Shown piece after piece: positions 1-64,000 of a stretch of DNA of 64,000 bases. The translations under genes and the position numbers were made by a program. Positions within the stretch are counted from its first letter, which is position 1, and every line of letters starts with the position of its first letter. Location of the stretch: the IMG/VR virus record IMGVR_UViG_3300044632_001003, positions 62,001 through 126,000 of that record. The stretch is one strand, 5' to 3'. Below the pieces are notes generated by a model. That model ran no database searches. It saw only the letters and a program-made list of their open reading frames with translations, and was not told where the DNA came from.

Positions 1-15
1 CTTCGAACTGAGAGT

Positions 16-74
16 ATTGTAGCAGGTCAGCGGCGGGCAGCGGCTAGCAGCAGGTCCAGTAGGACAACTGCCAC
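16..74 (-). promoter_or_regulatory. early promoter cassette (degenerate palindrome + -10 TACAAT)
   Basis: GGTCCAGT-N6-ACTGCCAC at 53-74, 31 bp from -10 at 16-21. Confidence 0.55.
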
Positions 75-242
75 AACCGCCTTCCAAAAGCCCAGGGCGG
101 TGATTCCAAACCACCCCAGCACCAGCACCAGGAGCCACGCTTTCAGGGCAACGACGCCAGCGACGCCAACGATCAGGATACCTGCCAGAGCCACCATCTG
201 CGGGGTGCTGAGGTCCTCAATCCAGGGGTAACGCTTGCTCAT
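27..242 (-). CDS. small hydrophobic/membrane early protein
   Basis: 71-aa ORF with two hydrophobic stretches; promoter cassette directly upstream (264-322). Confidence 0.7.
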   Translation of the reverse strand: MSKRYPWIEDLSTPQMVALAGILIVGVAGVVALKAWLLVLVLGWFGITALGFWKAVVAVVLLDLLLAAARR

Positions 243-263
243 GGGTGCCTTGCGGTTGAGAGT

Positions 264-322
264 ATTGTAAGGGGTCAGCGGTGCCCTTTGGGGCAGGGAG
301 TGGACAGTGCCTCAGGTGTCCT
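264..322 (-). promoter_or_regulatory. early promoter cassette
   Basis: TGGACAGT-N6-GGTGTCCT 301-322; -10 TACAAT 264-269; 31-bp gap. Confidence 0.7.
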
Positions 323-470
323 CATCCTCCCCCAGAATGAACCCATCAACCCATCCTGCTGTGTATCCGTCATCTTTGGTGAACAGGCGGATCTTAAGAA
401 GTTTGGCGATTGCAAAGGGCAAACCGATCACCAGGGCTCCAGGGATGAGAATGGCAAGCAGTTCGGTCAT
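312..470 (-). CDS. 52-aa membrane-anchored early protein (MTELLAILIPG...), below ORF-track cutoff
   Basis: hand translation; promoter 493-551 upstream; stop codon lies inside the 301-322 palindrome. Confidence 0.65.
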   Translation of the reverse strand: MTELLAILIPGALVIGLPFAIAKLLKIRLFTKDDGYTAGWVDGFILGEDEDT

Positions 471-492
471 GGGGTTCCTTTGAACTGAGAGT

Positions 493-551
493 ATTGTAGC
501 GGGTCAGCGGGCGATCAGGTCGCCTGCAGTGTACAGTGCCTGAGCTGTCAC
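493..551 (-). promoter_or_regulatory. early promoter cassette
   Basis: TGTACAGT-N6-GCTGTCAC 530-551; -10 TACAAT 493-498; 31-bp gap. Confidence 0.7.
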
Positions 552-671
552 ATGGCGGACGGGGCGAATCGGTTCCCATAGTATCCAGAGCAGCAGAGCG
601 GCAACGGTCAGGCGAAGCATGGTAGCACGGTGGAACTCAGGGGAACGGGAACGGGTCAGGGAGCGGATCAT
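504..671 (-). CDS. small hypothetical protein (probable start MIRSLT)
   Basis: 3' part of track ORF 504..758; ATG at 671 overlaps the TGA of the upstream ORF. Confidence 0.55.
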   Translation of the reverse strand: MIRSLTRSRSPEFHRATMLRLTVAALLLWILWEPIRPVRHVTAQALYTAGDLIAR

Positions 672-811
672 GCGATGTGAGCAGGGGAACCACAGGAACG
701 GTAGAATTCTACCATACGTTCCGCCTCTGCCAGGGTGGGGAACCATTGCGACCGCCACTCACAGTGGTTGTAGGGGACCTGGTAGCGGACTTCGTAGCGG
801 GTCAGTGCCAT
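668..811 (-). CDS. 47-aa hypothetical protein (MALTRYEVRYQVPYNHCEWRSQWF...)
   Basis: hand translation; resembles small early ORFs I recall from cyanomyophages. Confidence 0.65.
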   Translation of the reverse strand: MALTRYEVRYQVPYNHCEWRSQWFPTLAEAERMVEFYRSCGSPAHIA

Positions 812-905
812 GGGTCAGTTGAAAGACTTTGGGGTGGCGGGTCCGTGACCTCCCGCCTACGGGGTCAAGGGGTCTGTGGGGTTGCCCCCGCCGTTCCTCC
901 CCTTG
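812..905 (-). ncRNA. candidate structured 5' leader RNA (GNRA hairpin + H-type pseudoknot)
   Basis: AAGGGG/CCCCTT stem enclosing GGGG-GCAA-CCCC; crossing stems TGACC/GGTCA and GGCGGG/CCCGCC. Confidence 0.35.
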
Positions 906-913
906 TTGAACAT

Positions 914-972
914 AGTATGGCACGGCAGAGGGGGCAGGTCTATGGGGTGTGTGCCACATTCTGAACTGTCAC
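914..972 (-). promoter_or_regulatory. early promoter cassette
   Basis: GTGCCACA-N6-ACTGTCAC 951-972; -35 TAGACC, 17 bp, -10 CATACT. Confidence 0.75.
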
Positions 973-1553
973 AGCACCTCTTTGCCGAACTTGCCACACA
1001 GGTAGAATGCCATTCCTTTATCTTTCAGGGTGCAACCTGCAAAGGTGAGAGGAACATAGGCGCCGTTAGTTTTAGATGCTTTGGTGCGAATTTGCAGCAG
1101 TCCGTTAGGACCAGTGATGGTGCTCAGTTGCTCACCAGCATTGAACTTAGCACGAATGGTATCACAAATGTGGTTGTAATCCTCCGCCAGTTCCTGATAG
1201 TGTTCGGGGTGAGTTTCAGGGTTCAGAACCTCAGTGCCCACATAATCGTTGGAGCGGGTGAAACCAACGTAGATGGTTTGAGAGAGTTTCTCACCGACTT
1301 TGCTGTCAGCGAAACTAACACTATCCTCCAGAATCTCAGAGAGGCAATGCTTCAGTTGGGTGACAGCGATAGACTCACCAACCGTGAAGGTCTTCAGTTC
1401 TCCATCCACCAGATCTTTCAGGTTGGAACTGTTAGGAATGCCCAGGGCAGTTTCAATCAGTTGCCCACGGGATCCTTTGTTCTTCCCAGGTTTGGCGAAC
1501 GCAGCGAAGTTAGTTACCTTCAGTTGGGCAGCGACTTGCAGGGTGTTGAGCAT
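969..1553 (-). CDS. mutH: MutH/Sau3AI-family endonuclease
   Basis: motifs NKGSRGQLIE..LG, D..DGELK, LQIRTKAS and AFYL parallel MutH (DKG..G..LE, D..ELK, LQIRPKAA, GFYL); start moved to ATG 1553 downstream of promoter 1576-1633. Confidence 0.7.
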   Translation of the reverse strand: MLNTLQVAAQLKVTNFAAFAKPGKNKGSRGQLIETALGIPNSSNLKDLVDGELKTFTVGESIAVTQLKHCLSEILEDSVSFADSKVGEKLSQTIYVGFTRSNDYVGTEVLNPETHPEHYQELAEDYNHICDTIRAKFNAGEQLSTITGPNGLLQIRTKASKTNGAYVPLTFAGCTLKDKGMAFYLCGKFGKEVL

Positions 1554-1575
1554 CGGGTGCGTTGCTGATGAGATT

Positions 1576-1633
1576 AGTATAGGGCACCAGGGGCACCCCA
1601 CAAGGGGGTCTGTGCCACTTCAACGATTGGCAC
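1576..1633 (-). promoter_or_regulatory. early promoter cassette
   Basis: GTGCCACT-N6-ATTGGCAC 1612-1633; -35 TTGTGG; -10 TATACT. Confidence 0.75.
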
Positions 1634-2519
1634 ACTGGAAGCGACCGCTGTTGAAGTTAGCGTTAGAAAAGACCTCACGATTCACCAGTTTGAACATACC
1701 AAACTGATTCACCAGAACGTAACCCTCAGCGTCGATTCTGTTACCGTACAGATAAGCAGCAGGACCATCATTGCGGCAGAGGAACAGGCAGTCATCTTTG
1801 ATAGACTTCACCAATGCCCACAGACGCAGCAGGTTAGCATCACAATCAAAGTCCTCAGGATTCACCTCTTCACCAGCACGAATGCAGGCATTGATCTGTT
1901 GTTTGATCTTTGCCGCTTCCTTCTCACTCACAAAGGTGGCAGTTTGTGCCATCTGACGGGCGAACTTGCACACCTCTTCAACATCAGCGAACGACTCCTG
2001 ATTGTGCAGGATGTATGCATTCGGTTTCACGAACTTCACCGTTTCGGTATCAGTCCAGATGCTACGGTCAGGGAATGCCTGGGCGTCACGAAGATCGCTC
2101 TCAGCATAATAGCAAGTGTGCGGGGCGATGATAATTTTCTGGGAAACTACCTCACCGAACTTATACGTGATGGTGTTAGGATTGTATTCGGTATCACCAC
2201 CGAACCCAATGAAATCACCCTGATAGATGGTTTCGAAACGCGGCAGATAATCGAAGCAAGCGTGAAGAATGTCTGCTACGTTGCCTTCGTAGTGTTGATC
2301 AATGTCCTCATGATTGTGAGCAATACGAATCTTCTTTTTGTTGAACACTGCCTTGGTTCCTACAAAGAACTCACCGCAAGCAGGGTCAATCCCCCACACG
2401 ATGGCAGGGGCACCGTCGATCTTGACGCTCAGGGCACCAGGGGTCACGAACCAGTCCAGGACGCTCAGGTCGCCCGTGAGGATGGTATCTTCGGGGTGCT
2501 CTTGGTGCTTGTTCTGCAT
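1620..2519 (-). CDS. ligase-like nucleotidyltransferase (KxDG), DUF6267-like
   Basis: SVKIDGAP (motif I), YQGDF (III), AEGYVLV (IV), MFKLVN (V). Confidence 0.6.
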   Translation of the reverse strand: MQNKHQEHPEDTILTGDLSVLDWFVTPGALSVKIDGAPAIVWGIDPACGEFFVGTKAVFNKKKIRIAHNHEDIDQHYEGNVADILHACFDYLPRFETIYQGDFIGFGGDTEYNPNTITYKFGEVVSQKIIIAPHTCYYAESDLRDAQAFPDRSIWTDTETVKFVKPNAYILHNQESFADVEEVCKFARQMAQTATFVSEKEAAKIKQQINACIRAGEEVNPEDFDCDANLLRLWALVKSIKDDCLFLCRNDGPAAYLYGNRIDAEGYVLVNQFGMFKLVNREVFSNANFNSGRFQCANR

Positions 2520-2540
2520 CGGTTCTCTGTTGATGGAATC

Positions 2541-2599
2541 AGTATGGCACGAACCAGGGGGGACCGCAACCCCCCCTGTGCCACTTGTTCAACTGTCAC
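2541..2599 (-). promoter_or_regulatory. early promoter cassette
   Basis: GTGCCACT-N6-ACTGTCAC 2578-2599; -35 TTGCGG inside a G6/C6 hairpin, 17 bp, -10 CATACT. Confidence 0.8.
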
Positions 2600-2792
2600 C
2601 CAGGAGGTCTGGATCCAGCAGGTCGGGATAGTAAGACTCAACCTCTGAAATCAGTTCCTCATCAGTATAACTGGTGAGATTTTCTTCCATCTGGTCACCA
2701 ACAATCTGCAGCAAATCTTTGGTGCTCATGTTATCAAGCAAACGGTCGATGTATGCTTCAACCAGTGCTTCACGATCGAAAGTGTCAGTCAT
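2589..2792 (-). CDS. small acidic hypothetical protein
   Basis: 67-aa track ORF, D/E-rich. Confidence 0.75.
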   Translation of the reverse strand: MTDTFDREALVEAYIDRLLDNMSTKDLLQIVGDQMEENLTSYTDEELISEVESYYPDLLDPDLLGDS

Positions 2793-2796
2793 GGTT

Positions 2797-2994
2797 TCAG
2801 TTCAGAACGTGACGATAATCAATGGATTTGATGCACCAACCAGATGCACAAGTGATCTCTTCAACTAAATCATCTTCATCATCTGCCTCCCAGATTTGAC
2901 CAATGTATTCTGCATTTAGAAGGTCTTTGTCATAAGCAGTCATCTCATCATCGTCATCAGTATCAAACTCAATGTAGAGGATTTGGAACTGCAT
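2797..2994 (-). CDS. small acidic hypothetical protein
   Basis: 65-aa track ORF with DTDDDDE and EADDEDD runs. Confidence 0.75.
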   Translation of the reverse strand: MQFQILYIEFDTDDDDEMTAYDKDLLNAEYIGQIWEADDEDDLVEEITCASGWCIKSIDYRHVLN

Positions 2995-3119
2995 CAGTAA
3001 TCGTAGTTAGAGTTCAGATACTCATTGACATCGAACTTTTCATCTTTGAGTTCAGGAATGTCAAGGTCAAAGATCTCACCAGGAGCATCTTGAATCTCAG
3101 ACCAGAGTTCATCAAACAT
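2994..3119 (-). CDS. 41-aa acidic micro-protein (MFDELWSEIQDAPGEIFDLDIPELKDEKFDVNEYLNSNYDY)
   Basis: hand translation; directly behind promoter 3144-3202. Confidence 0.7.
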   Translation of the reverse strand: MFDELWSEIQDAPGEIFDLDIPELKDEKFDVNEYLNSNYDY

Positions 3120-3143
3120 GGCGTGTCTCTCAGGGACGAATGT

Positions 3144-3202
3144 AATGTATCAGGGTCTGGGGGGCATTGCAACCCCCCTTGTGACACTTACTCAACTGTC
3201 AC
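3144..3202 (-). promoter_or_regulatory. early promoter cassette
   Basis: GTGACACT-N6-ACTGTCAC 3181-3202; -35 TTGCAA, 17 bp, -10 TACATT. Confidence 0.8.
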
Positions 3203-3346
3203 ACTCACCTCTTTGATGTTAAGACCCATCAACTGGTTTGTGACACGATTGCAGACAACTTCGGTGGGGTTCTTTACTCTGGACTTCTCATACCAGAAGG
3301 TAACGCAACCATCGTAAGTTTCGACCCGAACTTTAACTTCAGTCAC
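3188..3346 (-). CDS. 52-aa hypothetical protein (GTG start, MTEVKVRVETYDG...)
   Basis: hand translation; behind promoter 3370-3427; stop codon inside the next palindrome. Confidence 0.6.
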   Translation of the reverse strand: MTEVKVRVETYDGCVTFWYEKSRVKNPTEVVCNRVTNQLMGLNIKEVSVTVE

Positions 3347-3369
3347 GGTTGAATCTCAGGAACGAATGT

Positions 3370-3427
3370 ATAATAACCCACGTGGTGGGGTTATGGTAAA
3401 ACTGTGTGCCACTTCACGAACTGGCAC
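3370..3427 (-). promoter_or_regulatory. early promoter cassette
   Basis: GTGCCACT-N6-ACTGGCAC 3406-3427; 30 bp to -10 TATTAT. Confidence 0.75.
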
Positions 3428-3429
3428 AA

Positions 3430-3815
3430 TTGCTCTTGATATCTGCCCTCTGGGTCTTTAAAGTACTTATACCCTACGGACATCGATACCAAAGGTATCT
3501 ATAAGAATTCATATTTCTAGATATCATTCTCAATAAGAAAGGTCTTATTGAGAATTATAATAAAGCACATTTAGATGGTGTGGGAAGGGGTGAGTGGGGT
3601 GAAGCACATATTCTTGCACATAAGGCGGGCTATGTGTGCCGCGTGGGTATCTAGAACTCACCAGCCGCGATTCTCAATAAGAAACTAGTTATTGAGAATG
3701 AGATCTAGATGTGTATGTGTGTATCTAGATGATGTATGATGTGTGCGTCTCGACGAGATATAATGAATGCGTGTGCGATCTAGTCGAGACCACACACGCA
3801 CGTCTCGACGAGATT
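3430..3815. repeat. non-coding repeat/hairpin block A
   Basis: inverted repeats ATTCTCAATAA..TTATTGAGAAT at 3526-3555 and 3670-3699; CTCGWCGAG-type motifs at 3749, 3780, 3804; several TCTAGA; no credible ORF. Confidence 0.75.
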
Positions 3816-4289
3816 CTACCAGTTCTTATTGAACACGAACCCATCTTCGAAATCAAAATCATAACGAAGATTACAGTTCCAGGTAGCATCCCAATCAACT
3901 ACCACGAACGAAGGTGCATCAAACCCATAGATGTCAGTGGTAAATTCTTCGGCAAATGCTGCCTCAGAATCATAAGGACCCTGATAGGCATCTTCGAAAG
4001 ACTGAAGATCCGCCTCATCATAGAGTTCCAGGAATGCATTCACAGCACCCTTACCATAAGAACTACACAGAGTCTGATACAGTTCCTGATACTCTTCGGA
4101 GATCTCATCCTCCAGAGTATCATTGTTCAGGATACCCTTGACAGTCAGCAACTCAGTGTAGAATTCAGTGTATTTGAGTTTGCCATCACGCTCATACCCA
4201 CAGGCACGAACGATTTCAGACATCTTAGCAGGCGGGTTTTGTGCCTGCATTTCATTCACTTTGTTCAGCAGGGAAGAACCAGTCAGCAT
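3816..4289 (-). CDS. fusion of cyanobacterial AbrB-like N-terminal domain and ArdA-like acidic C-terminal domain
   Basis: N-terminus MLTG..LLNKV..SEIVRACGY....YTEFYTELLTVKG; C-terminus YQGPYDSEAAFAEE...VDWDATW...DFEDGFVF. Confidence 0.6.
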   Translation of the reverse strand: MLTGSSLLNKVNEMQAQNPPAKMSEIVRACGYERDGKLKYTEFYTELLTVKGILNNDTLEDEISEEYQELYQTLCSSYGKGAVNAFLELYDEADLQSFEDAYQGPYDSEAAFAEEFTTDIYGFDAPSFVVVDWDATWNCNLRYDFDFEDGFVFNKNW

Positions 4290-4313
4290 GGTCGGTGTCT
4301 CAGGAACGAATGT

Positions 4314-4372
4314 AATGTAGATCGGATTGGTCAGGAACGCAAGGGGGTGTGTGCCACTTATCAGACTGGCAC
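4314..4372 (-). promoter_or_regulatory. early promoter cassette
   Basis: GTGCCACT-N6-ACTGGCAC 4351-4372; -35 TTGCGT, 17 bp, -10 TACATT. Confidence 0.8.
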
Positions 4373-4558
4373 AAGCCCCATCTCATCAATCATAATATCC
4401 CGCACACTTTCACGGTCGAAACTATCACCACAGAAATCAGCACCTGAATGAATGTATTTAAACGTTGCCTCAATGATATCATCATCAGTGGCACCCATAT
4501 CATAAATGCCACCAGGACCATAGAAGGACTTTACGTAACGAATGAATTCCACCATCAC
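4361..4558 (-). CDS. small acidic hypothetical protein
   Basis: 65-aa track ORF with GDSFDRESVRD motif; ends inside the palindrome. Confidence 0.75.
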   Translation of the reverse strand: MMVEFIRYVKSFYGPGGIYDMGATDDDIIEATFKYIHSGADFCGDSFDRESVRDIMIDEMGLVPV

Positions 4559-4782
4559 TTCACCTCCGCCAGCAGCAGTTTGTGAATGCGGTCTGCTTCC
4601 TCTAAGATATCACCATCCAGACGGTCCCACTCTACCCAATCATAGGCAGAAAGTGCAGTCTCATAAGAACCATCAGGCAGCAGGTTAGCATACATCAGAA
4701 CCCGCTGATTGTTTGCATCCAAAGTGTAAGTGCAATTGTTGAGTTTGGAGATGGCGAAAACCATTGGATTTCTCAGCGACAA
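4555..4782 (-). CDS. hypothetical protein
   Basis: 75-aa track ORF; ATGA overlap with the next gene. Confidence 0.7.
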   Translation of the reverse strand: MSLRNPMVFAISKLNNCTYTLDANNQRVLMYANLLPDGSYETALSAYDWVEWDRLDGDILEEADRIHKLLLAEVK

Positions 4783-4786
4783 ATGA

Positions 4787-4860
4787 ATATTACCCCACCA
4801 GAGGACCCAGTGGCCAGAGGACCCAGTGGGGAATCAGTGTGCCACTACCTCAACTGTCAC
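4787..4860 (-). promoter_or_regulatory. early promoter cassette with a 16-bp tandem duplication in the spacer
   Basis: GTGCCACT-N6-ACTGTCAC 4839-4860; CCAGAGGACCCAGTGG x2 at 4798-4829. Confidence 0.65.
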
Positions 4861-4996
4861 ATGCAACGAACTCTTGGAGATAGTAATCCAATGGCAGCTC
4901 AAGTTCAGCCGCTTTCTGTTCCCAAGCATCCCATTCTTCCTGGGAAGCATCATTCAGAAAATCTTCGAAAGTATAATCAAAAACTGGACCACACAT
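4850..4996 (-). CDS. 48-aa acidic protein ending KAAELELPLDYYLQEFV (paralog of 11367..11573)
   Basis: start moved to MCGPVF, downstream of promoter 5021-5079. Confidence 0.7.
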   Translation of the reverse strand: MCGPVFDYTFEDFLNDASQEEWDAWEQKAAELELPLDYYLQEFVACDS

Positions 4997-5020
4997 TGGA
5001 TTAATTGCGACGACGAAGGT

Positions 5021-5079
5021 AGAATATCCCACCTGGTGGCAGATATCAAGGGGTCTTGTGCCAGTTCTCAAACTGTCAC
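5021..5079 (-). promoter_or_regulatory. early promoter cassette
   Basis: GTGCCAGT-N6-ACTGTCAC 5058-5079; -35 TTGATA, 17 bp, -10 TATTCT. Confidence 0.8.
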
Positions 5080-5080
5080 A

Positions 5081-5191
5081 TTACTCGAACGGGTCGAATT
5101 CTTTTACCCTACAATGAACATCTTCGTTAGGTTCGAGTTGCAATAACTCCCGCCAATCGATGTTATCCAGGTCCAGATCATCATAACACAT
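5081..5191 (-). CDS. 36-aa acidic micro-protein (MCYDDLDLDNIDWRELLQLEPNEDVHCRVKEFDPFE)
   Basis: hand translation. Confidence 0.55.
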   Translation of the reverse strand: MCYDDLDLDNIDWRELLQLEPNEDVHCRVKEFDPFE

Positions 5192-5265
5192 GATATCTAG
5201 TGTAACCTGTACGATACGCTTCTGTGCTAACATGAGGTCTAGATGTGTATGTGTACTAGATTATA

Positions 5266-5418
5266 TCATGCATAATGACGATATGCAAGCGATTCGTAAT
5301 CTTGCCCATCTCGTGCATAATCCTCGTCGAGATCTAGTGCATCCTGTGCATAATACTCGTCGAGATCTTGTCCGTAATCGTTGCTGAATGTATAGTCGAG
5401 ATCGTAGTCGTCGTACAT
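5266..5418 (-). CDS. 50-aa Asp/Tyr-rich micro-protein (MYDDYDLDYTFSNDYGQDLDEYYAQDALDLDEDYARDGQDYESLAYRHYA)
   Basis: hand translation; first ORF downstream of the consensus promoter at 5570-5598. Confidence 0.65.
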   Translation of the reverse strand: MYDDYDLDYTFSNDYGQDLDEYYAQDALDLDEDYARDGQDYESLAYRHYA

Positions 5419-5569
5419 AGCTCGTCGAGATTTGTTGAACGCTTATGAATTGTAGCATAAAACTCGACGAGATTGCAAGCCTTATGATGCACCGTCTCGT
5501 CGAGATTCATGCTAGTATATATGCACTCTCGTCGAGAAATGTTAAGATATGCTTATATTTCTCGACTAG
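5323..5569. repeat. phased array of CTCGWCGAG interrupted palindromes (block B)
   Basis: copies start at 5323, 5356, (5392), 5421, 5463, 5496, 5528, 5561. Confidence 0.8.
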
Positions 5570-5598
5570 ATTCTACCATACCCTTATAAGAATGTCAA
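5570..5598 (-). promoter_or_regulatory. consensus sigma70 promoter
   Basis: TTGACA-17-TAGAAT. Confidence 0.8.
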
Positions 5599-5647
5599 GG
5601 TCTGTGAGCCTTATGTGTGGGTCTGGGGATTTTCGGCGGGGCGTGGC

Positions 5648-5676
5648 TTGACAAACTGCGCGTCTTATGCTATACC
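5648..5676 (+). promoter_or_regulatory. divergent sigma70 promoter
   Basis: TTGACA-17-TATACC with extended TG. Confidence 0.6.
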
Positions 5677-5893
5677 TGCTTAGGTCACAAGACTTAGACC
5701 TATTCTCATCAATTAACTCAATTGATTCTCAATTATTCATTTTTATTGAGAATGTTACAAATCACTGACATATATTTAATTTAATATTAACCTTCCATAC
5801 CTCACCATAATACACAACACCAAATTCATTATACCGTGTTATTAATTATACATACACTGTTATAAATCCACAGTACACACCGTGTTATAAACA

Positions 5894-6727
5894 ATGGCAA
5901 GAGGCATCATTTATCTCATCATCAACAAGCAAACTGGTGAAAAATACGTCGGAAACACCACACTTGCAATGAATAAAGAATGGGCACACCAGATAGACCG
6001 TGCTAAAAGAATGTCCCGAGAACCCTTACACAAGGCATTCAGAGAACATGGTGTCCATAACTTTATGATTAGAGAGTTAGATGAATGCGATGAATTAGAG
6101 TTTAATGAGAAAACAAACTATTGGATAGAGCAATACAAACCTGAATACAATCCTGCCATTAGCGCCATAGAGATTGCTAAGAAGGCAATAGAAGAGTATA
6201 AACCTGCCGAAGGCAGGCCTGCCGAAGGCATAAGTGCCGAAGGCATAAGCGCAAGCGCCGCAAGCGCAGCACTACAAGAACTTGCTAAACCAAAACCAAA
6301 AGAAAAAAGAAAAGTTAATACCTCACACTTAATGCAATGGAATGAGAATACCCGTGGAGATGGTAAGAAGACAGGTCTTAAAATAAGATGCAAGAACTTA
6401 GAAACTGGTGTATGCACTGATTATGAATCAGCCAGAGAAGCAGCAACACAAGTGACAGGCAATCCGAATAACCGTGCAAACATTCTATCTGCTGCCAGGC
6501 ATTACCGCATTGCCTATGGTCATCGTTGGCAGATCTTAGAAGAAAAGGAAAAGAAAAAGGCGGTGTTTGGTGTCGATAAAAAAACGGAGATAATTGGTCC
6601 CCGTTGTGAAAGTATTAATGCTGCTGTTCATTTTTTTGAAGGCACCGATAAAAACGGAATTCTCAAGAGTCTGAAGAATCCAGGGCGTTATAGTTGGAAA
6701 GGTTATTACTGGTTCTATGTACGTTAA
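5894..6727 (+). CDS. GIY-YIG-fold protein with C-terminal NUMOD1-like DNA-binding modules; catalytic Arg and Glu appear replaced
   Basis: GIIY..KYVG N-terminus, NKEW instead of KRW, EKT instead of ERE, YN; two (K/R)xxTG...ES..(E/A)A modules. Confidence 0.7.
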   Translation: MARGIIYLIINKQTGEKYVGNTTLAMNKEWAHQIDRAKRMSREPLHKAFREHGVHNFMIRELDECDELEFNEKTNYWIEQYKPEYNPAISAIEIAKKAIEEYKPAEGRPAEGISAEGISASAASAALQELAKPKPKEKRKVNTSHLMQWNENTRGDGKKTGLKIRCKNLETGVCTDYESAREAATQVTGNPNNRANILSAARHYRIAYGHRWQILEEKEKKKAVFGVDKKTEIIGPRCESINAAVHFFEGTDKNGILKSLKNPGRYSWKGYYWFYVR

Positions 6728-6916
6728 TCAGAGTCCTTTATCTCTTTTCTCTTGATTCGCCGTCTGCTGCAAATGCATAGTCGTATGAAGACGTTGTAGA
6801 TTCGCATAGCGATTGTGCTGACGTGTTATGATTCCACTTTCCTTGGCTTTTGCAGCATCAACCTTTGCCTGTGGTGTTGTGAGAATCTGTTCCATGAACT
6901 GAAAGAACGTCTTCAT
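6728..6916 (-). CDS. small late protein with an MKTF..F..E N-terminus resembling the T4 capsid-targeting sequence
   Basis: MKTFFQFMEQ; late promoter ATAAATA at 6937-6943. Confidence 0.55.
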   Translation of the reverse strand: MKTFFQFMEQILTTPQAKVDAAKAKESGIITRQHNRYANLQRLHTTMHLQQTANQEKRDKGL

Positions 6917-6962
6917 TTATCCTCTGACTTTTTGAGTATTTATGGCGTCGCAAACCTCGATC

Positions 6963-7499
6963 TTAGAAACCATAGAATGATTGTGAGATAAAGAAATTAT
7001 AAGTCAATCGACCATCTGTAATATCATTACCATAAGGTGATGTAGGAGCATGAACATAATACCCAGGATAGGCAATCAATCGATTATACTTATGAGCATA
7101 CGATACTATCTCATTCTTCTCTCCATTGACAATTGATGTGCCACAGGATTCTGGTGCATCAGACAAATAGATGACCCCTGCATAAGGCACAGGATCAGCA
7201 TGATACTTGTAATGATGATAATCTTTGATTCTTGTGTTTCTATCGCTTTGGATATCCCAGTCGATAACCTCAGTGGGAAGAATATGAAAATAAGACTCAA
7301 TCAGATAATTCTGAATCTTGAAATGCTCCGATACAGTATGAAGAACATTCTCTTGTATTTCAGGACAATACAATGGACCCGTGCGGTATCCTTGCCATCC
7401 AGAATCAATATCCTTAGAGCAGTTATAATTCTGCTCCAAGGACATCTCTATGACTTCTTCTGGATTCTCAAAGAAGTCATCAATAACAAGTACGTTCAT
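6963..7499 (-). CDS. 2OG-Fe(II) oxygenase-like protein (DUF6445-like)
   Basis: VIDDFF N-terminus, HAD..YAGVIYL, NRLIAY...H, RLTYNFF. Confidence 0.75.
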   Translation of the reverse strand: MNVLVIDDFFENPEEVIEMSLEQNYNCSKDIDSGWQGYRTGPLYCPEIQENVLHTVSEHFKIQNYLIESYFHILPTEVIDWDIQSDRNTRIKDYHHYKYHADPVPYAGVIYLSDAPESCGTSIVNGEKNEIVSYAHKYNRLIAYPGYYVHAPTSPYGNDITDGRLTYNFFISQSFYGF

Positions 7500-7524
7500 T
7501 TCTTTGATTGTTGTGCTGATTTAA

Positions 7525-7869
7525 TCACTGAGGAGGTTCTGGAATATGATCGTCAGGACAACAATCTTTTCTTGACTCCATGAACTTATCAAACTCTCCA
7601 TTCATCCAATCTTCATCAGATTCTCTCCATTTACCCAATGGGCAGGCATCAAGAGCAAAACGAACTTTTGAATCCAAATAACAACCACATTCCTTACAAC
7701 GATTGGGAATTGGGTCGCGGCGATCACAGGCTTCACAAATTGCCTTTCTCTTTAATACAACTTCATTGGAACAAAACAAACTATCACTTGCTTGTGCGTA
7801 CTTGAGCACATCAAATGCAAACTTTGCAAGATTTTTTGCTTGCTGTGGTAACGATGGATAATCACTCAT
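7525..7869 (-). CDS. small Cys-rich protein (CxxC...CxxCGC...CPLGKW)
   Basis: 114-aa track ORF. Confidence 0.75.
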   Translation of the reverse strand: MSDYPSLPQQAKNLAKFAFDVLKYAQASDSLFCSNEVVLKRKAICEACDRRDPIPNRCKECGCYLDSKVRFALDACPLGKWRESDEDWMNGEFDKFMESRKDCCPDDHIPEPPQ

Positions 7870-9020
7870 TGGTACAATCCTTTAATGGTTTCAGAAGTTA
7901 ATTCACCTGTATATATGTAATTTCCTAGGGCAGGGGCAATGGCACGTCCTGCATTTCCTGCAATACCACCATTACCTACAAGTGTCGATGTTGGTGATGT
8001 TGTGGTTGCTGCTGACCCTGATCCAAATAGAGCACCTGATGAACCTGGCTCTCCAGGATTTCCACTGGGTTGTCCATATTGAGGACTTGCTCCACATCCA
8101 CCAGGCGCTCCTGCTCCACCAGCAACACCTGTAGTGCTTGGTTGATTGTATCCTTGACCGATTCCACCTGCACCACCATCACCACCAGGAGCAGCAGGCA
8201 CAGCATAATCAACTTGACAAAGATTATACCAACGTCCTACATTGCATCCACGGTTAAATTCACAGCAGTTGCCATCACCACCACCTTTACCACCTACTTT
8301 ATATCCACCAGGACAGTTATTGTTTGGACCACCACCACAATAACCACCAGTCCAATACTGATAGTTACAAGTTCCAGGATTGCCTGATGTACCTTGAGAA
8401 CCTCTGGCTCCACCTGATCCACCTGCATAAACCTGAGAACCTGCATCAATTACAACTTTAACAGCATATCCTGTTGAAGTTGAATAAATCGCAGATCCAC
8501 CTACAGCACCAGGCGTACTATAAACAGTTCCACCTGATCCACCTGCACCATGAATCTTTCCACCATTTTGAACAATCAAAGACAGATTGTAGGCCAATGA
8601 ATCAAACCTTGCCGCAGGTGAAGATGTGTTGATGGATCCAATCGTTCCCTGAACATAGAATCTCTTCTTGATGTTCTTGGGTAGATTACCAAACCAATTC
8701 TGTGCTCCAACATCAACACCAGGATTGCTAAAGTTGGCAGAGTTATCATCCGTTCCTGTCTGAACCAAATTATAATACTTCAGACTATTGCGAAACTGCG
8801 AACTCTTGAGATTCTTTGTCGTGCTGTTTGCAATCTGTGAGTTTTCAACAGCATCGGGTACAATTGGATCTGTTTCTGCAGAGGTTGTAACCGTTGTATT
8901 TCTCAGCAATTCAGATGCCTTAATTGGACCTGATGCAACTTCCTTAAAAGAGTTTCTTAGATCTCCAAACTTAATTGGACCTGATGAAAATAAAAACGTA
9001 TTACTTGTCGATATTGCCAT
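7866..9020 (-). CDS. glycine-rich virion/tail-associated protein with an internal Cys-rich loop
   Basis: GGxG repeats; late promoter CTAAATA at 9051-9057. Confidence 0.7.
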   Translation of the reverse strand: MAISTSNTFLFSSGPIKFGDLRNSFKEVASGPIKASELLRNTTVTTSAETDPIVPDAVENSQIANSTTKNLKSSQFRNSLKYYNLVQTGTDDNSANFSNPGVDVGAQNWFGNLPKNIKKRFYVQGTIGSINTSSPAARFDSLAYNLSLIVQNGGKIHGAGGSGGTVYSTPGAVGGSAIYSTSTGYAVKVVIDAGSQVYAGGSGGARGSQGTSGNPGTCNYQYWTGGYCGGGPNNNCPGGYKVGGKGGGDGNCCEFNRGCNVGRWYNLCQVDYAVPAAPGGDGGAGGIGQGYNQPSTTGVAGGAGAPGGCGASPQYGQPSGNPGEPGSSGALFGSGSAATTTSPTSTLVGNGGIAGNAGRAIAPALGNYIYTGELTSETIKGLYQ

Positions 9021-9049
9021 TAGACAACTAAGAATTCCTTAACGTACTG

Positions 9050-9334
9050 TTATTTAGTTTTGGAATCCACTTTTGCAGTTTCAGCAGTATAAGGCACTCG
9101 TCCTGTTTCTTGATACATCACCATATCATACTTGAACTTGCATTCCAGAGGTTTCTGATTGCACAGTTTCAGAGTTTGATTGATGGTTGATTCAGTGTAT
9201 GCATTTGACCCTAGAGCAAATCCAATCATACCTGTCAATACAAGGGCAGGATAATAGATAACCTTTCTCTTTACTGAAAAAGGGGTACGATTTCGCTGTT
9301 CAGGTAGCCCTGTTTCTGTACGTGTTGTTCCCAT
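9050..9334 (-). CDS. hypothetical membrane protein
   Basis: 94-aa ORF with one hydrophobic segment. Confidence 0.65.
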   Translation of the reverse strand: MGTTRTETGLPEQRNRTPFSVKRKVIYYPALVLTGMIGFALGSNAYTESTINQTLKLCNQKPLECKFKYDMVMYQETGRVPYTAETAKVDSKTK

Positions 9335-9352
9335 AATGTAGCATCCTCAATG

Positions 9353-9607
9353 TTAAAGAAAACTGCGGTTTGTTTGGTTGTTTTGTTCTTCTTCGATTTG
9401 TAATATACAACTTGGTATTTCATTGTCATTCCAATGTCTTACGACCCCTGCGATAATGAATAGATTAGTAATGAGATAAGTACCGAATATAACAGTCCGT
9501 ATATGAGCAATGTGGTCTGCTTCTCTGTCATTTTTCGTCGCTTTCTCCCCAAGTGCTTTCGCCCACCATCGCCAAAGTTTTGTCCTCTTCCTTTTCTTCA
9601 TTATCAT
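9353..9607 (-). CDS. hypothetical membrane protein (WRWWAKALGEK)
   Basis: 84-aa track ORF. Confidence 0.65.
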   Translation of the reverse strand: MIMKKRKRTKLWRWWAKALGEKATKNDREADHIAHIRTVIFGTYLITNLFIIAGVVRHWNDNEIPSCILQIEEEQNNQTNRSFL

Positions 9608-9833
9608 AAACAGATTGTCTTGACCTTACATAGGTGAGTTCTTTCCACTGATTATTATAGCACAGAACTAGCAATCGCTCATTGGAATGCAACTTACAGG
9701 CAGCATAGTTAGTCTTATCCTTGGGCTTGACATTGACTTCAATTGTGATGTACTCTACATCCTTGAAATACACCCAACCCTCAACACCTTTGGTCCAGGT
9801 GACATAATCATTGACTTCAGGAATGTAACTCAT
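9528..9833 (-). CDS. hypothetical protein
   Basis: 101-aa track ORF. Confidence 0.7.
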   Translation of the reverse strand: MSYIPEVNDYVTWTKGVEGWVYFKDVEYITIEVNVKPKDKTNYAACKLHSNERLLVLCYNNQWKELTYVRSRQSVYDNEEKEEDKTLAMVGESTWGESDEK

Positions 9834-10111
9834 ACAAATGCAGATTCAAGTGGTGTTTGCTTAGGAATCATCGCAGAATAAGGAGTTGTTTTCCTTATAT
9901 CCACCGACTGTCCAACACTTTTGGAGTTGATGGGGGAATAATATGTTCTTGTTTTGGTGTTGTAGAACCCCCAGATACAACGAACGGCATCACCCAGATT
10001 GTAATCAAACCTACGGTCGTAATGAATCCAGATAGCAACAACATTGCGTTTAAACTCTGTCTGCTCATAATACATTCCCTCTGGTGCATTGTGTGGAAAA
10101 TCAATGTTCAT
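9830..10111 (-). CDS. hypothetical protein
   Basis: 93-aa track ORF; ATGA overlap. Confidence 0.7.
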   Translation of the reverse strand: MNIDFPHNAPEGMYYEQTEFKRNVVAIWIHYDRRFDYNLGDAVRCIWGFYNTKTRTYYSPINSKSVGQSVDIRKTTPYSAMIPKQTPLESAFV

Positions 10112-10293
10112 CGTTATATCCCAATTCAGTCGTTATCAACAACGGCACGAATACGATTGGGATTGTATCCATCCTCAATCAGAGTTAGAATACATTGCAT
10201 TGCTTGTTCTCTGGTCAGTTTGTGATATTGGGGGTCAATATCTTCCCAACCTGTGGTTTCTAATTCAACAATTTTATACAGTTGGTCCATGAA

Positions 10294-10944
10294 TTACCTC
10301 AGTGAAAGTGGTGCAGTTCGTGTCGTAATATCTCCCAGAATCATTGCATTAAAACTGATTGTAATACGATTCTTACCCTTACCATAGGATGTATATGTTT
10401 GGGGAACACCATGGGGAAGATAAGATGGGAATATCAACAACGTACCCTCTTCAAATTTAGGAATGAATACACCTGAGTTCGTTGCATTTAATTCATTGTG
10501 ATTGGGTTCAAAGATTCGTGCTCCTGGGCGTGGATCGGAAAATGCAGTTCCTGAACAACTTGGAGGCATTGAAACGTGCAAAACACCACTCAGCAATGAA
10601 TTGGGGTGAATATGATTCTGATGCGAATATTCAGGGCGATAACCTACGTTTGCCCACATACTTGTAAGATAGGATTCATCACGAATGACCGTCATATAAT
10701 CCATGACGGATACTGCTTCCTGAAGAAAAAGGTCGGCAAGTTCTTCAAACTGAGGTAGATTATGCAGGTTGTGATTGCTATGCCAACCAACAGTTCCTGC
10801 TTTATTCCCCATAGTTTCATCTTTGGTCAGTTTCATGACATCAGATGCAACCTGGTTCAACAAACTTTTACTCTCAATCTTTGAGGAAAAGACCATTGAT
10901 GGGAATGTTGGCCAAATTGTGCGATCAATTAGTTTGATACTCAT
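10294..10944 (-). CDS. 2OG-Fe(II) oxygenase, TIGR02466-like
   Basis: WANV...HQNHIHPNSLLSGV, GTLLIFPSYLPHGV, RITISFN. Confidence 0.85.
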   Translation of the reverse strand: MSIKLIDRTIWPTFPSMVFSSKIESKSLLNQVASDVMKLTKDETMGNKAGTVGWHSNHNLHNLPQFEELADLFLQEAVSVMDYMTVIRDESYLTSMWANVGYRPEYSHQNHIHPNSLLSGVLHVSMPPSCSGTAFSDPRPGARIFEPNHNELNATNSGVFIPKFEEGTLLIFPSYLPHGVPQTYTSYGKGKNRITISFNAMILGDITTRTAPLSLR

Positions 10945-11174
10945 GTCGTGAATGAATCAACAATGCGGGAGTCTTCATCATTGGCAAGAGCAAATTTATG
11001 GGCATTAACAACACGTTCCATAATCCGAGAATCGTGTGCATTCTCATACTCATCACGCCAGTCCAGAAGAACATCATGGCACTCGTTATCATTTTCTGCG
11101 ATGACACTAACTACGCCACCATATTCAGAAGAAGGAAACGGAACCCAATAATCAACCAGATAAAGATACTTCAT
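10941..11174 (-). CDS. hypothetical protein (YLVDYWVPFPSSEYGG)
   Basis: 77-aa track ORF. Confidence 0.75.
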   Translation of the reverse strand: MKYLYLVDYWVPFPSSEYGGVVSVIAENDNECHDVLLDWRDEYENAHDSRIMERVVNAHKFALANDEDSRIVDSFTT

Positions 11175-11366
11175 TGTTGTGTGTAAATTACTCCTTAATT
11201 TTAGTGTATTTGTTGCTTCCTGTCAAGCAGTTCAATTGTCGCTCAATCTCAAACTTAATTGGAAGCAAATGCGAAGAAAAAAATCCAGCATATTGCCCAT
11301 CACTCAGAAGTTTATGAAGATTTTCAACCTGAATCTGTGCCAGAATCAATTTTGTTTTTTGATCCA

Positions 11367-11573
11367 TTACACAAACTCCTGAAGATAATAATCAACAGAA
11401 ACATTCAGTTCTGCTGCTTTTTTCTCAATGAAATTGAGACGATGATTGCCCCCTGTTACATAATTACGTGCTTCCTGCCATTTTTTGTGGGCATCAATTT
11501 CAGTTTCTGCGTGTTTCATAAAATCCTCAAATGCGGTCATAAACTGCCTAATGTCTTCGTCGTTCATAATCAT
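11367..11573 (-). CDS. small protein ending KAAELNVSVDYYLQEFV
   Basis: shares its C-terminal motif with 4850..4996. Confidence 0.7.
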   Translation of the reverse strand: MIMNDEDIRQFMTAFEDFMKHAETEIDAHKKWQEARNYVTGGNHRLNFIEKKAAELNVSVDYYLQEFV

Positions 11574-11887
11574 CCAATAATACGATAACAGACAGTTGCA
11601 TTACCTTTTTGAGGTGATGCAATATGGGCAAATGCAGCATAAGATAAATCTAAGTCTGCATGAGAGTAAGGTCCGCGATCATTGACGCGAACAATCACCT
11701 GCTTCATGTTATCTTGGTTTGTCACCCTGATCTTACTGCCCATAGGCAAATGAGGATGAGCTGCAGTCCAACGATAAGCATCAAACCGTTCACCATTGGC
11801 GGTTTTTTGTCCATGGAAACCATCGCCAACACCGTAATATGTAGCGATACCACACATCAAAGCGGCAATAATCATTCTATGTGACAA
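11570..11887 (-). CDS. rlpA: RlpA-like lytic transglycosylase (DPBB domain)
   Basis: ATYYG...FHGQKTANGERFD...TAAHPHLPMGS.IRVTN...VIVRVNDRGP...DLSYAAF. Confidence 0.9.
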   Translation of the reverse strand: MSHRMIIAALMCGIATYYGVGDGFHGQKTANGERFDAYRWTAAHPHLPMGSKIRVTNQDNMKQVIVRVNDRGPYSHADLDLSYAAFAHIASPQKGNATVCYRIIG

Positions 11888-12193
11888 TCAGGGTGAAAAG
11901 ATTTCATTTGTTCGCAGATTTGTGCTTGGCGATTCTTGTAACCTTCAAACATTTTGTTATCACGTTGGATTAGAAACAAATTCCAACCAAAGATAACGCC
12001 AACTGCGAGTAGAGCATAAAAATAGAGTTTCATCCGCAATCAAGGTCGTAGAGAATAGCAGCAGACATTTCAGAAAGAATCTTTCGGTTCAAGTTATGTA
12101 CATCATAACCAATCTTTTCCGAAAGATCAACCCAATCAGGATGTTTCATAAGAATGTTGAGCATCGCACTTAGTTCATCAGTTGTAAATGCCA

Positions 12194-12457
12194 TCAGCAA
12201 GCACCATGAAAAGGATTACCAAGTTGAGGCAGGTCGGAGTTGTCACCAGTTTCGACATAACCCAGTGCCAGACGCTCACGAATCGCAAGAGTCTTCTCAA
12301 CACGATTCAGAAACTTCTTGGAGATTTGATCCACACCTTTCCAAGACAGAACCTGCAGGCACCATTCCTGACTAATATCACCATAAGGCGTCTTGACAGG
12401 ATAGTAACCAACCAGCATCGTGCCGTCTGCAGACTGGAGAGTGGGGAAGGTGGTCAT
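12194..12457 (-). CDS. hypothetical early protein
   Basis: 87-aa ORF behind promoter 12482-12540. Confidence 0.75.
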   Translation of the reverse strand: MTTFPTLQSADGTMLVGYYPVKTPYGDISQEWCLQVLSWKGVDQISKKFLNRVEKTLAIRERLALGYVETGDNSDLPQLGNPFHGAC

Positions 12458-12481
12458 TGGGTGTCCCTCGATTACCTTAGT

Positions 12482-12540
12482 ATTATAGGGCAGAGTCAGG
12501 GCAGAGTCAGGGCAGAGTATGCCAGTTCATCAAGTGGACC
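12482..12540 (-). promoter_or_regulatory. early promoter cassette whose spacer is an 11-bp tandem repeat x3
   Basis: ATGCCAGT-N6-AGTGGACC 12519-12540; GGGCAGAGTCA x3; -10 TATAAT. Confidence 0.7.
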
Positions 12541-14152
12541 CTCTGTGAATGTTTTGTCTCAAATAGTCATACATTGACTGGCATTGTGATGCATAGGACT
12601 GATAGTGTTTTTGACAACCAGTAAAAACATCTGATAGGTAATCCAAATATGCATCACAATCTAATCCTTTTAACTTACCCATTGCCAAATGTAGATGTGC
12701 ATCCACAGGAGAATAATCCATACCTGCAGCAATACATTGAAATCCTGCCCCTGGTTGATATTCCCCAAACTTGTATCGGGCATTTGCAGTGAACATAAAC
12801 TCACTGGTTGCAACAATATCCCCAACCTTACTTTGCATGGATAAAGTATCTGCTATTGTTGAATTAACATCTGCAGAGATTCTACATCTCTCAGTAATAT
12901 CCATCCAATAGTCAGAGTCATGTCTTGGACTGATTGCATAATGCAATGCTACAAATTGTGCTAATTGATAGTAGGTCTGACTCATTGAAAAATTATAAGC
13001 ATCTCTATCCCACTGATTAACAATCCTATTTCTGCGGAGAGTATGGGCAAGAGGAAGAAGGAATTCATATGTTGTTAGCAATCCTGTGCTTTCCAGTGGT
13101 TCAATAAATCCAGCAGCAAGACCAATACCAATCACATTCTTTTTCCAAATCTGATTATGCAAACCCAACTTCATATCAATTGGTCTATATTCCAATTCTT
13201 CAGGATCAACACGATGAGTGTGCTTAATGTGATTCTTGAATTCTTTCAGAGCATCTTCTGAAGAAATGTACTTATCACTATAGACATATCCACCACCAAT
13301 GCGAGACCACAAAGGAATATTCCATACCCAACCATTTGTCAGAGCAGTGCAGTTTGTAAATGGCTCTAATTGTTTCTTTTTATCTTTATATGGAATATGT
13401 GTCGCCCATGCTTTATTGTTTGGAATGATGTGAGAAATCGAATTGAACTTCTCTTCAAGAGCGCCACCCAAGAGCATACTCTTAAATCCTGTACAATCAA
13501 TGAACAAGTCTGCGGTAATTGTTGATCCATCTTTGAGTTTAAGATAATCAACTCCGTTCTCATTTGTAACTACACCATCTACAGTTGAATGAATCAACTT
13601 GACTCCTCTAGGGAGACAAACTGCAGTCTTCAAGTATTGTCCAAATGCTGTTGCATCAAAATGATAAGCAGCATCAAAGTTAAAATTAAATCCTGGAGTC
13701 TTTCCAGTACCATCTGTTGATATTTTTCTTTGTTCAGCAACAGCAGTGATTGGATAAAAACAACGGGCATATGAGTTCTTATCCAGAACATCAGGTCTTA
13801 GTTGTTTAACTAAGTACCAATCATTTCTACTCAGTTGTTCATGAGGAACCGTAGACATCCCAAATGGATAGTGAAAGGAACCAGTCCCCTTTCCTTCAAA
13901 ATCAGTAAATTTAATGCTTAATTTGTATATTCCATCAGTTTTATGCAAGAAATCTCTATCATTCAATCCAAGCAAAGAAGTCCAGTGCTTAATACCACCC
14001 AAGGTGCTTTCACCCACACCAAGAATAGCAAAGTCTGGACTTTCGATGACAGTTAGATCAATTTCAGGAATTTGAGTTGCAATGGTGGCAGCAGACATCC
14101 ATCCTGCCGAACCACCACCGACAACCACAATCTTTTTTATTTCTTTACTCAT
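12530..14152 (-). CDS. flavin-dependent tryptophan halogenase family protein (PrnA/RebH-like)
   Basis: VVGGGSAGW, GVGEST, YKLSIKF (catalytic Lys), FIDCTGF, GWVWNIP, FIEPLESTG. Confidence 0.92.
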   Translation of the reverse strand: MSKEIKKIVVVGGGSAGWMSAATIATQIPEIDLTVIESPDFAILGVGESTLGGIKHWTSLLGLNDRDFLHKTDGIYKLSIKFTDFEGKGTGSFHYPFGMSTVPHEQLSRNDWYLVKQLRPDVLDKNSYARCFYPITAVAEQRKISTDGTGKTPGFNFNFDAAYHFDATAFGQYLKTAVCLPRGVKLIHSTVDGVVTNENGVDYLKLKDGSTITADLFIDCTGFKSMLLGGALEEKFNSISHIIPNNKAWATHIPYKDKKKQLEPFTNCTALTNGWVWNIPLWSRIGGGYVYSDKYISSEDALKEFKNHIKHTHRVDPEELEYRPIDMKLGLHNQIWKKNVIGIGLAAGFIEPLESTGLLTTYEFLLPLAHTLRRNRIVNQWDRDAYNFSMSQTYYQLAQFVALHYAISPRHDSDYWMDITERCRISADVNSTIADTLSMQSKVGDIVATSEFMFTANARYKFGEYQPGAGFQCIAAGMDYSPVDAHLHLAMGKLKGLDCDAYLDYLSDVFTGCQKHYQSYASQCQSMYDYLRQNIHRGST

Positions 14153-14183
14153 GTATATTTTTTAATCTTTAGTAATTATAGCA

Positions 14184-14444
14184 TCAAAAAGAGGGAACTA
14201 CATCATTCCTAAGCCCAGTCTCAGACCTATCCATCTGTTCCCAGTAGGAATAAAGTTTGTTATACAGTGCTGGAGCACTTCCATATTCTCTTGCAATTCT
14301 ATTTTCATCAGCATTCTCAAGATTTTGAAGTGCAGATAGAATCACACCAATTTCATGAACATTCAGTTGTACAGTTGCTTCAGTCATTGTTATCAGTCCC
14401 AAGATACGTTTTGAAGTAAGAAACCAGGCATCACCAGTGACCAA
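14184..14444 (-). CDS. hypothetical protein (probable start MTEATV)
   Basis: track ORF. Confidence 0.65.
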   Translation of the reverse strand: MVTGDAWFLTSKRILGLITMTEATVQLNVHEIGVILSALQNLENADENRIAREYGSAPALYNKLYSYWEQMDRSETGLRNDVVPSF

Positions 14445-14782
14445 GCACCCTGGTCACCAGTGCCACTAACTTTATATTCCCATTTATAGGCAAACTTGTT
14501 ATGACTGTCCCAAGTCATAAACCCCTTCTCCTTATCAAACCAAGACTTAATGGTCAGACCAAATCGATTAGAGTAAATATTGCGGGTTCGCAGTGCTCCG
14601 CCAGTTTCACGGGTTTCAACTACTTTACAGGTATCAAACTGAGCCTGAAGACCTACATCCAGAGCACAAGGAGTTTCATACACAAATGGACGATAAACTT
14701 TCGGTTTAGCGACAGTTGGTGCCGTCTGTGCAAATGCAGGAGAAGTCAGCAACAGAGTTACAAGTAGAAGTAGTTTTTTCAT
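14393..14782 (-). CDS. secreted hypothetical protein
   Basis: signal peptide MKKLLLLVTLLLTSPAFA. Confidence 0.75.
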   Translation of the reverse strand: MKKLLLLVTLLLTSPAFAQTAPTVAKPKVYRPFVYETPCALDVGLQAQFDTCKVVETRETGGALRTRNIYSNRFGLTIKSWFDKEKGFMTWDSHNKFAYKWEYKVSGTGDQGAWSLVMPGFLLQNVSWD

Positions 14783-15009
14783 TCAAACTCTCCATTACGG
14801 TTGTTTGGTTTAGAATTTTTCAATGAATACACTTCAACACTCAGTGATTGAATTGCAGAATACAAATTGCTATCCAACTGATTCACCTTATACTCAAGGT
14901 TTCCCATTTGACGATAGAGATTCAGGCATAGAAGAAGATTACCTGCGATGCCAACAACAATTGCCCACCCAATCACTTGCTCAAGTCGTTCTTCACTCAG
15001 TCTCATCAT
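14779..15009 (-). CDS. membrane-anchored coiled-coil protein
   Basis: 76-aa track ORF. Confidence 0.65.
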   Translation of the reverse strand: MMRLSEERLEQVIGWAIVVGIAGNLLLCLNLYRQMGNLEYKVNQLDSNLYSAIQSLSVEVYSLKNSKPNNRNGEFE

Positions 15010-15302
15010 CTTCTCCTACAACTTCCAGATAATTATAACCAATCACTTGGCGTCCTTGATGAGTTGCAGTATCAATCTTTACACCCTCACTTTCAAGTTT
15101 TTCCAGGCGACGATTTGTAGCAGTATTCAGTTTAGTAGTCCAATAGGTCATTAAATTTCTCCTTTCTTATTGTATTCTATCATAGAACGTCGTGCAGCGT
15201 AAGCCTCAAATTCTGATGGGAATGATGCAATGGTTCGACCATTATCTGCCCAGTGCAAATACCAACGGTTTGCAAATTGTTTAATAAGAATTGGTTTGTC
15301 CA

Positions 15303-15500
15303 TCATTCTTCGGGGTAGAGTTTCCAACCATCAGGGCGGATGCCCATTTCTTCACAACGAACCTCATAAACAATCCGCTTCAGAAGTTGAAGAGGCATTT
15401 CATTCTCAATCTTTTTCTGAATGGTGCGGCGCAGTTGGGCGTCCTGGGTGGTGTCGGTGACCATTGCGGTTCCCTTGATTACCTTGTAATTATAGGGCAC
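15303..15500 (-). CDS. hypothetical early protein (probable start MVTDTT)
   Basis: behind promoter 15489-15546. Confidence 0.65.
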   Translation of the reverse strand: MPYNYKVIKGTAMVTDTTQDAQLRRTIQKKIENEMPLQLLKRIVYEVRCEEMGIRPDGWKLYPEE

Positions 15501-15546
15501 TCATCAGGCGATTCGGGAAGAACTGTGCCACTTGATGATCTGTCCA
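15489..15546 (-). promoter_or_regulatory. early promoter cassette
   Basis: GTGCCACT-N6-TCTGTCCA 15525-15546; 30 bp to TATAAT. Confidence 0.65.
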
Positions 15547-15987
15547 TCCGTTCTTCTCAAACAGGTACTCCAGATATAGGGTTTCTTCTTGCTCCCGTGC
15601 CTCTATTTCGTGTGGTTGATGCCAATAGTCGTACTTTTCGACAGGTTCTTTAGAATAACACAATTTTCCGTATCGGAACCGCAGCGAACCGACTACCCAC
15701 TGTCGCAGATGGACCAGCTCATGCAAAAGAGTTTTTATATACAACTCCTCGGACATGTGGGTGTTAAGTTCAATCAGAAACTCACGTGGGCGACGTGATT
15801 CACCCACATAGTCACAATATCCATAAACCTGCTCACGACGCAGACCACGGTGAAGAATCTCCACCTCAATCTTATGACGGGGAAGAAACTTATTCAGAAA
15901 CCAAGTGGTAACGTCCTCACAGAGGAGTTTAGAATAACCGTATCCAGAATACGTGATGTAAGACATTGCCCCCAATGCAAAAACCAA
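15490..15987 (-). CDS. zincin (HExxH) metallopeptidase-like protein
   Basis: TLLHELVHLRQ and Y..QPHEIEA. Confidence 0.75.
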   Translation of the reverse strand: MVFALGAMSYITYSGYGYSKLLCEDVTTWFLNKFLPRHKIEVEILHRGLRREQVYGYCDYVGESRRPREFLIELNTHMSEELYIKTLLHELVHLRQWVVGSLRFRYGKLCYSKEPVEKYDYWHQPHEIEAREQEETLYLEYLFEKNGWTDHQVAQFFPNRLMSAL

Positions 15988-16027
15988 ATGAACGAAGAAA
16001 TGAAGATGAGTTTGTCTTTAGCAGTCA

Positions 16028-16405
16028 TCAGTTACATCCGAAAGCGGCACCTCCAAGAAACACTCCAAGTGGAACAGACCATTTATAACCATCTCCACGA
16101 CTCATGCTAGCAGCAATACCACCACCTAGAATACCACCTAAAGCAGTTTTTGTTGGATCACAATAAACACCTCTATTAGGACGATAATCGGAATTATACC
16201 GATTATACCTACCATATCCACCATTACATGGAACATTATAACGTTCGGTATTCACGTATCCCTGTTGATAGTTGCCATACCCATCATAATATCCTGGGAC
16301 ATAAACCTCACGAGTTCTGGTGCATTCCTGAAATTCAGTCACTTGCTGTGCCTGAACTGGAATGGAGAGAAAAGTAAGGGAGAGTAGTAGGAATAGTTGT
16401 TTCAT
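16028..16405 (-). CDS. secreted protein with glycine zipper
   Basis: signal peptide; GGILGGGIAA...GVFLGGA. Confidence 0.75.
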   Translation of the reverse strand: MKQLFLLLSLTFLSIPVQAQQVTEFQECTRTREVYVPGYYDGYGNYQQGYVNTERYNVPCNGGYGRYNRYNSDYRPNRGVYCDPTKTALGGILGGGIAASMSRGDGYKWSVPLGVFLGGAAFGCN

Positions 16406-16408
16406 TGC

Positions 16409-16840
16409 TCAGCGAAGATAGAGATAACCACCTGCCCAGTCGGCGTGTTGCAGCAACCACTCACGTTGCTCAATGATGCGAAGGTCGAAGCGAACACCTT
16501 TGGCAGGTGCTTTGAAACTGGCAGACTTATAGACTTCACCAGTCTTTTTATCTATAAAAGCATGAACTGAACGAGAACCAGCAGCGTTCATAATGATTTT
16601 GTGATACTTACGACCCGTTTCGGGGTAGAAGTCATAATCACAAGTACCTTCCTTCAGTTTAGCAATCTGTGCCTGATGATATTCCAGGTTATCATCACAA
16701 CGCTCATGCATACGGATGGAATAATCAATGTAGTTCTGACGCAGTGCCTCACAGAGGGCATAGGTGTGCCCCAGAACAGCAGCAGCGATGTCTTTCCGTG
16801 CCTCAGCAGCGGCGGCGTAGTCAGCGAAGGTGGTGGTCAT
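16409..16840 (-). CDS. conserved-type cyanophage early protein (GRKYHKI...HAFIDKKTGEVYKSASFKAPAKGVRF)
   Basis: start moved to MTTTFA, downstream of promoter 16862-16919. Confidence 0.8.
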   Translation of the reverse strand: MTTTFADYAAAAEARKDIAAAVLGHTYALCEALRQNYIDYSIRMHERCDDNLEYHQAQIAKLKEGTCDYDFYPETGRKYHKIIMNAAGSRSVHAFIDKKTGEVYKSASFKAPAKGVRFDLRIIEQREWLLQHADWAGGYLYLR

Positions 16841-16861
16841 TGCTTGGTTGCGTATGAACGT

Positions 16862-16919
16862 ATTATAGGGCATCCCAGAGGGGTCTGGGAGGTCAGTATG
16901 CCAGTTCTGAATCTGGCAC
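16862..16919 (-). promoter_or_regulatory. early promoter cassette
   Basis: ATGCCAGT-N6-TCTGGCAC 16898-16919; TCCCAGA/TCTGGGA hairpin in the spacer; TATAAT. Confidence 0.75.
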
Positions 16920-17058
16920 CCAGGGTTCGTCATCACCCAGGTATCCCATCCAATCTTGAGGGTCAGACTCATACATTGCGATTTCCCGCAGTTCGTCAAT
17001 CAGTTCAGACAGGTCCATAATGATCCTCAACTACTTGGGTATTATAACAGAAAGCGGA

Positions 17059-17460
17059 TCAAACCGCCAGTGCTGCAGAAGGAATCTCTACAACTTCAGG
17101 CAGTTTGCTGTCATCAAACTGGTGCATATTGTAGCAGACCCATTCGCCACCACGGAAGACATAAGCATACTCTTCACTGTTATCAGGAAGAAGATACTCG
17201 CACAGGTCAGCATCAAGGCGAGGAGGGCAATTCTCACCACGCTGAGAGTAGTATTCGGGGTGATATGCGTTCTCATAGTCATTCTTAGTCCAGCAGGAAG
17301 ACATATCACCACCGTCAATCAGTTCGGCAGCGAGTTCTTTGCTATTGTAATGCGTCTTCAGGATGCGACCCAACCATTCGGGATACGAGTCCCAATGATG
17401 ATAGCTGCTCAGAATGCTGCCATCAGAAAGTTCGATTCCGATTCTTCCGCGAGTTGCCAT
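17059..17460 (-). CDS. hypothetical early protein (MATRGRIG...YHHWDSYPEWLG)
   Basis: 133-aa track ORF. Confidence 0.8.
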   Translation of the reverse strand: MATRGRIGIELSDGSILSSYHHWDSYPEWLGRILKTHYNSKELAAELIDGGDMSSCWTKNDYENAYHPEYYSQRGENCPPRLDADLCEYLLPDNSEEYAYVFRGGEWVCYNMHQFDDSKLPEVVEIPSAALAV

Positions 17461-17483
17461 TGGGGCGTTTGTTGATTACCTTG

Positions 17484-18293
17484 TTAGTATAATGCCTCTA
17501 GCAGCGGATTCTGGGGTTCCTGTGCCACTTCCTCAACTGGCATAGCATCCTCTATGCGTTGCTTAGCAATCTCATAATATTCTTGTTCAAATTCCATCCC
17601 AATAAACTTTCGATTTAATTTAACTGCAGCAACACCAGTAGAACCAGAACCCATACAGTTATCAAGAACAATCTCACCTTCATTAGAATACGTTTTGATT
17701 AACCATTCCATTAGTGGAACAGGTTTCTGTGTGGGATGCACCTGTTGTTGAGCACTAAAGTCTCTGGAGATATTAAGAACAGACTTGGGATATCTTACAC
17801 CTTCATTACTGAAGGATTTACGTGGTTTCATACCATAACCATGGTCATTCTTGCGACCAACGTATCCCTCTGGATTCTTACTTGTTCTTGAGTACGGTTC
17901 TCCTTTTTCCATCTGTGGGTTGTACGTACCACCTGTTTCCCTGTAAAAAATTAGAACGTTCTCGTGAGTCTTCATTGGTCTGTACTTGGCAAGTCCAGGC
18001 GATCCACATTTGTTCTTGTTCCATACTAATTCGTACCTGAACCATTCTAGTTTTGAGCAGATAAGTTGTGCTGAAAAGGGTTGAGAACCAAATAGACATA
18101 TCACACCTTTAGGTTTGATGATACGCCCATATTGCTGCCACATTTGGTTAAAATCTAAAACTTCATCCCACTTGATGGAAGTAGTCCCATAAGGTGGGTC
18201 GCAGCAGATGAAATCAATAGAATTGTCTGGAATCTCTTTCATGAGTTCCAGACAGTCACCTAGTTGTAAGTCAAAGGGCATCATAACCTTCAT
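17484..18293 (-). CDS. beta-class N6A/N4C DNA methyltransferase
   Basis: CDPPYG near N-terminus; HPTQKPV; VLDNCMGSGSTG near C-terminus. Confidence 0.92.
   Translation of the reverse strand: MKVMMPFDLQLGDCLELMKEIPDNSIDFICCDPPYGTTSIKWDEVLDFNQMWQQYGRIIKPKGVICLFGSQPFSAQLICSKLEWFRYELVWNKNKCGSPGLAKYRPMKTHENVLIFYRETGGTYNPQMEKGEPYSRTSKNPEGYVGRKNDHGYGMKPRKSFSNEGVRYPKSVLNISRDFSAQQQVHPTQKPVPLMEWLIKTYSNEGEIVLDNCMGSGSTGVAAVKLNRKFIGMEFEQEYYEIAKQRIEDAMPVEEVAQEPQNPLLEALY
17486..17543 (-). promoter_or_regulatory. early promoter cassette embedded in the MTase 3' end
   Basis: GTGCCACT-TCCTCA-ACTGGCAT 17522-17543; 30 bp to TATACT. Confidence 0.75.
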
Positions 18294-18873
18294 GGGCAGT
18301 AATTTTTTTGAGAACAGATTCTTTGTAACATCCTACCAGAAAATCATACGCTTCAGCATGAGTACGCTGAACAGGAGTAGTATTAACCCGCCATTCAATC
18401 TGGAAAGGAAGATTGTTACCGTTAGAAGTGAGTTTGTTGAGAGTTTTAAGAGAAGTAAGATGAACCTCGTTAGTAACTTTATTCAATGAGATGATATAAT
18501 AATCACGATTATTATCTTTGCTGCTATGATTCTTTAAAAGTTCTTGAAACTTCTTCCAACGCTGAACATTAACTTTATCTTCGGGCAAGTCAGTCAGAGC
18601 ATACAGAATCGCTGCTTTCGAAGTAAAATTATCTGCAGCACTACCATACTTGGAAGATTTGATGTTGAGAGGATAACCAAACACCTTGACATCCCACCAG
18701 TTACGCTCTACAGGTTTCTCTACATTCTCACTACCATACTTATCAACCAACAGGTCAATGATAGTATCTTCATCATCAATGCTATTCACACGACCATCGC
18801 CATGCTTTTCACTGACAGAGATGACAATGCTGTTGAGAAACTCAACAACTTCAACAAGAATAGACGGAAACAT
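18271..18873 (-). CDS. putative type II restriction endonuclease (PD-(D/E)xK-like)
   Basis: WWDVK...NIKSS, RDYYIISLNK...NNLPFQ; coupled to the MTase; start MFPSIL downstream of promoter 18895-18952. Confidence 0.55.
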   Translation of the reverse strand: MFPSILVEVVEFLNSIVISVSEKHGDGRVNSIDDEDTIIDLLVDKYGSENVEKPVERNWWDVKVFGYPLNIKSSKYGSAADNFTSKAAILYALTDLPEDKVNVQRWKKFQELLKNHSSKDNNRDYYIISLNKVTNEVHLTSLKTLNKLTSNGNNLPFQIEWRVNTTPVQRTHAEAYDFLVGCYKESVLKKITAHEGYDAL

Positions 18874-18894
18874 CAAATTGATTAAACTATTAGT

Positions 18895-18952
18895 ATTATA
18901 CGTCTTTTTCTGTCTCTTGGATATCTTCTTGTACCACTTCCTCAACTGGCAC
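18895..18952 (-). promoter_or_regulatory. early promoter cassette embedded in the 3' end of 18896..19387
   Basis: GTACCACT-TCCTCA-ACTGGCAC 18931-18952; 30 bp to TATAAT. Confidence 0.75.
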
Positions 18953-19387
18953 ATCAACCTTGGAACTTCTCAAGGTTTTTGGCTTAGTGTATTCGACTGG
19001 AACAAAAGGTTGTTCAGGATCTTTTGTTGCTCTAATAGATGGACTAGAAGTAAATTTCTTGGTCTTTTTTGGTTGTTTTAAAAGTTTGTGGCGGAACAAT
19101 GTTTGACCAGGATTAAGCTCCTTAGGTGGTTCTGGATCTGGTTCAAATTGTTTTAAATATGTCTTTTTACTGAAGAGAAGATTCTTTTCAATTGCTTCTT
19201 CAGGAGTTGCAGGTAAATCTTCTTCTACAATTGATGATTGTTTCTGAATTTCTTCATAAACATCAACATGTGGAACATCTTCTGTCTTTTCTTCAACAGG
19301 AGCACATACAACTTCTGGTTCTGGTTGAACTACACTCTCTGGTTGTTTTTGAGATTCAGAAGAAACAAGATCAGAAAATCTTCCCAT
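18896..19387 (-). CDS. low-complexity E/P/K-rich hypothetical protein
   Basis: 163-aa track ORF. Confidence 0.7.
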   Translation of the reverse strand: MGRFSDLVSSESQKQPESVVQPEPEVVCAPVEEKTEDVPHVDVYEEIQKQSSIVEEDLPATPEEAIEKNLLFSKKTYLKQFEPDPEPPKELNPGQTLFRHKLLKQPKKTKKFTSSPSIRATKDPEQPFVPVEYTKPKTLRSSKVDVPVEEVVQEDIQETEKDV

Positions 19388-19402
19388 CGTCCTACTTTTT
19401 GA

Positions 19403-20230
19403 CTATTTATTATTCCAAACAGCAATTAGTTCATTTGCTTTCTTCCTACTAGAACCCTTGGCAGAAATGGTCCTAGTCACCTGAATTGGATAGATTTTAG
19501 CATTATTATAAAGTTCTCTTGCAACAGGAACATCGTGATTAGAAATAATGACGGTAATTCCTTTGTTTGCAAGTTGTTCTGCCAAATCTCTCAACTCAAC
19601 TTGCTGTGCATCAGTAAATCCATCCGTGGCATAATCTGTAAAGGATGCAGTTTCCGAAGCTGGAATGTATGGTGGGTCAAAATATACAGTATCACCTGCT
19701 TCTAAGTCCTCATAAAGTGACGGATCTTCAAAAGATAATGAAGTGAATCGTGTAAGTTTTTTAGTGAGGAAGAACATTCTAAAGTTCATCATCTCTTCCG
19801 ATGGGCAAGATGGTTTATCATACTTACCAAAGGGAACATTAAATTCACCTTTCTTATTATATCTCGACAGTCCATTGAAGCAGTGACGGTTCAGGTAAAT
19901 GAACAGTCGTGCCCTCTCTATAGTGTTTGTTGCCTGGTTAAAGTGCTTCCGCAACTCTAGATATGCTTCCTTAGTATTATTTTCTGGAATGAATAACTCT
20001 TCGCAATATTTGATGAAGTTATCATCCCCAGGATGAACCAAATTCTGGTAGATTGCCACCAAATCTTTATTCACATCATTCAAAATGTATTGCTCTGCTG
20101 GTGTGTTAAGGGCAACAGCAAGACTACCACCAAAGGGTTCGCAATAACGCTTTGGATATCCAATATGGGGAATAAGATGGGGCAGGACCCGTGTTTTGTT
20201 TCCTGCCCACTTCAAGAAAGTTTTGTTCAT
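19403..20230 (-). CDS. dam: Dam-family DNA adenine methyltransferase
   Basis: FLKWAGNK, YCEPFGGS, FNGLSRYNKKGEFNVPFG, VYFDPPY, ISNHD. Confidence 0.95.
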   Translation of the reverse strand: MNKTFLKWAGNKTRVLPHLIPHIGYPKRYCEPFGGSLAVALNTPAEQYILNDVNKDLVAIYQNLVHPGDDNFIKYCEELFIPENNTKEAYLELRKHFNQATNTIERARLFIYLNRHCFNGLSRYNKKGEFNVPFGKYDKPSCPSEEMMNFRMFFLTKKLTRFTSLSFEDPSLYEDLEAGDTVYFDPPYIPASETASFTDYATDGFTDAQQVELRDLAEQLANKGITVIISNHDVPVARELYNNAKIYPIQVTRTISAKGSSRKKANELIAVWNNK

Positions 20231-21150
20231 TTAATAGGGTCTTTCAATCCGTATTTTTCAAGAATGTCTTCAGAGATACACTGACTGTTTGCAGTTGTAG
20301 AAAGAGCATTATAACTCTTAATGATTCTTCTGGCAATCAAAACATCAGTATTTGGTCCAGAGATTCCTTCATACCAAACTTTTGGTTTGGACTTAGACAT
20401 TTCAAAGCAAACAAAATTCAGAACTTTTTCTCTCCTTCCGTTGATGACTTCACTTGCATTATCAAGAAATCTAATCAAGCAAGATAGTCCATACACGATA
20501 TCACCACGAACTTCACGTTTGCCTGAAACTTTATCAAAGTAGTCTTTTGCATAAGAAACTGCTCTCATAACGGTTACAAGTTCGTAATTCTTTACTGCTT
20601 GTCTCCACTGATATTCACCATTTAATTGATGTCCTTCAACATCACCAAGACTATCAACATAAACGCCACAGGCACTGAGATTGTCATTATATACAATTGC
20701 CTCTGGCAGACCAAACACATACCCTGCTCTCATTTTGTCAATGTGAGTGGGATTTTTACGTTTTGCATTTTGAGCGTGAAAGATTTCTGCTTCAATCTTT
20801 TCGCAGTCTTCATCACTTCTATTTTTGGTGTGTTCAAGCACCATACAAGGAACTTTATCAATACAACCACTCCACAGTGCCATAACTGCTTTGTGCTGCC
20901 CGTCAATCACGACGATTCTACCATCAGGACGAACGGCAACAATTAGTGGAACAAAATACCACTTGTTGAATTGACCATATGTATTAATATCACCACAAGA
21001 AAGGTCTCTTTGATAGCTTTCGGGAACTATTAACTTATAGACTTCTAGCTCTTTATACACTAGAAACTCGTTAATACTACCAGGACGAAACTTTTTTGCT
21101 TTCGATTTGAATTTATGTGCAAGCTGCACTAAAGGAACATAGTTCTTCAT
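20227..21150 (-). CDS. ParB/Srx-like (DGQH) domain protein, DUF6551-like
   Basis: YQR...PLIVAVRPDG..VVIDGQHK...EAEIF...N; coupled to dam. Confidence 0.65.
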   Translation of the reverse strand: MKNYVPLVQLAHKFKSKAKKFRPGSINEFLVYKELEVYKLIVPESYQRDLSCGDINTYGQFNKWYFVPLIVAVRPDGRIVVIDGQHKAVMALWSGCIDKVPCMVLEHTKNRSDEDCEKIEAEIFHAQNAKRKNPTHIDKMRAGYVFGLPEAIVYNDNLSACGVYVDSLGDVEGHQLNGEYQWRQAVKNYELVTVMRAVSYAKDYFDKVSGKREVRGDIVYGLSCLIRFLDNASEVINGRREKVLNFVCFEMSKSKPKVWYEGISGPNTDVLIARRIIKSYNALSTTANSQCISEDILEKYGLKDPIK

Positions 21151-21211
21151 TTAAAGACTCCATAAAGGAAGGGATTCGTAGTTTTACGACAAATTGCGGT
21201 CAGTGATATTT

Positions 21212-21246
21212 AGTATAACATAAAAAAAGAGGGTTGTCAACCCTCT
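21212..21246 (-). terminator. rho-independent terminator after cp12 overlapping a TTGACA-17-TATACT promoter for the parB-like/dam operon
   Basis: AGAGGG-TTGACAA-CCCTCT followed by a T run; the -35 lies in the loop. Confidence 0.7.
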
Positions 21247-21251
21247 AATAT

Positions 21252-21464
21252 TCAATCATCATAAACTCTACATTCCAATGCATCAGGATGTAGTTCGCAA
21301 TAGAGTTCCAATGCTGTAGGATCGTGTGAGTCTTCTGGATGATGTTCTTTATAAACTTTAAGTGCTTCTAATTCTTCTTCTGTGTGTCTTCTGGACTGCG
21401 GAGAAATTGTTGGGTCATTCAAAAGATCCACATCCTTTTGAATGTGTTGGTCGATGTTATCCAT
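21252..21464 (-). CDS. cp12: CP12 Calvin-cycle inhibitor
   Basis: DPTISPQSRRH..EEL and DPTALELYCELHPDALECRVYDD C-terminus. Confidence 0.92.
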   Translation of the reverse strand: MDNIDQHIQKDVDLLNDPTISPQSRRHTEEELEALKVYKEHHPEDSHDPTALELYCELHPDALECRVYDD

Positions 21465-21495
21465 AGTTTTGTAGCGTGATGATATATTTATTTTA

Positions 21496-21702
21496 TCATT
21501 CACTTAAAGTAGAACCTCTCCAATTCTTAGGAGCAGGAGGGTCACATTTTCCTTCAAGCGAACGAACCATAAGTTCGGTGAATTTTTCCATCTTTTCTGC
21601 AGAAACTGTTTGCGGAGCATAGGTAATTGCATCTTTTAGTGCAACAAGTTCGTCCCATTCTTCTTTTGTAAGAACTTCGGTTCCAGTTTTTGCGAGAGTC
21701 AT
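21496..21702 (-). CDS. small host-like protein upstream of cp12
   Basis: 68-aa track ORF. Confidence 0.75.
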   Translation of the reverse strand: MTLAKTGTEVLTKEEWDELVALKDAITYAPQTVSAEKMEKFTELMVRSLEGKCDPPAPKNWRGSTLSE

Positions 21703-21786
21703 AAGTTTCTTGCGATGTTACTCAATATTAGCATTTCAATACATTACTATCTAGAAACTTAATGTTTTCTTCGGGATCGGGTTACA

Positions 21787-22158
21787 TTACTTAATGAAAT
21801 CGTCAAGAGCGTCAAGGTCAGACTTGAGTTCTTTTTCTCTTTTTTGGTCGTGATAATAAGACCACAGAGCATTATGAACGTCCATAAGTTCAGACACCCA
21901 GAAACCAGCAGGATAAACACCCAGAGAATCTTGGAGACCACGATGACTAGTTCCTTCACTTTCTGCTTTACACATAATATAGCAGATAGCTTGGAGCATA
22001 TCAATCTTGTCAGACTCAGAAAGCATAAAATACTTTCCTACTGCACGTTGCTTTGCTTCTTCAGTTTCTTTCTGAAGTTTTTTGTAGGCGTCTGAATCCC
22101 ACCATTCTTGCATCCAATTTTTCTTTTCTTCAGTCATCTTTCCCAAAAATAGTTCCAA
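21787..22158 (-). CDS. hypothetical protein
   Basis: track ORF, probable start MTEEKK. Confidence 0.7.
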   Translation of the reverse strand: MELFLGKMTEEKKNWMQEWWDSDAYKKLQKETEEAKQRAVGKYFMLSESDKIDMLQAICYIMCKAESEGTSHRGLQDSLGVYPAGFWVSELMDVHNALWSYYHDQKREKELKSDLDALDDFIK

Positions 22159-22360
22159 AAAAACCAGAGTCTCCTGGTTTGCGGTTTTCTAGTTTATCTA
22201 GGAGACTATCAGTTGTTTGCAGTGACTCAATGCGAGAAATCATATCTGCAATTACAGTACAAACCATAGGACGTTCTTGACGTGCAGCGTATGCTAGAGC
22301 ATTACGCAGTGCTCCTTCTGCTTCCTTTAGGGATTCTTCAACTGATTGTGATAATGCCAT
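22130..22360 (-). CDS. hypothetical protein (MALSQSVEESLKEA)
   Basis: 76-aa track ORF. Confidence 0.75.
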   Translation of the reverse strand: MALSQSVEESLKEAEGALRNALAYAARQERPMVCTVIADMISRIESLQTTDSLLDKLENRKPGDSGFFGTIFGKDD

Positions 22361-22611
22361 TACTTAACCTCACTTTTAAATAAATTATGATAATAAAGAA
22401 TATCTGGATTCTCTAAATCTTTACAACGGGGATAATAGATGCCGTCTTTATAACAACCATCTTTTGGATCTTGTTTATCGTATTTTAACACATAATTGGG
22501 TGGTTGTCTAAAGTTACATAAGTCACCTTGTTTTTCCATAAAATTAGAAAAACACAATCCCCCTATAATCGGAGCAATTGCTTTTAGTTGCCATAACCAA
22601 AGTTCTGCCAT
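22360..22611 (-). CDS. hypothetical protein
   Basis: 83-aa track ORF. Confidence 0.65.
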   Translation of the reverse strand: MAELWLWQLKAIAPIIGGLCFSNFMEKQGDLCNFRQPPNYVLKYDKQDPKDGCYKDGIYYPRCKDLENPDILYYHNLFKSEVK

Positions 22612-23312
22612 TACTCCTTAATCCAGAAACCATCAGCAGTCATAGTCCATCCAGAAGCAACCATTTCATCATAAGTCATTGGTACTTTTTTAATAAGATA
22701 AGAACCATCACCTTGATCCACCCATTCTACTTGATCACCTTCTTTCAGATTTGCTGCTTCTAGCAAATCATCAGGAAATGATACGCAGTATATATATTCA
22801 TCAGTATCTTCATCTCTGACTTCTTCAACTGGAAGAACCCACTTTTTTACTTTATCTTCTTTTGCACCTGGAGTCCATTCATATCCACCTTCTTTACGAA
22901 TTTCCTCTATTTCTTTTTGAAGACTTGTATTTGATTTTTTATGTTCTTCTGGATAATAGTTCTCTTCCCAGAAATCATTCCAAGATTTTTGACACTCTGG
23001 TGATGGGTCATCTTTATCACAACTCAGAGGTTCTTTATTATTTACAATGGCATACTCTAGGTCACTATGACCCCAAGGACGCATACCATCATCCACACTT
23101 TCATCCTTCACTGGACGATGACCACTCAACAGTTCTAGAAGACCATAAGCACGACTAGCATGATCTTTGTAATAGTAATAATCTTCACGAACTGCTTCAC
23201 GAATCGCAGAATAAATTTCGTGAGGTGATGCTTCTCCAGAACTTAAAGCATCATGCACCCACTCTTGAAGTTTTTCAAGAGAATACTTTTTGTAATCAAG
23301 ATTGGAAGTCAT
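22611..23312 (-). CDS. modular protein with a C-terminal SpoVT/AbrB/MazE-like domain
   Basis: SFPDDLLEAANLKEGDQVEWVDQGDGSYLIKKV. Confidence 0.65.
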   Translation of the reverse strand: MTSNLDYKKYSLEKLQEWVHDALSSGEASPHEIYSAIREAVREDYYYYKDHASRAYGLLELLSGHRPVKDESVDDGMRPWGHSDLEYAIVNNKEPLSCDKDDPSPECQKSWNDFWEENYYPEEHKKSNTSLQKEIEEIRKEGGYEWTPGAKEDKVKKWVLPVEEVRDEDTDEYIYCVSFPDDLLEAANLKEGDQVEWVDQGDGSYLIKKVPMTYDEMVASGWTMTADGFWIKE

Positions 23313-23452
23313 TGAGGAAATCTTGGATCGCTTGCTCCATAATAACCTGAATTTCAGCAGAAGTCAAGCCATTCAACCACTTCCAATTTGGGTCTTCTTT
23401 GTCCCAATCCATTGAGAATGACCCATCTTCATTTTGTGTTATCTTAAGGCTA

Positions 23453-23665
23453 TCAGCACTCATCACAGTCAGTTTCCTTATGCTTTTTACGAATTTTTTT
23501 AAGTTGCTTAAGTTCTTCCTTAATCATTTTATATGCTTCTTCACTTCCAATTTTATCACCAATTTCAAGGGCAACAATAATATCTACTCGGGTTCCAAAG
23601 TGTGCGAGTGCTTTTTCAAAACAATCTAAATCATACATCGTAATTAATCCCACAACGTTCGGCAA
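23453..23665 (-). CDS. hypothetical protein
   Basis: track ORF. Confidence 0.65.
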   Translation of the reverse strand: MPNVVGLITMYDLDCFEKALAHFGTRVDIIVALEIGDKIGSEEAYKMIKEELKQLKKIRKKHKETDCDEC

Positions 23666-23876
23666 TAATATCTATACGGGCATCCAAGGAGTTTTCCATA
23701 CGATAAAGTTCGTTAGTTGTTTCTACATTTTCTTCCTCAAGACGTTTTACATCGAGAATCAGAGCATTATATTTCTCTTCCAACTCAACTAACCTATCAT
23801 AAAGGTCAAAATCCTCAAAAAATTCTTGTTTTACGGAAGGAGAAAAAAACCAATCAATAAATTTTCTAATTATCAT
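23631..23876 (-). CDS. coiled-coil hypothetical protein
   Basis: 81-aa track ORF. Confidence 0.7.
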   Translation of the reverse strand: MIIRKFIDWFFSPSVKQEFFEDFDLYDRLVELEEKYNALILDVKRLEEENVETTNELYRMENSLDARIDIIAERCGINYDV

Positions 23877-24023
23877 GATACACCTATAGATTTTAAATAA
23901 TTACTAAATGCTTTATATCTTTGCCAATGTGGCTGACCAGGAACTTTTAGTTGATGGCAGATTTCACAATAACAGAGCCAATCATACCAAGGAGTTGTAG
24001 GATCTAATACGTGATAAGGATAA

Positions 24024-24230
24024 TCAGAGTTTTCCACCTACTTCGCCTTCATAAGTTCTGGACGTAGAGAAACCTTCCTGCCGTCCTTTAAGAATAAAAC
24101 GGGTCGCTGATATACATTGGTCTTCAGTAAGAGATGTGACCAATCCTTTACCATCTTTGTCGGTAGAATCCCAGAGTCCATATCGTTTTTGTTCAATGTA
24201 GAAGGCATCATCAATTAGTTTCTTTTCCAT
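24024..24230 (-). CDS. hypothetical protein
   Basis: 68-aa track ORF ending YEGEVGGKL. Confidence 0.7.
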   Translation of the reverse strand: MEKKLIDDAFYIEQKRYGLWDSTDKDGKGLVTSLTEDQCISATRFILKGRQEGFSTSRTYEGEVGGKL

Positions 24231-24362
24231 TCTTCAACTCAGGATGGGGGGCATAAAGAGGACCATCATAGTCCTTATGAACTTCTTTAAGTGCTTGAAT
24301 CACTTCTGGAGTTTCTTCCCAACTCCATTCGTTTCCATTTTTGTCAGTGAAAGTGCGTGTTG

Positions 24363-25397
24363 TCATAGTGTAATCCAACGTTGGTTTTTAAGAGTCCATT
24401 GAGTTACCTCTGCAATTCTTTCTTTTACAGATTTTGCAGGAACCCATCCAAGATTTTTCATTTTATCACCATCCAAAGCATAACGCAAGTCATGCCCAGG
24501 GCGTGAAGAATGGAAGTCAATTAATTCGTAGTTTAATTCTTTTCCTTGGGCTTCGGCAATGATTTGTGCCAACTCCAGGTTGTTGAGTTCTTCCGCTCCA
24601 ACAATGTTAAACTTAGGGCATTTAGCACCACCCCAAGTAGGTTCGAACTTACCCTCATAATTTAAAAGAAATAGAATTGCAGAGGAGACATCTTCTGCAT
24701 GTATGTAGTGACGAGACCCAGGAATTGTGCAGGTTTTGTCACTATGAATTGTTACTGTTTCTCCATCCCTAATCTTCTTAATGCACATTGGAATGTATTT
24801 CTCTGGGTGCTGACGCTCACCAAACACATTCATTGTGTGAGTAATGTAAATGGGAAGACCATAGGTGTTCTCATATGCTACGGCAAGTTCTTCGCCACCT
24901 GCTTTTGATGCACTATAAGGATTGGTTGAATTGTATCGGTCATTCTCTTTATATTTGATTCCATCTGGAGCAGGACCAAATACTTCATCTGTGCTGAAAT
25001 ACACAAACCTTTCAAGGTTACCCTTTTGTGCTCGCGCAAACTCTAGAATGTTACAAGTTCCAACTACATTATCAAGGACAAACTCCATAGGATACTCGAT
25101 ACTACGATCGACATGAGACCCAGCAGCAAGATGGAGAATGTAATCAACAGAGCCAATTTCACTACGAACAAGAGGATTAAGTTCTGCCTTCAAATCATGA
25201 TGAACAACTTTCACACGTGTGCGAGTTTCAGCGTCAAAAGAAAGCATCAAGTCATGAAGACGATTTAAGTTTCCACTATAATCCAGTCTATCAAGGGTGA
25301 CAACTTCCCAATTAGTTTCTCTAAGAATTTGCCCAATCATATGATGGGCAATGAACCCTGCACCACCAGTAATAAGAACTCTTTTAGTCATAATCAC
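24363..25397 (-). CDS. rfbB: dTDP-glucose 4,6-dehydratase-like NAD-dependent SDR
   Basis: LITGGAGFIA, HLAAGSHVDRSI, STDEVFG, YSASK, NVFGERQHPEKYIP, RPGHDLRYALD. Confidence 0.88.
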   Translation of the reverse strand: MIMTKRVLITGGAGFIAHHMIGQILRETNWEVVTLDRLDYSGNLNRLHDLMLSFDAETRTRVKVVHHDLKAELNPLVRSEIGSVDYILHLAAGSHVDRSIEYPMEFVLDNVVGTCNILEFARAQKGNLERFVYFSTDEVFGPAPDGIKYKENDRYNSTNPYSASKAGGEELAVAYENTYGLPIYITHTMNVFGERQHPEKYIPMCIKKIRDGETVTIHSDKTCTIPGSRHYIHAEDVSSAILFLLNYEGKFEPTWGGAKCPKFNIVGAEELNNLELAQIIAEAQGKELNYELIDFHSSRPGHDLRYALDGDKMKNLGWVPAKSVKERIAEVTQWTLKNQRWITL

Positions 25398-25567
25398 TCT
25401 TCAAATTTGTAACTTAATTTAATGTCTTTCTTTTTCAGTTTGTAGCGATCAATGTGCTTTTGTCGATGACTCTCAGACTCAAAATAGCACTTGCGAGTTT
25501 CATTCCCGTCTTTATACACCAACTTCCAAGGAAATTGATCAAAAGGAAATTCTTCAGCGTAATCCAT
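25394..25567 (-). CDS. 57-aa hypothetical protein (MDYAEEFPFDQFPWKL...)
   Basis: hand translation. Confidence 0.6.
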   Translation of the reverse strand: MDYAEEFPFDQFPWKLVYKDGNETRKCYFESESHRQKHIDRYKLKKKDIKLSYKFEE

Positions 25568-25622
25568 CAGGTAGGTTGCTCAACATAATCAGTATAAGGC
25601 AGACTTCACTAGAAGTCAAGAG

Positions 25623-26096
25623 TCATTCACCAAGTGTATGAATGACTGGTTTTTCGTGGGCAAGAATGTGATAAAGGTCGGGGTTCTTTGCTGCTGATAC
25701 AGGAACAAATTCGGTCTCAGGGTGAAACTCGTCATCACGGATTGCTTGGTTGATGACGATAGACCCATCAGCACCTGAATATGAACGATGGAAGGTCATC
25801 TTAGGAATCACAAGAGCACCAGAAGAACGATTGAGATGAACGATATGGTATGGATATCTCCACTCAGGATTCACCAGTTCAAATGTGCGAAGACCAGACA
25901 GAACACGATTGTGATCTATCTGATGATAGTGAATATAAAATTGTTTTGCTCCCACAATATCATCGGGTGGAGAGATTGCAGGCCCAGTGTGACACACAAG
26001 GTCTTGTGCGTTAGAACCATCTACAGAGATATCGTAGAAGACAACTGCTTCAGTCTCACGGAATACTCTGTGTTTCTTAAAAGTTACTTCGCTCAT
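25623..26096 (-). CDS. RmlC-like cupin protein
   Basis: FYIHYHQIDHNRVLSG...ALVIP..TFHRS. Confidence 0.65.
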   Translation of the reverse strand: MSEVTFKKHRVFRETEAVVFYDISVDGSNAQDLVCHTGPAISPPDDIVGAKQFYIHYHQIDHNRVLSGLRTFELVNPEWRYPYHIVHLNRSSGALVIPKMTFHRSYSGADGSIVINQAIRDDEFHPETEFVPVSAAKNPDLYHILAHEKPVIHTLGE

Positions 26097-27068
26097 TAGT
26101 CGTAGGTGTTTTGCTCCTGATTCAATCTATCTATGTGATGATAAATGGTTGCTTGTGAATATTGAAATTCCTTAAACCTTTGTGGTTTATTCTTTTGCAT
26201 CTTAGTAAGCATGTTGATCCATTGATAGCGATTATCAACCACCCAACCATAACGACGCTCATCGTGCATCAAATCAAAAATAGAAATCATTTGAACCCCT
26301 TGCTTTTCTTTTTATCTAATACTTCAATGTGACTTAAAAAGTTTCCACCACGTTGAAACCAGAAGACTTGAACGTCTTCATAGTTATCAAACACAGACTC
26401 TTTACCATCTTCAAACACTAACTTATAATCGTGACGAATGTAAGGTTCATCCGATGTTTGTTTGAATACTTTAAGTTCGGTCATTTTTCATAATAATCAA
26501 TTTACCAGCAAGCATTCCATAAAACAATTCACACATCTTGTCTTCACAAGACTTCATCTTTTCTTTGGAGAGAACAATGAGAGCGTTGAGTTCTTCTTCG
26601 TTTAAGTTCCAATCGGTTAGGTTGTGTTCGGTGACTTTCATTTTACAATAAATTAGGGCATTTAGTAGCAACAATAGATAAAGCGGTAACTTCAATCATA
26701 GAAGATTGATTAATAACTCTTCGCACATTTGACCCACCAAACTTATCATTTGCTTTGGAATATGAAAGTAAAACGGAACGTAGTGAATCTATGCCTTTCA
26801 TACGATAAGTACAAAAGTCAGCGGCAACAAAGTTTAGAAGTCCTATTAAAGTCAGTTCAGCCATAGCATAAAGATTTGGTTATTCTGAGTCAAATTTATT
26901 CCACTTTGCTATTCTAAGGCACATCAGCAAAGTTTGATGTTCGCGGTCATACAATTCCCAATCTTGTTTGAGTTTTGCAGCATATCGACGACGATATGCA
27001 CAGCACCAGACATTATAGAATATCCTATCTTTTTCAGTTAAAGACATATCTGTTCCCCATACACCCAA
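26096..27068 (-). other. run of five small coupled hypothetical ORFs (26096..26290, 26287..26484, 26471..26695, 26643..26864, 26880..27068)
   Basis: track ORFs with overlapping start/stop codons. Confidence 0.65.
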
Positions 27069-27325
27069 CCAGCATCGGTTTTAATAAGTTCCCAATAAGA
27101 ATCCCCATCAAGTCTCCTAAAGAGATAACGTGTTCCATCCTCACGCTCACACATAAAGTCACACTTGTGCGGAGAATACAAACGAACCTCAAGTACTTTG
27201 TCGTTTTTGTTGAGCATAGGTAATTACATACTTTTTGTGTTCGGTATGAAGGTCGGAACAAATATAGTGTTCCAACTTTCCACCAAGTTCTTCTGCGATT
27301 TTTTCTAATTGCTTTTCAATTTCAG

Positions 27326-27694
27326 TCATTGTTCATCATCCCATGGTGCTTTACGATTCATAAGTTCTTTAATTCTTTCCACCACAGCAGGATCTTGTGG
27401 TTCATTGATTCGTCGCACAAGTTCATCATATGCTTCTGCGGATACAATAATCCTTTCTGGTTCTTGTCCCAATCTCAACCTACGTTCTGGACTGATGGTT
27501 ATATTGTAAGGGTCATCATAAGGATAGATGTATTCCTGAAACCAACCAATACTCAAACTCTCCCAGAACTCACCATATCCCCATTCATCACCGTCATCAT
27601 AACAGTCAAGAATATACAGGACATTACGAAATCCATCAAGGAAGATTTCCCATTTTGTTGGGTTTTCAAATCTCACGGCGTTTCGTCGCTCCAA
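27326..27694 (-). CDS. hypothetical protein
   Basis: 122-aa track ORF. Confidence 0.7.
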   Translation of the reverse strand: MERRNAVRFENPTKWEIFLDGFRNVLYILDCYDDGDEWGYGEFWESLSIGWFQEYIYPYDDPYNITISPERRLRLGQEPERIIVSAEAYDELVRRINEPQDPAVVERIKELMNRKAPWDDEQ

Positions 27695-27867
27695 TAATAA
27701 CGTAGTTTATCACCATCTGCGTGAATATTCAAGTGGTAAATCTTCTTGTCTTGTGTGTAAATGCCCACCCATAGACTCCGTTCGTTCATACTTTCCAGGT
27801 GAAACATTTCCACCTCTTCCAGTACAATTTCGTCTGGGTTTTCTTCCCACCTTACTAGTTTAGTCAT
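27673..27867 (-). CDS. hypothetical protein
   Basis: 64-aa track ORF. Confidence 0.7.
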   Translation of the reverse strand: MTKLVRWEENPDEIVLEEVEMFHLESMNERSLWVGIYTQDKKIYHLNIHADGDKLRYYWSDETP

Positions 27868-28036
27868 AAGTCTCTAATGTATCCATAGTTCAGATAGTCC
27901 CAAAACATATTGTGATAATCTTCAAAGTCCCATTCAAGGTCAGTTCCATCATAACTCACAAGGTCCGTCCAAGTTTGATATGCCCACCTCCACATCAATC
28001 TTCTCAACCAGAATTGTTTGATATTGTATGTAAGGT

Positions 28037-28525
28037 TCATTCTCTCAAACTATCCAACACTTGAAGAATAAAAGCAATCGAGTTAGCATACTCTCGTCCA
28101 TCTTGCCCACCCATTACAATATAAGCAATCTCTTTTTCGGCAAGTTCAATTCTCTCATTTCTGGTGAGTTCTTTGAGTTCAGGACGATACCAATTACCAT
28201 CAGCATCTTGTTTGAAACCAGCATTCAGTTTTTCACGACGCTCTGCTTCTTCAAACATTTCATCGGGGTATGGTTCGCAATCCATTGTTTTTTCTATTTC
28301 AAGTTTAATTTCAGGTGCTTTGGTTCCAAGAGTAAGAGTTTCAAGGGTTGGAGAAGGCATACGGGATGTTTCTTTACCGTTTGTATAGAAGATTAAGTCC
28401 TTGTTCATAAGTTTCCTCAGTTTCTCTTTGCCGTATTCAGTGAGTTCGTGTTTTTTGTTGCGGAGTTCTTCTACTTCTTCTTGGGTGAGATTGACCCAAG
28501 GCATATCATTGTTCATTGTTCCCAA
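28037..28525 (-). CDS. modular hypothetical protein (MNNDMPWVNLT...)
   Basis: 162-aa track ORF. Confidence 0.7.
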   Translation of the reverse strand: MGTMNNDMPWVNLTQEEVEELRNKKHELTEYGKEKLRKLMNKDLIFYTNGKETSRMPSPTLETLTLGTKAPEIKLEIEKTMDCEPYPDEMFEEAERREKLNAGFKQDADGNWYRPELKELTRNERIELAEKEIAYIVMGGQDGREYANSIAFILQVLDSLRE

Positions 28526-28695
28526 GCATAAGATTTCAGAAGTTCGTTGTCCTTCTCCAGTTGCTCTATTCTATCACACAACTCGGTGATAATACAAATC
28601 AAAGAAGGATAGCAAATAGTTTCAGTATCATTCCCATCCTCCATATCAATATAGCGGTGATGGCAAAGTTCTTTGGCAAAGTTGCGTTCAGTCAT
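28513..28695 (-). CDS. hypothetical protein
   Basis: 60-aa track ORF. Confidence 0.65.
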   Translation of the reverse strand: MTERNFAKELCHHRYIDMEDGNDTETICYPSLICIITELCDRIEQLEKDNELLKSYAWEQ

Positions 28696-29291
28696 CGTAG
28701 CATCCCCTTGATTTTACGCAAACAATCATTAAATCCATCAACAAGCAATTCAGTATCTACATTTTGACTTCCTGCTGCTGATTGTTCTTTCGGCAACCAA
28801 CTCTCCACCAAATCTACAATATCATTACAGGCATCAAAATCATAACCAAGTTCATCCACCAATCTATTAAAAAGCTTTTGTGCTTGGTATTTTTTAATTA
28901 ACCTATTCACAACCTCATCCATCGGTTTTGGATTATCTTTCTCATCCCAATATGCTCTCACATTCCTATAAGGTTCATCAACTACATCATCATACTTCCC
29001 CTTCTTTACATCGTTGAACCATACACCTTCAAGAAGACGATGAGTTTCACCATCACTAATATTAACCATCAGCATACCATCAACAGTATGCTTTCTCTTA
29101 TACCAAGTATGACTCTTATCATTAAATTCATAACGATAATAATTCTCACCATTATAAGAGACAATCTCAAACTTTCCACCAAGTTCAAAGTTCATTCTTG
29201 GTTGAGATTTATGGTTCTCAATCTCTTTGAGGAGTTCAAGTTTCTTTTGAAGCACTTTGATTTCTGCTTTTACTTTTTCAATTTCAGTCAT
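28692..29291 (-). CDS. modular hypothetical protein
   Basis: 199-aa track ORF; C-terminal domain paralogous to 29956..30120. Confidence 0.7.
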   Translation of the reverse strand: MTEIEKVKAEIKVLQKKLELLKEIENHKSQPRMNFELGGKFEIVSYNGENYYRYEFNDKSHTWYKRKHTVDGMLMVNISDGETHRLLEGVWFNDVKKGKYDDVVDEPYRNVRAYWDEKDNPKPMDEVVNRLIKKYQAQKLFNRLVDELGYDFDACNDIVDLVESWLPKEQSAAGSQNVDTELLVDGFNDCLRKIKGMLR

Positions 29292-29417
29292 TTTTCTTAT
29301 AAAACTCTATTTTGAGTTGAGTAATGAGTAAATCAACTTTATCTTCAATACGAGTAAGTCGTTCCTCAATCGTATCTATACGATACTCATCAATTGCTTC
29401 TTTTTTTATTTCGTAAA

Positions 29418-29876
29418 TCATAGTTTTATAAAGTGAAATTCACCATCTTGTTTTGTTTTACCCCAGAGAAATTCATTTGAATCTATATCATATCCAGCAT
29501 CTCTGGAATAGTAATTAATACCATCAAACTTCAAAAATGTGGAGACATAAGCATTTCTCTTGGGTATGATACAATTATCATTTATACCAATCCAAGAGTT
29601 ATTTACATACTCAAAAACAATCTCACAAGATTTGGTATTTGTAAGATTATTATAAGGTGTCATAATAACATTCTCACCAGACACGGATAATTCCAATGTT
29701 GTTGCCCGATAAGGTTTTTCTTCCCCATCAATATCATACCAACTCTTTGAGTATAACATTCCGTCAGGAAGTTCTTCAAATTTAATATGAATATGTGCCC
29801 AAAGTGATGGACTGTTAAATGCTTGCTGTTGGTTAGAATAATTACCAATCAATTTTACTTTGAAATCTTCAATCAT
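29418..29876 (-). CDS. cpeT: CpcT/CpeT-family phycobilin lyase
   Basis: GNYSNQQQAFNSPSLWAHIHI, PYR, C.I, S....DG..Y.SRDAGYD.....WG....F.F. Confidence 0.85.
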   Translation of the reverse strand: MIEDFKVKLIGNYSNQQQAFNSPSLWAHIHIKFEELPDGMLYSKSWYDIDGEEKPYRATTLELSVSGENVIMTPYNNLTNTKSCEIVFEYVNNSWIGINDNCIIPKRNAYVSTFLKFDGINYYSRDAGYDIDSNEFLWGKTKQDGEFHFIKL

Positions 29877-29959
29877 AAGGCATCCTCCTCCACAGGAAAT
29901 AGGTTAGCATACTCTTCATCAGTCAGTGTGAGATTGACCCACGGCATATCATCGTTCAT
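29873..29959 (-). CDS. 28-aa chimeric micro-ORF (MNDDMPWVNLTLTDEEYANLFPVEEDAL)
   Basis: hand translation; ATGA overlaps at both ends. Confidence 0.5.
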   Translation of the reverse strand: MNDDMPWVNLTLTDEEYANLFPVEEDAL

Positions 29960-30120
29960 CGTAGTTTCTCCCGCATAAGTTTCAGACACTCGTTCCATTT
30001 ATAAGAGTTAGTATCGTGTTCTTTCGGCAACCAACCTTCTACGGCATCCACAATCTCATCGGTGCAGTCAATACTATACCCCAAGTCATCCCGTATAATG
30101 TCCCAGAGTTTTCTAGTCAT
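29956..30120 (-). CDS. 54-aa hypothetical protein (MTRKLWDIIRDDLGY...VEGWLPKE...)
   Basis: hand translation; paralog of the C-terminus of 28692..29291. Confidence 0.65.
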   Translation of the reverse strand: MTRKLWDIIRDDLGYSIDCTDEIVDAVEGWLPKEHDTNSYKWNECLKLMREKLR

Positions 30121-31175
30121 TGGTCTTGGAGCATCTCCCAGTATTATAACCCGTCATATATGCGGAATGCAACCACTTGGTCATCAAATCCTTACGAGTA
30201 TTCACATCTTCTACTTCGCAATCACCGAAAAAATATTCACTACGAAGTGAAAAACCACCATAAAGGTCGTGAAACCATTTCTGAAATGCGACTTCGGCAG
30301 TATCTTCCCATTCCCATTCTGATGTAGGATGTTCAGTCATTTCAGTTCCTCTTCATCTTGCTCAATCTGAAAGATAGCATTTAGAAACTCCAGACCATAC
30401 TTACCCACGACCCAGGCATCTTTATCCTCAAAGAACCGATCACCAATAGTCCACATATCATAATACTCTTTACCTTTATTGAAGAAGGCAATCACATAAC
30501 AATACTCTTTGCCTTCACATTTATGCCACCTAACGAGTTCATACTTGTTGTTGACTTCGCACCAACGGAACTCTATGTTACGAAACCTCATTCTTCTTCC
30601 TCTTCATAAGGGAACATTTCATCATACTCTTCATCAGTCAGAGTAAGATACTGAACATCAGCATTTTTGTGTTCTTCGGCATACACCAACTGATAGTGAG
30701 CAAAACTGCTTTCAGAAGTGCTGGCGTATTCTAAAAGACCATCAACAAAGCATAGGTAGTTCATTAGAGCACCTCCCAATCACATTCCCAGAAGTCGTTG
30801 ATATTCACCCAGAAGAAGTATTTCTGGTTCTCTGATGCGAGAAACAGCATACCATCACCCTTATCCTGCTCCACAATACAGATAGGGTTGTTGTCCATCA
30901 TATTCGCAAGGCGGTTCTTAGCCTTCTTGCTTTTGGGTCTGACTGTTACTCTTCTCATTTTGAATCTCCAGTTTCAGTTTGCGAATACCAGTAATAAAGT
31001 AAGCAAAGTCACGGGATTCAGTCACCCGTTTTTCTTCACCACATACACCACACTTACCATTCCAGACAGATGAACAACCGACTGAATAGACACCATACTT
31101 TTGCCCACAATCCATACAGGTTGTGCCTGTCTGCTCAAGGCGTTTGAGTAGTGCCTTCTTCTCTTTGAGGGTCAT
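30113..31175 (-). other. run of small coupled hypothetical ORFs (30113..30340, 30337..30591, 30588..30779, 30764..30958, 30918..31175)
   Basis: track ORFs with overlapping start/stop codons. Confidence 0.7.
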
Positions 31176-31196
31176 AGGGGCGTTTCAGATATGAAT

Positions 31197-31254
31197 ATTA
31201 TAAAGCATCAGGAGGCGTCTTCAACGTCCTCTGTGCCAGTTTCGGAAGTGTCCT
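31197..31254 (-). promoter_or_regulatory. early promoter cassette
   Basis: GTGCCAGT-N6-AGTGTCCT 31233-31254; 30 bp to TATAAT. Confidence 0.7.
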
Positions 31255-31651
31255 CGTCAGGCAACTCCTCATCTAAATCCACACCGTCCAATACTTCATC
31301 TGACCATTCTTTTACTCTTTCCAACACTTCATCCATAGAATATGTTTCTACTTTACCAAGCTCAACGTCTTCTACCATTTGTAAAAGATATTCCAGAAAC
31401 TCTTTGGGATAACATTCATCTTCACCAAGAGAAGACCAGAACCAATCTCTACATTCTTCTTCTGGATCTTCTACTGTTCTGGGGAGAGCATAGTTATCAT
31501 AGTTGGAAGTCATCAGGTCAGCCCAGATGCGAAATGTGATTCGCATACTCTGCCATCCAGTCATCCAACAATGACCAATCCAATACTCCCACCAGTTCAA
31601 GGTGGTTTTCTTTTTATCAGTTCCTTTAAGTGCTTTACTAAACATCAGCAC
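31208..31651 (-). CDS. hypothetical protein
   Basis: 147-aa track ORF with an acidic tail that encodes the operator. Confidence 0.75.
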   Translation of the reverse strand: MLMFSKALKGTDKKKTTLNWWEYWIGHCWMTGWQSMRITFRIWADLMTSNYDNYALPRTVEDPEEECRDWFWSSLGEDECYPKEFLEYLLQMVEDVELGKVETYSMDEVLERVKEWSDEVLDGVDLDEELPDEDTSETGTEDVEDAS

Positions 31652-33035
31652 TCATCCATTCCAAGATATTCAGTTTCCTTTTCATCCACTTCTTTCATAT
31701 AGTCCCAGTTCCAAGTCCTAGAAAGAACATCAATATCAAATCCAAACTTATATGCCCAGAACAGAATACCTAAAAGACCATTGCTTCCCATTGTAATTTG
31801 AAGATAAGGTGAAGATGGGTAGTCATTCCAACTTACAGAAAACTGAAACAGAGACCACTGATACTTTTTGGGTCTGATGTTCAGGATCTGGACATATACT
31901 TCGTGTCCAAAGTCATAGCGATGCTTGAATTGAATTAGGTTCATTGTGTGAGTTCCTCTGCGAGTTGTAGCATGTCATTAACATCCAAAACTGTTAGTCC
32001 CATTTGGGCATTATAAGCCTTTACAGACTGTGTTGCAAGAGAAAGAATTGCTGCAACTAATTTTTCTTCAGTATCAGCACCAGAGTTTCGTGCTTCCCAT
32101 ATTGCATTCATAAATGCTTGTGCTCGATCCGTCATTTATAATCATCTCCGTATTCAATATTAGAGTCTGCGTTCATAAGTTCTACAGTAGTTTGATATCC
32201 CTGTGCTACTGTAACTTCGTGTTGAATCGCAATATCACGAAGTGCTTCTACATCATATTCATGAGCAGTAATCCAACTAAATCCTTTACCAAAAGTATTA
32301 TCAGGATTCACGATGTACCAGTGACAGGCAGTGTCGGGAACAAACACGGAACATTTAGTCCAGTCATTGTCCCACTGAGGAACCTGAACAAAAGAGAGTG
32401 CCGCAAAGATGAAACCAAGAAAACTAAAAATCATTGTTCCTTAACAACACAAGATGTAGTGCATTTAAGGTCACCAGAAGAACCAGAGACCGTAGATGTA
32501 TGGTGTGGGGTCTTTTCTGGTGTAAGATTATAAGACACCAATAGACCTACAGCAAATCCAATAACGGGCAAACAAACGTGAAGTAAAAAAGAATTACGAG
32601 TCCGCATTAGTATCCTCAAAGTCAAACCATTCATAAAGAGAGTTCATCGCACCATCCACCACACAATCAACCACAGCATCTTCGTGTGGATTCTCTACGT
32701 GTTTATGAGCACGGTTGTATCCATAACGGACACCTTCTTCCAATGCCATTTCCAATACCTTACGGAAGTTGGGTTTCATATCAATAAGGAAGAGATTTCA
32801 GACCATCCAGAACTTCCTGAAAGCGTTCAGCACGACTCTTGTGGTGCTCCACATTCTCCTCAAGCACACTCACAATATCGTCCAGGACAACATCCAGAGA
32901 CGCATCGGTATCAAAGTATTGTTGGATTGCTTCGGCAAGATACCGCCGCCGACTCCATTCCATACTATAAGGTTTGTAGTCCATAATAATGGGTGTATAT
33001 GGGTGTATTATAGGGTATTTACTACGGGTTGTCAA
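31645..33035 (-). other. run of small hypothetical ORFs (31645..31944, 31941..32135, 32132..32434, 32431..32634, 32594..32779, 32781..33035)
   Basis: track ORFs; TTGACA-17-TATAAT promoter at 33007-33035. Confidence 0.7.
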
Positions 33036-33039
33036 GACT

Positions 33040-33062
33040 AAAACGGGGGGATTTCTCCCCCC
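33040..33062 (-). terminator. rho-independent terminator
   Basis: G6/C6 hairpin followed by GTTTT on the minus strand. Confidence 0.65.
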
Positions 33063-33068
33063 AATAAC

Positions 33069-33266
33069 TCAATGTGAATGATCTAACAAACTTCTACATA
33101 TCCTTTTACACACTTGTTTTTCATCATCACATTCAATCAGACAATTAAAATAATCATTAACTAAATCCAATTCATCATTGCATCGATCTACAGTTTCTTC
33201 AAAATGGTTCCATTCAGCCAGTTGATTGTAAGAAATTAAGTTGTGCATAATAACCTCCATGCACAA
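33069..33266 (-). CDS. small host-like Cys-containing protein (MHNLISYNQL...DYFNCLIECDD..CKRICR)
   Basis: track ORF; GGAGG SD before MHNL. Confidence 0.7.
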   Translation of the reverse strand: MCMEVIMHNLISYNQLAEWNHFEETVDRCNDELDLVNDYFNCLIECDDEKQVCKRICRSLLDHSH

Positions 33267-33390
33267 AGAACATCATAATAATGGAGTTTTCGCTCATTTG
33301 TATCACCTCTCATATTGTAACACTATCTAGACAAATTATGTTCAGATAATAACATTTCCGCAACAAAAATTTATGCCTACGAGTTTATAC

Positions 33391-34223
33391 TTACTCTTCT
33401 TCAAGTTCTGCCAGATAATCAATCCACCACTGAGGATCTTTTTGCATCTTCCAGTTGGGAACCTCTTTACCGTGCTCAAAATACCATTTCCAGATTGCTT
33501 CGTCAATCACTTCAGCAATCTCAATCCTCTTCATTCTCACCATCAACGTCTCCATATGGGTTTTCCACATAGGGTCCGTGCTCTCGTTTGGAATCTTCTC
33601 GGACATAATTGACTTCTGATACGCTAGAGGACAACCAGACAGACACTTTCATTATAAGATATATAACCGCCAGTGGAAGAAAACAAAGTGAAAGTATTAC
33701 AGCGTGTTTCATTCTTCTATCTCAAAACACTTTTCAAACTTATCCCTCAACTCATTAAGTTTCGTTTGCTCTTGAAACTCCATAATATGTGCATTGATTT
33801 CTTTTTCTGCTTCAGTGAATTCCATACGATACTTTTGTTTAATATCAATCAAGCGCACCATATCCATATAGTGCTCTGGACTTTTATTAACAAACTCTTC
33901 GTAAGTCAATCCCGAGTCCTCCAATCGGTTTCGTCTTCATCACGTTTAAACCAATCATGCAGTTCATCTGGGCTGTCAAAACCTCTTCTACCAAATCTTT
34001 CGTGCCCTAAACCACCAATATCCATTGAGTTTAGAAAATCATCCATTTCGTCCATATTAGGATTTTCTGCTTTACGTCTTGCCTGACGGAGCATTGTACC
34101 AGCAGAGCGATTTGCTTTCGCAAGTTTCTCTGCCCAAATCATATCTTCAAGACTCACTTCTTCGTGAAGGACAATCTTTTCACAGATTGCTTCTAACCGA
34201 AGACGATATTGTGTAGATAACAT
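33391..34223 (-). other. four small hypothetical ORFs (33391..33606, 33521..33712, 33709..33924, 33906..34223)
   Basis: track ORFs. Confidence 0.65.
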
Positions 34224-34243
34224 ATCTTTCTCCAGATATAGGG

Positions 34244-34804
34244 TTATTTAGATTCTGCTTGAATCAGATTGAATGCCAGGGCAACTCGCCTAACATCCGA
34301 TCTATTTGGAAGGGTATGGTGGAGTAATGCTGATGGAAAAAATAGAATGGAGCCCTCAGTTACATTTTCTGGATTATATTCAACCATGCTACCATCAAAT
34401 AAATCTGTAAAGGGAGCTATGAATCGAACTGGTGTATGTAGTTCTGGATTATATTCCAAATAACATACAGCAGCAAATCCTGAGTAATGATTATGTACAG
34501 GATGTGACATGTATTTTTCTTGGATTTGAAACCAAGACGAAGAAATTTTACACATTTCAACCTTAAAAGTTTCCATGAAATAATATATCTCTTCGTTCAA
34601 AATTTCATGAACAGAGCGATTCAAGTTATTCATTTCATCGGAATTTTCATCCCGAATAGAACTATAAAAAGTGGTATGTAAATGAATTTGATTTTCAAAA
34701 TTACTGGATTGTGTTTCCATCAAATCGAGTAATTTTTTCTTTTTACTTTCCCAATCATGTACCTTTAGATGAAGCAAAGGTACGTTAAACATACTAATTA
34801 GCAT
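34244..34804 (-). CDS. 2OG-Fe(II) oxygenase, TIGR02466-like
   Basis: SSWFQ...HPVHNH...AVCYL, GSILFFPSALLHHT, RVALAFN. Confidence 0.85.
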   Translation of the reverse strand: MLISMFNVPLLHLKVHDWESKKKKLLDLMETQSSNFENQIHLHTTFYSSIRDENSDEMNNLNRSVHEILNEEIYYFMETFKVEMCKISSSWFQIQEKYMSHPVHNHYSGFAAVCYLEYNPELHTPVRFIAPFTDLFDGSMVEYNPENVTEGSILFFPSALLHHTLPNRSDVRRVALAFNLIQAESK

Positions 34805-35042
34805 CTGGATTATTTTTATTGCTGTATTCTTGTTGCAACTCTTTTGCTAGTTTCATAGCACGACGCCACATTAGATATTTTACCACAGGATTACGTGGAT
34901 TATTCAATAACCACCATTTTTGTTTCTCAAAGTTAGATTTTGCTAACTTTGTAATGTAATAAAAAGCAGCAGCGACACTATCATCGGTTGCGATGAAGTA
35001 TGCCACTACTGCAAATACGATAAACCAAGCGTAATAAGTCAT
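34794..35042 (-). CDS. hypothetical membrane protein
   Basis: 82-aa track ORF. Confidence 0.7.
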   Translation of the reverse strand: MTYYAWFIVFAVVAYFIATDDSVAAAFYYITKLAKSNFEKQKWWLLNNPRNPVVKYLMWRRAMKLAKELQQEYSNKNNPDAN

Positions 35043-35241
35043 CGTCTTAAATTTTTTAAATATTCTAGCACTTGCTCACGCACTGCCATTAATTCATTAT
35101 AGCACTTTTGTTCGTGTGCATCTTGTCTGAGTTCGTGATCTGGTTTATGGACGCTCTCAATAAACAAATCCAACCCTTTATTCCATTTAATTTCAGGAGT
35201 CTCTTCCATAATCAGTATCGTAGTTATACTATTTAACGGGT

Positions 35242-35490
35242 TTAAAGAAACTTGTCTAAACTGGAAACCGATGCGCCTTTTGCGGACTTTTGAATGTAGG
35301 TTTTTGCGGACTTGTAATTGTTTGCCACATGAATTTGTTGCCCATTGTGAATGATGACAAACTTTTTAGAATTTACCATCGGAACAGCAGCCCACATACC
35401 ATCTTTCGTCACATAACCTTGAGGGTCTCCTGGAGTTGGGTCAAGAATACCAGGACGATCGATAAAAGATTTTTGAAAAGATTCACTCAT
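35242..35490 (-). CDS. hypothetical protein (YVTKDGMWAAVP)
   Basis: 82-aa track ORF. Confidence 0.75.
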   Translation of the reverse strand: MSESFQKSFIDRPGILDPTPGDPQGYVTKDGMWAAVPMVNSKKFVIIHNGQQIHVANNYKSAKTYIQKSAKGASVSSLDKFL

Positions 35491-35630
35491 CCGAATACCG
35501 CAGTGACTCCCATGACCTTAGCATTAGGATTACGGGCGAGGGCAACCTGACGTGCTTCTTGGTAGTCACGTGCCTCAACAATCTCATCAAAGACCTTGCC
35601 AGCGACATAGAGTTGGACTTTGCAGCGCAT
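35487..35630 (-). CDS. 47-aa hypothetical protein (MRCKVQLYVAGKVFDEIVEARDY...)
   Basis: hand translation; AGGAGG SD; ATGA overlap. Confidence 0.7.
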   Translation of the reverse strand: MRCKVQLYVAGKVFDEIVEARDYQEARQVALARNPNAKVMGVTAVFG

Positions 35631-35672
35631 TGGGGGGATTCCTCCTGATGTGTAGGTAGTTTAGCAGAAAAC

Positions 35673-36908
35673 TCAGCGTTTGACAACGCTGATGGCAGGC
35701 AAACCCTGCTGGAACACGGTATCGACCACCGCTTGCACCTTCTTAGCGGTGCTGATGCCCACAGAAGAATAGACAGGGATGCAGACCAACCCAAAGGACT
35801 TGGTGTAGTCCTGAAGGGCACCAGGGGCGATCCTGCCGCTGCTGAGACCCTCTGCATCGTCCTTGTGCAGGCGAATCACCCGTCCGATGGTCTGGGAGAT
35901 GCCGATGTAATCCATAGAGCGCATAAACAGCACTGCCTCCAGACCAGACACGTTGATACCCTCGCTCAGGATGCTGTGATGAAGAACCACAAACTTCTTA
36001 GAGTCATCCTTGCCCCAGGCACTCAGAGTGTCGAAAAACACCTCACGATTGACCTTCTGACCATCAATCACAGCACCAGTCTTGGAAGTGATATACATCC
36101 AAGAGAACCCACGGTCTTCCAGTTGCTTACAGAAGTCAGTCTGAGAAACCAGAGAAACAATCTGCTTGGTTGCCTTAGAGCAGATGAGAACCTTGCCCAC
36201 TTCCTGAGCATCGATGGTCTGAATCAGATTCTCACAATCTACATCAGCAACAATCTGACCCTTGCTAAGAAGTTCAAACTGCTGAACAACAACCTTAGGG
36301 GGAACAATGAAACCACCCTCAACCAGTTCTGGGGCAGGCACATTGCAGATGACATTGCCATAAACGGCAGCGTCATTCATGCCAGGTTTTGCAATAGTGG
36401 CAGAATGCTTAGGAGTAGCAGTGAAGAAATAGCAGCGGTCAGCAGCAGAAGCGAAATGCTCGGTGGCAGGGAAGAAATGACGTTGGACAGAGTTGTGCGC
36501 TTCATCAAAGTAAATGGTATCAACGTGAATATCTGCCTGTTGCAGACGCTGCAGGGAGTTGTAGGTGGTGAAAATCAGTTGATGCTTATATGCACGACGA
36601 GACCAGTTATAAATCTCAGAAGGTTTGGTCGTGCTCTGGTGATGCGTCTCACCACTATGAACGTGAAGAACAGCAGCAGTCGTGATAAACTCAAGGAACT
36701 CGCTGGACAATTGCTCTGCCAGGATGATTCTCGGGCAGCACACTACAATGGTCTTCGGAGCATCAGACTGAAACTCACGCAGAGCATCAAAGATGGCAAT
36801 ATTGGTCTTGCCGCCGCCAGTCGGAATGATCACCTGACCCTTACGATACTGCAGCAAGGCATCCAGAGCACGGTGCTGGTGAGGTCGGAGTTGAATCACA
36901 GGTCTCAT
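35673..36908 (-). CDS. superfamily II (DEAD/DEAH-like) helicase, ResIII-type
   Basis: PTGGGKT, FDEAH, FTATP, ILSEGINV, QTIGRVIR. Confidence 0.9.
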   Translation of the reverse strand: MRPVIQLRPHQHRALDALLQYRKGQVIIPTGGGKTNIAIFDALREFQSDAPKTIVVCCPRIILAEQLSSEFLEFITTAAVLHVHSGETHHQSTTKPSEIYNWSRRAYKHQLIFTTYNSLQRLQQADIHVDTIYFDEAHNSVQRHFFPATEHFASAADRCYFFTATPKHSATIAKPGMNDAAVYGNVICNVPAPELVEGGFIVPPKVVVQQFELLSKGQIVADVDCENLIQTIDAQEVGKVLICSKATKQIVSLVSQTDFCKQLEDRGFSWMYITSKTGAVIDGQKVNREVFFDTLSAWGKDDSKKFVVLHHSILSEGINVSGLEAVLFMRSMDYIGISQTIGRVIRLHKDDAEGLSSGRIAPGALQDYTKSFGLVCIPVYSSVGISTAKKVQAVVDTVFQQGLPAISVVKR

Positions 36909-36921
36909 CGCGTATAGGACT

Positions 36922-36977
36922 ATTATAGCAGAAAACCGCCCCTGGTGCGACCCATGGGACAGTTCTCAAAGTGTCCT
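36922..36977 (-). promoter_or_regulatory. early promoter cassette for the helicase
   Basis: GGGACAGT-N6-AGTGTCCT 36956-36977; TATAAT 36922-36927; a further TTGACA-17-TAGACT at 37007-37035. Confidence 0.7.
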
Positions 36978-37038
36978 AGTATTTCATCTTCAACCTAGAC
37001 AAAGGTAGTCTAGTGGTATTAAAGATGATTGTCAAGTC

Positions 37039-39639
37039 TTATGCCCAAGATCCAGAAACATTTGCTGCTGATGCAGATCCAGCTGCGTATAGTTCAAAGA
37101 AAGTATTTGTAGATACGGTTGGAGCAACCACACTTCCTGCTACAGACTGTGCAAAATCAGGTCTAAATGTTCCACCAGTAGTTGCATTAGATACAAACCA
37201 TCCTTCAAGTTCAATTACATAGTTTTCTGCTGCAGTTCCAGTTGGAGTTACAGTTGTTGCAGTTACTACTGTTGCATAACCTGAAGTTTGAGATGTAGAA
37301 GAACTTTGAGTAAATGATTTATACTTGTATCCAATACTTTGTTGTGCATTACTAAATGTAAATCCAACTTGAAGTCCAGCTGCTGAACCAGATGCAGTTT
37401 TGGTCATTACATAAACCGCTCTAAACTTGTAGAGAGTATTTGCTAATAAAGTTGCAGTATCATTTGCGGCAGGGAAAACCGCTTCAAGTGTATTATTATT
37501 AGTTGCCTTTGTTCTATCAGATGCAATTCTTACAACTTCTGGTGATAGTAGTCCAACCCAAGCAGTTCCACTGTATCCCTGGAATTGTCCAATAGTGTTA
37601 TTGAACAGAAGACCACCAGCAATTCTATTGATTGTTGCAATGTTTGTTGTTGGGTTTGGCTCATTTGGTAGAATTGCATATGGATTGGTAACCGATGTCC
37701 CAACTCTTGCAACTCCTAAGTCAAGAACTGCTCTTGGGGAGAACGTTCCATATCCAACTCCACTATCACCATGCATAGTGACAATGTTATCAAAGAATGC
37801 AGAACCGCCTCTATGAACTTGGAAAGATGGTATGTAAGCACCTGGTGGGAAATACATTCCAGTAGTTCCAATTCCTACACCTGTACATCCAATCGTCCCT
37901 ACTGCAAACAATGAATGATCAAAAAGTTCATTATAATCTGTACCAATACCAACACCAGACGTTAATACACGTCCCCCATATCTTGCATCAATTGCTACGA
38001 TTGGATTGTCTGTTCCAATACCAATCGAAGTAACACCAATTCTGTAGAATGTTGAAACACCAACACTATTGTTTAATTGAATTCCATTTAGAACATTTGG
38101 TAGTTGTATTTGCTGTGATGCTGAAGTAACAATACCAGCAACGATCAAATTACCACCAATATATGTGTCTCCAGTGATGGTCGATGTACCAACAACATGT
38201 AGTTTATATCCTGGATTTGTAATTCCCAGACCAAGATTTCCTTGGTATGTTAGGGACATTAATTCTTGATTGCCTTGCCCATAAACCCAGTTAAACCTAC
38301 CAGTATTAATTCCTGCGCCACCAGCATGAATATAATGATTTACGTTTCCAGTGTCATTGTGTCTAATTTCAAATATTTTAGATGAATAACGAAGAACTGT
38401 AGAACTGTTACCAGCACCGATAGAACTACCAAGAGATAGTCTTGTTGCACCATCTTGGCTAATAATTTCAAATAATGATTCTGTTGGTTTAATAAACTGA
38501 TATTCTGATGATGGAATTGCAGTTCCAATACCAAAGCGACCATTATTTGCTAAGGTAAATAAAGTTCCACCAGTACCAACGTGGAGATATTCTGTAACTG
38601 TAGAAATTCCAGTTGTTGAAATAGATGATTTTAATTCAGTAACAGTTGTGACACCTGATACTAATACATTTCCTAATACACTAACTTTTGATGTTGGATT
38701 TGTCGTGCCTAATCCAATATTAGAAGATGCTGAAGGAATTAACGAAATATGATTTCTAGTTCCGTTTGTTTCTACTTTTAGCGGTCTATCATATGAATAA
38801 ATGTTTTGATATCCATTATCAGATGGCCCTTCACCAATCAACATACCATCAGTTGCTGTATTTCCAGTTATTGTGGAAATAAATCTTGCGTATGAATTAA
38901 AGAAGGTTAATCCATCAATTAAGGAGGAATCTCCTGTTGTTCCAATAAAAGCTCTTCCAGCACCATCGATTGCAAATGGGCTACTATCTGGAGAACCAGA
39001 GTCTTCAACCAGTAATGAAAGTCCCGATCCAAGTTGAGTAATTCTTACAAGAGGTTGTGTTGTGTTTGCAAAGATTGAAGTAACACCAGTGATTCCTGCA
39101 TCAACACCAACGAATTGCAATTGTCTAGTTGTTACAATTCCAGTTGCTTTTATATTACCTGTTGAATTAATTCCAACCCCTTGCTGAGAACCATCTGGAT
39201 TTCCACCAATTTGCAAGGAAAAATTAGGATAAGTTGTAGCGATTCCAACATTACCAGATGCATAGATGCTTGTATATCCAAATCCAGGATCAACATCAAC
39301 CCATTGTGATGTTGGTAGATTTAATAATTTTCCACCATCTCCATAATATGTTATAATACCAGAAGTGGTTGTAGCAGTAATAATACCAGTGCTGCTAAAC
39401 GAAGATATACCTACTCTTAAATTTCCAATAGAAGTCGTTAATCCTGAAACGTATATATTTTCTACCCAAATATTCTTAATCGTTGCTAATCCAACAACTT
39501 TTGCAGTTCCTCTAACATCTAAAAATTCAGTCGGCACCGAAGTTCCGATGCCGACCAATCCATTTGGATTTACAACGAAATTATCATCATCAACCTGAAC
39601 ACCATTTTTAAAATTAAAAGACTTCCTGTAATTTGCCAT
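37039..39639 (-). CDS. tail fibre/virion structural protein
   Basis: repeated VGIGTxxP motifs; late promoter ATAAATA 39657-39663. Confidence 0.8.
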   Translation of the reverse strand: MANYRKSFNFKNGVQVDDDNFVVNPNGLVGIGTSVPTEFLDVRGTAKVVGLATIKNIWVENIYVSGLTTSIGNLRVGISSFSSTGIITATTTSGIITYYGDGGKLLNLPTSQWVDVDPGFGYTSIYASGNVGIATTYPNFSLQIGGNPDGSQQGVGINSTGNIKATGIVTTRQLQFVGVDAGITGVTSIFANTTQPLVRITQLGSGLSLLVEDSGSPDSSPFAIDGAGRAFIGTTGDSSLIDGLTFFNSYARFISTITGNTATDGMLIGEGPSDNGYQNIYSYDRPLKVETNGTRNHISLIPSASSNIGLGTTNPTSKVSVLGNVLVSGVTTVTELKSSISTTGISTVTEYLHVGTGGTLFTLANNGRFGIGTAIPSSEYQFIKPTESLFEIISQDGATRLSLGSSIGAGNSSTVLRYSSKIFEIRHNDTGNVNHYIHAGGAGINTGRFNWVYGQGNQELMSLTYQGNLGLGITNPGYKLHVVGTSTITGDTYIGGNLIVAGIVTSASQQIQLPNVLNGIQLNNSVGVSTFYRIGVTSIGIGTDNPIVAIDARYGGRVLTSGVGIGTDYNELFDHSLFAVGTIGCTGVGIGTTGMYFPPGAYIPSFQVHRGGSAFFDNIVTMHGDSGVGYGTFSPRAVLDLGVARVGTSVTNPYAILPNEPNPTTNIATINRIAGGLLFNNTIGQFQGYSGTAWVGLLSPEVVRIASDRTKATNNNTLEAVFPAANDTATLLANTLYKFRAVYVMTKTASGSAAGLQVGFTFSNAQQSIGYKYKSFTQSSSTSQTSGYATVVTATTVTPTGTAAENYVIELEGWFVSNATTGGTFRPDFAQSVAGSVVAPTVSTNTFFELYAAGSASAANVSGSWA

Positions 39640-39655
39640 CTTATATGGTTTTTAG

Positions 39656-42600
39656 TTATTTATCTGATAATTTTTGCTCAAGATCACCGACTCTTGCAGA
39701 AAGTTCTTTAACTGCTTCAACTAGAAGTGGAATAATCTTTTCATATCTAACAGCGAGATAACCATTGTCTCTTGTAGTTACTGCTTCAGGTAGAACCTCT
39801 AAGATTTCTTGTGCGATAACACCAACATCATTACCTTCTTTACCTGATTTCTCATTCCAAGTGTAAGTATTACCACTAATTGAAAGAACCTTAGCAAGAG
39901 GATCATCAATTGGGGTTATGTTATCTTTCAGTCTTTGGTCAGAAGTATAGAATGCAGTAATATCACCAGTTACATTTAGTTCTCCACTGATTGTAGTGTT
40001 GGTGCTGATTGAAACGCTGCTTCCAATCGAAGCATTGATAACTAGGTTTCCACCTCTTGTATCGATTGTTGTTGTTCCTGCAACACCAATTCTAATACCA
40101 TCAATGTAAGCCTCTTCAAATGCTCCACCAACAGTACCAATATAAGCACCCTTATCAACATCAGGAATAATACCAGTGTTAATTGTAACAATATCATCGA
40201 GAGTTGATTTTCCATCAACTCCAAGACCACCGCTTACAACTAATGCACCAGTTGTCTTACTTGTAGATTCAGTAACATTGGTAATTTTAACAATTCCAGT
40301 AATTGAAGCACTGTTTCTAATTCTGACTTCTTTATTAAAGGTTACAGGTCCATCAAACTGTGATAGAACAGTTCCAGACTTGCCACCCTCAACTCTTAGA
40401 CGCTCCTTAATTAGAACTTCATCAAAGATAACACTCAAACGACCACTTTCTTGTCCAGTGACAGTTGGTACTGGAACGTCAAAGGTAATTTCTTGCCCTG
40501 TTGCGGAACTAGATTTCTTATTACCAATATAGAAATCACCATCACTATTCATTCCAGTATATACAACAACACCAGCAGATCTCTTCTGAGATTGTGCTAA
40601 GAATGATTCTTTTTCTGTTAGTGATCTAACTTGTACTTGTGGGAGACCAGTTGAATAGTTACCAGGACCAAATCCAAGATATTCAAATGTATGACCAGAT
40701 GCACGAATGATTGAAGGTCTTCTCAGTTCGATTGCTAGTGGTCTAATCTTTCTAGCGATCGATCCTGTATTATGAGTTTCTTTACTCGTTCCAAATACAC
40801 CACGAATAACTACTAATTGATTATTTGAAGATCCAGTGAATTCTGATCCACTGATTCTCATGATTTCATTATCAACTTGAATATAAGAACCAAGTGGGAA
40901 TCTAGTCAGAGTTGAAAGACCACAAATAGTAGATCCAGAAACTGTTATGCTTGACCCAGACTCAATCGTTGCACCCAAGAAGAATTTCTCATTATCATAG
41001 AAGAATGTTCCTCTAGATGCTATATTTTCAGTGGTAGAATCTGAAACAGCATCATTTGAAGACAGTCCATGCTTGAGAATATATTTTGCAGAACTTAATG
41101 TAGTTGAAGTTGCGACAGTAAATGTATTAACACCTACTTTTTCATTAACAATATAATCACCAAGATTATTATTATTACTATCAATAAACTTAAATTTGGA
41201 ACCAGCTGTTAAATTATGTGCAAATGATGATGTAAATGTCGTAATTCCCAACACTGGACCAGCAACAGTTGTAACTGGAACTGATGGTCCAAGATTAATT
41301 ATATAATGACCAGTATGAATTTGTGGGTCTGCAGCAGTAATCGCTACAGAAATCTGAGTTTTTGAAGGAATAGATGCAATTCTGTAATACCCATCACCTG
41401 TTGTTCCAATACCAGTAACTTGAACAACATCTCCAAGGTTAGTCGAAATACCAGTTGAAGCGATTGTCAATCCAGCACCTACACCTACACCAATTACAGA
41501 TGTATCAAAATCTAGTTCTTCACCATCAGTATATCCAGATCCTCTGGAAAGAATCTTAACATCGGTGATTGTTCCACCACTGGATACAATAACCTTAGCA
41601 GTTGCTCCATCCCAAGTAGAAGTACCATTGTTAAAGAGTTTTACGTTATAATGTGTTCCAGCATTGTAACCACTACCACCAGAGAATGAACTATAAGTCG
41701 TAACACCTGCAAATCCATGCTCACGTCCAAGTGTAATCGTTGCAGTACCAGAATTTACGGAAGCAAAAGAAGTGGAAACTGCAACAATTGGTAGTCCAAT
41801 TCCAAAATCTTGTGTAAATAAATCTAGAGATTCTTTAGTAATACTCTTTTTAAGGTCATCAGTTACAACATCACCAATTGGACTTCTCTTTGCGTAAGTA
41901 TTTGCAGCAAAAGGATTGTCATCTACATTATCTTTATCAAGTTGTGGATATAAATCTGTTACATTTTGTGCATATTTTAAATTTGTAAATTCTTCAGGTA
42001 CGCTATTATTTGCGTTTAAGAGGTATGCATGATAGATACCATCTTGTACGTCCTTAATGTATGGACGAATGATTTCTGAACGATATACAAAATAATTTTT
42101 ATTTACATCACTTCTTTCGAATCTGGGTAGATTTGTATTTCTGGTTGCAGTATTACTTGTAAATGTACCTGGACTGTGAGTTACTCCAGTAACATCAACT
42201 GTCGAATATCTAAATGTATGGTCATCAACGATACCAGTAATTGCAAACTTACCATTATATCCCTCATTTGATAGTCCGCCAGTATTCGTGCTACTTCTAA
42301 CACTCTTAATATTAACTAGGTTTCCAACTTGTAAGTTATGTGGTAATTCAGTTGTTACAGTTACGATTCCTGTAGTACCAGTAATACATGTACTAATAAA
42401 TCTTGGATTTCTATGATAATCATAGTCAGTTGCACCAATACTTACTCTACCAGGATCTCCATCATTTCTATATCCAGTAGAACTTGATTCTTGAACAATA
42501 AATGTTTCTGCAGGTGCCTTAGCATTCTCTGCGTCTTTAGGTACAACAATTCTTATCTTATAGAGTTTCTCATCTAGACTTCTGGAATCATCAAATCTTT

Positions 42601-44938
42601 TTACGAAAGTGTTATCAGTTTTCTCACCCAGAATTCCAATACCATAAGTTGCAAATGCATTGTAAATTGGGTTGTTATGCGTACTGTGGATATACCAGTT
42701 TGAGCGGAAAGAGTCCCACTGTACTGGATGTCCTACATCTCCAGATGCTTTGTCAGAAACTCTACTCTGAATCTTGAGTTTTGATCCACCATATACTGTA
42801 ACTTCTACATTATTATCAGCATTTGCTTTTGATGAAGCTACTTTAATTGTTGTGCTGGACGAACGAATCGCATAATAAACTCTATGCGAAACAATATTTT
42901 CTGGGAGATCTCCATCATCACTTGTAATGTAAATACTTTCACCAGTTAAGATGTCATGTGCTCCGATAGTGAAAACATTACTAGTAGGACCTGAGGTTAC
43001 TCTATATTCCTTATAAGCTACGTTTGTTCCTAAAGCAGTGGTTCCAATGCCAATAACATTATTAACCATGCAGATATTAGCACCAAATGTGCCAATACCA
43101 CTTCCTAAATTAACATAAAGTTTGTCATCTCTTCTAGCACCAACTCGATATCCTTGAGTAAGAATAGGTGGGGAATCATCTTGGTTATTAAATCCATAAA
43201 GATAAAGATGACTTGAGATTCCAACAGAAGTTGTAAGTCCAACGTCTAGGGATTGCCAATCAATGTCTGCCTCATCAGATTTAACTGCTCTTGGACCAAC
43301 AATTGCAGAAATATAAGCCTTATTATCCTTGTCAAATGCTTCTGCTCTAAATCCATCAGAAGTTAGAGAGAATTGACCAAAGTTTGAGTTTGAGTTGGTA
43401 ATCGATGCGTCACCACCAGACTCGGTATTAAAATGGTTAGTAAATCCAATAGCAAACACAGATACAATCTGAATGATTGAATCATTCGACATTTTAATAT
43501 GATTGGTTTCCCAACCTGTTCTATAGACTGCGCTTGAATCTAAGTGATAGACTTTATCCTTATCTAAAGAAGAAGCACCTGCCGATAATTCTGCTCCCGT
43601 CTTTTTAGTAATAGTTATTGATTCGTAGTTTCTATCTACTTCATCATATTTTACAAATGCCCTATCATCTTTTTGTAGAGAAACACCTGTAAATTGTGCA
43701 ACAACCATTGAACGGAAACCTGATGCTTTGCTACCATCAGCGTACATTCCATTCATGCCATAAACTGATCTTAGCGAACAGTTGAAGACATAAGGAGAAG
43801 CACCAGAAACAGTATCCGTTTCAATCGTAACTGTTGCACCACTAACATCTGGAAGTGTTAGTAGATTTGGTTGAACATATGGGAGAACATATGTAAAGGT
43901 ATTTGCATTAATTACACTTTGTACCTTTGTAGAAATATTGTAATCATTTACTCCATCAGCAAGACCAACACCCTTAATCTTAATTGGTGTTCCTTCATTG
44001 AACTTATGTTCTAAAACAGTAGTTACTGTAATGATAGGACCAGCAGTTCCACCACTACCAGATTCAATTCTTGCAATCGTTAATGTATCAGCAGCGAACG
44101 CACCAACAATCTCCCATTCTGCTCTTTGCTTAGCGAATCCGCCTGCGTCATCTGGATATTTTTCTGGAATATCTCTTACCGAATTGAATGCATTTGACAA
44201 TTTGCTATAATACATGTCAAGATCGGTTAAATCATAACCGACCACTTCATTTACACCATCAGCATACTCAAAGCAAGTTAGTTTATGGTGAGAAAATGTT
44301 GGGACTGAACGATTATTTTCAGAAAAATCTATATTATCGGTATAAACAGTTCCAGTCTCACTACCATCAAAAATTGTAAATTGCCAAAGATAACAAGTAC
44401 CAGTTAGCCTAAAAATAGCAGATCGAGGAACATTTGAATCTGTGGGATTTGGTACATACTTTGGTCTTATTTTTGTTTTTCTTAGGTCTAAACCAACTAA
44501 TGATGTACCTCTTGGTATAATAACTCCACCATTAACGCTGTTAAATTTGTAGAGAATATTTCCAACTTGGTTAAGGTCAAAGTTAGAATCTAAATTGAGT
44601 GCAATCTGTTCGGATGGAGTTGAGATTGTACCCGAAGGTGACTTAACTTTTACACCAAGTGCGGGGTCATTATAAATCGCAAATCCTGGTCTATTATCAA
44701 TTAAATGCTCACCTGGAAAAAGTAAAATTGTAGTTTTTTCAATCGCATCATTATTATTACCTTTTAAGTATGAGAATCTTGCAGACTCTAGTAACGCCCT
44801 TTGTATTGTTTTAAATGGCTTAGCAAGAGAATTTCCTTGATTCTCGATGCTATCCGTTGCTTCAAGATCGTTTGGATTTACATATAGAATACGACCTTCA
44901 GTATTTTTAATAAAATTATCTAATTTATTAAGAGGCAT
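39656..44938 (-). CDS. large virion/tail fibre protein with an N-terminal beta-helix-type start and a C-terminal intramolecular chaperone (peptidase S74)
   Basis: YVNPND...PFKTIQRAL; C-terminal SDQRLKDNI...GVIAQEI...VRYEKIIPLLVEAVKEL; late promoter 44971-44977. Confidence 0.85.
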   Translation of the reverse strand: MPLNKLDNFIKNTEGRILYVNPNDLEATDSIENQGNSLAKPFKTIQRALLESARFSYLKGNNNDAIEKTTILLFPGEHLIDNRPGFAIYNDPALGVKVKSPSGTISTPSEQIALNLDSNFDLNQVGNILYKFNSVNGGVIIPRGTSLVGLDLRKTKIRPKYVPNPTDSNVPRSAIFRLTGTCYLWQFTIFDGSETGTVYTDNIDFSENNRSVPTFSHHKLTCFEYADGVNEVVGYDLTDLDMYYSKLSNAFNSVRDIPEKYPDDAGGFAKQRAEWEIVGAFAADTLTIARIESGSGGTAGPIITVTTVLEHKFNEGTPIKIKGVGLADGVNDYNISTKVQSVINANTFTYVLPYVQPNLLTLPDVSGATVTIETDTVSGASPYVFNCSLRSVYGMNGMYADGSKASGFRSMVVAQFTGVSLQKDDRAFVKYDEVDRNYESITITKKTGAELSAGASSLDKDKVYHLDSSAVYRTGWETNHIKMSNDSIIQIVSVFAIGFTNHFNTESGGDASITNSNSNFGQFSLTSDGFRAEAFDKDNKAYISAIVGPRAVKSDEADIDWQSLDVGLTTSVGISSHLYLYGFNNQDDSPPILTQGYRVGARRDDKLYVNLGSGIGTFGANICMVNNVIGIGTTALGTNVAYKEYRVTSGPTSNVFTIGAHDILTGESIYITSDDGDLPENIVSHRVYYAIRSSSTTIKVASSKANADNNVEVTVYGGSKLKIQSRVSDKASGDVGHPVQWDSFRSNWYIHSTHNNPIYNAFATYGIGILGEKTDNTFVKRFDDSRSLDEKLYKIRIVVPKDAENAKAPAETFIVQESSSTGYRNDGDPGRVSIGATDYDYHRNPRFISTCITGTTGIVTVTTELPHNLQVGNLVNIKSVRSSTNTGGLSNEGYNGKFAITGIVDDHTFRYSTVDVTGVTHSPGTFTSNTATRNTNLPRFERSDVNKNYFVYRSEIIRPYIKDVQDGIYHAYLLNANNSVPEEFTNLKYAQNVTDLYPQLDKDNVDDNPFAANTYAKRSPIGDVVTDDLKKSITKESLDLFTQDFGIGLPIVAVSTSFASVNSGTATITLGREHGFAGVTTYSSFSGGSGYNAGTHYNVKLFNNGTSTWDGATAKVIVSSGGTITDVKILSRGSGYTDGEELDFDTSVIGVGVGAGLTIASTGISTNLGDVVQVTGIGTTGDGYYRIASIPSKTQISVAITAADPQIHTGHYIINLGPSVPVTTVAGPVLGITTFTSSFAHNLTAGSKFKFIDSNNNNLGDYIVNEKVGVNTFTVATSTTLSSAKYILKHGLSSNDAVSDSTTENIASRGTFFYDNEKFFLGATIESGSSITVSGSTICGLSTLTRFPLGSYIQVDNEIMRISGSEFTGSSNNQLVVIRGVFGTSKETHNTGSIARKIRPLAIELRRPSIIRASGHTFEYLGFGPGNYSTGLPQVQVRSLTEKESFLAQSQKRSAGVVVYTGMNSDGDFYIGNKKSSSATGQEITFDVPVPTVTGQESGRLSVIFDEVLIKERLRVEGGKSGTVLSQFDGPVTFNKEVRIRNSASITGIVKITNVTESTSKTTGALVVSGGLGVDGKSTLDDIVTINTGIIPDVDKGAYIGTVGGAFEEAYIDGIRIGVAGTTTIDTRGGNLVINASIGSSVSISTNTTISGELNVTGDITAFYTSDQRLKDNITPIDDPLAKVLSISGNTYTWNEKSGKEGNDVGVIAQEILEVLPEAVTTRDNGYLAVRYEKIIPLLVEAVKELSARVGDLEQKLSDK

Positions 44939-44973
44939 TGGATTATTACGACCAGAATATTTCTATGTTCTAT

Positions 44974-45279
44974 TTAGCTGGTCAAATCCTCCTCATCATG
45001 TTCATATTCTAAATCATCTGGTAAGTCTTCTGGGTTTTCTAAATCCACTGCGAAGAAGCAAGGATGTACCTCTTCATCAATTAGATAGAAAGAGTTCCTG
45101 TACAAGTCTTCTGGCTCAAAAGACCTTTCTTTATCTGCTAATCTACAAAGATCTTGGTCATATAAATGTCCGTCTGGAAGTTCGTCGAATGTAAATGGAA
45201 CGTGATTAATAAAGTACATCTTCACGATCATACTGCCATTATTGTACCAGCAGTATGCGTGATCGATACGATAAGACAT
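44974..45279 (-). CDS. hypothetical protein
   Basis: 101-aa track ORF. Confidence 0.75.
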   Translation of the reverse strand: MSYRIDHAYCWYNNGSMIVKMYFINHVPFTFDELPDGHLYDQDLCRLADKERSFEPEDLYRNSFYLIDEEVHPCFFAVDLENPEDLPDDLEYEHDEEDLTS

Positions 45280-45310
45280 TGGGTTTTCCCATATCTTATA
45301 TTTATTTTTA

Positions 45311-45383
45311 TACCCGTGAGTGGATTCGAACCACCGCTTGGAACATTTTAAGTGTTCTGCCTCTTCCGCTGGGCTACACGGGC
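45311..45383 (-). tRNA. trnL: tRNA-Leu(UAA) with a short (5-nt) variable loop, no intron, no encoded CCA
   Basis: GCCCGTG/CACGGGT acceptor, GAACA-CTTAAAA-TGTTC anticodon arm, GGTGG-TTCGAAT-CCACT T arm. Confidence 0.85.
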
Positions 45384-45482
45384 GTGTATTTTTTGTTTGA
45401 TGCCGTGTGTTTGTGAGACTAAATCAAAACCGTTTGATAGATGCCCCACTGGATTCTATCATAAGTTTTGAACCACGACAAG

Positions 45483-45555
45483 TGCAGGTTGCGAGGATTG
45501 AACTCGCCTTCGCCGCTTTATGAGAACGGTCCATTCACCAGATTGGTAAACCTGC
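45483..45555 (-). tRNA. tRNA with CAU anticodon (Met or Ile2)
   Basis: GCAGGTT/AACCTGC acceptor, CCGTT-CTCATAA-AGCGG, GCGAG-TTCAATC-CTCGC. Confidence 0.85.
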
Positions 45556-45559
45556 ACGA

Positions 45560-45647
45560 TACGAGTGCCTGGATTCGAACCAGGTCAAAGCCGCTAATCT
45601 GGCGGAAAGAGTTTATAAGACTCCTCTGACTACCAAGTCTCACTCGC
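45560..45647 (-). tRNA. trnI: atypical tRNA with UAU anticodon (Ile), minimal D-arm and long variable arm
   Basis: GCGAGTG/CACTCGT acceptor, GACT-TGGT-AGTC, GGAGT-CTTATAA-ACTCT, CCGC/GCGG variable stem, CCTGG-TTCGAAT-CCAGG. Confidence 0.75.
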
Positions 45648-45655
45648 TTCTGCGT

Positions 45656-45829
45656 TTATGATGCCTCGTTGTTTAACTCAGTGTGTATTCGTATGAGGTC
45701 ATCATCCACAGGTATCATAACCGCTGCTTGCCCATTCTCGTTAATTATACCTAAATGCTCTCCATTTTCAACTCGTTCCATCAGTTCATCAAACCTCTCT
45801 TGAAACTCTTCCACAGTGAAAACTTCCAT
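45656..45829 (-). CDS. 57-aa Phd/YefM antitoxin-like protein
   Basis: hand translation MEVFTVEEFQERFDELMERVENGEHLGIINENGQAAVMIP... Confidence 0.6.
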   Translation of the reverse strand: MEVFTVEEFQERFDELMERVENGEHLGIINENGQAAVMIPVDDDLIRIHTELNNEAS

Positions 45830-45843
45830 TTTTGTGTTTTTAT

Positions 45844-46053
45844 TTAGTTGTTATCCTGACCATAAATTGCCAGGTCAGCATACTCAATCTGCTCAGGGTC
45901 AAGTTGAGCGGTGACAACTTCCAACACGTTCATAAACTCTTGAACAGTCTCACACTCCACCAGACGCTCACTACCCTGGTCGCTGAGAAGAAGGAAGGTG
46001 CGGGTGCAGACATCAATCACAATGCCTTGAACGGTCTCTTGTGCAATGCTCAT
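45844..46053 (-). CDS. hypothetical early protein
   Basis: 69-aa track ORF behind promoter 46079-46131. Confidence 0.75.
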   Translation of the reverse strand: MSIAQETVQGIVIDVCTRTFLLLSDQGSERLVECETVQEFMNVLEVVTAQLDPEQIEYADLAIYGQDNN

Positions 46054-46078
46054 TTGGTGTTCCGTTGATTACCCCCAT

Positions 46079-46131
46079 ATTATAGGGCAGATGGGGGCGG
46101 GTGTCAAGTGTGCCAGTTTAAAAAGTGGTTA
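46079..46131 (-). promoter_or_regulatory. TTGACA-17-TATAAT promoter with an adjacent palindrome
   Basis: GTGCCAGT-N6-AGTGGTTA 46110-46131. Confidence 0.75.
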
Positions 46132-46674
46132 CAGATCTAAAAGAACTCTTAAATCTTCTACAGTCAGACCAAGATTTCTCAGTTTTTCTTGAGGAGTAAC
46201 TGGATTTGCTTCAACAACAGACCAACCAGACTCAGAACTTTCTGATGCTGCAGAAATAGTATCTCCAGTTTCAGCATTCCAAACTAAAGTATAATTTTCT
46301 GTATGAAATGGTGGTGGAGTTCTAGTTGCATTTTCTGGAGCAACTACTGGATTTGGATTGGCGATAACTGTTCCCAGAGTATCTGGATTTGTTGAATAAT
46401 ACATTCCACTCAGGTCATCAACCTGATTCCAGACTTGATTTTCTTCATCAAAAACTCGAACTTTACCCAATTCTGGTTCAGGAGCTTCAATACATGTGGA
46501 ATGTGCTGGAGCAAGATACATATTATGCTCTAGTGGGTCCTTTTTAGCTTCAGTTTTTGATATGAAAAATTTAAAATCAGCATCATAATTATAAATTGGG
46601 CAACTGTTTGCATAGGGCAAATCAAAAATATGCTCAACACCATCTGCGGTTCTACATGTGACAGTATAAGACAT
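46129..46674 (-). CDS. tail fibre assembly chaperone-like protein
   Basis: follows the tail-collar fibre; APE..GK..VFDEE..VW..V.D motif; late promoter 46703-46709. Confidence 0.6.
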   Translation of the reverse strand: MSYTVTCRTADGVEHIFDLPYANSCPIYNYDADFKFFISKTEAKKDPLEHNMYLAPAHSTCIEAPEPELGKVRVFDEENQVWNQVDDLSGMYYSTNPDTLGTVIANPNPVVAPENATRTPPPFHTENYTLVWNAETGDTISAASESSESGWSVVEANPVTPQEKLRNLGLTVEDLRVLLDL

Positions 46675-46705
46675 CTTTAATATAAAATAGTATCTTTACG
46701 ATTAT

Positions 46706-49321
46706 TTATGTCTTTATACAGGGTAGTAACGCATAGTTTCTTGGTCTTGTTTCATTACCAAAGTTACCGCCATTTGTAGCATTGGGAGATCCACTCTCAA
46801 TATTTGTTAGTGTTCCTGTCAATGTCGCAGTTCTTGGAATAGCATTAGTTCCACTATTGCTATACGTTGGAATATTATGAGTGTGAGTTTGATATTGGTG
46901 ATCTTGGAAACTAGCAAAAGTACGACCAGTATCAACAGATGAAGTATTTGCCCAACCTCTGATGAAATTTCCTCTTAAATCTGGAATATTAAAAGTGCTC
47001 ACTCCGTTTCCCGCACCCCAGGTTGTTCCAATAGCAGTAAAGAGAACATTATAAAGTCCTCTAGAAACAGCAGATCCGTCACACTCCAAATATCCACTTG
47101 GAGCAGTGTTTTTTGCAAACCAAAGAACAACTCCAGCGGCGACTGTTCCAGACCCAGCTTCTGTACCTTGAATACCTTGAATGCCCTGGATACCTTGAAT
47201 ACCTTGACCACCAACGAATCCACTAATTCCCTGGTTTCCTTGCAAACCCTGAACACCCTGAGGTCCAATATTACCCTGAATACCTTGGTTTCCAGTTCCA
47301 TTAATACCCTGGATGCCTTGCTCACCCTGGATACCTTGAATTCCCTGGATACCTTGAGAACCTAGGTCACCTCTAATTCCTTGGACACCTTGACGACCTT
47401 GAATACCCTGAGTTCCCTGAGATCCTACACCATTGTCACCTTGAATACCTTGGCGACCTTGAATACCTTGCTCACCTTGAAGTCCTTGAGCCCCTTGATT
47501 TCCATTATTACCTTGGATACCCTGACGACCTTGAATACCTTGAATACCTTGGAGACCCTGAACACCCTGAACACCCTGGAGACCTTGTTCCCCCTGGACT
47601 CCCTGAAGACCCTGGTTACCTTGTGGTCCAAAGTCTCCCTGAATACCCTGCAAACCTTGCCCACCAGTTCCACCAGTAGCACCTCCAGTTCCCTGGAAAC
47701 CTTGAATACCTTGTCTTCCTTGGTTACCCTGCGCTCCAGTTTCACCTTGAACACCTTGGCGTCCTTGAATACCTTGCTCACCCTGGATACCTTGAACACC
47801 CTGGATTCCCTGACGACCCTGAACACCTTGATATCCCTGAATACCTTGAATACCCTGGATACCTTGAATACCTTGATTACCAGCACCACCTATCTGTCCG
47901 CTGATGCCTTGAATACCTTGAGCGCCTTGAGCACCGTCATTACCCTGAATACCTTGACGACCTTGAATACCTTGGTTACCTTGGTTACCTTGGAAACCTT
48001 GAAGACCTTGGTTTCCTTGAGGTCCTTGAGCACCTTGAGTTCCTGGACCACCACCAATACCTTGAAGACCTTGGAATCCTTGGAATCCTTGGAATCCTTG
48101 TGGTCCCGCTGTTCCCTGAGTTCCTTGACGACCCTGAGAACCCTGAACACCTTGGTTTCCTTGAATACCTTGGACACCCTGGAAAGATGCATCATTAATA
48201 CTGATTTTCTTTACATCATCCGCAGAAAAATCATAAACTAGTAATAAATCTTGAAGTCCATCAGCACCAGTAATGAGTTGTTGCTCAGTAATTGCTTTTT
48301 TACTTACTCTTCCATCAAACAAAGTCGCCGTAATAATTCCAGAAGAAAATGTGTTTCCATAGATGGAAAAGTCTGCTCCAACTCCTAAGGTTGAAGTTCC
48401 AATACCAACTTTGCGGAAGGTTGAAATTCCAAGGAATGTAGAAACACCTGTTACTAACAATTCTTTGATTGTAACTGGTCCAGCAAATCCAGAACTACCT
48501 ACAACGTCAAAAACAAATCTTGGAGTTGTTGAACCTAGACCAACTCTTTGATTTGTATAATCATACCAAAAATTAGTTGCACCATCTACTAATCCAGCAG
48601 TTCCATGAAACTGAATTTGTCCGATTGTACCACCAGCACCAGATAGTGTTGCAGATTGAGATTGCCATTCAATACCAGTGATTGTCCTAATTAAAACCTC
48701 TCCTGGATTTCCTGGGTCATTGGTTGAGTCATAAATTGTTCCAGAAACTCTTACATCACCTTGAACGTGCAACTCCTGTGATGGGCTGGGAGTATTAATT
48801 CCAACATATCCCTCGGCAGTTGTCTTAATGATTGTTCCACCAATACCAACATGGAAGTAATGCCCGATGGTCATTATTCCAGTTACATTGTCAAAAAGCA
48901 AATATGGAGAAGCAGCAAAGGATCCATCATTATTAAAGATTATCTCATTATCATTCCCTGGAGGACTAATTGTAATTGTAGAAATTGTCCCGAAGTTATT
49001 TGCAGTTACATTGACAATATTTCCGACAAAATTTAACTTATTAATACTATTTCCTGTACCAACAATCGATCCTTCTTCAAAAACTGAAATACCTGTAACA
49101 ATTCCAGCAGGAGGAACTTGCCAATATCTATCATATTGACCGCCATTTTCAAAAGTTACAAGATTATAATAGTAATCCTTTACAGGCAAAGCCCTCTCAC
49201 CTGGATATCCAAGATTGGGTTCTGCCTCTTCTGGACTAAGAAATACGTGTCTATCTGTACTTAATCCAGAGAAGGGTGTTAATTTTTGCTTCCCGCTTAA
49301 ATATCTTTGCTTATTCCCCAT
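46706..49321 (-). CDS. collagen-like tail fibre with a C-terminal phage tail collar domain
   Basis: about 110 G-X-Y triplets (mostly G-x-Q); GVVLWFA..TAPSGYLECDGSAVSR...FNIPDLRGNFIRG. Confidence 0.88.
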   Translation of the reverse strand: MGNKQRYLSGKQKLTPFSGLSTDRHVFLSPEEAEPNLGYPGERALPVKDYYYNLVTFENGGQYDRYWQVPPAGIVTGISVFEEGSIVGTGNSINKLNFVGNIVNVTANNFGTISTITISPPGNDNEIIFNNDGSFAASPYLLFDNVTGIMTIGHYFHVGIGGTIIKTTAEGYVGINTPSPSQELHVQGDVRVSGTIYDSTNDPGNPGEVLIRTITGIEWQSQSATLSGAGGTIGQIQFHGTAGLVDGATNFWYDYTNQRVGLGSTTPRFVFDVVGSSGFAGPVTIKELLVTGVSTFLGISTFRKVGIGTSTLGVGADFSIYGNTFSSGIITATLFDGRVSKKAITEQQLITGADGLQDLLLVYDFSADDVKKISINDASFQGVQGIQGNQGVQGSQGRQGTQGTAGPQGFQGFQGFQGLQGIGGGPGTQGAQGPQGNQGLQGFQGNQGNQGIQGRQGIQGNDGAQGAQGIQGISGQIGGAGNQGIQGIQGIQGIQGYQGVQGRQGIQGVQGIQGEQGIQGRQGVQGETGAQGNQGRQGIQGFQGTGGATGGTGGQGLQGIQGDFGPQGNQGLQGVQGEQGLQGVQGVQGLQGIQGIQGRQGIQGNNGNQGAQGLQGEQGIQGRQGIQGDNGVGSQGTQGIQGRQGVQGIRGDLGSQGIQGIQGIQGEQGIQGINGTGNQGIQGNIGPQGVQGLQGNQGISGFVGGQGIQGIQGIQGIQGTEAGSGTVAAGVVLWFAKNTAPSGYLECDGSAVSRGLYNVLFTAIGTTWGAGNGVSTFNIPDLRGNFIRGWANTSSVDTGRTFASFQDHQYQTHTHNIPTYSNSGTNAIPRTATLTGTLTNIESGSPNATNGGNFGNETRPRNYALLPCIKT
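47160..48185 (-). repeat. 9-bp-period coding repeat of the collagen domain
   Basis: GAATACCTT/CCCTG repeats on the plus strand. Confidence 0.85.
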
Positions 49322-49323
49322 AA

Positions 49324-49986
49324 TTATGATGTACTATTCTCTAGGATACTTGCAATAAATTCCATTTGAAGTGGGGCAACCAATCCACCACTAACATATG
49401 TATGTACGATTCCATTAGCACTTCCTACTGTAGTGGTAAATGTTCTAGAAGTACCAACACTATTCACAATACTATCAACGACAAATGATGATTGGGGGGA
49501 TGGGAAAATTGTTGTAGTGATTCCAGACCCTGAAGGGCATGTCATAGCAATACCTGACATGGTAATTGGGTCATTTGGAGAGAACCCATGAGGAGTTAGT
49601 GTAGTAACCGTTGCAACTCCTGTAGGTTCGTAGTACTGAACATTTGTAATTGTTACAATTCCAGTTTGAACTGCATTAATGTAAAGTGAATCTAGTTTAA
49701 TTGCGTCTTTTTCTAAAACTAGACGACCATCAACCAAAACAACTGCATCATTTGGAGGAATTTGAATATCTTTAATGATACGAATATCTCTCGTGTTACC
49801 TGTGCTTCTTGATTCTCGACGATGCCAGAAAGTTACGGTTGGATATGTTGCACCAATACCAACATTCGAAACTTGAGCAAACAAAAGAATGGAAGAAACT
49901 CCAGTTGGAACTTCATATAACTTTTGAGTCCCTGGAGCAACAGGAACTGCAACTGTTAAAAACTTATTGACTGGTGCGACTGCCAT
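49324..49986 (-). CDS. virion structural protein
   Basis: coupled to the fibre genes. Confidence 0.7.
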   Translation of the reverse strand: MAVAPVNKFLTVAVPVAPGTQKLYEVPTGVSSILLFAQVSNVGIGATYPTVTFWHRRESRSTGNTRDIRIIKDIQIPPNDAVVLVDGRLVLEKDAIKLDSLYINAVQTGIVTITNVQYYEPTGVATVTTLTPHGFSPNDPITMSGIAMTCPSGSGITTTIFPSPQSSFVVDSIVNSVGTSRTFTTTVGSANGIVHTYVSGGLVAPLQMEFIASILENSTS

Positions 49987-49987
49987 A

Positions 49988-52900
49988 TTATCTTAACGCT
50001 AGAATGAGTGGGGTAACTTCTGCTTGAATTGCTCTACTAAAATCTCGACCTCTAATTGTTGATGTTGTTTGGTCAATTGTGATTCCTTCACCAATTTTAA
50101 AGTTTCCTGCCTGGTCAGTACTCGTAAATGGTATTCTTGCACCATTAATAGCTACGATTTCATTCTCAGGTATTGGAATTCCACCTTGGAATGGGTTCGC
50201 TCTATTTATGTTAACACCTGTACCAATATATTCAAATGAGTGAGTACTTGTTAAAATTCTGCTAATTCTAAAAGTTTCAATTGAAGTGCCAGCACCAATA
50301 CTGTAGGGAACAAACTGACTCAAAGTAATTGTTGTAATCCCACTAACTGGTATTGGTTCTGTTGCTTCGGCAACATCATAGAAAATTGGTTCACTAATTG
50401 CAGTTGCAATTGCTCCTCCTCCACCACCAATTGTAATTACAATTTCTTGATTTGGTAGATAATTTCTACCACTGTTTGTAACATCAATTGAAGTTATTGT
50501 ACCTGCAGCACTTACGTTTGCACTACCTTCAGCAGTAATTCCTTCTGGACCAAGAGGCGAAGAAATCGTAATAGCTGGTGGAGAAGCTGGAGTGTATCCA
50601 CTTCCTCCATTGAGAATACCAATTCGAGAAAGTGTTCTTAATGGCGCAGTAATAATTCCAGTTGCAGGGGTATCGTTATAATCATCAAGATTAATCTTGA
50701 AGAAAATTGCTTGTCCATTATATGGTCTTCTAGTATTTCCTAAGGTATCAGCAATACCAGCGACTACAAATTGGTCAGTATCTCCACCAATTGTTGATAC
50801 TGTTGTAACTCCAACGAAATCTAATGAACCGACACCATCCGCATAAAGTCCGTATATACCAAATGATGAGTTAGAGTTTGTAAGGTCACATGCACCGCCA
50901 CTTGCTGCATAAATTGCAATCTTACAGTTAATTGTAAAGATGGAAACCAACTGTGCATATCCATTATTAGTGATTGAAACTCCAATACCATTTTCATTAT
51001 ATTGCGTAAAGGAGTCACAAACCATACACTTGAGGTCTTGTCCTGGATTATTGACTCCAGTAAATGCTGCACCAACATGCTTCCCATCAATCTTCATGCC
51101 AATACTATCGGTCATGAAGTTAGTGCAGTTACGGATATATGGGGACCTCCATCTTCCGCTTGGACCTTCGTTACATGGTCCTGGATCTAAGAATCCAGAC
51201 CTTGCACTTGCAATACCTGCTGGTGGTGGGAATGCTACAGCAGCACCTCTAATTGTCAATGGAGCATTATCATCAAAAGGATCTGGAGCATAAGCAAAGT
51301 TGATGTTCTCAATTAAACATCCTCTTCTTACATAGAAAACATCATCATCATGTTGTGGATAGATGGTAACAAGACGTAAATCCTGCCCACTAACACTTAC
51401 ATCTGTTCTAAGACCAATAGGATTGTTCTCAGCATAAACTCCAGAACGAATATAAATTGTATCTCCTGGGTTTGCTACTGCTGCTGCAGCACCAATGGTT
51501 AGTTTGGCATCACCCTCGGTTCTTCCGCTATTTTCATCATTACCATACTTCGAAACATATACAATATTCTTCGAATCTGCACCTCTAGGAGCCCAAAAGA
51601 CTCTACCATTTGGATAAGTAACTTTTGGAGAAGCAGCAGGACCAACACCAATAATTGTTGTAACGATTCCAGCACAAACATTAATTGCAGAAACAACGTT
51701 TGCACACCCATCAGGATCACTATTACTACCTCTTTGAGAATCTGGTAGAAGAGAGAAGTCCCTGATTTGTGGAAAAGGTATTGTATAAGAAAGGGTTCTT
51801 GTTGCTGGTAGTTGAGTATTTCCAATACCAGTTGTAACTATTCCAATAAATGATGTAATAGCAGATGCCTGACTTGCACAAGTTGGTGATATTGGATCTG
51901 GTAATACGGAACCATCAATATACTGAGTAAATGTATTTCTTATGCCAGATATTTTGGTAACAACTTGATTTCTCATTACCTGAATAGCAACATCTCTTGC
52001 TTGTTGATAAGCATAGATTGATTGCTCTTGCTCACCTGCTAATAATCCTGCATTATCAATATAGTATTTGGTTGCGTCATAAACTCTTTCATTACCACCA
52101 TATGACAAGTTATATGCAATAGCATCTAAAATTAACTTGATATCATCAATGCAACTTTGATTACTATTTGGTATGCTAAACAGAGGATAATTATTTAAAA
52201 CTCTATCAACTGCTTCTGCCGCAATAAAATCTTTGTTTAAGAAAATCAAACGAGAAGCATCGGCATATGTTCCATTGATGGGCTCCATCTGATAAGATAG
52301 AGGATACAAGGAATTATTAATGACATATCTAGAAATTTCCGCTGCTTTTTGAATTGCAGTAATAGATGCTTCTTTAATTGAATATCCATTCACATCAGTC
52401 CCAGTGATATGAATTAATGTATTGCCATTATAATATGATAATCCAGCACCAACCGATCTAGAATTACCACCTCTAGTAATGTCAAAACAAATGGACCTTA
52501 GAATATCTTTGATGTCATCTCGACAAGAACTATAATTAGAAGTTGATAGTGAAAATGGGGGGTCTTTGTATGAAGTGCTTGTTATGAATCCAACTGCTTC
52601 TCCAGCAAGATACTCTAGATTCAAGCGAATCATATTCGCAGCATCAAAGAATCTAGCAGGAATAACTTGCCCTGTAGTTCCAACACCAACTTGTGTTAAT
52701 ACACTTCTGAAGACTCTGTATTCATCAGTTGTATTTTCAGATGTGAATCCTACTTGATTATTTGCATCATATATTGCACCTTGATTGAAGTATATGTCTT
52801 TTCTAAAAAGATCGACATCGCGTGATGGATCTGCAGTTCCTATACCAATTGAACCGATTCCAGTTGTTGTAAATACTGTTCCACCAGCACCAACACCTAA

Positions 52901-54211
52901 CGTTGTCTGTAAAGTTGTTGCATCATCTACATTTAGTGTTGAATCAAACTGAACTGCATCAACAACATCTAAAGTAGATTGCAGATCTGTTGCACCTGTT
53001 ACATCTAATGTGTCTAATAAATTAGTTGCACCAGTTACTTCTAAGGTATCAAACAATTCAACAGACTGAAGCACGTCCAATGTGCTGAGTAAAGTTGCTG
53101 CTGCACCAACTTGTAAAGTTCCAAATAAAGTTGTACCAGCACCAACAAATAAGAATTTTTGTATGGATACTCCAGCTCCAACAAAAACATTATTTTGGAA
53201 CGTCGAGACTCCAATAACTCTAAAACTACCTGCCATCGTGGCAGCAGCACCAACGTATAATTGATTATCAATTTCTAAGTTTTCTTCTACAAGAACATTT
53301 TTTTCAAAAGTTACATCATCTTTAAATGTAACAATTTGTTCAAATGTTGCTACTCCAACTACACTTAATGGACTTAAGATAGTAGATCCAGAACCTATAA
53401 CATCAAATCCATCATAAAATACACTTCTTTCAAAGAAAGTAGAAACTCCAGATACAGTTAATCTACCATTTAATTTAGTATCACCAGTTACTTCTAATTG
53501 ATTTTGTGGGTTGGTAAGACCTATGCCAACATATGCTGAAGTATTAAGTCCAGCAGGTCTCTTTTCCCAAAAATCTTTAATAACAATATCAGCAATATTG
53601 GGGTTATCTACATTAACTTTACCCTCTACCAATTCAAAAAGACTTCCACCAGAATTAGTGATAAAGTTTAATCCACGGAATGATGATGGTCCAACTAGAA
53701 CGCCTTCATTATAAACAAAGATACCTTCAGTAAAAGATGGTTCAAATTCTACCCATTTAATTCCTTCAGCATCTTTTGATAAGAATCCACCAATAACACC
53801 AGGACTATTAGAAGCATCATAAAGATTTCCATCAATTCTAGCATTACCAATAATATCTAGATTTTGAGTTGGGGCTGTTGTGCCTATTCCAACCCAACCA
53901 GCATAGGGTCCATAAGTTACAACATTAAAAACATTATCTCCTGGATTATTTCCAATATAAAATTCTTCAGTAACTGTTAGAATTCCAACTTGAAGTTGTT
54001 CTAGTTCTTGTTGAATATCAACAGGACCAGCAAAAGTTGTTATGCCAGAGAAAAATGCATTTCCAGTAATTGAAATGTCACCGAAAGTTTCTGTTGCTCC
54101 TGCTTCAAAATCATAATAAATTTTGCCATAGACGTATAAGTCCTTATACATCTTGACATCTTCATTAAAGATAGATGGTTTTCCAATAATTGAAAAATCT
54201 TCTCCTTCCAT
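49988..54211 (-). CDS. large virion structural protein with beta-solenoid repeats and a pectin-lyase-like beta-helix
   Basis: LxSTLxV repeats; two A..LI.LN..FIA.EAV...CxDDI repeats; YVSKYGND..SG...PGDTIYIRSGVY. Confidence 0.8.
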   Translation of the reverse strand: MEGEDFSIIGKPSIFNEDVKMYKDLYVYGKIYYDFEAGATETFGDISITGNAFFSGITTFAGPVDIQQELEQLQVGILTVTEEFYIGNNPGDNVFNVVTYGPYAGWVGIGTTAPTQNLDIIGNARIDGNLYDASNSPGVIGGFLSKDAEGIKWVEFEPSFTEGIFVYNEGVLVGPSSFRGLNFITNSGGSLFELVEGKVNVDNPNIADIVIKDFWEKRPAGLNTSAYVGIGLTNPQNQLEVTGDTKLNGRLTVSGVSTFFERSVFYDGFDVIGSGSTILSPLSVVGVATFEQIVTFKDDVTFEKNVLVEENLEIDNQLYVGAAATMAGSFRVIGVSTFQNNVFVGAGVSIQKFLFVGAGTTLFGTLQVGAAATLLSTLDVLQSVELFDTLEVTGATNLLDTLDVTGATDLQSTLDVVDAVQFDSTLNVDDATTLQTTLGVGAGGTVFTTTGIGSIGIGTADPSRDVDLFRKDIYFNQGAIYDANNQVGFTSENTTDEYRVFRSVLTQVGVGTTGQVIPARFFDAANMIRLNLEYLAGEAVGFITSTSYKDPPFSLSTSNYSSCRDDIKDILRSICFDITRGGNSRSVGAGLSYYNGNTLIHITGTDVNGYSIKEASITAIQKAAEISRYVINNSLYPLSYQMEPINGTYADASRLIFLNKDFIAAEAVDRVLNNYPLFSIPNSNQSCIDDIKLILDAIAYNLSYGGNERVYDATKYYIDNAGLLAGEQEQSIYAYQQARDVAIQVMRNQVVTKISGIRNTFTQYIDGSVLPDPISPTCASQASAITSFIGIVTTGIGNTQLPATRTLSYTIPFPQIRDFSLLPDSQRGSNSDPDGCANVVSAINVCAGIVTTIIGVGPAASPKVTYPNGRVFWAPRGADSKNIVYVSKYGNDENSGRTEGDAKLTIGAAAAVANPGDTIYIRSGVYAENNPIGLRTDVSVSGQDLRLVTIYPQHDDDVFYVRRGCLIENINFAYAPDPFDDNAPLTIRGAAVAFPPPAGIASARSGFLDPGPCNEGPSGRWRSPYIRNCTNFMTDSIGMKIDGKHVGAAFTGVNNPGQDLKCMVCDSFTQYNENGIGVSITNNGYAQLVSIFTINCKIAIYAASGGACDLTNSNSSFGIYGLYADGVGSLDFVGVTTVSTIGGDTDQFVVAGIADTLGNTRRPYNGQAIFFKINLDDYNDTPATGIITAPLRTLSRIGILNGGSGYTPASPPAITISSPLGPEGITAEGSANVSAAGTITSIDVTNSGRNYLPNQEIVITIGGGGGAIATAISEPIFYDVAEATEPIPVSGITTITLSQFVPYSIGAGTSIETFRISRILTSTHSFEYIGTGVNINRANPFQGGIPIPENEIVAINGARIPFTSTDQAGNFKIGEGITIDQTTSTIRGRDFSRAIQAEVTPLILALR

Positions 54212-54221
54212 CTACTTTACC

Positions 54222-54818
54222 TCAATTTCCATTGAAAGAGTCTTTTGCAGCATTAAAAAGAAATACTGCTGCCCCACCAAGAATTCCTGCTAAAACATCT
54301 GCCCCAACGAAACTACCAGCGAAGACTTGATTACAAAAATCAATTTTCAATCCTTCAGCAAGATTTCCCTGTTTTGCATTCAGATTAACTTCATTACCAT
54401 CAAGCAGTGTTTGACCACCAACTGATTTTAGTGTTAGGTTTCTTCCCGCTTTAATGTCAATATCTTCGGTTGCTTCAAGAGTTATATTTGTTGCTTTAAT
54501 TCTTACCGCACCATTTCCATCTGCTTGAATTACAACTTCACCAGTTTTAGATGCAATTAAAACGTCTTGACCTTTAGAACTTTCATTACCATCTCCACCA
54601 ACTATTTCAATCGTTCTATCATTATAAATTGAAAACGTGCCATCCTGTGCAAGGGAAATAGAAGACTTATCTTTATTATCTGTTGTAGAGTAAATTAGAT
54701 AACTTAAATTTCCCTTATTTCCCATTCTAGGATTGTTTGCGTCAATCCTAAACTTTGGTCCAAGACTAATGTGTCTTCTTGCTTCCCAGTTACACTTTTG
54801 GGCGGGTCTTTCTGCCAT
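54222..54818 (-). CDS. baseplate spike-associated beta-rich protein (gp5 C-terminal-like)
   Basis: position downstream of gp5; I.I.A repeats. Confidence 0.5.
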   Translation of the reverse strand: MAERPAQKCNWEARRHISLGPKFRIDANNPRMGNKGNLSYLIYSTTDNKDKSSISLAQDGTFSIYNDRTIEIVGGDGNESSKGQDVLIASKTGEVVIQADGNGAVRIKATNITLEATEDIDIKAGRNLTLKSVGGQTLLDGNEVNLNAKQGNLAEGLKIDFCNQVFAGSFVGADVLAGILGGAAVFLFNAAKDSFNGN

Positions 54819-54819
54819 G

Positions 54820-56799
54820 TTATTTCGTAATACAATCTATTTGCTGTTTAACTTCATCTTGATATTCAGGAATGCCCAGGATTGGTCGTATTAATGCTCC
54901 CGATCCTGTATCACTAATAACTCTTATAATTGGTAAGTCGGTAGTTATATTGGTATTTATCGGAGTAGCCTGAACAATTCCTCCCTTATCAATTACTAGA
55001 TCATATTCTGTGCCGAAATTATCAGTTGCTATATCACCAACTCGATATCCAGTTCCAGGATTATCAATAACTGTATTAGTTACTGCATAATTTGCAATAT
55101 CACCAACAGGATAATTTTCACCCTCAGATACAAGATAAATGGCACTCACTTCTCCAGCATCATTAATTAATGCTCTAGCAACTGCACCATATCCCTGATT
55201 ACAATTATCTTGAATGGTAACAAATGGTGGGAATTGATATCCCGATCCAGGATTAGTGATTTGCACTCCAATGCAACTTCCAGTTGCTTCTGCGCCAAGT
55301 CCAACAATTGTTCCCATAAGTGGCGTAGCTGCTGCGCCAGTCCCACCACCACCAAAAATATTGATAGTAGGAGCACCACAAACTAATGGCGGTCCAGTAT
55401 AACAACCACCCAAAGCACTCAATGGATTACTTACAGCGTCAATAACTTGACCTGTAGTTGATTTAAAGATATCATAAGCATCTGTGAAACTACCTGTCAT
55501 ATCTTGCAAGGTAGAATTGGCAGTGTTCATAATATTAGAAATCTGAGTAAATGGATCTGCCCCAGACATCATTGGACCACCACCAATCACATATGTTGTT
55601 GCAAGATTTGTACATTTGTCTTTATTTTGATTACATCCAAAAATAGAACCAATACCTTTAATTGCATCAATTGAACTTCGAATTAAATTGGCAATATTAA
55701 GACCTGCAGTTAAAATCTTAGCAACTCCACCAATGGCAGCACTTAGTGCATCAGCAATGCCATCAACAATATTATTCAAAAGTGCTCCAACAAATTGATT
55801 AGCAGCACAAGAAACAAAGTTTTTAATATTATCTACTGCAGAATTAACCATCTGCTCAATAACACCCTTCAATCCTTCAATTACTTTTCCAACAACACAC
55901 CCTAGTGCTTTTTGGAATGCTTTCACTGGTTTTACCATTGCAGTCTGAGCTGCAACCCCACCCAAGTGAGCTGCTACGGGGTTGCCAGTTATCGCTAAAA
56001 TTTTTCCAAATACATCTTTATATAAAAAGTCTAAACCAGCCTTCATCAATTTGACCATCTCATCACCCAACCATTTGACCGCATTGCCAATCATTTCGTT
56101 GCAGTCTTTTAGAATTCCATTAATTGCCTCTTTGATTTTTGCTTTTTTCTTCTGTATATTATTCTGTAACTTTCTAATCTTTTTAAGTAGGTTTTCAATT
56201 CTGGCAGTTATTTTATCCACTGTAGTATTCTTACAGGGATTTGCCATAACAATTTTGTCACCAATAACAGAACTTACTGAAACATCTCCAGTTGAAGAAG
56301 ATGTATCATCTGTTCTAGCAACAGGAGAAACTTGAGATTTAGGATTGCCAGATTCATTTGATTCATTCGGAACAAGAGTTCCATCTGGTTTAGGAATATT
56401 CTCAGTATATCCCGTGAATGGTTGAAATGGTCCTTTATAATCTTTGCTTACTACGTCCGATGTTTTACCAAATGTTGCTAATATGACGGGGATTTGTGCA
56501 TTATCACCATCCATAAAGAACCCGAAAACCACATCACTAGGTTGAAGTGCAACATCTGTAGATTGATTTGCTGCGCCACTTCCAGACGTGGTTGGTATCA
56601 GAACTTGAGCCCATGGAAGGTCTTCATTTTTTAATTCAGATTCATAGAATGGATGATACCCCATAATACGAACACGGTATCTATTACCCCAACCTTCAGC
56701 ACCTTGTCTATGATAAGGAGCAGGGGGAATCTGACCAATCCACCAACGGAATCCGTCTCTACCTAGAAAATTACTTTTAAGTAATGATTCATCTATCAT
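54820..56799 (-). CDS. gp5: baseplate hub / spike gp5-like protein (OB-fold N-terminus)
   Basis: FRWWIGQ...RYRVRIMGYH...DLPWAQV...VFGFFMDGDNAQIPVI. Confidence 0.8.
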   Translation of the reverse strand: MIDESLLKSNFLGRDGFRWWIGQIPPAPYHRQGAEGWGNRYRVRIMGYHPFYESELKNEDLPWAQVLIPTTSGSGAANQSTDVALQPSDVVFGFFMDGDNAQIPVILATFGKTSDVVSKDYKGPFQPFTGYTENIPKPDGTLVPNESNESGNPKSQVSPVARTDDTSSSTGDVSVSSVIGDKIVMANPCKNTTVDKITARIENLLKKIRKLQNNIQKKKAKIKEAINGILKDCNEMIGNAVKWLGDEMVKLMKAGLDFLYKDVFGKILAITGNPVAAHLGGVAAQTAMVKPVKAFQKALGCVVGKVIEGLKGVIEQMVNSAVDNIKNFVSCAANQFVGALLNNIVDGIADALSAAIGGVAKILTAGLNIANLIRSSIDAIKGIGSIFGCNQNKDKCTNLATTYVIGGGPMMSGADPFTQISNIMNTANSTLQDMTGSFTDAYDIFKSTTGQVIDAVSNPLSALGGCYTGPPLVCGAPTINIFGGGGTGAAATPLMGTIVGLGAEATGSCIGVQITNPGSGYQFPPFVTIQDNCNQGYGAVARALINDAGEVSAIYLVSEGENYPVGDIANYAVTNTVIDNPGTGYRVGDIATDNFGTEYDLVIDKGGIVQATPINTNITTDLPIIRVISDTGSGALIRPILGIPEYQDEVKQQIDCITK

Positions 56800-58166
56800 G
56801 ACTTATTAGCCTCTGGATTTATACCAAATGTATCTCTAACTAATTTCATAGAAGTATAAGATGATTCTGTATCAAAGTGATGACACAGTTCTTTAATCAT
56901 ATATAGACCGCTTGTTTCCTCGTCCAATTCGTTTCCATCTTGAGAAGATATCTTTGGAAAATTGCATTTAATGACATCCCCTGCACTTAGATTTGTATTC
57001 AGAGGAACAACCATACTTAAAGTTTGAGTGAAAAGTATATTATACCTCATAATAGACTGAGATTGATACTTTTCTGGACTTGCATTCACTTCTTTAGATG
57101 GTTCTTTATTCAGAGTACCAACATCAAGACACATTGTGAAGATTCTAGTTGGAGTTTCACCAAGATCTTTTGAACTACCAGAAGTTATTTTAGGAAGTTT
57201 TATTTTTTCGCCAAGATTACTTGTCTTATTAACATAGTCATTTAACTTAAATAATCCCTTTTGGGGATTTGTAAATTCAAACGTTAATGGATTAAAAAAT
57301 ATTCTGTAACTTGAATATGTGCCTAACTTAAGTTTCTCAATTAAGTTTTGATTCTTCTCTGTAGTATATTTCAAGATTTTAAAGTCGTTCTTTACAGCGT
57401 CACCCTTTTCATCATATGTTTCAATGCTTTGACTATAAAGATAAACTGCTTTTGGTTTTTGTTTAATCAAATTATCAATTGACCTGAAATTAAAACCATC
57501 CTTGGTTTGATAGAATACAAATCCAGCGGTAGCATCACCTGAAGTAGCAGGAACACCTTTTGATGCTAGCCAGATTAAGACAGTAAATGGCTTACGCATA
57601 TTACCAATAAATCCATACTTATTTGTTGTCCTCTCTATTGAATCATTAGTAAATTTGTCAGTCTTAAGGATATTTTTAAGAATTTGTTTTACAGAAGTAT
57701 CAATACTATTGTCTGGGGCAAACTTTTTTCCTACTCTTACTGTTTCATTTGTGATTGCTTCTCTTGAAGTAAGATGTAAAGTAAAAGCTTCTCTTTGAGA
57801 TTCTGCAATCACATCAGTAATACTTGAGACATACAAGTAATCTTTTGATGACTTGGAAAAATCAATGGCAATATTAGACTCGGTGTTAGGAGAAATTTTC
57901 AATCTAAGTCTCTCCCCACCCCTAAGAGGAAGACCATTATAAACAGACTGGGGATTCTTATCTGTGCTCCCATCAGGGTTAGCAGAAGGTATGCTATCAC
58001 CAGTATTAATCATCTTCAAAGTCGCAGTGATTGTTGGCGAAAAGATATCTTCATAATAGTCAAAAGAAACTATTGAAGGCGTGATATCAACTGTTCTTTG
58101 CTGATCATTTGATTCTAGAATTGCTTCTTCAAACTTGGATGGGGATTGTGCTACTACTTGTGCCAT
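56796..58166 (-). CDS. baseplate hub protein (gp27-like position)
   Basis: DYYEDIFSP...LPLRGGE; C-terminal G.Y.I..L.H.F; upstream of gp5. Confidence 0.55.
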   Translation of the reverse strand: MAQVVAQSPSKFEEAILESNDQQRTVDITPSIVSFDYYEDIFSPTITATLKMINTGDSIPSANPDGSTDKNPQSVYNGLPLRGGERLRLKISPNTESNIAIDFSKSSKDYLYVSSITDVIAESQREAFTLHLTSREAITNETVRVGKKFAPDNSIDTSVKQILKNILKTDKFTNDSIERTTNKYGFIGNMRKPFTVLIWLASKGVPATSGDATAGFVFYQTKDGFNFRSIDNLIKQKPKAVYLYSQSIETYDEKGDAVKNDFKILKYTTEKNQNLIEKLKLGTYSSYRIFFNPLTFEFTNPQKGLFKLNDYVNKTSNLGEKIKLPKITSGSSKDLGETPTRIFTMCLDVGTLNKEPSKEVNASPEKYQSQSIMRYNILFTQTLSMVVPLNTNLSAGDVIKCNFPKISSQDGNELDEETSGLYMIKELCHHFDTESSYTSMKLVRDTFGINPEANKS

Positions 58167-60046
58167 TATAGATACGCTAAATCAGTTAAGAACTTTTGTT
58201 TGATAAAATTATTTAACACACTTGATGGTGGGCTTTGTGTGGTTTGTGATTCTTGTTCAAGAGAACGAGATCCAAACGATGCAGCGGCAGAATTCAATAA
58301 TTGTGCTAATCCACTCAAATCCATTTGTGGTCGTGTATCAACCACGCTTACAACATCTGGAGACATACTTGGTGTAATTCCAGATGCAACATCCATTGAT
58401 GGAACACCAGATACAGAACTTGCTGTTGAACCTGCTGCACCATGAGAAACAGTAACTCCCCCCGTTCCAATAATTTCTGCTTCTCTACCATATCCACCAC
58501 GATAATACACTGCACCAACTGCAAAAGGAAACTTAGTTGCCGATCCTACTTGAGATGGGAATGTTTGTTTTACTTTAGAATTGATTTCTTGCATATCAAC
58601 AGCGGCACTACTTCTTCCACCATGGGCTCTCTGCTCTGCAGCAATTAATCTTCTGATATTATCATCACTACCAGATGCATATTGTTTTATATTTCCATAA
58701 AATACAGTTGAACCTCTTGCAAGCATTGCTTTTGTTGCATGGAAAGCAACTTCACGAATACTTGCAAGTTGCTCTGCCGTTGGATTTGCTCCTTTATAAT
58801 CTAAGTGGAAGTGAGTCGCATAACTAGCCTCCCCTCTACCAGATCCACCCTGAATAAATCCCCCTGGTCCAACTTGTGGTATTAAACTCATTGTTCCAGT
58901 TGATACTGCAGGTGCTTGTTGTAGATTTGCAGATTGCTGCCCAGATGCATATGCTGCTGGAGATACATTTGCTGCTTTTTGTGCTTCTGGTAAAAATGAC
59001 CTATATTTTCCAGACTTATAAACACTCCAAGGATTAAAATTAGAACCACCAGACAGAATGAATGCTGCCCTTGCATTAGTTAGAGGGTCTTTTAATTGCT
59101 CATAGGATGTTATTCCAAATTTTTTCAATCTTTCTGGGCCAAGGGACCCAATCATATTAATTTGCCATAAACCATAAGATAAGTCACGAGTCCTTGGATT
59201 GTCATTTACTACACCAGATCTTCCACCAGACTCTGCTTTTGCAACTGCTGCTGCAGTAACTGCATTTTGTTGACTAAATCCAGCTTGTTTTGCAACAGCA
59301 ACTAATTGTTCAGTGGATAATGTTTCTCCAGCTCCTGGAAATTGAGATTCGCGTTCTGAGAATTGAGATTCTCCCTGAGTGCCCAATGGTGGTGCATTTT
59401 GACCACTTGCAATCCCTTCATTGAGAGATGTTGTCATCAATCTCAATGCGTCATCGATTGATGATGACATATCAGATAGATTTTGATTGAGTTGTCCAAA
59501 TGTATCTTTTACTCTATTCGATGTGTCAAAGAAATCAAATGACATAATGTTTTGGGCAACGGCACCAAGAAGATTGAACATATTACCAACAAATCCAATT
59601 GCACCCATAAAAAACTGTTTAATAATTGCCACTCCCTTATAAATTCTGGCAACAAATTCTTTTGCCATTCCAATCCAAGTTGGTAAGTTTCTTAGTAACC
59701 ATCCCACTCCCAAATATGCAATCGCAGATAAAATCCTTCCCAAAAATCCTTTACCACTGTTGAGGATAGATTTCTCAGTAGCAAATCCTGGAGAAAGGAT
59801 AGAACCTAGACTTGATGCTTCAAGTTGATCTTCTGCTTCTTTCTTTCTTAAATTATCCTGTCTTTTTTGAAAGAGACCTTTACTTCTGAATACTGCTTCA
59901 CTTTTTATCTTAGTTCTATTTAAAATAACTCTTTTAGTATCACTAATTACTGTTCTTGTATTAGAAAGACTTCTTCTCATGTTTATAAACGTGGAAGAAA
60001 TCTTATTGATTGAACTAGTTCCAGCAGATAAACTTAAAACTGCCAT
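58166..60046 (-). CDS. tail/baseplate protein with a lytic transglycosylase-like domain
   Basis: AVAKAESGG...SYGLWQINM...DP.TNARAA..L......PWS.Y. Confidence 0.75.
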   Translation of the reverse strand: MAVLSLSAGTSSINKISSTFINMRRSLSNTRTVISDTKRVILNRTKIKSEAVFRSKGLFQKRQDNLRKKEAEDQLEASSLGSILSPGFATEKSILNSGKGFLGRILSAIAYLGVGWLLRNLPTWIGMAKEFVARIYKGVAIIKQFFMGAIGFVGNMFNLLGAVAQNIMSFDFFDTSNRVKDTFGQLNQNLSDMSSSIDDALRLMTTSLNEGIASGQNAPPLGTQGESQFSERESQFPGAGETLSTEQLVAVAKQAGFSQQNAVTAAAVAKAESGGRSGVVNDNPRTRDLSYGLWQINMIGSLGPERLKKFGITSYEQLKDPLTNARAAFILSGGSNFNPWSVYKSGKYRSFLPEAQKAANVSPAAYASGQQSANLQQAPAVSTGTMSLIPQVGPGGFIQGGSGRGEASYATHFHLDYKGANPTAEQLASIREVAFHATKAMLARGSTVFYGNIKQYASGSDDNIRRLIAAEQRAHGGRSSAAVDMQEINSKVKQTFPSQVGSATKFPFAVGAVYYRGGYGREAEIIGTGGVTVSHGAAGSTASSVSGVPSMDVASGITPSMSPDVVSVVDTRPQMDLSGLAQLLNSAAASFGSRSLEQESQTTQSPPSSVLNNFIKQKFLTDLAYL

Positions 60047-60047
60047 C

Positions 60048-61658
60048 TTACATCACCACATTATAACTTAATTGAGAGTACATAGTGTAAAAATTATTAG
60101 GATTACTCGAAGATATATGGGGAACATTGTTAGAAGAATTTCCTTTTCTTAATGATGGTGCTGGTGGTTTTTGCTTCATCTCTGGTTGTGTCAAAATAAC
60201 CTGAGGAGCTGGTTTAGTTAAAGGTCCTAATGGTGCATTTTCTGTTTGCTTTTGTGATATTTTTGCTTCTGGAGACACTGGAGTAACAGAAAGAGCTCTT
60301 TCTTCAGCAGTTTCTCCTGGAAGTAAAGGTCTCATTGTTGGTATATTTTTATATAAGTCTAAGTATCCTTTTTCTTCTTCTGTTGGAGTTACTTCTGGTG
60401 CAGCGGTTCCAACATTCATATTAAGATCTCCATTTACCCCTGGAGTCATTGGAAGCATAGGTGTTGCTGCTGGAGCTTCTGGTGTTTGTGAAGTTGAACC
60501 TGGTGGTGGAATATTTGGTTTATTTGGCTTTAATTGTTGCTGTGGAGTTGAAGAAGTTGGAGTTTGTTTTTGTTCTTGTCCCCCACCTGCCATTCTAGAT
60601 AATTCAAGTCCAACTCTTCCAGCGGCTGCAAATCCTCCGATTACTGGAAACATAGATAACGCACTAAGAGCTGCTCCTGGCAAATCTCCTTGACTCAAAT
60701 CATAACCTGTCGAGACTGCACCAAGAGCAGTTCCAAGACCAGGGGTAAAACCACCAGCAACTCTCCCACCTCCAGCTGCTGCAGCACCGCCACCTTTCAT
60801 AAAATTAAAGAACTTAGTCATTAAGTTCGTGCTACCTGTTACAGTAGGTCTTGCACCTCTGGCAGCGGCATTGGCAGCGGCAGGTGCTCCTCTACTGAAT
60901 AATCCAGCAACACCTCTACCTAAAGCACCCAGACCTCTGAATGGCAGTAAAATCAGTTTAGCAATTAAACCACCAACTTTAAAAACTACACCATTGAGTA
61001 ATCTTAGGAAAACAGCAAATCCAACATTAATCGCTAATAAACCAGCACCAGCATAAAGTAAGTTCTTGAGGATACTATTCTTAATCTCATCAAAAACTTT
61101 AAAATTTTTATCCTTGTATGCCCTTAATAATTCTATTCCTTGAAGTGTGAACCACCCACCAAGAAGAGTGAATATTGCGCTCTTAATCCTATCAAATATA
61201 CCCTCAGTCTGCTCAATAACTTTTTTTACTGGACTGATAAGAGCATTTTGTATTTTCTTTTCTAATTCGTTTTCACGACCTCTTTTTATATCTCTATCAA
61301 CTATCTTTTGCTCATTATCTTGTTCTGTTTGAATTCTTTTTTGCTCAGCAATAGTTTCTCCTCTGAGAAGTCTAGCAATATCTCTAACACCATTGGTTAA
61401 ATTTAAAACTTCTACACGAACAAATTCAATCTGCTTTGAAATTGTTCCAAGAGAAGATTGATTTGCCTTTACAATTGCTAAACTTTGAGTGCTTGCTAAA
61501 TCATTTCCATCTTGCCTAACTAAAGCACCACCACGACCACGAAACACAGAACTGGAAACAGTTGCTCTACGGAATAGTGCTTTTCTGGCTTCAGCAGACA
61601 GGTAAGATCCTGTTCTAGGATCTACACCTGTTTGTGCTATGGTTATTGCATCAGCCAT
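60048..61658 (-). CDS. tape-measure/gp29-like baseplate protein
   Basis: helical N-terminus, G/A-rich middle; position between gp51 and the hub genes. Confidence 0.55.
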   Translation of the reverse strand: MADAITIAQTGVDPRTGSYLSAEARKALFRRATVSSSVFRGRGGALVRQDGNDLASTQSLAIVKANQSSLGTISKQIEFVRVEVLNLTNGVRDIARLLRGETIAEQKRIQTEQDNEQKIVDRDIKRGRENELEKKIQNALISPVKKVIEQTEGIFDRIKSAIFTLLGGWFTLQGIELLRAYKDKNFKVFDEIKNSILKNLLYAGAGLLAINVGFAVFLRLLNGVVFKVGGLIAKLILLPFRGLGALGRGVAGLFSRGAPAAANAAARGARPTVTGSTNLMTKFFNFMKGGGAAAAGGGRVAGGFTPGLGTALGAVSTGYDLSQGDLPGAALSALSMFPVIGGFAAAGRVGLELSRMAGGGQEQKQTPTSSTPQQQLKPNKPNIPPPGSTSQTPEAPAATPMLPMTPGVNGDLNMNVGTAAPEVTPTEEEKGYLDLYKNIPTMRPLLPGETAEERALSVTPVSPEAKISQKQTENAPLGPLTKPAPQVILTQPEMKQKPPAPSLRKGNSSNNVPHISSSNPNNFYTMYSQLSYNVVM

Positions 61659-61827
61659 TCGTTATGCCGTTTTTAAGATTTTCTTCTTCTATAAACTGCT
61701 GAAGAAGAGAGATATAAATTTCTCTCTCCCAAGGTATCATATTTTCTAACTCTGTCAATGAATATTTATGATGCTGTATGAGGGCAAAATTTGTTTTGTA
61801 GTATGACTCAAGGGAATCATGAGCCAT
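61651..61827 (-). CDS. gp51: baseplate hub assembly catalyst gp51
   Basis: hand translation MAHDSLESYYKTNFALIQHHKYSLTELENMIPWEREIYISLL... Confidence 0.85.
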   Translation of the reverse strand: MAHDSLESYYKTNFALIQHHKYSLTELENMIPWEREIYISLLQQFIEEENLKNGITNG

Positions 61828-61829
61828 CC

Positions 61830-62546
61830 CTACGCGAAAAAACTTGTTAGACCCTCCAAAACAACTTCACTTTCAACTTTTGTTTCTGGATTTTTGATTT
61901 TGATTGTATGAGAAAGTTTGGGCATTGTTTCAAAGAAAGTCTCAATCTCTTTGAATTGTTTCGAACTCAATTGATCAACAAATTCAAATAATTCTTTCTT
62001 AGTACAATCAGAAGCAGACCAAGATTCTTCTTCAGAATAGACTTGCTCAATACATCCACTAATCAACTCAAAAGTATCATCAACCGTTACATCAGTAATA
62101 TTAAAGTTGTTTTTAATAAACTGACTCAATGAAGGATATCTCATCCTCATTGTTAGATTATCATCTAACTTAATATCTCTGGTATGATTTGGATTGGTTT
62201 GAACTTGGATTTCGTCCAAGTTAATTGACACTGGAACTTGAGTAACTTCATCATCAGGGCAGGTGATTAGAACATCTACTGTCTCACCTACTGACTTTCC
62301 TCTGATGTTAAGGAACAGATACTCAATATCAAAAGTAGCCAGGTCTTCTACTTTTACACCTTTTGTCAAAATGCAATTTGAGATAACTGTTTTAATTGCA
62401 TTTGTGATTTGCTTATCATCTTGACTTTCCATTGCGATGATAAGAATTTTTTCTTCTTTAACAAGAAATGGTCTATATTTAATTGTTTTTTTAGAAGATG
62501 GTAATGTCAACTCATAAGTCGGAGTTGCAATTGTTGGTAAAGGCAT
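61830..62546 (-). CDS. gp26: baseplate hub subunit gp26
   Basis: MPLP.IATPTYEL.LPS..K.IKYRPFLVKEEKIL...FDIEYLFLNIRGKSVGE; late promoter 62573-62579. Confidence 0.92.
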   Translation of the reverse strand: MPLPTIATPTYELTLPSSKKTIKYRPFLVKEEKILIIAMESQDDKQITNAIKTVISNCILTKGVKVEDLATFDIEYLFLNIRGKSVGETVDVLITCPDDEVTQVPVSINLDEIQVQTNPNHTRDIKLDDNLTMRMRYPSLSQFIKNNFNITDVTVDDTFELISGCIEQVYSEEESWSASDCTKKELFEFVDQLSSKQFKEIETFFETMPKLSHTIKIKNPETKVESEVVLEGLTSFFA

Positions 62547-62575
62547 AATAACCTATAATATTGTCAGTAATTTAT

Positions 62576-63445
62576 TTATGAACCAAATCCTGGTGGATAT
62601 TGTCCAATTTCTCCAGCAACAAAGTCAGGTTTTTGATTCCAATCAATACTACTCCCAGTAGTTGCCGCACCCTCTCCTCCATAAATTGGATAAGATTGTG
62701 ATAATCTAATAGCGTTCGCTTCATCCGCACTCAGTGGTGCGACTTTACCAGATGCATACAGTAAAGATGATTCTCCAGTTTTATTATTATCAACTCCTCT
62801 TTTTTGGTCAATGGCAGAAATTGGCCCACAAACATAGCGAGTGAATTCAAAAGTTGCAGATGCAGTCAAAGTTCTAGAGCTATCATATGAAACATTAATA
62901 TTACCAACATTAGAGGGGAACATTCCAAAAAATGTGTATTCAATATTTTTACGATAGTCTCTATCAAACTTAACGATTTTTGTCGATTCCATCTTATAGT
63001 ATTCGGGGTATTGCATTCTGATAAAATAATTCTTTCTTCCTTGACTGACAGCATCAGCATTTGTTCCAACTGGATTATGAGATCCGCTTGCAATAAATTC
63101 TGCCCAGTGCTCTAGAAATTTCAATACTTTATAATCACTATCAATATAGAACCCTAAATTAACTTGCCCATAAATTCTACTATGGGCAATCTTTTCTTGA
63201 ATGCCCATGTAGTTTCCTGCAATATTTGCAGTTGCCAAACTTCCATATGGAAGTTCTGCAGAGTAACATAACAATCCAACATCACCGCTTATAAATCTAG
63301 AATCAACACCTCTGTTAGCCAAATAAGATGATAACGCACCATCTTTTGGTGGTGCTCCAAACTTGACTTCATAATGTGAGGTTTGAGCTAGATTTGTTAA
63401 TACTCTTTTAAATTCTGATATTTTTCTTGGTCTAGGTGCTGGCAC
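62576..63445 (-). CDS. tail tube initiator / baseplate protein (gp54/gp48-like)
   Basis: LAQTSHYEV...LCYSAELP...Y...V.L.FY; between gp4 and gp26. Confidence 0.6.
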   Translation of the reverse strand: MPAPRPRKISEFKRVLTNLAQTSHYEVKFGAPPKDGALSSYLANRGVDSRFISGDVGLLCYSAELPYGSLATANIAGNYMGIQEKIAHSRIYGQVNLGFYIDSDYKVLKFLEHWAEFIASGSHNPVGTNADAVSQGRKNYFIRMQYPEYYKMESTKIVKFDRDYRKNIEYTFFGMFPSNVGNINVSYDSSRTLTASATFEFTRYVCGPISAIDQKRGVDNNKTGESSLLYASGKVAPLSADEANAIRLSQSYPIYGGEGAATTGSSIDWNQKPDFVAGEIGQYPPGFGS

Positions 63446-63446
63446 T

Positions 63447-63482
63447 CTAAATACCTATATTATGAGTCTTTTAGTTATTTAG
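63447..63482. promoter_or_regulatory. overlapping divergent late promoters
   Basis: CTAAATA on + at 63447-63453 and on - at 63476-63482. Confidence 0.65.
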
Positions 63483-63920
63483 ATGTCTTATAAGGGAAAA
63501 TATCAACCATCTTATCCTGAAAAATACAAAGGAGATCCAACAAATATCATTTATCGTTCCCTCTGGGAAAGAAAATTTATGAAATACTGCGATCTCAATG
63601 AAAATATTTTAGAGTGGGGAAGTGAAGAAATTGCCCTTCCATATCGTTCCCCAATTGACCGCCGCATTCATAGATATTTTCCAGATTTTTATATTAAAGT
63701 AAAAGAATCAAATAATGTTATTAAAAAATATTTGATTGAAATAAAACCCAAAAGACAGACTATTCCCCCACAAAATCCAGGCAGACAAACTAAAACATAC
63801 ATCCGTGAAGCATATGAGTATGCAAAAAATCAATCAAAGTGGGCTGCTGCAAAAGAATTCTGTGCTGACCGTGGGTGGAGTTTTAAAATTATAACAGAAG
63901 ATGAGTTAGGTATTAAATAA
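63483..63920 (+). CDS. gp4: head completion protein gp4 (TnsA-like nuclease fold)
   Basis: YKGKY.P..P.KYKGDPTNIIYRSLWERKFM..CD...RYFPDF...EIKP...N..KW.AA. Confidence 0.92.
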   Translation: MSYKGKYQPSYPEKYKGDPTNIIYRSLWERKFMKYCDLNENILEWGSEEIALPYRSPIDRRIHRYFPDFYIKVKESNNVIKKYLIEIKPKRQTIPPQNPGRQTKTYIREAYEYAKNQSKWAAAKEFCADRGWSFKIITEDELGIK

Positions 63921-64000
63921 TGCCGAGAAAAACTCTTAAAGACAAACAAGAGAAGCAACAAAAACTTCAACAAAATAAAGCAGTCAAAAATAGGGTTTTG
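63920..64000 (+). CDS. 5' fragment of the next gene (gp2-like DNA end protector by position)
   Basis: ATG overlaps the gp4 stop; runs off the window. Confidence 0.4.
   Translation, partial: MPRKTLKDKQEKQQKLQQNKAVKNRVL

What the first reader, a model, noticed from the sequence alone, without database searches (positions are those of the whole stretch)
3816..4289. AbrB-like N-terminal domain fused to an ArdA-like acidic DNA-mimic domain
Seen: the N-terminal ~55 aa match the helical N-terminus of cyanobacterial AbrB-like (cyAbrB) regulators (LTG..LL.KV...CGY......FY..LL..KG). The C-terminal ~60 aa resemble the ArdA C-terminal domain (Y.G.YDS..AFAEE...VDW.ATW....D..DGFVF) and are very acidic. 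Established: ArdA inhibits type I restriction by DNA mimicry, and cyAbrBs are global regulators of carbon/nitrogen metabolism. Inference: a chimeric anti-restriction protein, or a dominant-negative decoy that oligomerises with host cyAbrB.
Basis: partly seen in the sequence, partly recalled or inferred. Interest (0 to 1): 0.65.

Follow-up and report, generated by a model that had tools for sequence, protein, structure and literature searches.

The report
Phage ArdA mimic with cyAbrB head
A lake cyanophage gene joins the N-terminal (non-DNA-binding) domain of the host's own cyAbrB global regulator to an acidic ArdA-type DNA-mimic domain, which suggests that the phage aims a DNA decoy at a host chromatin regulator as well as, or instead of, at restriction enzymes.

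Summary
Window 3816-4289 (minus strand) is a real 157-aa gene of a 205-kb freshwater cyanomyovirus. It is conserved and under purifying selection.

Residues 1-54 are homologous to the N-terminal domain of cyanobacterial cyAbrB proteins. A profile of the phage domains hits 2-5 cyAbrB genes in each cyanobacterial genome tested, with E-values down to 8e-19. Identity to a Synechococcus cyAbrB is 47%. The "CGY" cysteine is kept. The AbrB DNA-binding domain is absent.

Residues 62-157 (net charge -19) correspond to ArdA domains 2 and 3. They match PDB entry 2W82 (solved ArdA structure) at Z 6.8 and rmsd 2.5 Å over 82 residues. They hit PHROG 36653 at 2.6e-13 and are 45% identical to the C-terminus of a bona fide ArdA. 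The Pfam ArdA match stays below its cut-off, and ArdA domain 1 has been replaced.

The cyAbrB-type head is a mobile cyanophage module. It also occurs alone (P-TIM68 gp074, 52 aa) and fused to unrelated tails. No phage searched carries a whole cyAbrB.

Function is inferred, not shown. My best reading is a DNA mimic tethered to a decoy of the cyAbrB oligomerisation domain. The rival reading is a plain anti-restriction protein. The complex prediction gave no verdict. I rate it a new variant of a known kind, interest 0.6.

The parts
3816..4289 (-). Whole gene, 157 codons plus stop (stop at 3816-3818)
   Evidence: ORF list and translation. There are 207 near relatives at 90% clustering and 20 IMG/VR loci. 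dN/dS is 0.08-0.46 against 9 orthologues. RNA-library contigs cover exactly 3816-4289.
4128..4289 (-). Residues 1-54: cyAbrB-type N-terminal domain (three helices with a short hairpin, net charge +1)
   Evidence: Searches show homology to host cyAbrB N-termini. The AF2 model has helices 4-15, 23-29 and 40-50. There is no Pfam or NCBIfam model for this part.
4194..4202 (-). Codons 30-32, the Cys-Gly-Tyr motif. It is invariant in the phage domains and matches the conserved single cysteine of cyAbrB.
   Evidence: Alignments A2 and A4. The single conserved Cys of Synechocystis AbrB2 is glutathionylated and affects oligomerisation and DNA binding (PMC4264147).
4107..4127 (-). Residues 55-61: acidic, disordered linker
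   Evidence: pLDDT is below 50 for residues 55-61. The linker region (residues 55-64 as counted) has net charge -4. Indels among relatives fall here.
3819..4106 (-). Residues 62-157: ArdA-like domains 2 and 3, net charge -19
   Evidence: PHROG 36653 'anti-restriction', E 2.6e-13, residues 62-153. Pfam ArdA is below threshold but in register, 66-143/155. VIA-align Z 6.8 to 2w82_A. The ESM Atlas neighbours include a cluster with ArdA in 37% of members.
3819..3998 (-). Residues 98-157: equivalent of ArdA domain 3, the best conserved stretch
   Evidence: 45% identity to the C-terminus of a bona fide Pfam ArdA and 41% to a Streptomyces phage ArdA-like protein.

Best explanation
SHOWN: this is a conserved cyanomyovirus gene for a two-domain protein. 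The first domain is a neutral 54-residue copy of the N-terminal, non-DNA-binding domain of the host cyAbrB family. A disordered acidic linker joins it to a strongly acidic ArdA-type body (ArdA domains 2 and 3). The cyAbrB-type head stands where ArdA domain 1 normally sits. INFERRED: the acidic body acts as a DNA mimic that occupies DNA-binding proteins. The head makes the protein join host cyAbrB oligomers by imitating their own association domain. The fusion would then be a targeted decoy. It would cap or poison cyAbrB assemblies and hold a DNA mimic next to their AbrB DNA-binding domains. That would free the AT-rich incoming phage DNA (window GC 39.5%) and host genes from this nucleoid-associated repressor. 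It probably also keeps ArdA-type inhibition of type I restriction enzymes where the host has them.
For: Architecture: head; body; two confident domains and a floppy linker; charge. The head has a role of its own. It occurs as a 52-aa stand-alone protein in P-TIM68 (gp074), 3 kb from a separate ArdA-like gene without a head (gp061). It is also fused to a Kyano_Gp96-like domain and to other unrelated tails. No phage in 50,697 records has a complete cyAbrB; only the head was found. The head is at least as constrained as the body, with dN/dS 0.08-0.33 against 0.19-0.46. It keeps the residues that are invariant in host proteins, including the Cys whose glutathionylation changes AbrB2 oligomerisation and DNA binding. 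Target availability: cyAbrB was found in all 5 cyanobacterial genomes tested, at 2-5 copies, whereas HsdR passed its cut-off in 27 of 81 picocyanobacterial genomes. Published background: cyAbrB2 binds long low-GC tracts and silences them, cyAbrB1 and cyAbrB2 interact, and oligomerisation is expected (PMC11368403). Precedent on H-NS: the truncated H-NST and T7 gp5.5 attack its oligomerisation, the DNA mimics Ocr and Arn compete for its DNA-binding site, and ArdA ColIb-P9 is reported to relieve H-NS silencing (PMC6936261). Timing: in the T7-like cyanopodovirus S-CBP1 the full-length homologue is gene 5, in the leftmost block ahead of the RNA polymerase gene. By analogy with T7 I take this block to be early genes.
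Against: No binding or activity data exist. The complex prediction for head against host head scored 0.13, below the mark of 0.32, so it gave no verdict. It has not been shown that the cyAbrB N-domain is the oligomerisation domain; this rests on the cysteine result and on analogy with Bacillus AbrB, whose domain order is reversed. The phage heads form their own group, separated from all host heads by one moderately supported branch (83/86). They are therefore not recent copies of a current host protein. Databases already label many relatives simply as 'antirestriction protein'. ArdA-like bodies with other N-termini occur in other cyanophages, so plain anti-restriction is sufficient to explain the body.
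Confidence: 0.45

Rival explanations
1. It is a plain ArdA-type anti-restriction protein. The acidic body inhibits type I restriction-modification enzymes by DNA mimicry. The cyAbrB-type head only replaces ArdA domain 1 as a self-association or stabilising module, for example linking ArdA-type dimers end to end. It has no contact with host cyAbrB.
For: The body is ArdA-like by profile, pairwise and fold comparison. Its total length and register match ArdA, with Pfam positions 65-135 falling on residues 65-135. HsdR is present in a third of sampled picocyanobacteria. The S-CBP1 homologue sits in the leftmost gene block ahead of the RNA polymerase, where T7 has ocr. Databases annotate relatives as antirestriction proteins.
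Against: This reading does not explain why the same head occurs alone and on unrelated tails in cyanophages. It does not explain why only the head of a host regulator, and never the whole, is found in phages. It does not explain why the head keeps host-invariant residues under stronger constraint than the mimic. ArdA-like bodies with other N-termini exist in other cyanophages.
Confidence: 0.35
2. The head is a sensor or adaptor rather than a decoy. It binds the same unknown ligand, partner or redox signal as the cyAbrB head (for example through the conserved cysteine). The DNA mimic would then be switched on or off with the host's redox or carbon/nitrogen state, or the head would titrate a cyAbrB cofactor.
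For: The Cys-Gly-Tyr motif is invariant in the phage heads. The matching Cys is the glutathionylation site that changes AbrB2 activity. cyAbrB is also reported to be phosphorylated, and cyAbrB1's DNA affinity responds to pH and redox state.
Against: The stand-alone head of P-TIM68 has Thr in place of the Cys, so the cysteine is not essential to every phage version. No ligand or partner of the cyAbrB head other than cyAbrB itself is known.
Confidence: 0.12
3. The resemblances are chance or compositional, or the ORF is not a functional gene.
For: Pfam ArdA stays under its gathering score, at 15-18 bits against 27. Foldseek's ArdA hit is E 0.31.
Against: The profile E-value against host genomes is 8e-19. 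The PHROG hit is 2.6e-13. VIA-align gives Z 6.8, alone at the top. There is a transitive link to a 101-bit ArdA. dN/dS is well below 1 in both domains, and an in-frame 3-nt indel is seen in a relative. Hundreds of relatives exist.
Confidence: 0.02

Closest known systems
ArdA (Tn916 Orf18, PDB 2W82; Pfam PF07275)
   Same: The acidic body has the fold of ArdA domains 2 and 3 (Z 6.8, rmsd 2.5 Å, 82 residues). Domain 3 is 45% identical to a bona fide ArdA. The overall length and register are similar. It is carried by a mobile genetic element, and in a T7-like relative the homologue lies in the leftmost gene block ahead of the RNA polymerase.
   Different: The Pfam score is below the gathering cut-off. 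ArdA domain 1 is absent and replaced by a helical domain of host-regulator type. Activity against type I enzymes is untested.
cyAbrB regulators of cyanobacteria (Sll0359/cyAbrB1, Sll0822/cyAbrB2, CalA)
   Same: The N-terminal 54 residues are homologous, at 47% identity to a Synechococcus paralogue. The shared residues include L2, G4, L7, the CGY motif and FY.
   Different: The protein lacks the C-terminal AbrB-like swapped-hairpin DNA-binding domain PF14250 that defines the family. It therefore cannot be a DNA-binding regulator of that kind. The loop after CGY is 5 residues shorter.
H-NST and T7 gp5.5 (antagonists of the H-NS oligomerisation domain)
   Same: In concept, each is a mobile-element protein that consists of, or binds, the association domain of a host nucleoid silencer, without that silencer's DNA-binding domain (PMC6936261). 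The stand-alone phage head (P-TIM68 gp074) has exactly the H-NST layout.
   Different: The target family is unrelated (cyAbrB, not H-NS). Binding has not been shown. Here the decoy is also fused to a DNA mimic.
T7 Ocr and T4 Arn (DNA mimics that also release H-NS)
   Same: Each is an acidic DNA-mimic phage protein with anti-restriction and anti-silencer activity. ArdA ColIb-P9 is reported in the same class (reference 143 of PMC6936261).
   Different: The folds differ, and none of these proteins carries a domain copied from its target.
Cyanophage homologues: S-CBP1 gp5, S-B28, DSL-LC07, WH11-B (full length); S-TIM5, S-TIM54, P-TIM68 gp061 (ArdA-like part matched); S-PM2 p068 (different N-terminus)
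   Same: The ArdA-like body is the same in all. The podovirus proteins also have the cyAbrB-type head.
   Different: Identity is 30-48%. P-TIM68 gp061 and S-PM2 p068 carry other N-termini. For S-TIM5 and S-TIM54 only the ArdA-like part matched, and I did not read their N-termini. None of these records mentions cyAbrB, and several are annotated 'hypothetical'.

Membership tests
ArdA (PF07275) | Score at or above the curated Pfam gathering cut-off (27 bits) | tested here: not met
   15.2 bits for the whole protein and 18.1 bits for residues 60-157. 9 of 13 relatives hit the family, all below the cut-off.
ArdA (PF07275) | Fold of ArdA domains 2 and 3 | tested here: met
   The AF2 model (pLDDT 88) matches 2w82_A 75-165 with Z 6.8, rmsd 2.5 Å and 82 aligned residues. 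It is the only Z >= 5 among 48,161 chains.
ArdA (PF07275) | ArdA N-terminal domain 1 | tested here: not met
   Residues 1-54 are a three-helix domain homologous to the cyAbrB head. The structural alignment to 2W82 starts at residue 73.
ArdA (PF07275) | Sequence kinship of the C-terminal domain with accepted members | tested here: met
   45% identity over residues 98-157, E 2e-12, with Pseudomonas phage 3MF5 gp04, which scores 101 bits on PF07275 over its full length.
ArdA (PF07275) | Strong net negative charge, consistent with DNA mimicry | tested here: met
   Residues 62-157 have 22 D/E and 3 K/R, net -19.
ArdA (PF07275) | Dimerisation through domain 3 and inhibition of type I R-M enzymes | not testable with these tools
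   Needs SEC-MALS and an EcoKI or cyanobacterial type I assay.
cyAbrB regulators | Cyanobacteria-specific N-terminal domain with the conserved Cys | tested here: met
   Profile E down to 8e-19 against cyAbrB genes. 47% identity. CGY is conserved.
cyAbrB regulators | C-terminal AbrB-like DNA-binding domain (PF14250) | tested here: not met
   No PF14250 hit at E <= 10 in the protein or anywhere in the 205-kb phage record. The five host proteins scanned score 98-120 bits.
Dominant-negative decoys of nucleoid proteins (H-NST type) | Carries the target's association domain but not its DNA-binding domain | tested here: inconclusive
   The head without the AbrB domain is shown. That the head is the association domain is only inferred from the Cys/oligomerisation result.
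Dominant-negative decoys of nucleoid proteins (H-NST type) | Physical binding to the host protein | tested here: inconclusive
   Complex prediction scored 0.13 against a mark of 0.32, giving no verdict.

The most novel reading that the evidence does not exclude
Cyanophages carry a family of captured cyAbrB 'heads'. These occur alone as 50-aa microproteins or fused to effector tails, and they dismantle the cyAbrB nucleoid-silencing system of their hosts. This ORF would be the most elaborate form: an oligomerisation-domain decoy and a DNA mimic in one chain. It would be the cyanobacterial counterpart of H-NST or gp5.5 combined with Ocr or Arn. It would also imply that cyAbrB acts as a xenogeneic silencer of AT-rich phage DNA.
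Probability: 0.3. Interest if true: 0.8.

Novelty: new variant of a known kind. Interest (0 to 1): 0.6.

Why it matters
cyAbrB proteins are found in every cyanobacterium. At least one is essential, and they control carbon, nitrogen and hydrogen metabolism. The job of their N-terminal domain is still unknown. A phage protein that copies only that domain gives a natural probe for it. If the head binds cyAbrB, that would identify the association surface. It would also show that cyanophages attack a host chromatin regulator, and it would explain a set of small, unannotated cyanophage early genes. If instead the protein is only an ArdA variant, it still shows that ArdA domain 1 can be exchanged for another domain. 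It also widens the known anti-restriction repertoire of abundant freshwater and marine cyanophages.

Tried and rejected
- **Complex prediction**, phage head with host cyAbrB head: score 0.13, no verdict. It counts neither for nor against binding.
- **Foldseek against the PDB**: ArdA ranked first but at E 0.31, which is not significant on its own.
- **HMMER profiles against PDB sequences**: neither the body profile (A6) nor the head profile (A2) found ArdA or any other relative.
- **EF-hand reading of the head.** phmmer drew eukaryotic EF-hand repeat proteins (E 5e-7 and 2e-4) and calmodulin-like chains (E 0.02-1). I rejected membership because the loop lacks the first Asp ligand and its length varies among relatives, being 5 residues longer in cyAbrB.
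- **Helix-turn-helix reading of the head.** The best Z was 4.4, among many unrelated three-helix domains. I take this as a common arrangement only.
- **Chance-level hits, dismissed**: Tet-like 2OG oxygenase, SpaK and VirB5.
- **Megablast of 3 kb against phage records**: no match.
- **The search for related loci with the head alignment**: I reached cyanobacterial genomes through the phage's psbA instead.
- **The protein-atlas search on the head**: no usable hit.
- **Tree of heads.** Phage and host heads separate on one branch (83/86), but the tree is unrooted and has only 61 columns, so no donor or direction can be named.
- **Single-sequence search of 1.8 billion representatives.** It found 24 clusters, mostly phage-type, and no cyAbrB below E 1e-3. 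The kinship showed only with a profile on whole genomes and in pairwise comparison.
- **RNA-library contigs** cover the gene. Because DNA can be present in such libraries, I do not count this as proof of transcription.

Full report
**1. What is there.**
Window 3816-4289 holds one open frame on the minus strand, with ATG at 4289 and a length of 157 aa. The window is bases 62001-126000 of a 205-kb virus record that is 96% complete. The record carries psbA and psbD. Its psbA is most like those of Cyanobium and freshwater Synechococcus. The stretch is held by 14 lake or freshwater DNA runs from 2016 to 2024. It is therefore a freshwater T4-like cyanomyovirus.

The gene lies in a run of small minus-strand ORFs. 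All of them belong to phage families of unknown function. Window GC is 39.5%.

**2. Is it a real gene?**
The word search found 207 clusters of near relatives, mostly 157-159 aa. IMG/VR holds 20 loci at 69-100% identity. Against nine orthologues, dN/dS is 0.08-0.33 in the head and 0.19-0.46 in the body.

Contigs from lake metatranscriptome libraries of three studies lie on the gene. One of them (X15) matches from exactly 3816 to exactly 4289, carries an in-frame 3-nt insertion, and then continues into unlike sequence. The gene therefore moves as a cassette. DNA can be present in RNA libraries, so I do not count this as proof of transcription.

**3. The head (residues 1-54).**
No Pfam, NCBIfam or PDB sequence match exists for this part. 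A single-sequence search of 1.8 billion representatives found 24 clusters. Most have the same head on an ArdA-like tail, and a few have it on other tails.

I could not draw relatives for a virus record. I therefore reached cyanobacterial genomes through the phage's psbA and searched five of them with a profile of 18 heads. Every genome had 2-5 hits:
- E 8e-19 to 2e-15 for the best hits in picocyanobacteria;
- E 1e-10 to 1e-5 in Synechocystis and Nostoc.

The hits are the N-termini of ORFs of about 120-145 aa from their start codons. The five that I scanned have PF14250 AbrB-like C-termini at 98-120 bits, and all eleven extracted ORFs show the same C-terminal domain in the alignment. These are the cyAbrB proteins. 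Pairwise identity is 47% over 58 residues, E 2e-11. In the joint alignment L2, G4, L7, G-Y and F44 are invariant, and the Cys before G-Y is nearly so.

According to a review of the Synechocystis work, that single conserved cysteine of AbrB2 is glutathionylated. The modification changes oligomerisation, DNA binding and repression (PMC4264147).

The phage record has no PF14250 domain anywhere. So the phage has the head of cyAbrB without the AbrB fold.

**4. The body (residues 62-157).**
- PHROG 36653 'anti-restriction protein': E 2.6e-13.
- Pfam ArdA matches in register but below its cut-off. 9 of 13 relatives do the same.
- The AlphaFold2 model is confident (mean pLDDT 88). It has two domains and a disordered linker at residues 55-61.
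- Foldseek ranks ArdA 2W82 first, but weakly.
- The exhaustive VIA-align search gives 2W82 Z 6.8, rmsd 2.5 Å, 82 residues, model 73-156 on chain 75-165. This is the only Z above 5.
- Residues 98-157 are 45% identical to the C-terminus of Pseudomonas phage 3MF5 gp04, which is a full-length Pfam ArdA at 101 bits.
- ESM Atlas neighbours are all viral, and one cluster carries ArdA in 37% of members.
- The body has net charge -19 and the head +1.

The cyAbrB-type head occupies the sequence position of ArdA domain 1.

**5. The head is a mobile phage module.**
- Full-length homologues occur in T7-like cyanopodoviruses. S-CBP1 gp5 lies in the leftmost gene block ahead of the RNA polymerase.
- Other cyanophages match only over the ArdA-like body (S-TIM5, S-TIM54, P-TIM68 gp061). 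Where I read the N-terminus (P-TIM68 gp061, S-PM2 p068), it is a different one.
- P-TIM68 also encodes a 52-aa stand-alone head, gp074, 3 kb from its ArdA-like gene.
- Phage B23 gp246 and several metagenome proteins carry the head on unrelated tails. One tail resembles Kyano_Gp96.
- A whole cyAbrB searched against 50,697 phage records found only heads.
- In a tree, phage heads and host heads fall on opposite sides of one branch (83/86). The tree is unrooted and short, so no donor can be named.

**6. Mechanism.**
The architecture is shown. The function is inferred.

Published work describes cyAbrB2 as a nucleoid-associated protein. It covers long low-GC tracts and represses them, it interacts with cyAbrB1, and it is expected to oligomerise (PMC11368403). 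For H-NS, mobile elements use two counter-measures (PMC6936261):
- truncated or binding proteins aimed at the oligomerisation domain (H-NST, T7 gp5.5);
- DNA mimics (Ocr, Arn, and ArdA ColIb-P9 by the paper cited there).

The present protein would combine both against cyAbrB. This reading explains why the head occurs alone and on several tails, and why it is so conserved. It also fits a target that every host cell has, whereas HsdR passed its cut-off in only 27 of 81 picocyanobacterial genomes sampled.

The simpler rival is an ArdA variant whose head only serves self-assembly. That rival fits the body, the gene position and the database labels. The complex prediction gave no verdict.

My odds: targeted decoy with or without anti-restriction 0.45, plain anti-restriction 0.35, sensor or adaptor head 0.12, artefact 0.02.

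**7. Novelty.**
Relatives are already labelled 'antirestriction protein' in several records, so the body is not new. I found no paper that links cyanophage proteins with the cyAbrB head. No Pfam or NCBIfam model covers the head, and PF14250 starts only at its last helix. I rate the finding a new variant of a known kind.

**8. House rules.**
Only table 11 was used. The large representative search was used once, because the family scans left the head unexplained.

Noticed in passing
window 3347-3815: A 470-bp non-coding gap lies downstream of the gene. It holds two copies of a 30-nt palindrome (3526-3555 and 3670-3699), each beside TCTAGA, and nested hairpins at 3747-3814 directly after the stop codon. 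No Rfam family matches. RNA-library contigs lie at 3314-3464 and 3572-3720.
   Followed up: partly
window 3816-4289 against runs X15 and X18: RNA-library contigs from other lakes match the window exactly between the gene's two ends and then run on into unlike sequence. This indicates gene-sized mosaicism between related phages.
   Followed up: partly
L099 4369-4527 (Prochlorococcus phage P-TIM68 gp074): A stand-alone 52-aa cyAbrB-type head annotated as hypothetical. It has Thr in place of the conserved Cys. The same phage has a separate ArdA-like gene without a head (gp061) 3 kb away.
   Followed up: partly
proteins P0136, P0139, P0141, P0142, P0145; L100 1411-1839 (phage B23 gp246): The same head is fused to unrelated tails: a Kyano_Gp96-like domain (P0136), unknown domains, and in P0145 the C-terminal half of diaminopimelate epimerase. 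The last may be a chimeric assembly.
   Followed up: partly
window 4170-4208 (residues 28-40): The loop 'GYERDGKLKYTEF' and its flanking helices resemble an EF-hand closely enough to draw eukaryotic EF-hand repeat proteins (E 5e-7) and calmodulins. The first Asp ligand is missing and the loop length varies among relatives.
   Followed up: partly
L101 763-1179 and rows: Picocyanobacteria hold 4-5 cyAbrB-type genes per genome. One is a divergent third type of 138 aa, with a weaker head match (E about 1e-7) and an AbrB-like C-terminal sequence by eye (not scanned against Pfam).
   Followed up: no
window 5894-6727 (+): A 277-aa homing endonuclease of GIY-YIG/HNH type is the only plus-strand gene among the minus-strand small ORFs near the finding.
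   Followed up: no
window 2589-3119 and 4361-5418 (-): The neighbours are a string of very small, mostly acidic ORFs (41-75 aa). Most belong to PHROG families of unknown function. This is typical of a hyperplastic early region and may hold further host-takeover proteins.
   Followed up: no

What the first reader, a model, noticed from the sequence alone, without database searches (positions are those of the whole stretch)
5894..6727. GIY-YIG protein with both catalytic residues changed and a mini-hairpin tandem-repeat linker
Seen: the KRW position reads KEW and the ERE..W position reads EKT..W, i.e. the equivalents of I-TevI R27 and E75 appear lost while the fold motifs and two NUMOD1-like modules remain. 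The linker (6203-6262) contains three TGCCGAAGGCA palindromic units and GCAAGC repeats encoding PAEGRPAEGISAEGISASAASAA. Upstream lie three (C)CGTGTTATAAA-like repeats (5834-5891). Inference: a homing endonuclease repurposed as a regulator or origin binder.
Basis: partly seen in the sequence, partly recalled or inferred. Interest (0 to 1): 0.6.

Follow-up and report, generated by a model that had tools for sequence, protein, structure and literature searches.

The report
Nuclease-dead homing endonuclease kept by cyanophages
A lake cyanophage carries a homing-endonuclease gene whose DNA-cutting residues are gone, yet selection has kept the protein intact across many related phages, so it has probably become a DNA-binding regulator.

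Summary
ORF 5894-6727 (+, 277 aa) has an N-terminal domain with the I-TevI catalytic fold (Z 12.7, rmsd 1.7 A). Direct alignment with T4 I-TevI gives R27->E29, H31->Q33 and E75->T74. Tyr7, Tyr18 and Asn86 are kept. A disordered linker leads to two NUMOD1-type modules.

The gene and its three upstream repeats form a cassette of about 940 bp (window ~5804-6743). It sits at one insertion site in freshwater T4-like cyanophages. Of 80 neighbour-anchored loci, 49 are occupied, 17 are empty and 14 are uninformative.

Alleles at this site form a series. Some have intact catalytic residues, some have lost only the Arg, and a 43-sequence clade has lost both. That clade evolves under purifying selection (dN/dS 0.13 for the dead domain, 0.19 for the C-terminal domain). 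All 79 complete loci have open frames.

So this is not a decaying selfish gene. It is most likely a non-cleaving DNA-binding protein. The three repeats keep fixed geometry but co-vary in sequence with DNA-binding module 1, so autoregulation as in I-TevI is the likeliest role. That role is inferred, not shown.

The linker repeat is a real 15-bp copy-number polymorphism. Its 23-nt double-palindrome core is identical in diverged alleles at different positions, which is unexplained. Nothing specifically supports origin binding.

The parts
5804..6743 (+). Insertion cassette: three direct repeats plus the GIY-YIG-like ORF. It is absent as a block from 17 related loci ('empty sites').
   Evidence: Empty-site loci (L122, L127, L131 and others) are homologous to the window up to about 5786-5803 and again from about 6744. 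The boundaries are approximate, within about 10 nt.
5834..5891 (+). Three direct repeats (CCGTGTTATAAA-like) at 5834, 5855 and 5880. Spacing is 21 and 25 bp, and the last unit ends 2 nt before the ATG. Candidate operator.
   Evidence: The geometry is conserved in nearly all loci while the sequence co-varies by lineage. The cluster is unique in the 205-kb genome. Distance in this region correlates best with module 1 distance.
5894..6727 (+). ORF, 277 aa: dead GIY-YIG domain, disordered linker, two NUMOD1-type modules.
5894..6157 (+). GIY-YIG-fold domain (aa 1-88). Changed residues: E29 (5978-5980) for Arg, Q33 (5990-5992) for His, T74 (6113-6115) for Glu. Y7, Y18, G20 and N86 are kept.
   Evidence: dN/dS is 0.13 in the both-lost clade.
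6158..6370 (+). Linker (aa 89-159), predicted disordered (pLDDT 53-64 over about aa 100-160). Its length varies among alleles (total protein 243-293 aa).
6203..6271 (+). Tandem palindromic repeats: 15-bp units with a TGCCGAAGGCA core (3 copies), then 9-bp CGCAAGCGC (2.4 copies). This is a copy-number polymorphism. The 23-nt core 6236-6258 is identical in diverged alleles.
   Evidence: (15 nt left out at 6203 in an otherwise identical contig).
6371..6541 (+). DNA-binding module 1 (aa 160-216), NUMOD1 / I-HmuI-like.
   Evidence: (1u3e_M Z 8.5; 8b6e_B Z 7.2).
6554..6724 (+). DNA-binding module 2 (aa 221-277), with the same beta-beta-alpha-alpha-beta layout.
   Evidence: aligns to the P0161 NUMOD module, E 7e-4.
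5648..5676 (+). Sigma-70-type promoter (TTGACA, 17 nt, extended -10 TGcTATACC) about 210 nt upstream of the ATG. It is conserved, spacer included, in all loci and is also present at empty sites, so it belongs to the backbone and not to the cassette. It probably supplies read-through transcription.
   Evidence: A metatranscriptome contig of a relative spans 5771-6026 (weak evidence).
6728..6916 (-). Convergent neighbour ORF (62 aa). Its last ~4 codons and stop codon come from the right end of the cassette.

Best explanation
The gene is a free-standing GIY-YIG homing-endonuclease cassette of the T4 Seg / I-TevI type, sitting at a single insertion site in freshwater T4-like cyanophages. In the lineage that holds the window, the nuclease centre was disabled. 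The I-TevI R27 equivalent became Glu, probably via Gln. The E75 equivalent then became Thr or Leu. This allele also changed the H31 equivalent to Gln. The protein did not decay afterwards. It was kept as a non-cleaving, sequence-specific DNA-binding protein. Two NUMOD1-type helix-turn-helix modules are joined by a floppy, length-polymorphic linker to a conserved but catalytically dead GIY-YIG domain. It most likely binds the three direct repeats that lie immediately in front of its own start codon and travel with it in the cassette. That would repress its own expression, as I-TevI does at its operator, and it may have further targets. Shown here: the fold, the residue replacements, the order of the alleles on the tree, purifying selection, the cassette boundaries, the geometry and co-variation of the repeats, and the linker polymorphism. 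Inferred: that it binds DNA, that the repeats are its sites, that it does not cut, and what benefit the phage gains.
For: Fold and residues. The Pfam GIY-YIG score falls from 47-49 bits (intact alleles at the same site) to 41.8 (Arg lost), 33.7 (P0121) and 13 (window). Tree: intact L075/L076/L081, then L077 (QHEN) and P0121 (EHEN), then a both-lost clade of 43 rows with SH-aLRT 100. 116 of the 120 closest database homologs have Glu at the Arg position. Selection: dN/dS is 0.13 (N-domain) and 0.19 (C-domain) at median dS about 1.1. The Glu is kept through synonymous change, 38 GAA and 4 GAG. All 79 complete loci have open frames. Catalytic loss recurred independently in related lineages, including Synechococcus phage ACG-2014f gp103, so the proteins have a use that does not need cleavage. 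Cis element: three repeats at 21/25-bp spacing ending at the ATG in nearly all loci, with lineage-specific sequence. They are absent from empty sites and unique in the genome. Repeat-region distance tracks module 1 distance (r 0.52; partial 0.48 given the N-domain) more than it tracks the physically nearer N-domain. Precedent: I-TevI binds an operator upstream of its own ORF and represses it without cutting (PMC2988022; PDB 1t2t title).
Against: There is no biochemical evidence of DNA binding or of lack of cleavage. The gene is not universal: 17 of 66 informative related loci lack it, so any benefit is dispensable or conditional. The Mantel-type correlation does not correct for shared ancestry or linkage. 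The repeats lie in a 5' leader, so an RNA-level role or binding by another protein is not excluded. A strictly conserved Glu at the former Arg position could mean a rebuilt active site rather than a dead one. No other clusters of the repeat motif exist in the genome, so a role beyond self-regulation has no identified target.
Confidence: 0.6

Rival explanations
1. It is still an active endonuclease or nickase with a rearranged active site. For example, Glu29 could take over metal binding from the lost Glu, with Lys28/Lys73 replacing the Arg.
For: Glu29 is nearly invariant and kept through synonymous change. Tyr7, Tyr18, His33 (in most alleles) and Asn86 are retained. P0121 shows the R-to-E change arising while the canonical Glu was still present. 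The cassette still shows presence/absence polymorphism like a mobile HEG.
Against: Both residues that define GIY-YIG catalysis are gone. The former Glu position varies freely (Thr, or Leu with five different codons), as an unconstrained site would. Lys28 and Lys73 are also present in intact relatives, so they are not new compensations. The window allele has additionally lost the His. Related lineages put Val, Tyr, Lys, Ile or Ala at the Arg position.
Confidence: 0.1
2. It is a decaying selfish gene. After fixation at its site the homing endonuclease lost activity and is drifting towards loss (the homing cycle), with no function for the phage.
For: Catalytic residues are the expected first casualties. 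Empty sites exist. The homing-cycle model predicts such degeneration (PMC1654191).
Against: dN/dS is 0.13-0.19 across a clade with dS about 1.1. There are no frameshifts or stops in 79 complete loci. The dead domain is more conserved than the DNA-binding domain. The cis repeats keep exact geometry. The phage is abundant in 19 lake metagenome runs with the gene intact.
Confidence: 0.07
3. It is an immunity decoy. The dead protein occupies the recognition sites of active alleles carried by co-infecting phages. This protects its genome from cleavage and marker exclusion.
For: Intact and dead alleles occur in the same metagenome samples (3300042554: L009 and L082; 3300010370: L022/L052 and L076). 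The DNA-binding domain is conserved between intact and dead alleles. The gene appears to be transcribed from an early-type sigma-70 promoter.
Against: An occupied site is already disrupted as a target, so protection may be unnecessary. No target site has been identified. The empty-site junction carries no full copy of the repeat motif.
Confidence: 0.13
4. It is an origin-binding or replication protein that acts on the iteron-like repeats of the adjacent intergenic hub.
For: The hub 5320-5800 holds CTCGTCGAG repeats at about 32-33-bp spacing. Other loci carry variable ~21-bp tandem arrays next to AT-rich DNA.
Against: These repeats, and the promoter, are equally present at empty sites lacking the gene. 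The CTCGTCGAG repeats are invariant while the protein's DNA-binding modules vary. No replication gene is linked.
Confidence: 0.05

Closest known systems
I-TevI (phage T4 td intron GIY-YIG homing endonuclease and autorepressor)
   Same: Same catalytic-domain fold (Z 12.7, 27% identity). Same order of parts: N-terminal GIY-YIG domain, long linker, C-terminal DNA-binding domain. I-TevI binds an operator upstream of its own ORF without cutting it, which is the model for the proposed role of the three repeats.
   Different: R27, H31 and E75 are replaced. There is no Cys4 zinc finger in the linker. The DNA-binding part is two NUMOD1-type modules. The gene is free-standing, not intron-encoded. There are three direct repeats at the start codon rather than one operator over a late promoter.
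Free-standing GIY-YIG endonucleases of T4 (SegA-G), 'intronless homing'
   Same: An intergenic cassette with presence/absence polymorphism at one site, inserted at the 3' end of a neighbouring gene. Modular GIY-YIG plus NUMOD architecture. Relatives hit Pfam SegE_GIY-YIG.
   Different: Most alleles, including the window's, lack the catalytic residues yet are under purifying selection. Sequence similarity to SegG is low (21%).
CapR of the Vibrio cholerae PLE satellite (domesticated homing-endonuclease relative acting as a repressor; PMC8096241)
   Same: A homing-endonuclease-derived protein used as a sequence-specific DNA-binding regulator without cleavage.
   Different: CapR is related to only the N-terminal DNA-binding part of putative T5orf172-type HEGs. 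Here the whole two-domain protein is kept, and the dead nuclease domain is its most conserved part.
LAGLIDADG maturases (e.g. I-AniI; homing endonucleases that acquired a host-beneficial second activity)
   Same: The evolutionary route is the same: a selfish endonuclease retained for a second, non-cleaving nucleic-acid-binding function (PMC2647301, listed).
   Different: Different fold, an RNA-splicing function and intron context. Here no intron or RNA-binding evidence exists.
I-HmuI (HNH homing endonuclease) C-terminal NUMOD-like DNA-binding region
   Same: Module 1 superposes on I-HmuI residues 107-174 (Z 8.5, rmsd 2.7 A over 67 residues). Relatives hit Pfam I-HmuI_NUMOD-like.
   Different: A different nuclease domain. 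The window protein itself does not reach any Pfam NUMOD threshold.

Membership tests
GIY-YIG nuclease superfamily | Three-stranded sheet plus helices fold with the GIY and YIG motifs | tested here: met
   AF2 model pLDDT >95 for aa 1-88. 1ln0_A Z 12.7, rmsd 1.7 A over 85 residues; also T4 EndoII Z 8.5 and UvrC Z 6.9. IIY at aa 5-7 and YVG at aa 18-20.
GIY-YIG nuclease superfamily | Catalytic Arg (I-TevI R27) | tested here: not met
   E29. The column is R in 113/139 relatives.
GIY-YIG nuclease superfamily | Metal-binding Glu (I-TevI E75) | tested here: not met
   T74. The column is E in 117/139 relatives.
GIY-YIG nuclease superfamily | Conserved His (I-TevI H31) and Asn (N90) | tested here: inconclusive
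   The His is Q33 in the window but His in 46 of 47 distinct alleles from the loci. The Asn is kept as N86.
GIY-YIG nuclease superfamily | Pfam PF01541 score above the gathering threshold | tested here: not met
   13 bits against a 22.6 cut-off (E 0.13) for the window protein. Intact alleles at the same site score 47-49 bits.
GIY-YIG nuclease superfamily | DNA cleavage activity | not testable with these tools
   Needs a nuclease assay.
Free-standing homing endonuclease gene (intronless homing) | Sporadic presence or absence at one defined intergenic site with sharp boundaries | tested here: met
   49 occupied, 17 empty and 14 uninformative among 80 loci anchored on the neighbour ORF. Boundaries are about 5804 and about 6743.
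Free-standing homing endonuclease gene (intronless homing) | The encoded enzyme cuts the empty allele and drives gene conversion | not testable with these tools
   Unlikely for the window allele given the lost residues. Possible for the intact alleles L075/L076/L079-L082.
NUMOD1 DNA-binding module (PF07453) | Match to the Pfam model | tested here: not met
   No hit at E<=10 for the whole protein, aa 150-277, or either module alone.
NUMOD1 DNA-binding module (PF07453) | Homology to bona fide NUMOD1 modules, and a helix-turn-helix fold | tested here: met
   P0161 (NUMOD1 at aa 155-177, I-HmuI_NUMOD-like at 159-199) aligns to module 1 within an E 2e-21 alignment and to module 2 at E 7e-4. 29 of 81 relatives hit NUMOD1. 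I-HmuI Z 8.5.
I-TevI-type autorepressor | A cognate binding site overlapping the gene's own expression signals | tested here: inconclusive
   Three direct repeats end 0-4 nt before the ATG in most of the 44 distinct upstream regions. They are part of the cassette and co-vary with module 1. No binding data.
I-TevI-type autorepressor | Zinc finger in the linker that sets the cleavage distance | tested here: not met
   The region aligned to the I-TevI Cys4 finger keeps only C174 (and C166, which is variable). The linker is disordered and varies in length.
Domesticated homing endonuclease | Loss of catalytic residues together with long-term purifying selection | tested here: met
Domesticated homing endonuclease | A demonstrated host-beneficial function | not testable with these tools
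   Needs genetics or biochemistry in a phage-host system.

The most novel reading that the evidence does not exclude
The cassette is a self-contained regulatory module born from a homing endonuclease: a nuclease-dead GIY-YIG/NUMOD protein plus three operator repeats whose sequence co-evolves with its recognition module. The phage keeps it as a transcription or translation regulator, or as an anti-homing immunity factor. Within it, the 23-nt double-hairpin unit (window 6236-6258) is a distinct in-frame micro-element. It copies itself to new positions in the disordered linker and is conserved at the nucleotide level, not the protein level.
Probability: 0.3. Interest if true: 0.75.

Novelty: new variant of a known kind. 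Interest (0 to 1): 0.6.

Why it matters
Homing endonucleases are expected to invade, become fixed, decay and be lost. Documented escapes from that cycle are few: LAGLIDADG maturases, I-TevI moonlighting as a repressor, and CapR. My paper searches found no earlier description of this cyanophage family.

It offers a natural series at one locus. There are empty sites, intact alleles, alleles that lost one catalytic residue, and a large clade that lost both yet is under strong purifying selection. The cognate repeats travel with the gene. That makes the step from selfish nuclease to useful DNA-binding protein directly testable with a handful of natural alleles.

It also warns annotators. The gene is labelled 'HNH endonuclease', 'group I intron endonuclease' or 'cox1-i7 protein' in databases, and most copies probably cannot cut DNA.

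The linker shows a hypervariable, hairpin-forming coding repeat that could serve as a strain marker in lake cyanophage populations.

Tried and rejected
1. Sequence search of the PDB with the protein and with a family profile found no I-TevI hit. The link needed fold comparison and a direct alignment.
2. Rfam scan of 5000-7200 found nothing above chance.
3. 'Core gene fixed in all relatives'. I first read the synteny that way. I rejected it after anchoring on the neighbour ORF revealed 17 empty sites.
4. 'The promoter at 5648 belongs to the gene'. Rejected, because it is present at empty sites.
5. 'The three repeats are T4-type late promoters (TATAAATA)'. Rejected, because most lineages have repeat sequences without that motif (e.g. 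CCATACAATACA), while spacing and position at the ATG are kept.
6. 'The linker unit is a genome-wide mobile mini-element'. Rejected: the 24-mer occurs in IMG/VR only in this gene (12 contigs), and C-GAA-G hairpins are not enriched in the genome.
7. Reading the minus strand of the unit as a C(UUCG)G tetraloop terminator fails, because the palindrome has an odd length, so the loop has three bases on either strand.
8. Terminator scan found one minus-strand hit inside the ORF (6605-6583), at chance level and not conserved.
9. RegA (PF01818) as an alternative binder of the start-codon repeats: the search was uninformative because the control also found nothing.
10. BLASTP of module 1 against module 2 showed no detectable similarity. 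The repeat nature rests on structure and on P0161.
11. Leader RNA fold 5684-5920 has z -2.1, which is not compelling.

Full report
WHAT IS THERE. The window is part of a 205-kb IMG/VR virus record. The record encodes psbA and psbD. Its structural genes are closest to freshwater and marine Synechococcus myoviruses S-SRM01 and S-SKS1. Near-identical DNA occurs in 19 lake-water metagenome runs. It is therefore a freshwater T4-like cyanophage. ORF 5894..6727 (+, 277 aa) is the only plus-strand gene in a block of minus-strand small early-type ORFs.

- Pfam sees the GIY-YIG domain only weakly (13 bits against a cut-off of 22.6).
- An AlphaFold2 model built on 81 homologs is confident for aa 1-88 and 160-277 and disordered in between.
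- The N-domain superposes on the I-TevI catalytic domain (1ln0_A, Z 12.7, rmsd 1.7 A over 85 residues). It also matches T4 EndoII and UvrC.
- I fetched T4 I-TevI by reference (L094:13698-14432:-) and aligned it directly. R27 corresponds to E29, H31 to Q33, E75 to T74 and N90 to N86. Y6 and Y17 are kept as Y7 and Y18.
- Against 138 representatives of the wider family, the same columns are R in 113, H in 128, E in 117 and N in 135 of 139 rows.
- The C-terminal half is two beta-beta-alpha-alpha-beta modules. Module 1 matches the I-HmuI DNA-binding region (Z 8.5).
- Both modules align to the NUMOD1 / I-HmuI_NUMOD-like module of a canonical relative, P0161. Pfam NUMOD1 itself does not hit the window protein.

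IT IS A CASSETTE, NOT A CORE GENE.
- In 80 viral contigs found with the protein, the gene always lies about 0.4-0.9 kb from, and divergent to, two conserved 50-aa ORFs.
- Anchoring instead on one of those ORFs gave 80 loci. Of these, 49 have the gene, 14 lack enough sequence and 17 have an empty site.
- Empty sites keep homology to the window up to about 5803. That stretch includes both divergent sigma-70 promoters and the first ~100 nt after the plus-strand promoter. Homology resumes at about 6744, inside the last codons of the convergent 62-aa ORF.
- The insertion unit is therefore window ~5804-6743: the three repeats plus the ORF.
- The plus-strand promoter at 5648-5676 (TTGACA, 17 nt, extended -10) is conserved in every locus, spacer included. 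It is unique in the genome.
- That promoter belongs to the backbone and probably supplies read-through transcription.
- A metatranscriptome contig from a 90-95% identical relative spans 5771-6026. This is compatible with read-through, but it is weak evidence.
- Synechococcus phage ACG-2014f gp103 has the same arrangement: a lone plus-strand gene with about 520 bp upstream.

AN ALLELIC SERIES.
- At the same site, L075, L076 and L079-L082 keep R, H, E and N and score 47-49 bits on Pfam GIY-YIG.
- L077/L078 have Gln at the Arg position with the Glu intact (41.8 bits).
- The database protein P0121 has Glu at the Arg position with the canonical Glu intact (33.7 bits).
- All the others have lost both residues.
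- In a maximum-likelihood tree rooted on I-TevI, the both-lost alleles form one clade of 43 distinct sequences (SH-aLRT 100).
- That clade is nested in a starred clade of 48, with the intact alleles at its base and the single-loss alleles between them. The support for that middle step is 91, not starred.
- So the Arg was probably lost first and the Glu second.
- The direction of change is inferred from the canonical state of the whole superfamily.
- Among the 120 closest database homologs, 116 have Glu at the Arg position. 85 have Thr and 31 have Leu at the Glu position.
- Both-residue loss needs at least three separate changes on the tree (four at the minimum count). Besides the window's clade it occurs in the ACG-2014f clade, P0132/P0143, P0142/P0148 and P0127.

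NOT DECAY.
- Within the both-lost clade, pairwise Nei-Gojobori dN/dS is 0.13 for the dead domain and 0.19 for the C-terminal domain, at median dS about 1.1.
- All 79 loci not cut by a contig end have full-length open frames.
- The Glu that replaced the Arg is kept through synonymous change (38 GAA, 4 GAG).
- The former Glu position is Thr, or Leu with five different codons.
- A selfish endonuclease that can no longer drive has no way to maintain such constraint, so the protein does something for the phage or for the cassette.

WHAT IT PROBABLY DOES.
- The three direct repeats are part of the cassette.
- In most of the 44 distinct upstream regions they keep spacings of 21 and 25 bp (21 and 23 bp in the basal clades). 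The last unit ends 0-4 nt before the ATG.
- Their sequence differs by lineage: CCGTGTTATAA, CCATACAATA, CTTTATTATACA and TTATCTACTATA types.
- They are not late promoters, since most types lack the TATAAATA motif.
- In the window genome the cluster is unique.
- Repeat type follows the variant of the module 1 helix: SAARHYRI with GTGTTAT, LAARTGRT with ATACAAT, NAARSGII with GTAAGAT/GTACTAT, and LAAKKDGT with ATCTAC. This holds even across different N-domain clades.
- In Mantel-type tests, repeat-region distance correlates with module 1 distance at r 0.52 (partial 0.48 given the N-domain). That is stronger than with the adjacent N-domain (0.44), and stronger than for a control leader segment (0.21).
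- These tests do not remove shared ancestry, so I treat them as suggestive.
- The closest mechanistic precedent is I-TevI. It binds an operator upstream of its own ORF with homing-site affinity and represses transcription without cutting (PMC2988022).
- I therefore propose autoregulatory binding to the three repeats by a non-cleaving protein. An anti-homing decoy role is a serious alternative, because intact and dead alleles co-occur in the same samples.
- Origin binding has no specific support. The iteron-like CTCGTCGAG repeats, and the variable ~21-bp arrays of the hub, are present whether or not the gene is.

THE LINKER.
- The linker is predicted disordered, and total protein length ranges from 243 to 293 aa.
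- The 15-bp units are a genuine copy-number polymorphism. A 12.5-kb contig from a 2016 freshwater metagenome is identical to the window over 4300-7998 except that 15 nt are missing at 6203.
- Alleles otherwise identical or close (83-98% amino-acid identity) carry 272, 293, 260 or 254 aa.
- The units fold as C-GAA-G mini-hairpins in DNA. They are the only such hairpins in the genome.
- The 23-nt core (window 6236-6258, encoding AEGISASA) is 100% identical in five alleles whose domains are 72-85% identical in DNA. It sits at four or more different linker positions.
- The 24-mer occurs in IMG/VR only in this gene.
- Slippage explains copy number but not relocation. Recombination between co-infecting phages, or selection at the nucleotide level, remains open.
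- The loss of the I-TevI-type zinc finger and the free variation in linker length fit a protein that no longer has to place a nuclease at a fixed distance. This is inference.

COMPARISON AND NOVELTY. The protein is a structural member of the GIY-YIG superfamily and a relative of the T4 Seg / I-TevI endonucleases, but it fails the catalytic criteria. It works most like I-TevI in its repressor mode. Its evolution resembles CapR (PMC8096241) and the LAGLIDADG maturases. I found no description of a nuclease-dead, selection-maintained GIY-YIG homing-endonuclease family in cyanophages. Sullivan et al. 2010 noted in passing unrelated endonuclease-like cyanophage genes without catalytic residues. I rate it a new variant of a known kind.

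LIMITS. Nothing here measures binding or cleavage. The dN/dS values are pairwise and ignore recombination, which is evident between modules 1 and 2. The tree used the quick search. Cassette boundaries are good to about 10 nt. The RNA evidence comes from contigs of relatives in one metatranscriptome.

Noticed in passing
window 3749-5536 (sites at 3749, 3804, 5323, 5356, 5421, 5463, 5496, 5528; degenerate copy near 5560): The 9-mer CTCGTCGAG (usually CTCGTCGAGAT) occurs 8 times in the 205-kb genome, all of them here, mostly at ~32-33-bp spacing and in both orientations. The copies are invariant across 44 related loci. They lie partly in the 5' region and partly inside the small acidic ORFs, in different reading frames, so this looks like a DNA- or RNA-level repeat. 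Metagenome assemblies break at 5390-5435.
   Followed up: partly
window 5648-5790: A plus-strand sigma-70 promoter with a conserved spacer is present in occupied and empty loci alike. A conserved pair of hairpins follows it (about 5708-5751). In many other loci, variable tandem arrays of ~21-bp repeats (CACAAGACC.AGAGGCATTTATAAG-like, 1-5 copies) also follow. It could be a small RNA gene or a regulatory or iteron array independent of the GIY cassette.
   Followed up: partly
window 5570-5598 (-): A strong minus-strand sigma-70 promoter (TTGACA, 17 nt, TG-TAGAAT; 11 of 12 matches) lies back to back with the plus-strand promoter. It drives the small ORFs at 5266-5418 and 5081-5233. That region has the highest depth in the one metatranscriptome examined.
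   Followed up: partly
window 6725-6745: The cassette's right end supplies the last ~4 codons and the stop of the convergent 62-aa ORF (6728-6916, -). The two stop codons abut (TAA 6725-6727, TCA 6728-6730). At empty sites that ORF ends differently (..QEKKGMKG against ..QEKRDKGL).
   Followed up: yes
window 6371-6724 and alignment A1: Variants of module 2 (..EIIGPRCES.. against ..EQIEVRYES..) are shuffled relative to variants of module 1 and of the N-domain. This indicates recombination inside the gene between co-occurring phages.
   Followed up: partly
L061:1838-1870: In a related contig, two adjacent C-GAA-G hairpins (a TGCCGAAGGCA-type and a CCCCGAAGGGG-type) sit in an intergenic region just before a TATAAT. 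So similar mini-hairpins exist outside the linker in relatives.
   Followed up: no
L095:3560-3990 (Synechococcus phage ACG-2014f, upstream of gp103): The marine homolog also has a long leader after a TTGACT promoter. The leader is full of short direct repeats (AACGGGCAG..GTTTAGG twice; TCTATT-type many times). Its protein has Val at both the Arg and Glu positions. RefSeq calls it 'HNH endonuclease' and GenBank calls it 'cox1-i7 protein'.
   Followed up: partly
G000:C1:23990-24112 (-), outside the window: A second weak GIY-YIG-like match in the same genome (14 bits, one in-frame TAA).
   Followed up: no
window 12530-14152 (-); G000:C1:161137-163685: The window holds a tryptophan-halogenase-like gene (PHROG 2928, E 6e-137). 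The genome holds psbA and psbD. These are typical cyanophage auxiliary genes and identify the host group.
   Followed up: partly

What the first reader, a model, noticed from the sequence alone, without database searches (positions are those of the whole stretch)
45311..45647. tRNAs with swapped architecture: short-arm Leu(UAA) and long-arm Ile(UAU)
Seen: tRNA-Leu(UAA) has only a 5-nt variable loop, whereas bacterial tRNA-Leu is normally class II. The UAU tRNA has a single nucleotide between acceptor and D-stem, a 4-nt D-loop, an extendable anticodon stem and a ~23-nt variable region with a CCGC/GCGG stem; UAU is rare in bacteria and Ile tRNAs are class I. Inference: non-canonical identity (possible mischarging by Leu/Ser-RS), resistance to host tRNA nucleases, or a tRNA-like decoy.
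Basis: partly seen in the sequence, partly recalled or inferred. Interest (0 to 1): 0.6.

Follow-up and report, generated by a model that had tools for sequence, protein, structure and literature searches.

The report
Odd-shaped Leu and Ile phage tRNAs
A cyanophage carries a leucine tRNA without the usual long extra arm and an AUA-reading tRNA with an unexpected one; both belong to widespread mobile-element tRNA lineages and most likely decode normally, and the extra arm always displays a GAU-containing loop whose role is open.

Summary
The window is part of a 205-kb, 38% GC T4-like cyanophage.

Short-arm Leu(UAA):
- It is one member of a class I tRNA-Leu lineage.
- With the anticodon arm masked, its body matches only tRNAs with Leu anticodons: four kinds in cyanophages, six in bacterial tRNA arrays.

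88-nt UAU tRNA:
- It sits in the slot where related phages carry a normal class I tRNA-Ile(UAU). Each of five phage genomes has one type or the other.
- Acceptor, extra-arm and T stems covary.
- It belongs to a large family in phages and mobile bacterial tRNA arrays that resembles the 'allo-tRNA(UAU)' group of unknown function.
- Every member pairs the UAU anticodon with an extra-arm hairpin whose 7-nt loop reads Y-N-G-A-U-U-A.

In the phage's genes, AUA sits at Ile-type positions and UUA at Leu-type positions. This gives no support to an architecture "swap" or to recoding.

Best reading: both are working decoders of codons that are rare in GC-rich hosts. My hypothesis is that the GAU loop is a stand-in anticodon for host IleRS, which reads UAU poorly. 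This is untested. Charging and expression were not shown.

The parts
45311..45383 (-). Short-arm (class I) tRNA-Leu(UAA), 73 nt. Anticodon at 45348-45350, 5-nt variable loop at 45336-45340, G1.U72, A73, no encoded CCA.
   Evidence: ARAGORN. Rfam tRNA model, 56.6 bits. Compensatory changes against S-SKS1 and S-SRM01. The body is specific to Leu anticodons.
45482..45555 (-). tRNA(CAU), elongator Met or Ile2 (not resolved). It follows the UAU tRNA after a 4-nt spacer.
   Evidence: ARAGORN. Rfam, 49.2 bits. The UAU-CAU pair recurs in most related contigs. Public annotation of its relatives is split between Met and Ile.
45560..45647 (-). Long-arm tRNA(UAU), 88 nt, whole gene.
   Evidence: ARAGORN. 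Rfam tRNA 28.8 bits and tRNA-Sec 29.7 bits, both below threshold. The minimum-free-energy fold is the cloverleaf. Covariation. 100% identical over all 88 nt to the S-SRM01 copy.
45628..45640 (-). Single linker base A8 (45640) and the compact D arm GACU-UGGU-AGUC (45628-45639).
   Evidence: Sequence. Invariant in 16 distinct relatives. S-CRM01 has GAUG/CAUC at the same place, so two D-stem pairs change on both sides.
45606..45626 (-). Anticodon arm: 7-bp stem (three pairs are G.U) and loop CUUAUAA. Anticodon UAU at 45615-45617.
   Evidence: The anticodon is UAU in all 125 and all 142 matches of two scans that did not fix it, and in all 25 ARAGORN long-arm tRNAs of the extra-arm scan that share this loop pattern.
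45591..45605 (-). Extra-arm (variable-arm) hairpin CCGC-CAGAUUA-GCGG. Loop at 45595-45601, G-A-U at 45597-45599.
   Evidence: The stem covaries. Across 46 parsed family members, pair 1 is C-G in 45, pair 3 is C-G in 41, pairs 2 and 4 vary with compensation, and the loop is C-N-G-A-U-U-A in 45 of 46.
45585..45590 (-). 6-nt connector CUUUGA between the extra arm and the T stem.
   Evidence: Invariant in this sub-type. It differs in other sub-types: CGUGU, CGAGCG, CCUGG.
45560..45584 (-). T arm (45568-45584; 5-bp stem, loop UUCGAAU), acceptor 3' strand (45561-45567) and discriminator A73 (45560).
   Evidence: Four of the five T-stem pairs change on both sides and the fifth is invariant, so the arrangement is 7/5. 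A73 in 44 of 46 family members.
45656..45829 (-). 57-aa Phd/YefM-like antitoxin ORF. It ends 9 nt before the tRNA(UAU) gene.
   Evidence: Pfam PF02604, E = 1.5e-6, 28.3 bits, just under the cut-off of 29.8. Its relatives are annotated 'Phd-like antitoxin' in S-SKS1 and S-SM2 at the same position.
46079..46107 (-). Perfect sigma-70-like promoter match (TTGACA-17-TATAAT) upstream of the DUF7294 ORF, the Phd-like ORF and the tRNAs. Weaker matches lie at 45744-45771 (11 of 12) and 45453-45481 (9 of 12).
   Evidence: Consensus scan. These are pattern matches only, not evidence of function.

Best explanation
Both genes are working elongator tRNAs. An AT-rich (38% GC) T4-like cyanophage brings them to read A-ending codons (UUA and AUA) that are presumably rare in its Synechococcus-type hosts. 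The meaning of both codons stays standard.

(1) The 73-nt tRNA is a true tRNA-Leu of a short-arm (class I) lineage. It probably arose from class II tRNA-Leu by loss of the long arm. [quoted passage not shown]

(2) The 88-nt tRNA is the phage's AUA decoder. It belongs to a widespread phage and mobile-element family that resembles allo-tRNA(UAU). This family joins a UAU anticodon to a short extra-arm hairpin whose 7-nt loop carries G-A-U where an anticodon would sit.

My proposed mechanism is inferred, not shown. IleRS of bacteria that have TilS reads G34 or lysidine-34 well and U34 poorly. The extra arm may therefore offer IleRS a surrogate GAU determinant, or another Ile-specific handle, so that the UAU tRNA is charged with Ile without needing TilS.

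The adjoining tRNA(CAU) may keep AUG reading faithful. This is also inferred.
For: Anatomy and reality:
- Structure and covariation.

Leu:
- With the anticodon arm masked, the short-arm body scores 24 or more only with tRNAs bearing UAA, CAA, UAG or GAG (31 distinct sequences). The best non-Leu tRNA scores 21.
- The same body occurs with UAA, CAA, UAG, CAG, GAG and AAG in bacterial tRNA arrays: 42 short against 11 long.
- In related contigs the slot holds either a short or a long Leu(UAA).
- Its T arm and D loop resemble the class II Leu(UAG) of this and related phages.
- UUA codons (n = 1225) align with Leu in 54.8% of cases, like the other Leu codons at 54-64%.
- In E. coli tRNA-Leu, A73 is crucial and the anticodon and long arm are not. 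Variants that lack the long arm stay active (PMC9976931).

Ile:
- The order Phd-like gene, tRNA(UAU), tRNA(CAU) holds a 72-75-nt class I tRNA-Ile(UAU) in S-SM2, S-B05 and S-H68. S-T4 keeps the UAU-CAU pair, and P-RSM6 has class I Ile(UAU) in a different cluster. The window, S-SKS1 and S-SRM01 hold the long-arm form in that order, and S-CRM01 carries a diverged copy.
- Each of five whole phage genomes has exactly one UAU tRNA, of one type or the other.
- AUA codons (n = 759) align with I 44%, V 17.5%, L 11.1%. AUU gives 48.9/19.2/10.8 and AUC gives 52.9/16.5/12.3.
- The anticodon loop is YUUAUAN in 43 of 46 parsed members and A73 is present in 44 of 46.
- An anticodon-blind scan on the extra-arm loop and T loop gave 26 ARAGORN long-arm tRNAs. 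25 are UAU and one is GUC, whose GAUUAG lies in a longer loop. About 17 more UAU members were missed by ARAGORN.
- In bacteria the family often sits inside large tRNA arrays near Met(CAU) and Ile(GAU).
- The phage has no class Ia synthetase or TilS of its own.
- E. coli IleRS prefers LAU over UAU 360-fold, and the Trp behind this is conserved in species that have tilS (PMC3575796).
- A73 and the anticodon are the strong Ile determinants, and C29-G41 is a minor one (PMC9976931). The third pair of the extra-arm hairpin, the 29-41-like position, is C-G in 41 of 46.
Against: - No direct evidence of processing, CCA addition, charging or ribosome use. Metatranscriptome contigs hold the sequence but with flanks, which could be DNA or read-through.
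- The UAU tRNA falls just below Rfam's tRNA threshold and lacks the usual 8-14 and 15-48 core contacts.
- Mukai et al. found six allo-tRNA(UAU) variants inactive in an E. coli reporter and suggested a non-translational role (PMC5389517). That assay could only detect Ser or Ala.
- Six class I Ile(UAU) calls lie in the fetched parts of the related contigs beside the long-arm tRNA. This argues against strict redundancy.
- In ordinary tRNA geometry the extra arm lies far from where IleRS binds the anticodon, so the surrogate-anticodon idea needs an unusual docking.
- One long-arm UAU type (L221, L235) has no GAUUA loop.
- The codon test shows how the codons are used. It does not show which amino acid this tRNA carries.
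Confidence: 0.55

Rival explanations
1. The long-arm UAU tRNA does not act in translation. It is a tRNA-like RNA used as a decoy or substrate for tRNA-targeting toxins or nucleases, for a toxin-antitoxin or RNA-repair circuit, or as the landing site of a homing endonuclease.
For: - Mukai et al. found allo-tRNA(UAU) genes near toxin-antitoxin systems and saw no reporter activity.
- Here a Phd/YefM-like ORF directly precedes the gene.
- 43 of 145 related viral loci have an HNH endonuclease ORF within 1.5 kb.
- S-CRM01 has a leftover 3' fragment of a second copy beside an HNH gene.
- Bacterial copies lie near HNH (15 loci), TrwC relaxase (12) and RtcB RNA ligase (8).
- The extra-arm loop resembles a tRNA-Ile(GAU) anticodon loop and could bait an enzyme.
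Against: - It takes the slot and the single-copy role of an ordinary tRNA-Ile(UAU).
- It sits inside large tRNA arrays.
- It keeps U33, a purine at position 37, G18G19, a normal T loop and A73.
- The Phd-like ORF also precedes the ordinary class I version, so it is not specific to the long-arm form.
Confidence: 0.2
2. The long-arm UAU tRNA is charged with Leu (or Ser) because of its class II look. AUA would then be read ambiguously, as with the nematode nev-tRNA-Ile(UAU) or the Ser-inserting allo-tRNAs.
For: - It has a long extra arm and A73, the major LeuRS determinant.
- The nev-tRNA-Ile(UAU) is charged only with Leu in vitro (PMC3333845).
- Allo-tRNAs insert Ser at Leu codons in E. coli.
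Against: - AUA codons show no shift towards Leu (11.1% against 10.8-12.3%) or Ser (2.6%) at aligned positions.
- AUA makes up about 16% of aligned Ile codons, so mis-sense would be costly.
- The 4-nt D loop has no A14, A15 or A20a, which E. coli LeuRS needs.
- C2-G71 (E. coli tRNA-Leu) and A73 (human tRNA-Leu) are listed as antideterminants against SerRS.
- The family never carries a Leu or Ser anticodon.
Confidence: 0.12
3. Both shapes were selected mainly to escape host tRNA-targeting defences (anticodon nucleases and the like) while still decoding normally. On this view the extra arm and the missing arm are evasions, not identity devices.
For: From my own knowledge, phage tRNAs are reported to evade host anticodon nucleases through changes in the anticodon loop. 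I did not verify this here. Both lineages are confined to phages and mobile elements.
Against: - The anticodon loops are ordinary (CUUAAAA, CUUAUAA), so the usual cut sites are unchanged.
- The extra arm occurs only with UAU, which points to a problem specific to AUA rather than general evasion.
- No defence system is identified.
Confidence: 0.1
4. The UAU gene is a decaying or chance tRNA-like sequence.
For: Its score is below the Rfam threshold. It is not annotated in the S-SKS1, S-SRM01 or S-CRM01 records.
Against: It is 100% identical between distant phages, it shows compensatory changes in three stems, and it has hundreds of copies with an invariant anticodon.
Confidence: 0.02

Closest known systems
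allo-tRNA(UAU) group (Mukai et al. 2017, PMC5389517)
   Same: UAU anticodon, long extra arm, lengthened anticodon stem, D stem with a tetraloop, tRNA-Sec-like score, sporadic occurrence in Acidobacteria, and neighbours that are toxin-antitoxin or mobile-element genes. My genome scan found many Acidobacteriota copies with the same extra-arm loop.
   Different: Allo-tRNAs are defined by an 8/4 or 9/3 acceptor/T arrangement, and most have G73 or U73. This tRNA is 7/5 with A73. I could not compare sequences directly because no supplement is held. The GAU-containing extra-arm loop and a possible Ile identity do not appear in the sections of that paper that I read.
Class I cyanophage tRNA-Ile(UAU) (S-SM2, S-T4, P-RSM6, S-B05, S-H68)
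   Same: Same anticodon loop CUUAUAA and A73, often G1.U72, one copy per genome. S-SM2, S-B05 and S-H68 share the slot between the Phd-like ORF and tRNA(CAU). The 3' part (UGACCUGG...) is similar.
   Different: 72-75 nt, a normal D arm with a 2-nt linker, a 4-5-nt variable loop and no extra hairpin.
Nematode nev-tRNA-Ile(UAU) (PMC3333845)
   Same: A class II-shaped tRNA with a UAU anticodon.
   Different: It derives from tRNA-Leu and is charged only with Leu in vitro. The phage tRNA lacks the Leu-type D loop and shows no Leu signal at AUA codons.
Mycoplasma mobile tRNA-Ile2(UAU) (PMC3575796)
   Same: It decodes AUA with an unmodified UAU anticodon, without TilS.
   Different: There the synthetase changed (Arg865) to accept U34. 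Here the tRNA carries an added arm, and the five bacterial carriers tested all keep TilS.
Bacterial tRNA-Sec
   Same: 4-nt D loop, lengthened anticodon stem, long extra arm. The Rfam tRNA-Sec model scores slightly above the tRNA model (29.7 against 28.8 bits).
   Different: No 8/5 acceptor/T arrangement, a 4-bp rather than 6-bp D stem, anticodon UAU rather than UCA, A73 rather than G73, and a score far below the Sec threshold of 47.
Short-arm tRNA-Leu: human mitochondrial tRNA-Leu(UUR) and engineered E. coli tRNA-Leu without the long arm (PMC9976931)
   Same: Leu identity without a long variable arm, carried by A73 and the D/T-loop core.
   Different: Those are organellar or artificial. This is a natural lineage in phages and bacterial mobile tRNA arrays that covers up to six Leu anticodons.

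Membership tests
Canonical elongator tRNA (Rfam RF00005) | Score at or above the family's gathering score of 29 bits | tested here: met
   Leu(UAA) scores 56.6 bits and tRNA(CAU) scores 49.2 bits.
Canonical elongator tRNA (Rfam RF00005) | The same threshold, applied to the UAU tRNA | tested here: not met
   28.8 bits against a threshold of 29. ARAGORN does call it.
Class II tRNA-Leu (bacterial) | Long variable arm (stem-loop) between the anticodon and T arms | tested here: not met
   Leu(UAA) has a 5-nt variable loop. It is therefore a class I tRNA-Leu.
tRNA-Leu (identity) | A73 discriminator, G18G19 paired with the T loop, Leu-type D loop | tested here: inconclusive
   A73 and GG are present. 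The family D loop AAYYGGNAG matches the phage's own class II Leu(UAG). The window copy has G15 rather than A15. Charging was not testable.
tRNA-Leu (identity) | The body is linked only with Leu anticodons | tested here: met
   UAA, CAA, UAG and GAG only, at score 24 or more. Six Leu anticodons in bacterial arrays.
allo-tRNA (Mukai et al. 2017) | 12-bp acceptor branch arranged 8/4 or 9/3 | tested here: not met
   7-bp acceptor stem and 5-bp T stem. Four of the five T-stem pairs show compensatory changes. A8 has no partner.
allo-tRNA (Mukai et al. 2017) | tRNA-Sec-like D arm (long stem with tetraloop), longer anticodon stem, long V arm | tested here: met
   Tetraloop UGGU, although the D stem has only 4 bp. 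7-bp anticodon stem. 15-nt extra-arm hairpin.
allo-tRNA (Mukai et al. 2017) | Discriminator G73 or U73 in most members (Ser-like) | tested here: not met
   A73 in the window and in 44 of 46 parsed family members.
tRNA-Sec (Rfam RF01852) | Gathering score of 47 bits, UCA anticodon, 8/5 arrangement | tested here: not met
   29.7 bits, anticodon UAU, 7/5 arrangement.
tRNA-Ile (bacterial identity set, PMC9976931) | A73, A35, U36, A37 (t6A site) and A38 | tested here: met
   Loop CUUAUAA and A73. The loop is YUUAUAN in 43 of 46 members.
tRNA-Ile (bacterial identity set, PMC9976931) | G34 or lysidine-34; minor determinants C4-G69, U12-A/G23, C29-G41; D-loop G16, D20, D21 | tested here: not met
   U34, A4-U69, D-stem pair C-G at 12-23, A29-U41, and a 4-nt D loop. 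G-A-U and a C-G pair at the 29-41-like position are found in the extra-arm hairpin instead.
tRNA-Ile (function) | Charged with Ile and used at AUA codons | not testable with these tools
   Indirect evidence only: slot replacement and codon use.

The most novel reading that the evidence does not exclude
The extra arm is a relocated identity element. It would be a small copy of the tRNA-Ile(GAU) anticodon stem-loop (C-G closing pair, C-G third pair, loop Y-N-G-A-U-U-A) that host IleRS, or an Ile-specific partner, reads in place of the true anticodon. A UAU tRNA carried by phages and mobile elements could then be charged with Ile in hosts whose IleRS rejects U34. It would also explain the function of the orphan allo-tRNA(UAU) group.
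Probability: 0.3. Interest if true: 0.85.

Novelty: new variant of a known kind. Interest (0 to 1): 0.62.

Why it matters
AUA is a hard codon for bacteria. It normally needs a lysidine-modified tRNA made by TilS, and IleRS reads a plain UAU anticodon poorly.

A widespread tRNA(UAU) carried by phages and mobile elements, always with a GAU-displaying extra arm, would be a new solution to that problem. It would be the first natural case of an anticodon-like identity signal placed outside the anticodon. It would also give a testable function to the most abundant and so far unexplained allo-tRNA group.

The short-arm tRNA-Leu lineage shows that the 'class II' rule for bacterial tRNA-Leu is broken routinely in mobile tRNA sets.

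There is a practical point as well. The UAU tRNA falls just below Rfam's tRNA threshold and is missing from three reference phage annotations, so tRNA inventories of phages are probably undercounted.

Tried and rejected
1. Alternative fold pairing UCAGAG (end of the D arm and start of the anticodon stem) with the connector CUUUGA. It is complementary in the window type. S-CRM01 (UCGUGG against CGUGU) and other sub-types do not support it, and the minimum-free-energy fold is the cloverleaf.

2. Pairing of the extra-arm loop GAUUA with the D-arm 3' strand UAGUC or with the T loop. Neither is conserved in S-CRM01-type members.

3. Recoding of AUA or UUA. The codon-by-codon comparison with S-SM2, P-RSM6 and S-T4 orthologues showed standard use. 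No alternative genetic code was used anywhere.

4. 8/4 or 9/3 arrangement. Rejected by T-stem covariation.

5. Descent of the long-arm tRNA from phage class II Leu, Ser or Tyr. Global alignment scores are 15 or less out of 88.

6. RNA evidence. One sequencing-run search and one lay of 411 letters gave only contigs with varied flanks from four metatranscriptomes. There was no CCA end and no information on RNA ends or strand. The result is inconclusive.

7. Replacement of TilS. All five bacterial carriers tested keep TilS.

8. Prevalence. Of 151 genomes sampled from the class of one acidobacterial carrier (that carrier included), it was the only one with a true copy. The three other pattern hits are not such tRNAs.

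9. Literature. Ten searches found no paper on phage long-arm tRNA(UAU), on a GAU-like extra-arm loop, or on short-arm tRNA-Leu in phages. The held library is incomplete.

10. The large protein searches, structure prediction and complex prediction were not used. The question concerns RNA.
Full report
**What is there**

The window is bases 62001-126000 of a 205-kb IMG/VR virus record with 38.2% GC, estimated 96% complete. Its nearest named relatives at this locus are the Synechococcus phages S-SKS1 and S-SRM01.

ARAGORN finds three minus-strand tRNAs in the window:
- tRNA(UAA), 45311-45383, 73 nt
- tRNA(CAU), 45482-45555
- tRNA(UAU), 45560-45647, 88 nt

The whole phage has 11 tRNAs. Apart from Asn(GUU) and the CAU tRNA, they all have U at the wobble position. 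They include a normal class II Leu(UAG) of 80 nt and a Ser(UGA) of 86 nt.

Rfam scores the UAA tRNA at 56.6 bits and the CAU tRNA at 49.2 bits. The UAU tRNA reaches 28.8 bits on the tRNA model, whose threshold is 29. It reaches 29.7 bits on the tRNA-Sec model, whose threshold is 47.

- Leu(UAA) has a 5-nt variable loop.
- The UAU tRNA has a 7-bp acceptor stem, one linker base, a 4-bp D stem with the tetraloop UGGU and a 7-bp anticodon stem with loop CUUAUAA.
- It then has an extra-arm hairpin CCGC-CAGAUUA-GCGG, a 6-nt connector, a 5-bp T stem and A73.
- The minimum-free-energy fold is exactly this structure.

**Is it more than chance?**

The same trio of tRNAs occurs in S-SKS1 and S-SRM01. Compensatory changes are visible in the acceptor, extra-arm and T stems of the UAU tRNA, and in the anticodon and T stems of the Leu tRNA.

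- The S-SRM01 copy of the UAU tRNA is identical over all 88 nt, although the flanks are only about 80-88% identical.
All 125 and all 142 matches have UAU.
- On 16 distinct sequences, 99.8% of cells pair and 9 pairs change on both sides. Slid controls give 40-43% pairing.
- The D and anticodon stems never vary within this sub-type. The diverged S-CRM01 copy has GAUG/CAUC where the window has GACU/AGUC, which supports the D stem.

**The short-arm Leu tRNA**

Related contigs carry either short (73-77 nt) or long (82-88 nt) Leu(UAA) genes in the same neighbourhood.

- With the anticodon arm masked, the short-arm body is matched at score 24 or more by 31 distinct tRNAs. All carry Leu anticodons: 24 UAA, 2 CAA, 3 UAG and 2 GAG. 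The best tRNA of any other isotype scores 21.
- Two contigs carry tandem short-arm Leu genes for three or all four of these anticodons.
- The same body appears with six Leu anticodons in bacterial tRNA arrays, 42 short against 11 long.

A body tied to Leu anticodons from both Leu codon boxes must carry Leu identity itself. This fits an enzyme that ignores the anticodon.

Its T arm and D loop (AAYYGGNAG) resemble the class II Leu(UAG) of this and related phages. Descent by loss of the arm is therefore likely (inference).

For E. coli LeuRS, A73 and the D/T-loop core are decisive. The anticodon and the long arm are dispensable (PMC9976931).

UUA codons of the phage align with Leu in 54.8% of cases in orthologues, within the 54-64% range of the other Leu codons. 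I therefore read this gene as an ordinary UUA/UUG decoder with an unusual but recurrent shape.

**The long-arm UAU tRNA: place and codon use**

- In S-SM2, S-B05 and S-H68, the order Phd-like ORF, tRNA(UAU), tRNA(CAU) holds a normal 74-nt tRNA-Ile(UAU).
- S-T4 keeps the UAU-CAU pair, and P-RSM6 has class I Ile(UAU) in a different cluster.
- In the window, S-SKS1 and S-SRM01, the same order holds the long-arm form. S-CRM01 carries a diverged long-arm copy.
- Each of five complete genomes has exactly one UAU tRNA, of one type or the other.
- P-RSM6 has only three tRNAs: Leu(UAA), Arg(UCU) and Ile(UAU). These are the decoders an AT-rich phage would most need if, as I assume, its host genome is GC-rich.
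- Six class I Ile(UAU) calls lie in the fetched parts of the related contigs, beside the long-arm tRNA.

I aligned the phage's ORFs with those of three phages that carry class I tRNA-Ile(UAU) (250 high-scoring pairs). AUA codons (n = 759) face I 44.0%, V 17.5% and L 11.1%. AUU gives 48.9/19.2/10.8 and AUC gives 52.9/16.5/12.3. Leu codons face L in 54-64% of cases and Ser codons face S in 38-44%. S-CRM01 gives the same picture.

AUA is therefore used as Ile, and it makes up about 16% of aligned Ile codons. The phage encodes no class Ia synthetase and no TilS, so host enzymes must do the work.

**The wider family**

I ran a scan that specified only the extra-arm loop (GATTAG...) and the T loop.

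- It gave 26 ARAGORN long-arm tRNAs. 25 have the anticodon UAU and one has GUC, where GAUUAG lies in a longer loop. About 17 further UAU members were missed by ARAGORN.
- They come from very different phages, and many have an encoded CCA.
- Sub-types differ in acceptor stem, linker (1 or 2 nt) and D arm (tetraloop or normal).
- All share YUUAUAN, A73 and a 3-5-bp extra-arm stem capped by Y-N-G-A-U-(U/C)-A.

In 46 parsed members:
- the closing pair is C-G in 45;
- the third pair is C-G in 41;
- pairs 2 and 4 vary with compensation;
- the stem is 4 bp.

The hits lie in Acidobacteriota, Rhodobacterales (Ruegeria, Sulfitobacter, Roseovarius, Shimia), Hyphomicrobiales, Elusimicrobia and other groups. 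The Ruegeria type has the same build as the window's tRNA.

- In bacteria the gene often sits inside large tRNA arrays near Met(CAU) and Ile(GAU).
- Recurrent neighbours are HNH endonuclease (15 loci), TrwC relaxase (12) and RtcB (8).
- Five of five carriers tested have TilS.
- In a sample of 151 genomes from the class of one acidobacterial carrier (that carrier included), it was the only one with a true copy.

The tRNA is therefore an accessory, mobile gene.

**Comparison with what is known**

Mukai et al. (PMC5389517) described 'allo-tRNAs' with 8/4 or 9/3 arrangements.
- The UAU group is the most abundant.
- It has irregular cloverleaves and lies near toxin-antitoxin genes.
- Six variants converted to amber suppressors gave no chloramphenicol resistance in a reporter that tolerates only Ser or Ala.
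- The authors suggested that the UAU group may not serve translation.

That assay could not have detected Ile.

The window's tRNA shares the look of this group but fails its defining feature. It is 7/5, with four of the five T-stem pairs covarying, and it has A73 rather than G73 or U73. I could not compare sequences because no supplement is held.

Nematode nev-tRNA-Ile(UAU) is the other class II-shaped UAU tRNA. It is charged with Leu in vitro.

**Proposed mechanism**

What is shown:
- the structure;
- the invariant anticodon;
- the exclusive pairing of the GAU-bearing extra arm with UAU;
- standard codon use;
- replacement of the ordinary tRNA-Ile(UAU) in its slot.

What is established elsewhere:
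- IleRS relies on A73 and the anticodon, with G34 or lysidine-34 as determinants and C29-G41 as a minor one.
- E. coli IleRS prefers LAU over UAU 360-fold, through a Trp conserved in species that have tilS.

What I infer: the extra-arm hairpin places G-A-U at the anticodon-like positions of a 7-nt loop on a stem with C-G at the first and third pairs. It may act as a surrogate Ile determinant, so the mobile tRNA is charged with Ile without TilS.

- U37' in place of A37, and a variable base at position 33', would keep that loop from being modified or from decoding.
- The geometry is a real difficulty.
- One long-arm UAU type lacks the motif.

I give 0.55 to 'both tRNAs decode canonically' and about 0.3 to the surrogate-anticodon step.

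**Limits**

- Nothing here shows expression, processing or charging.
- The RNA data are contigs only.
- The promoters are consensus matches.
- The codon test measures how the phage uses the codons, not what this tRNA carries.

- Read laying received 411 letters.
- No alternative genetic code was used.

Noticed in passing
window 45482-45555 (-): The tRNA(CAU) follows the UAU tRNA after 4 nt, here and in most related contigs (105 CAU calls against 114 long-arm UAU calls). Public records annotate the same relative as Met in some phages and Ile in others. It is not an initiator type (G1-C72, no run of three G-C pairs in the anticodon stem). Whether it is Met or Ile2 is unresolved.
   Followed up: partly
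window 45656-45829 (-): A 57-aa Phd/YefM-like antitoxin ORF ends 9 nt before the tRNA cluster. No toxin partner is nearby. The same ORF precedes both the class I and the long-arm tRNA(UAU) in other cyanophages. Allo-tRNA genes have also been reported near toxin-antitoxin systems.
   Followed up: partly
L002 1784-2203; L137 865-1413 and 1494-1560; 43 of 145 IMG/VR loci: HNH endonuclease ORFs lie beside the long-arm tRNA in S-SRM01, S-CRM01 and 30% of related viral loci. S-CRM01 also keeps a 3' fragment of a second, window-type copy just downstream. This suggests spread or replacement by homing.
   Followed up: partly
L221, L222, L223, L235, L237, L247, L258, L260, L269 (IMG/VR contigs): Nine class I phage tRNAs have the anticodon loop CUGAUUA or CCGAUUA: anticodon GAU with U37 in place of the near-universal purine. 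This is the same stem-loop sequence as the extra-arm hairpin (for example GCCGC-CUGAUUA-GCGGC). Unexplained.
   Followed up: no
L287-L406 (bacterial contigs): The long-arm tRNA(UAU) and the short-arm tRNA-Leu travel together in large bacterial tRNA arrays (Acidobacteriota, Rhodobacterales and others). RtcB RNA ligase lies about 450 nt away on the same strand in 8 loci, and TrwC relaxase is nearby in 12.
   Followed up: partly
L001, L002, L137 (RefSeq records of S-SKS1, S-SRM01, S-CRM01): The long-arm tRNA(UAU) is not annotated in any of the three reference genomes. S-SRM01 lacks all three tRNAs of the cluster in its annotation, and S-SKS1 lists only tRNA-Leu there.
   Followed up: yes
window 46079-46107 (-): A perfect sigma-70 consensus (TTGACA, 17 nt, TATAAT) lies upstream of a DUF7294 ORF (45844-46053), the Phd-like ORF and the tRNAs.
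   Followed up: no
window 39656-44938 (-) and 46706-49321 (-): The cluster sits between two tail-fibre-type genes. One is a 1760-aa protein with a C-terminal Peptidase_S74 chaperone domain. The other is an 871-aa protein with collagen repeats and a phage tail collar domain.
   Followed up: no
window 1-2000: The first 2 kb have 54.5% GC against about 38% for the rest of the phage. This may be a host-derived gene.
   Followed up: no
L221 7428-7519; L235 6374-6465: A long-arm UAU tRNA type has an extra arm without the GAUUA loop (GGCC-GGACU-GGCU region). It lies in the same contigs as a U37 tRNA(GAU).
   Followed up: no
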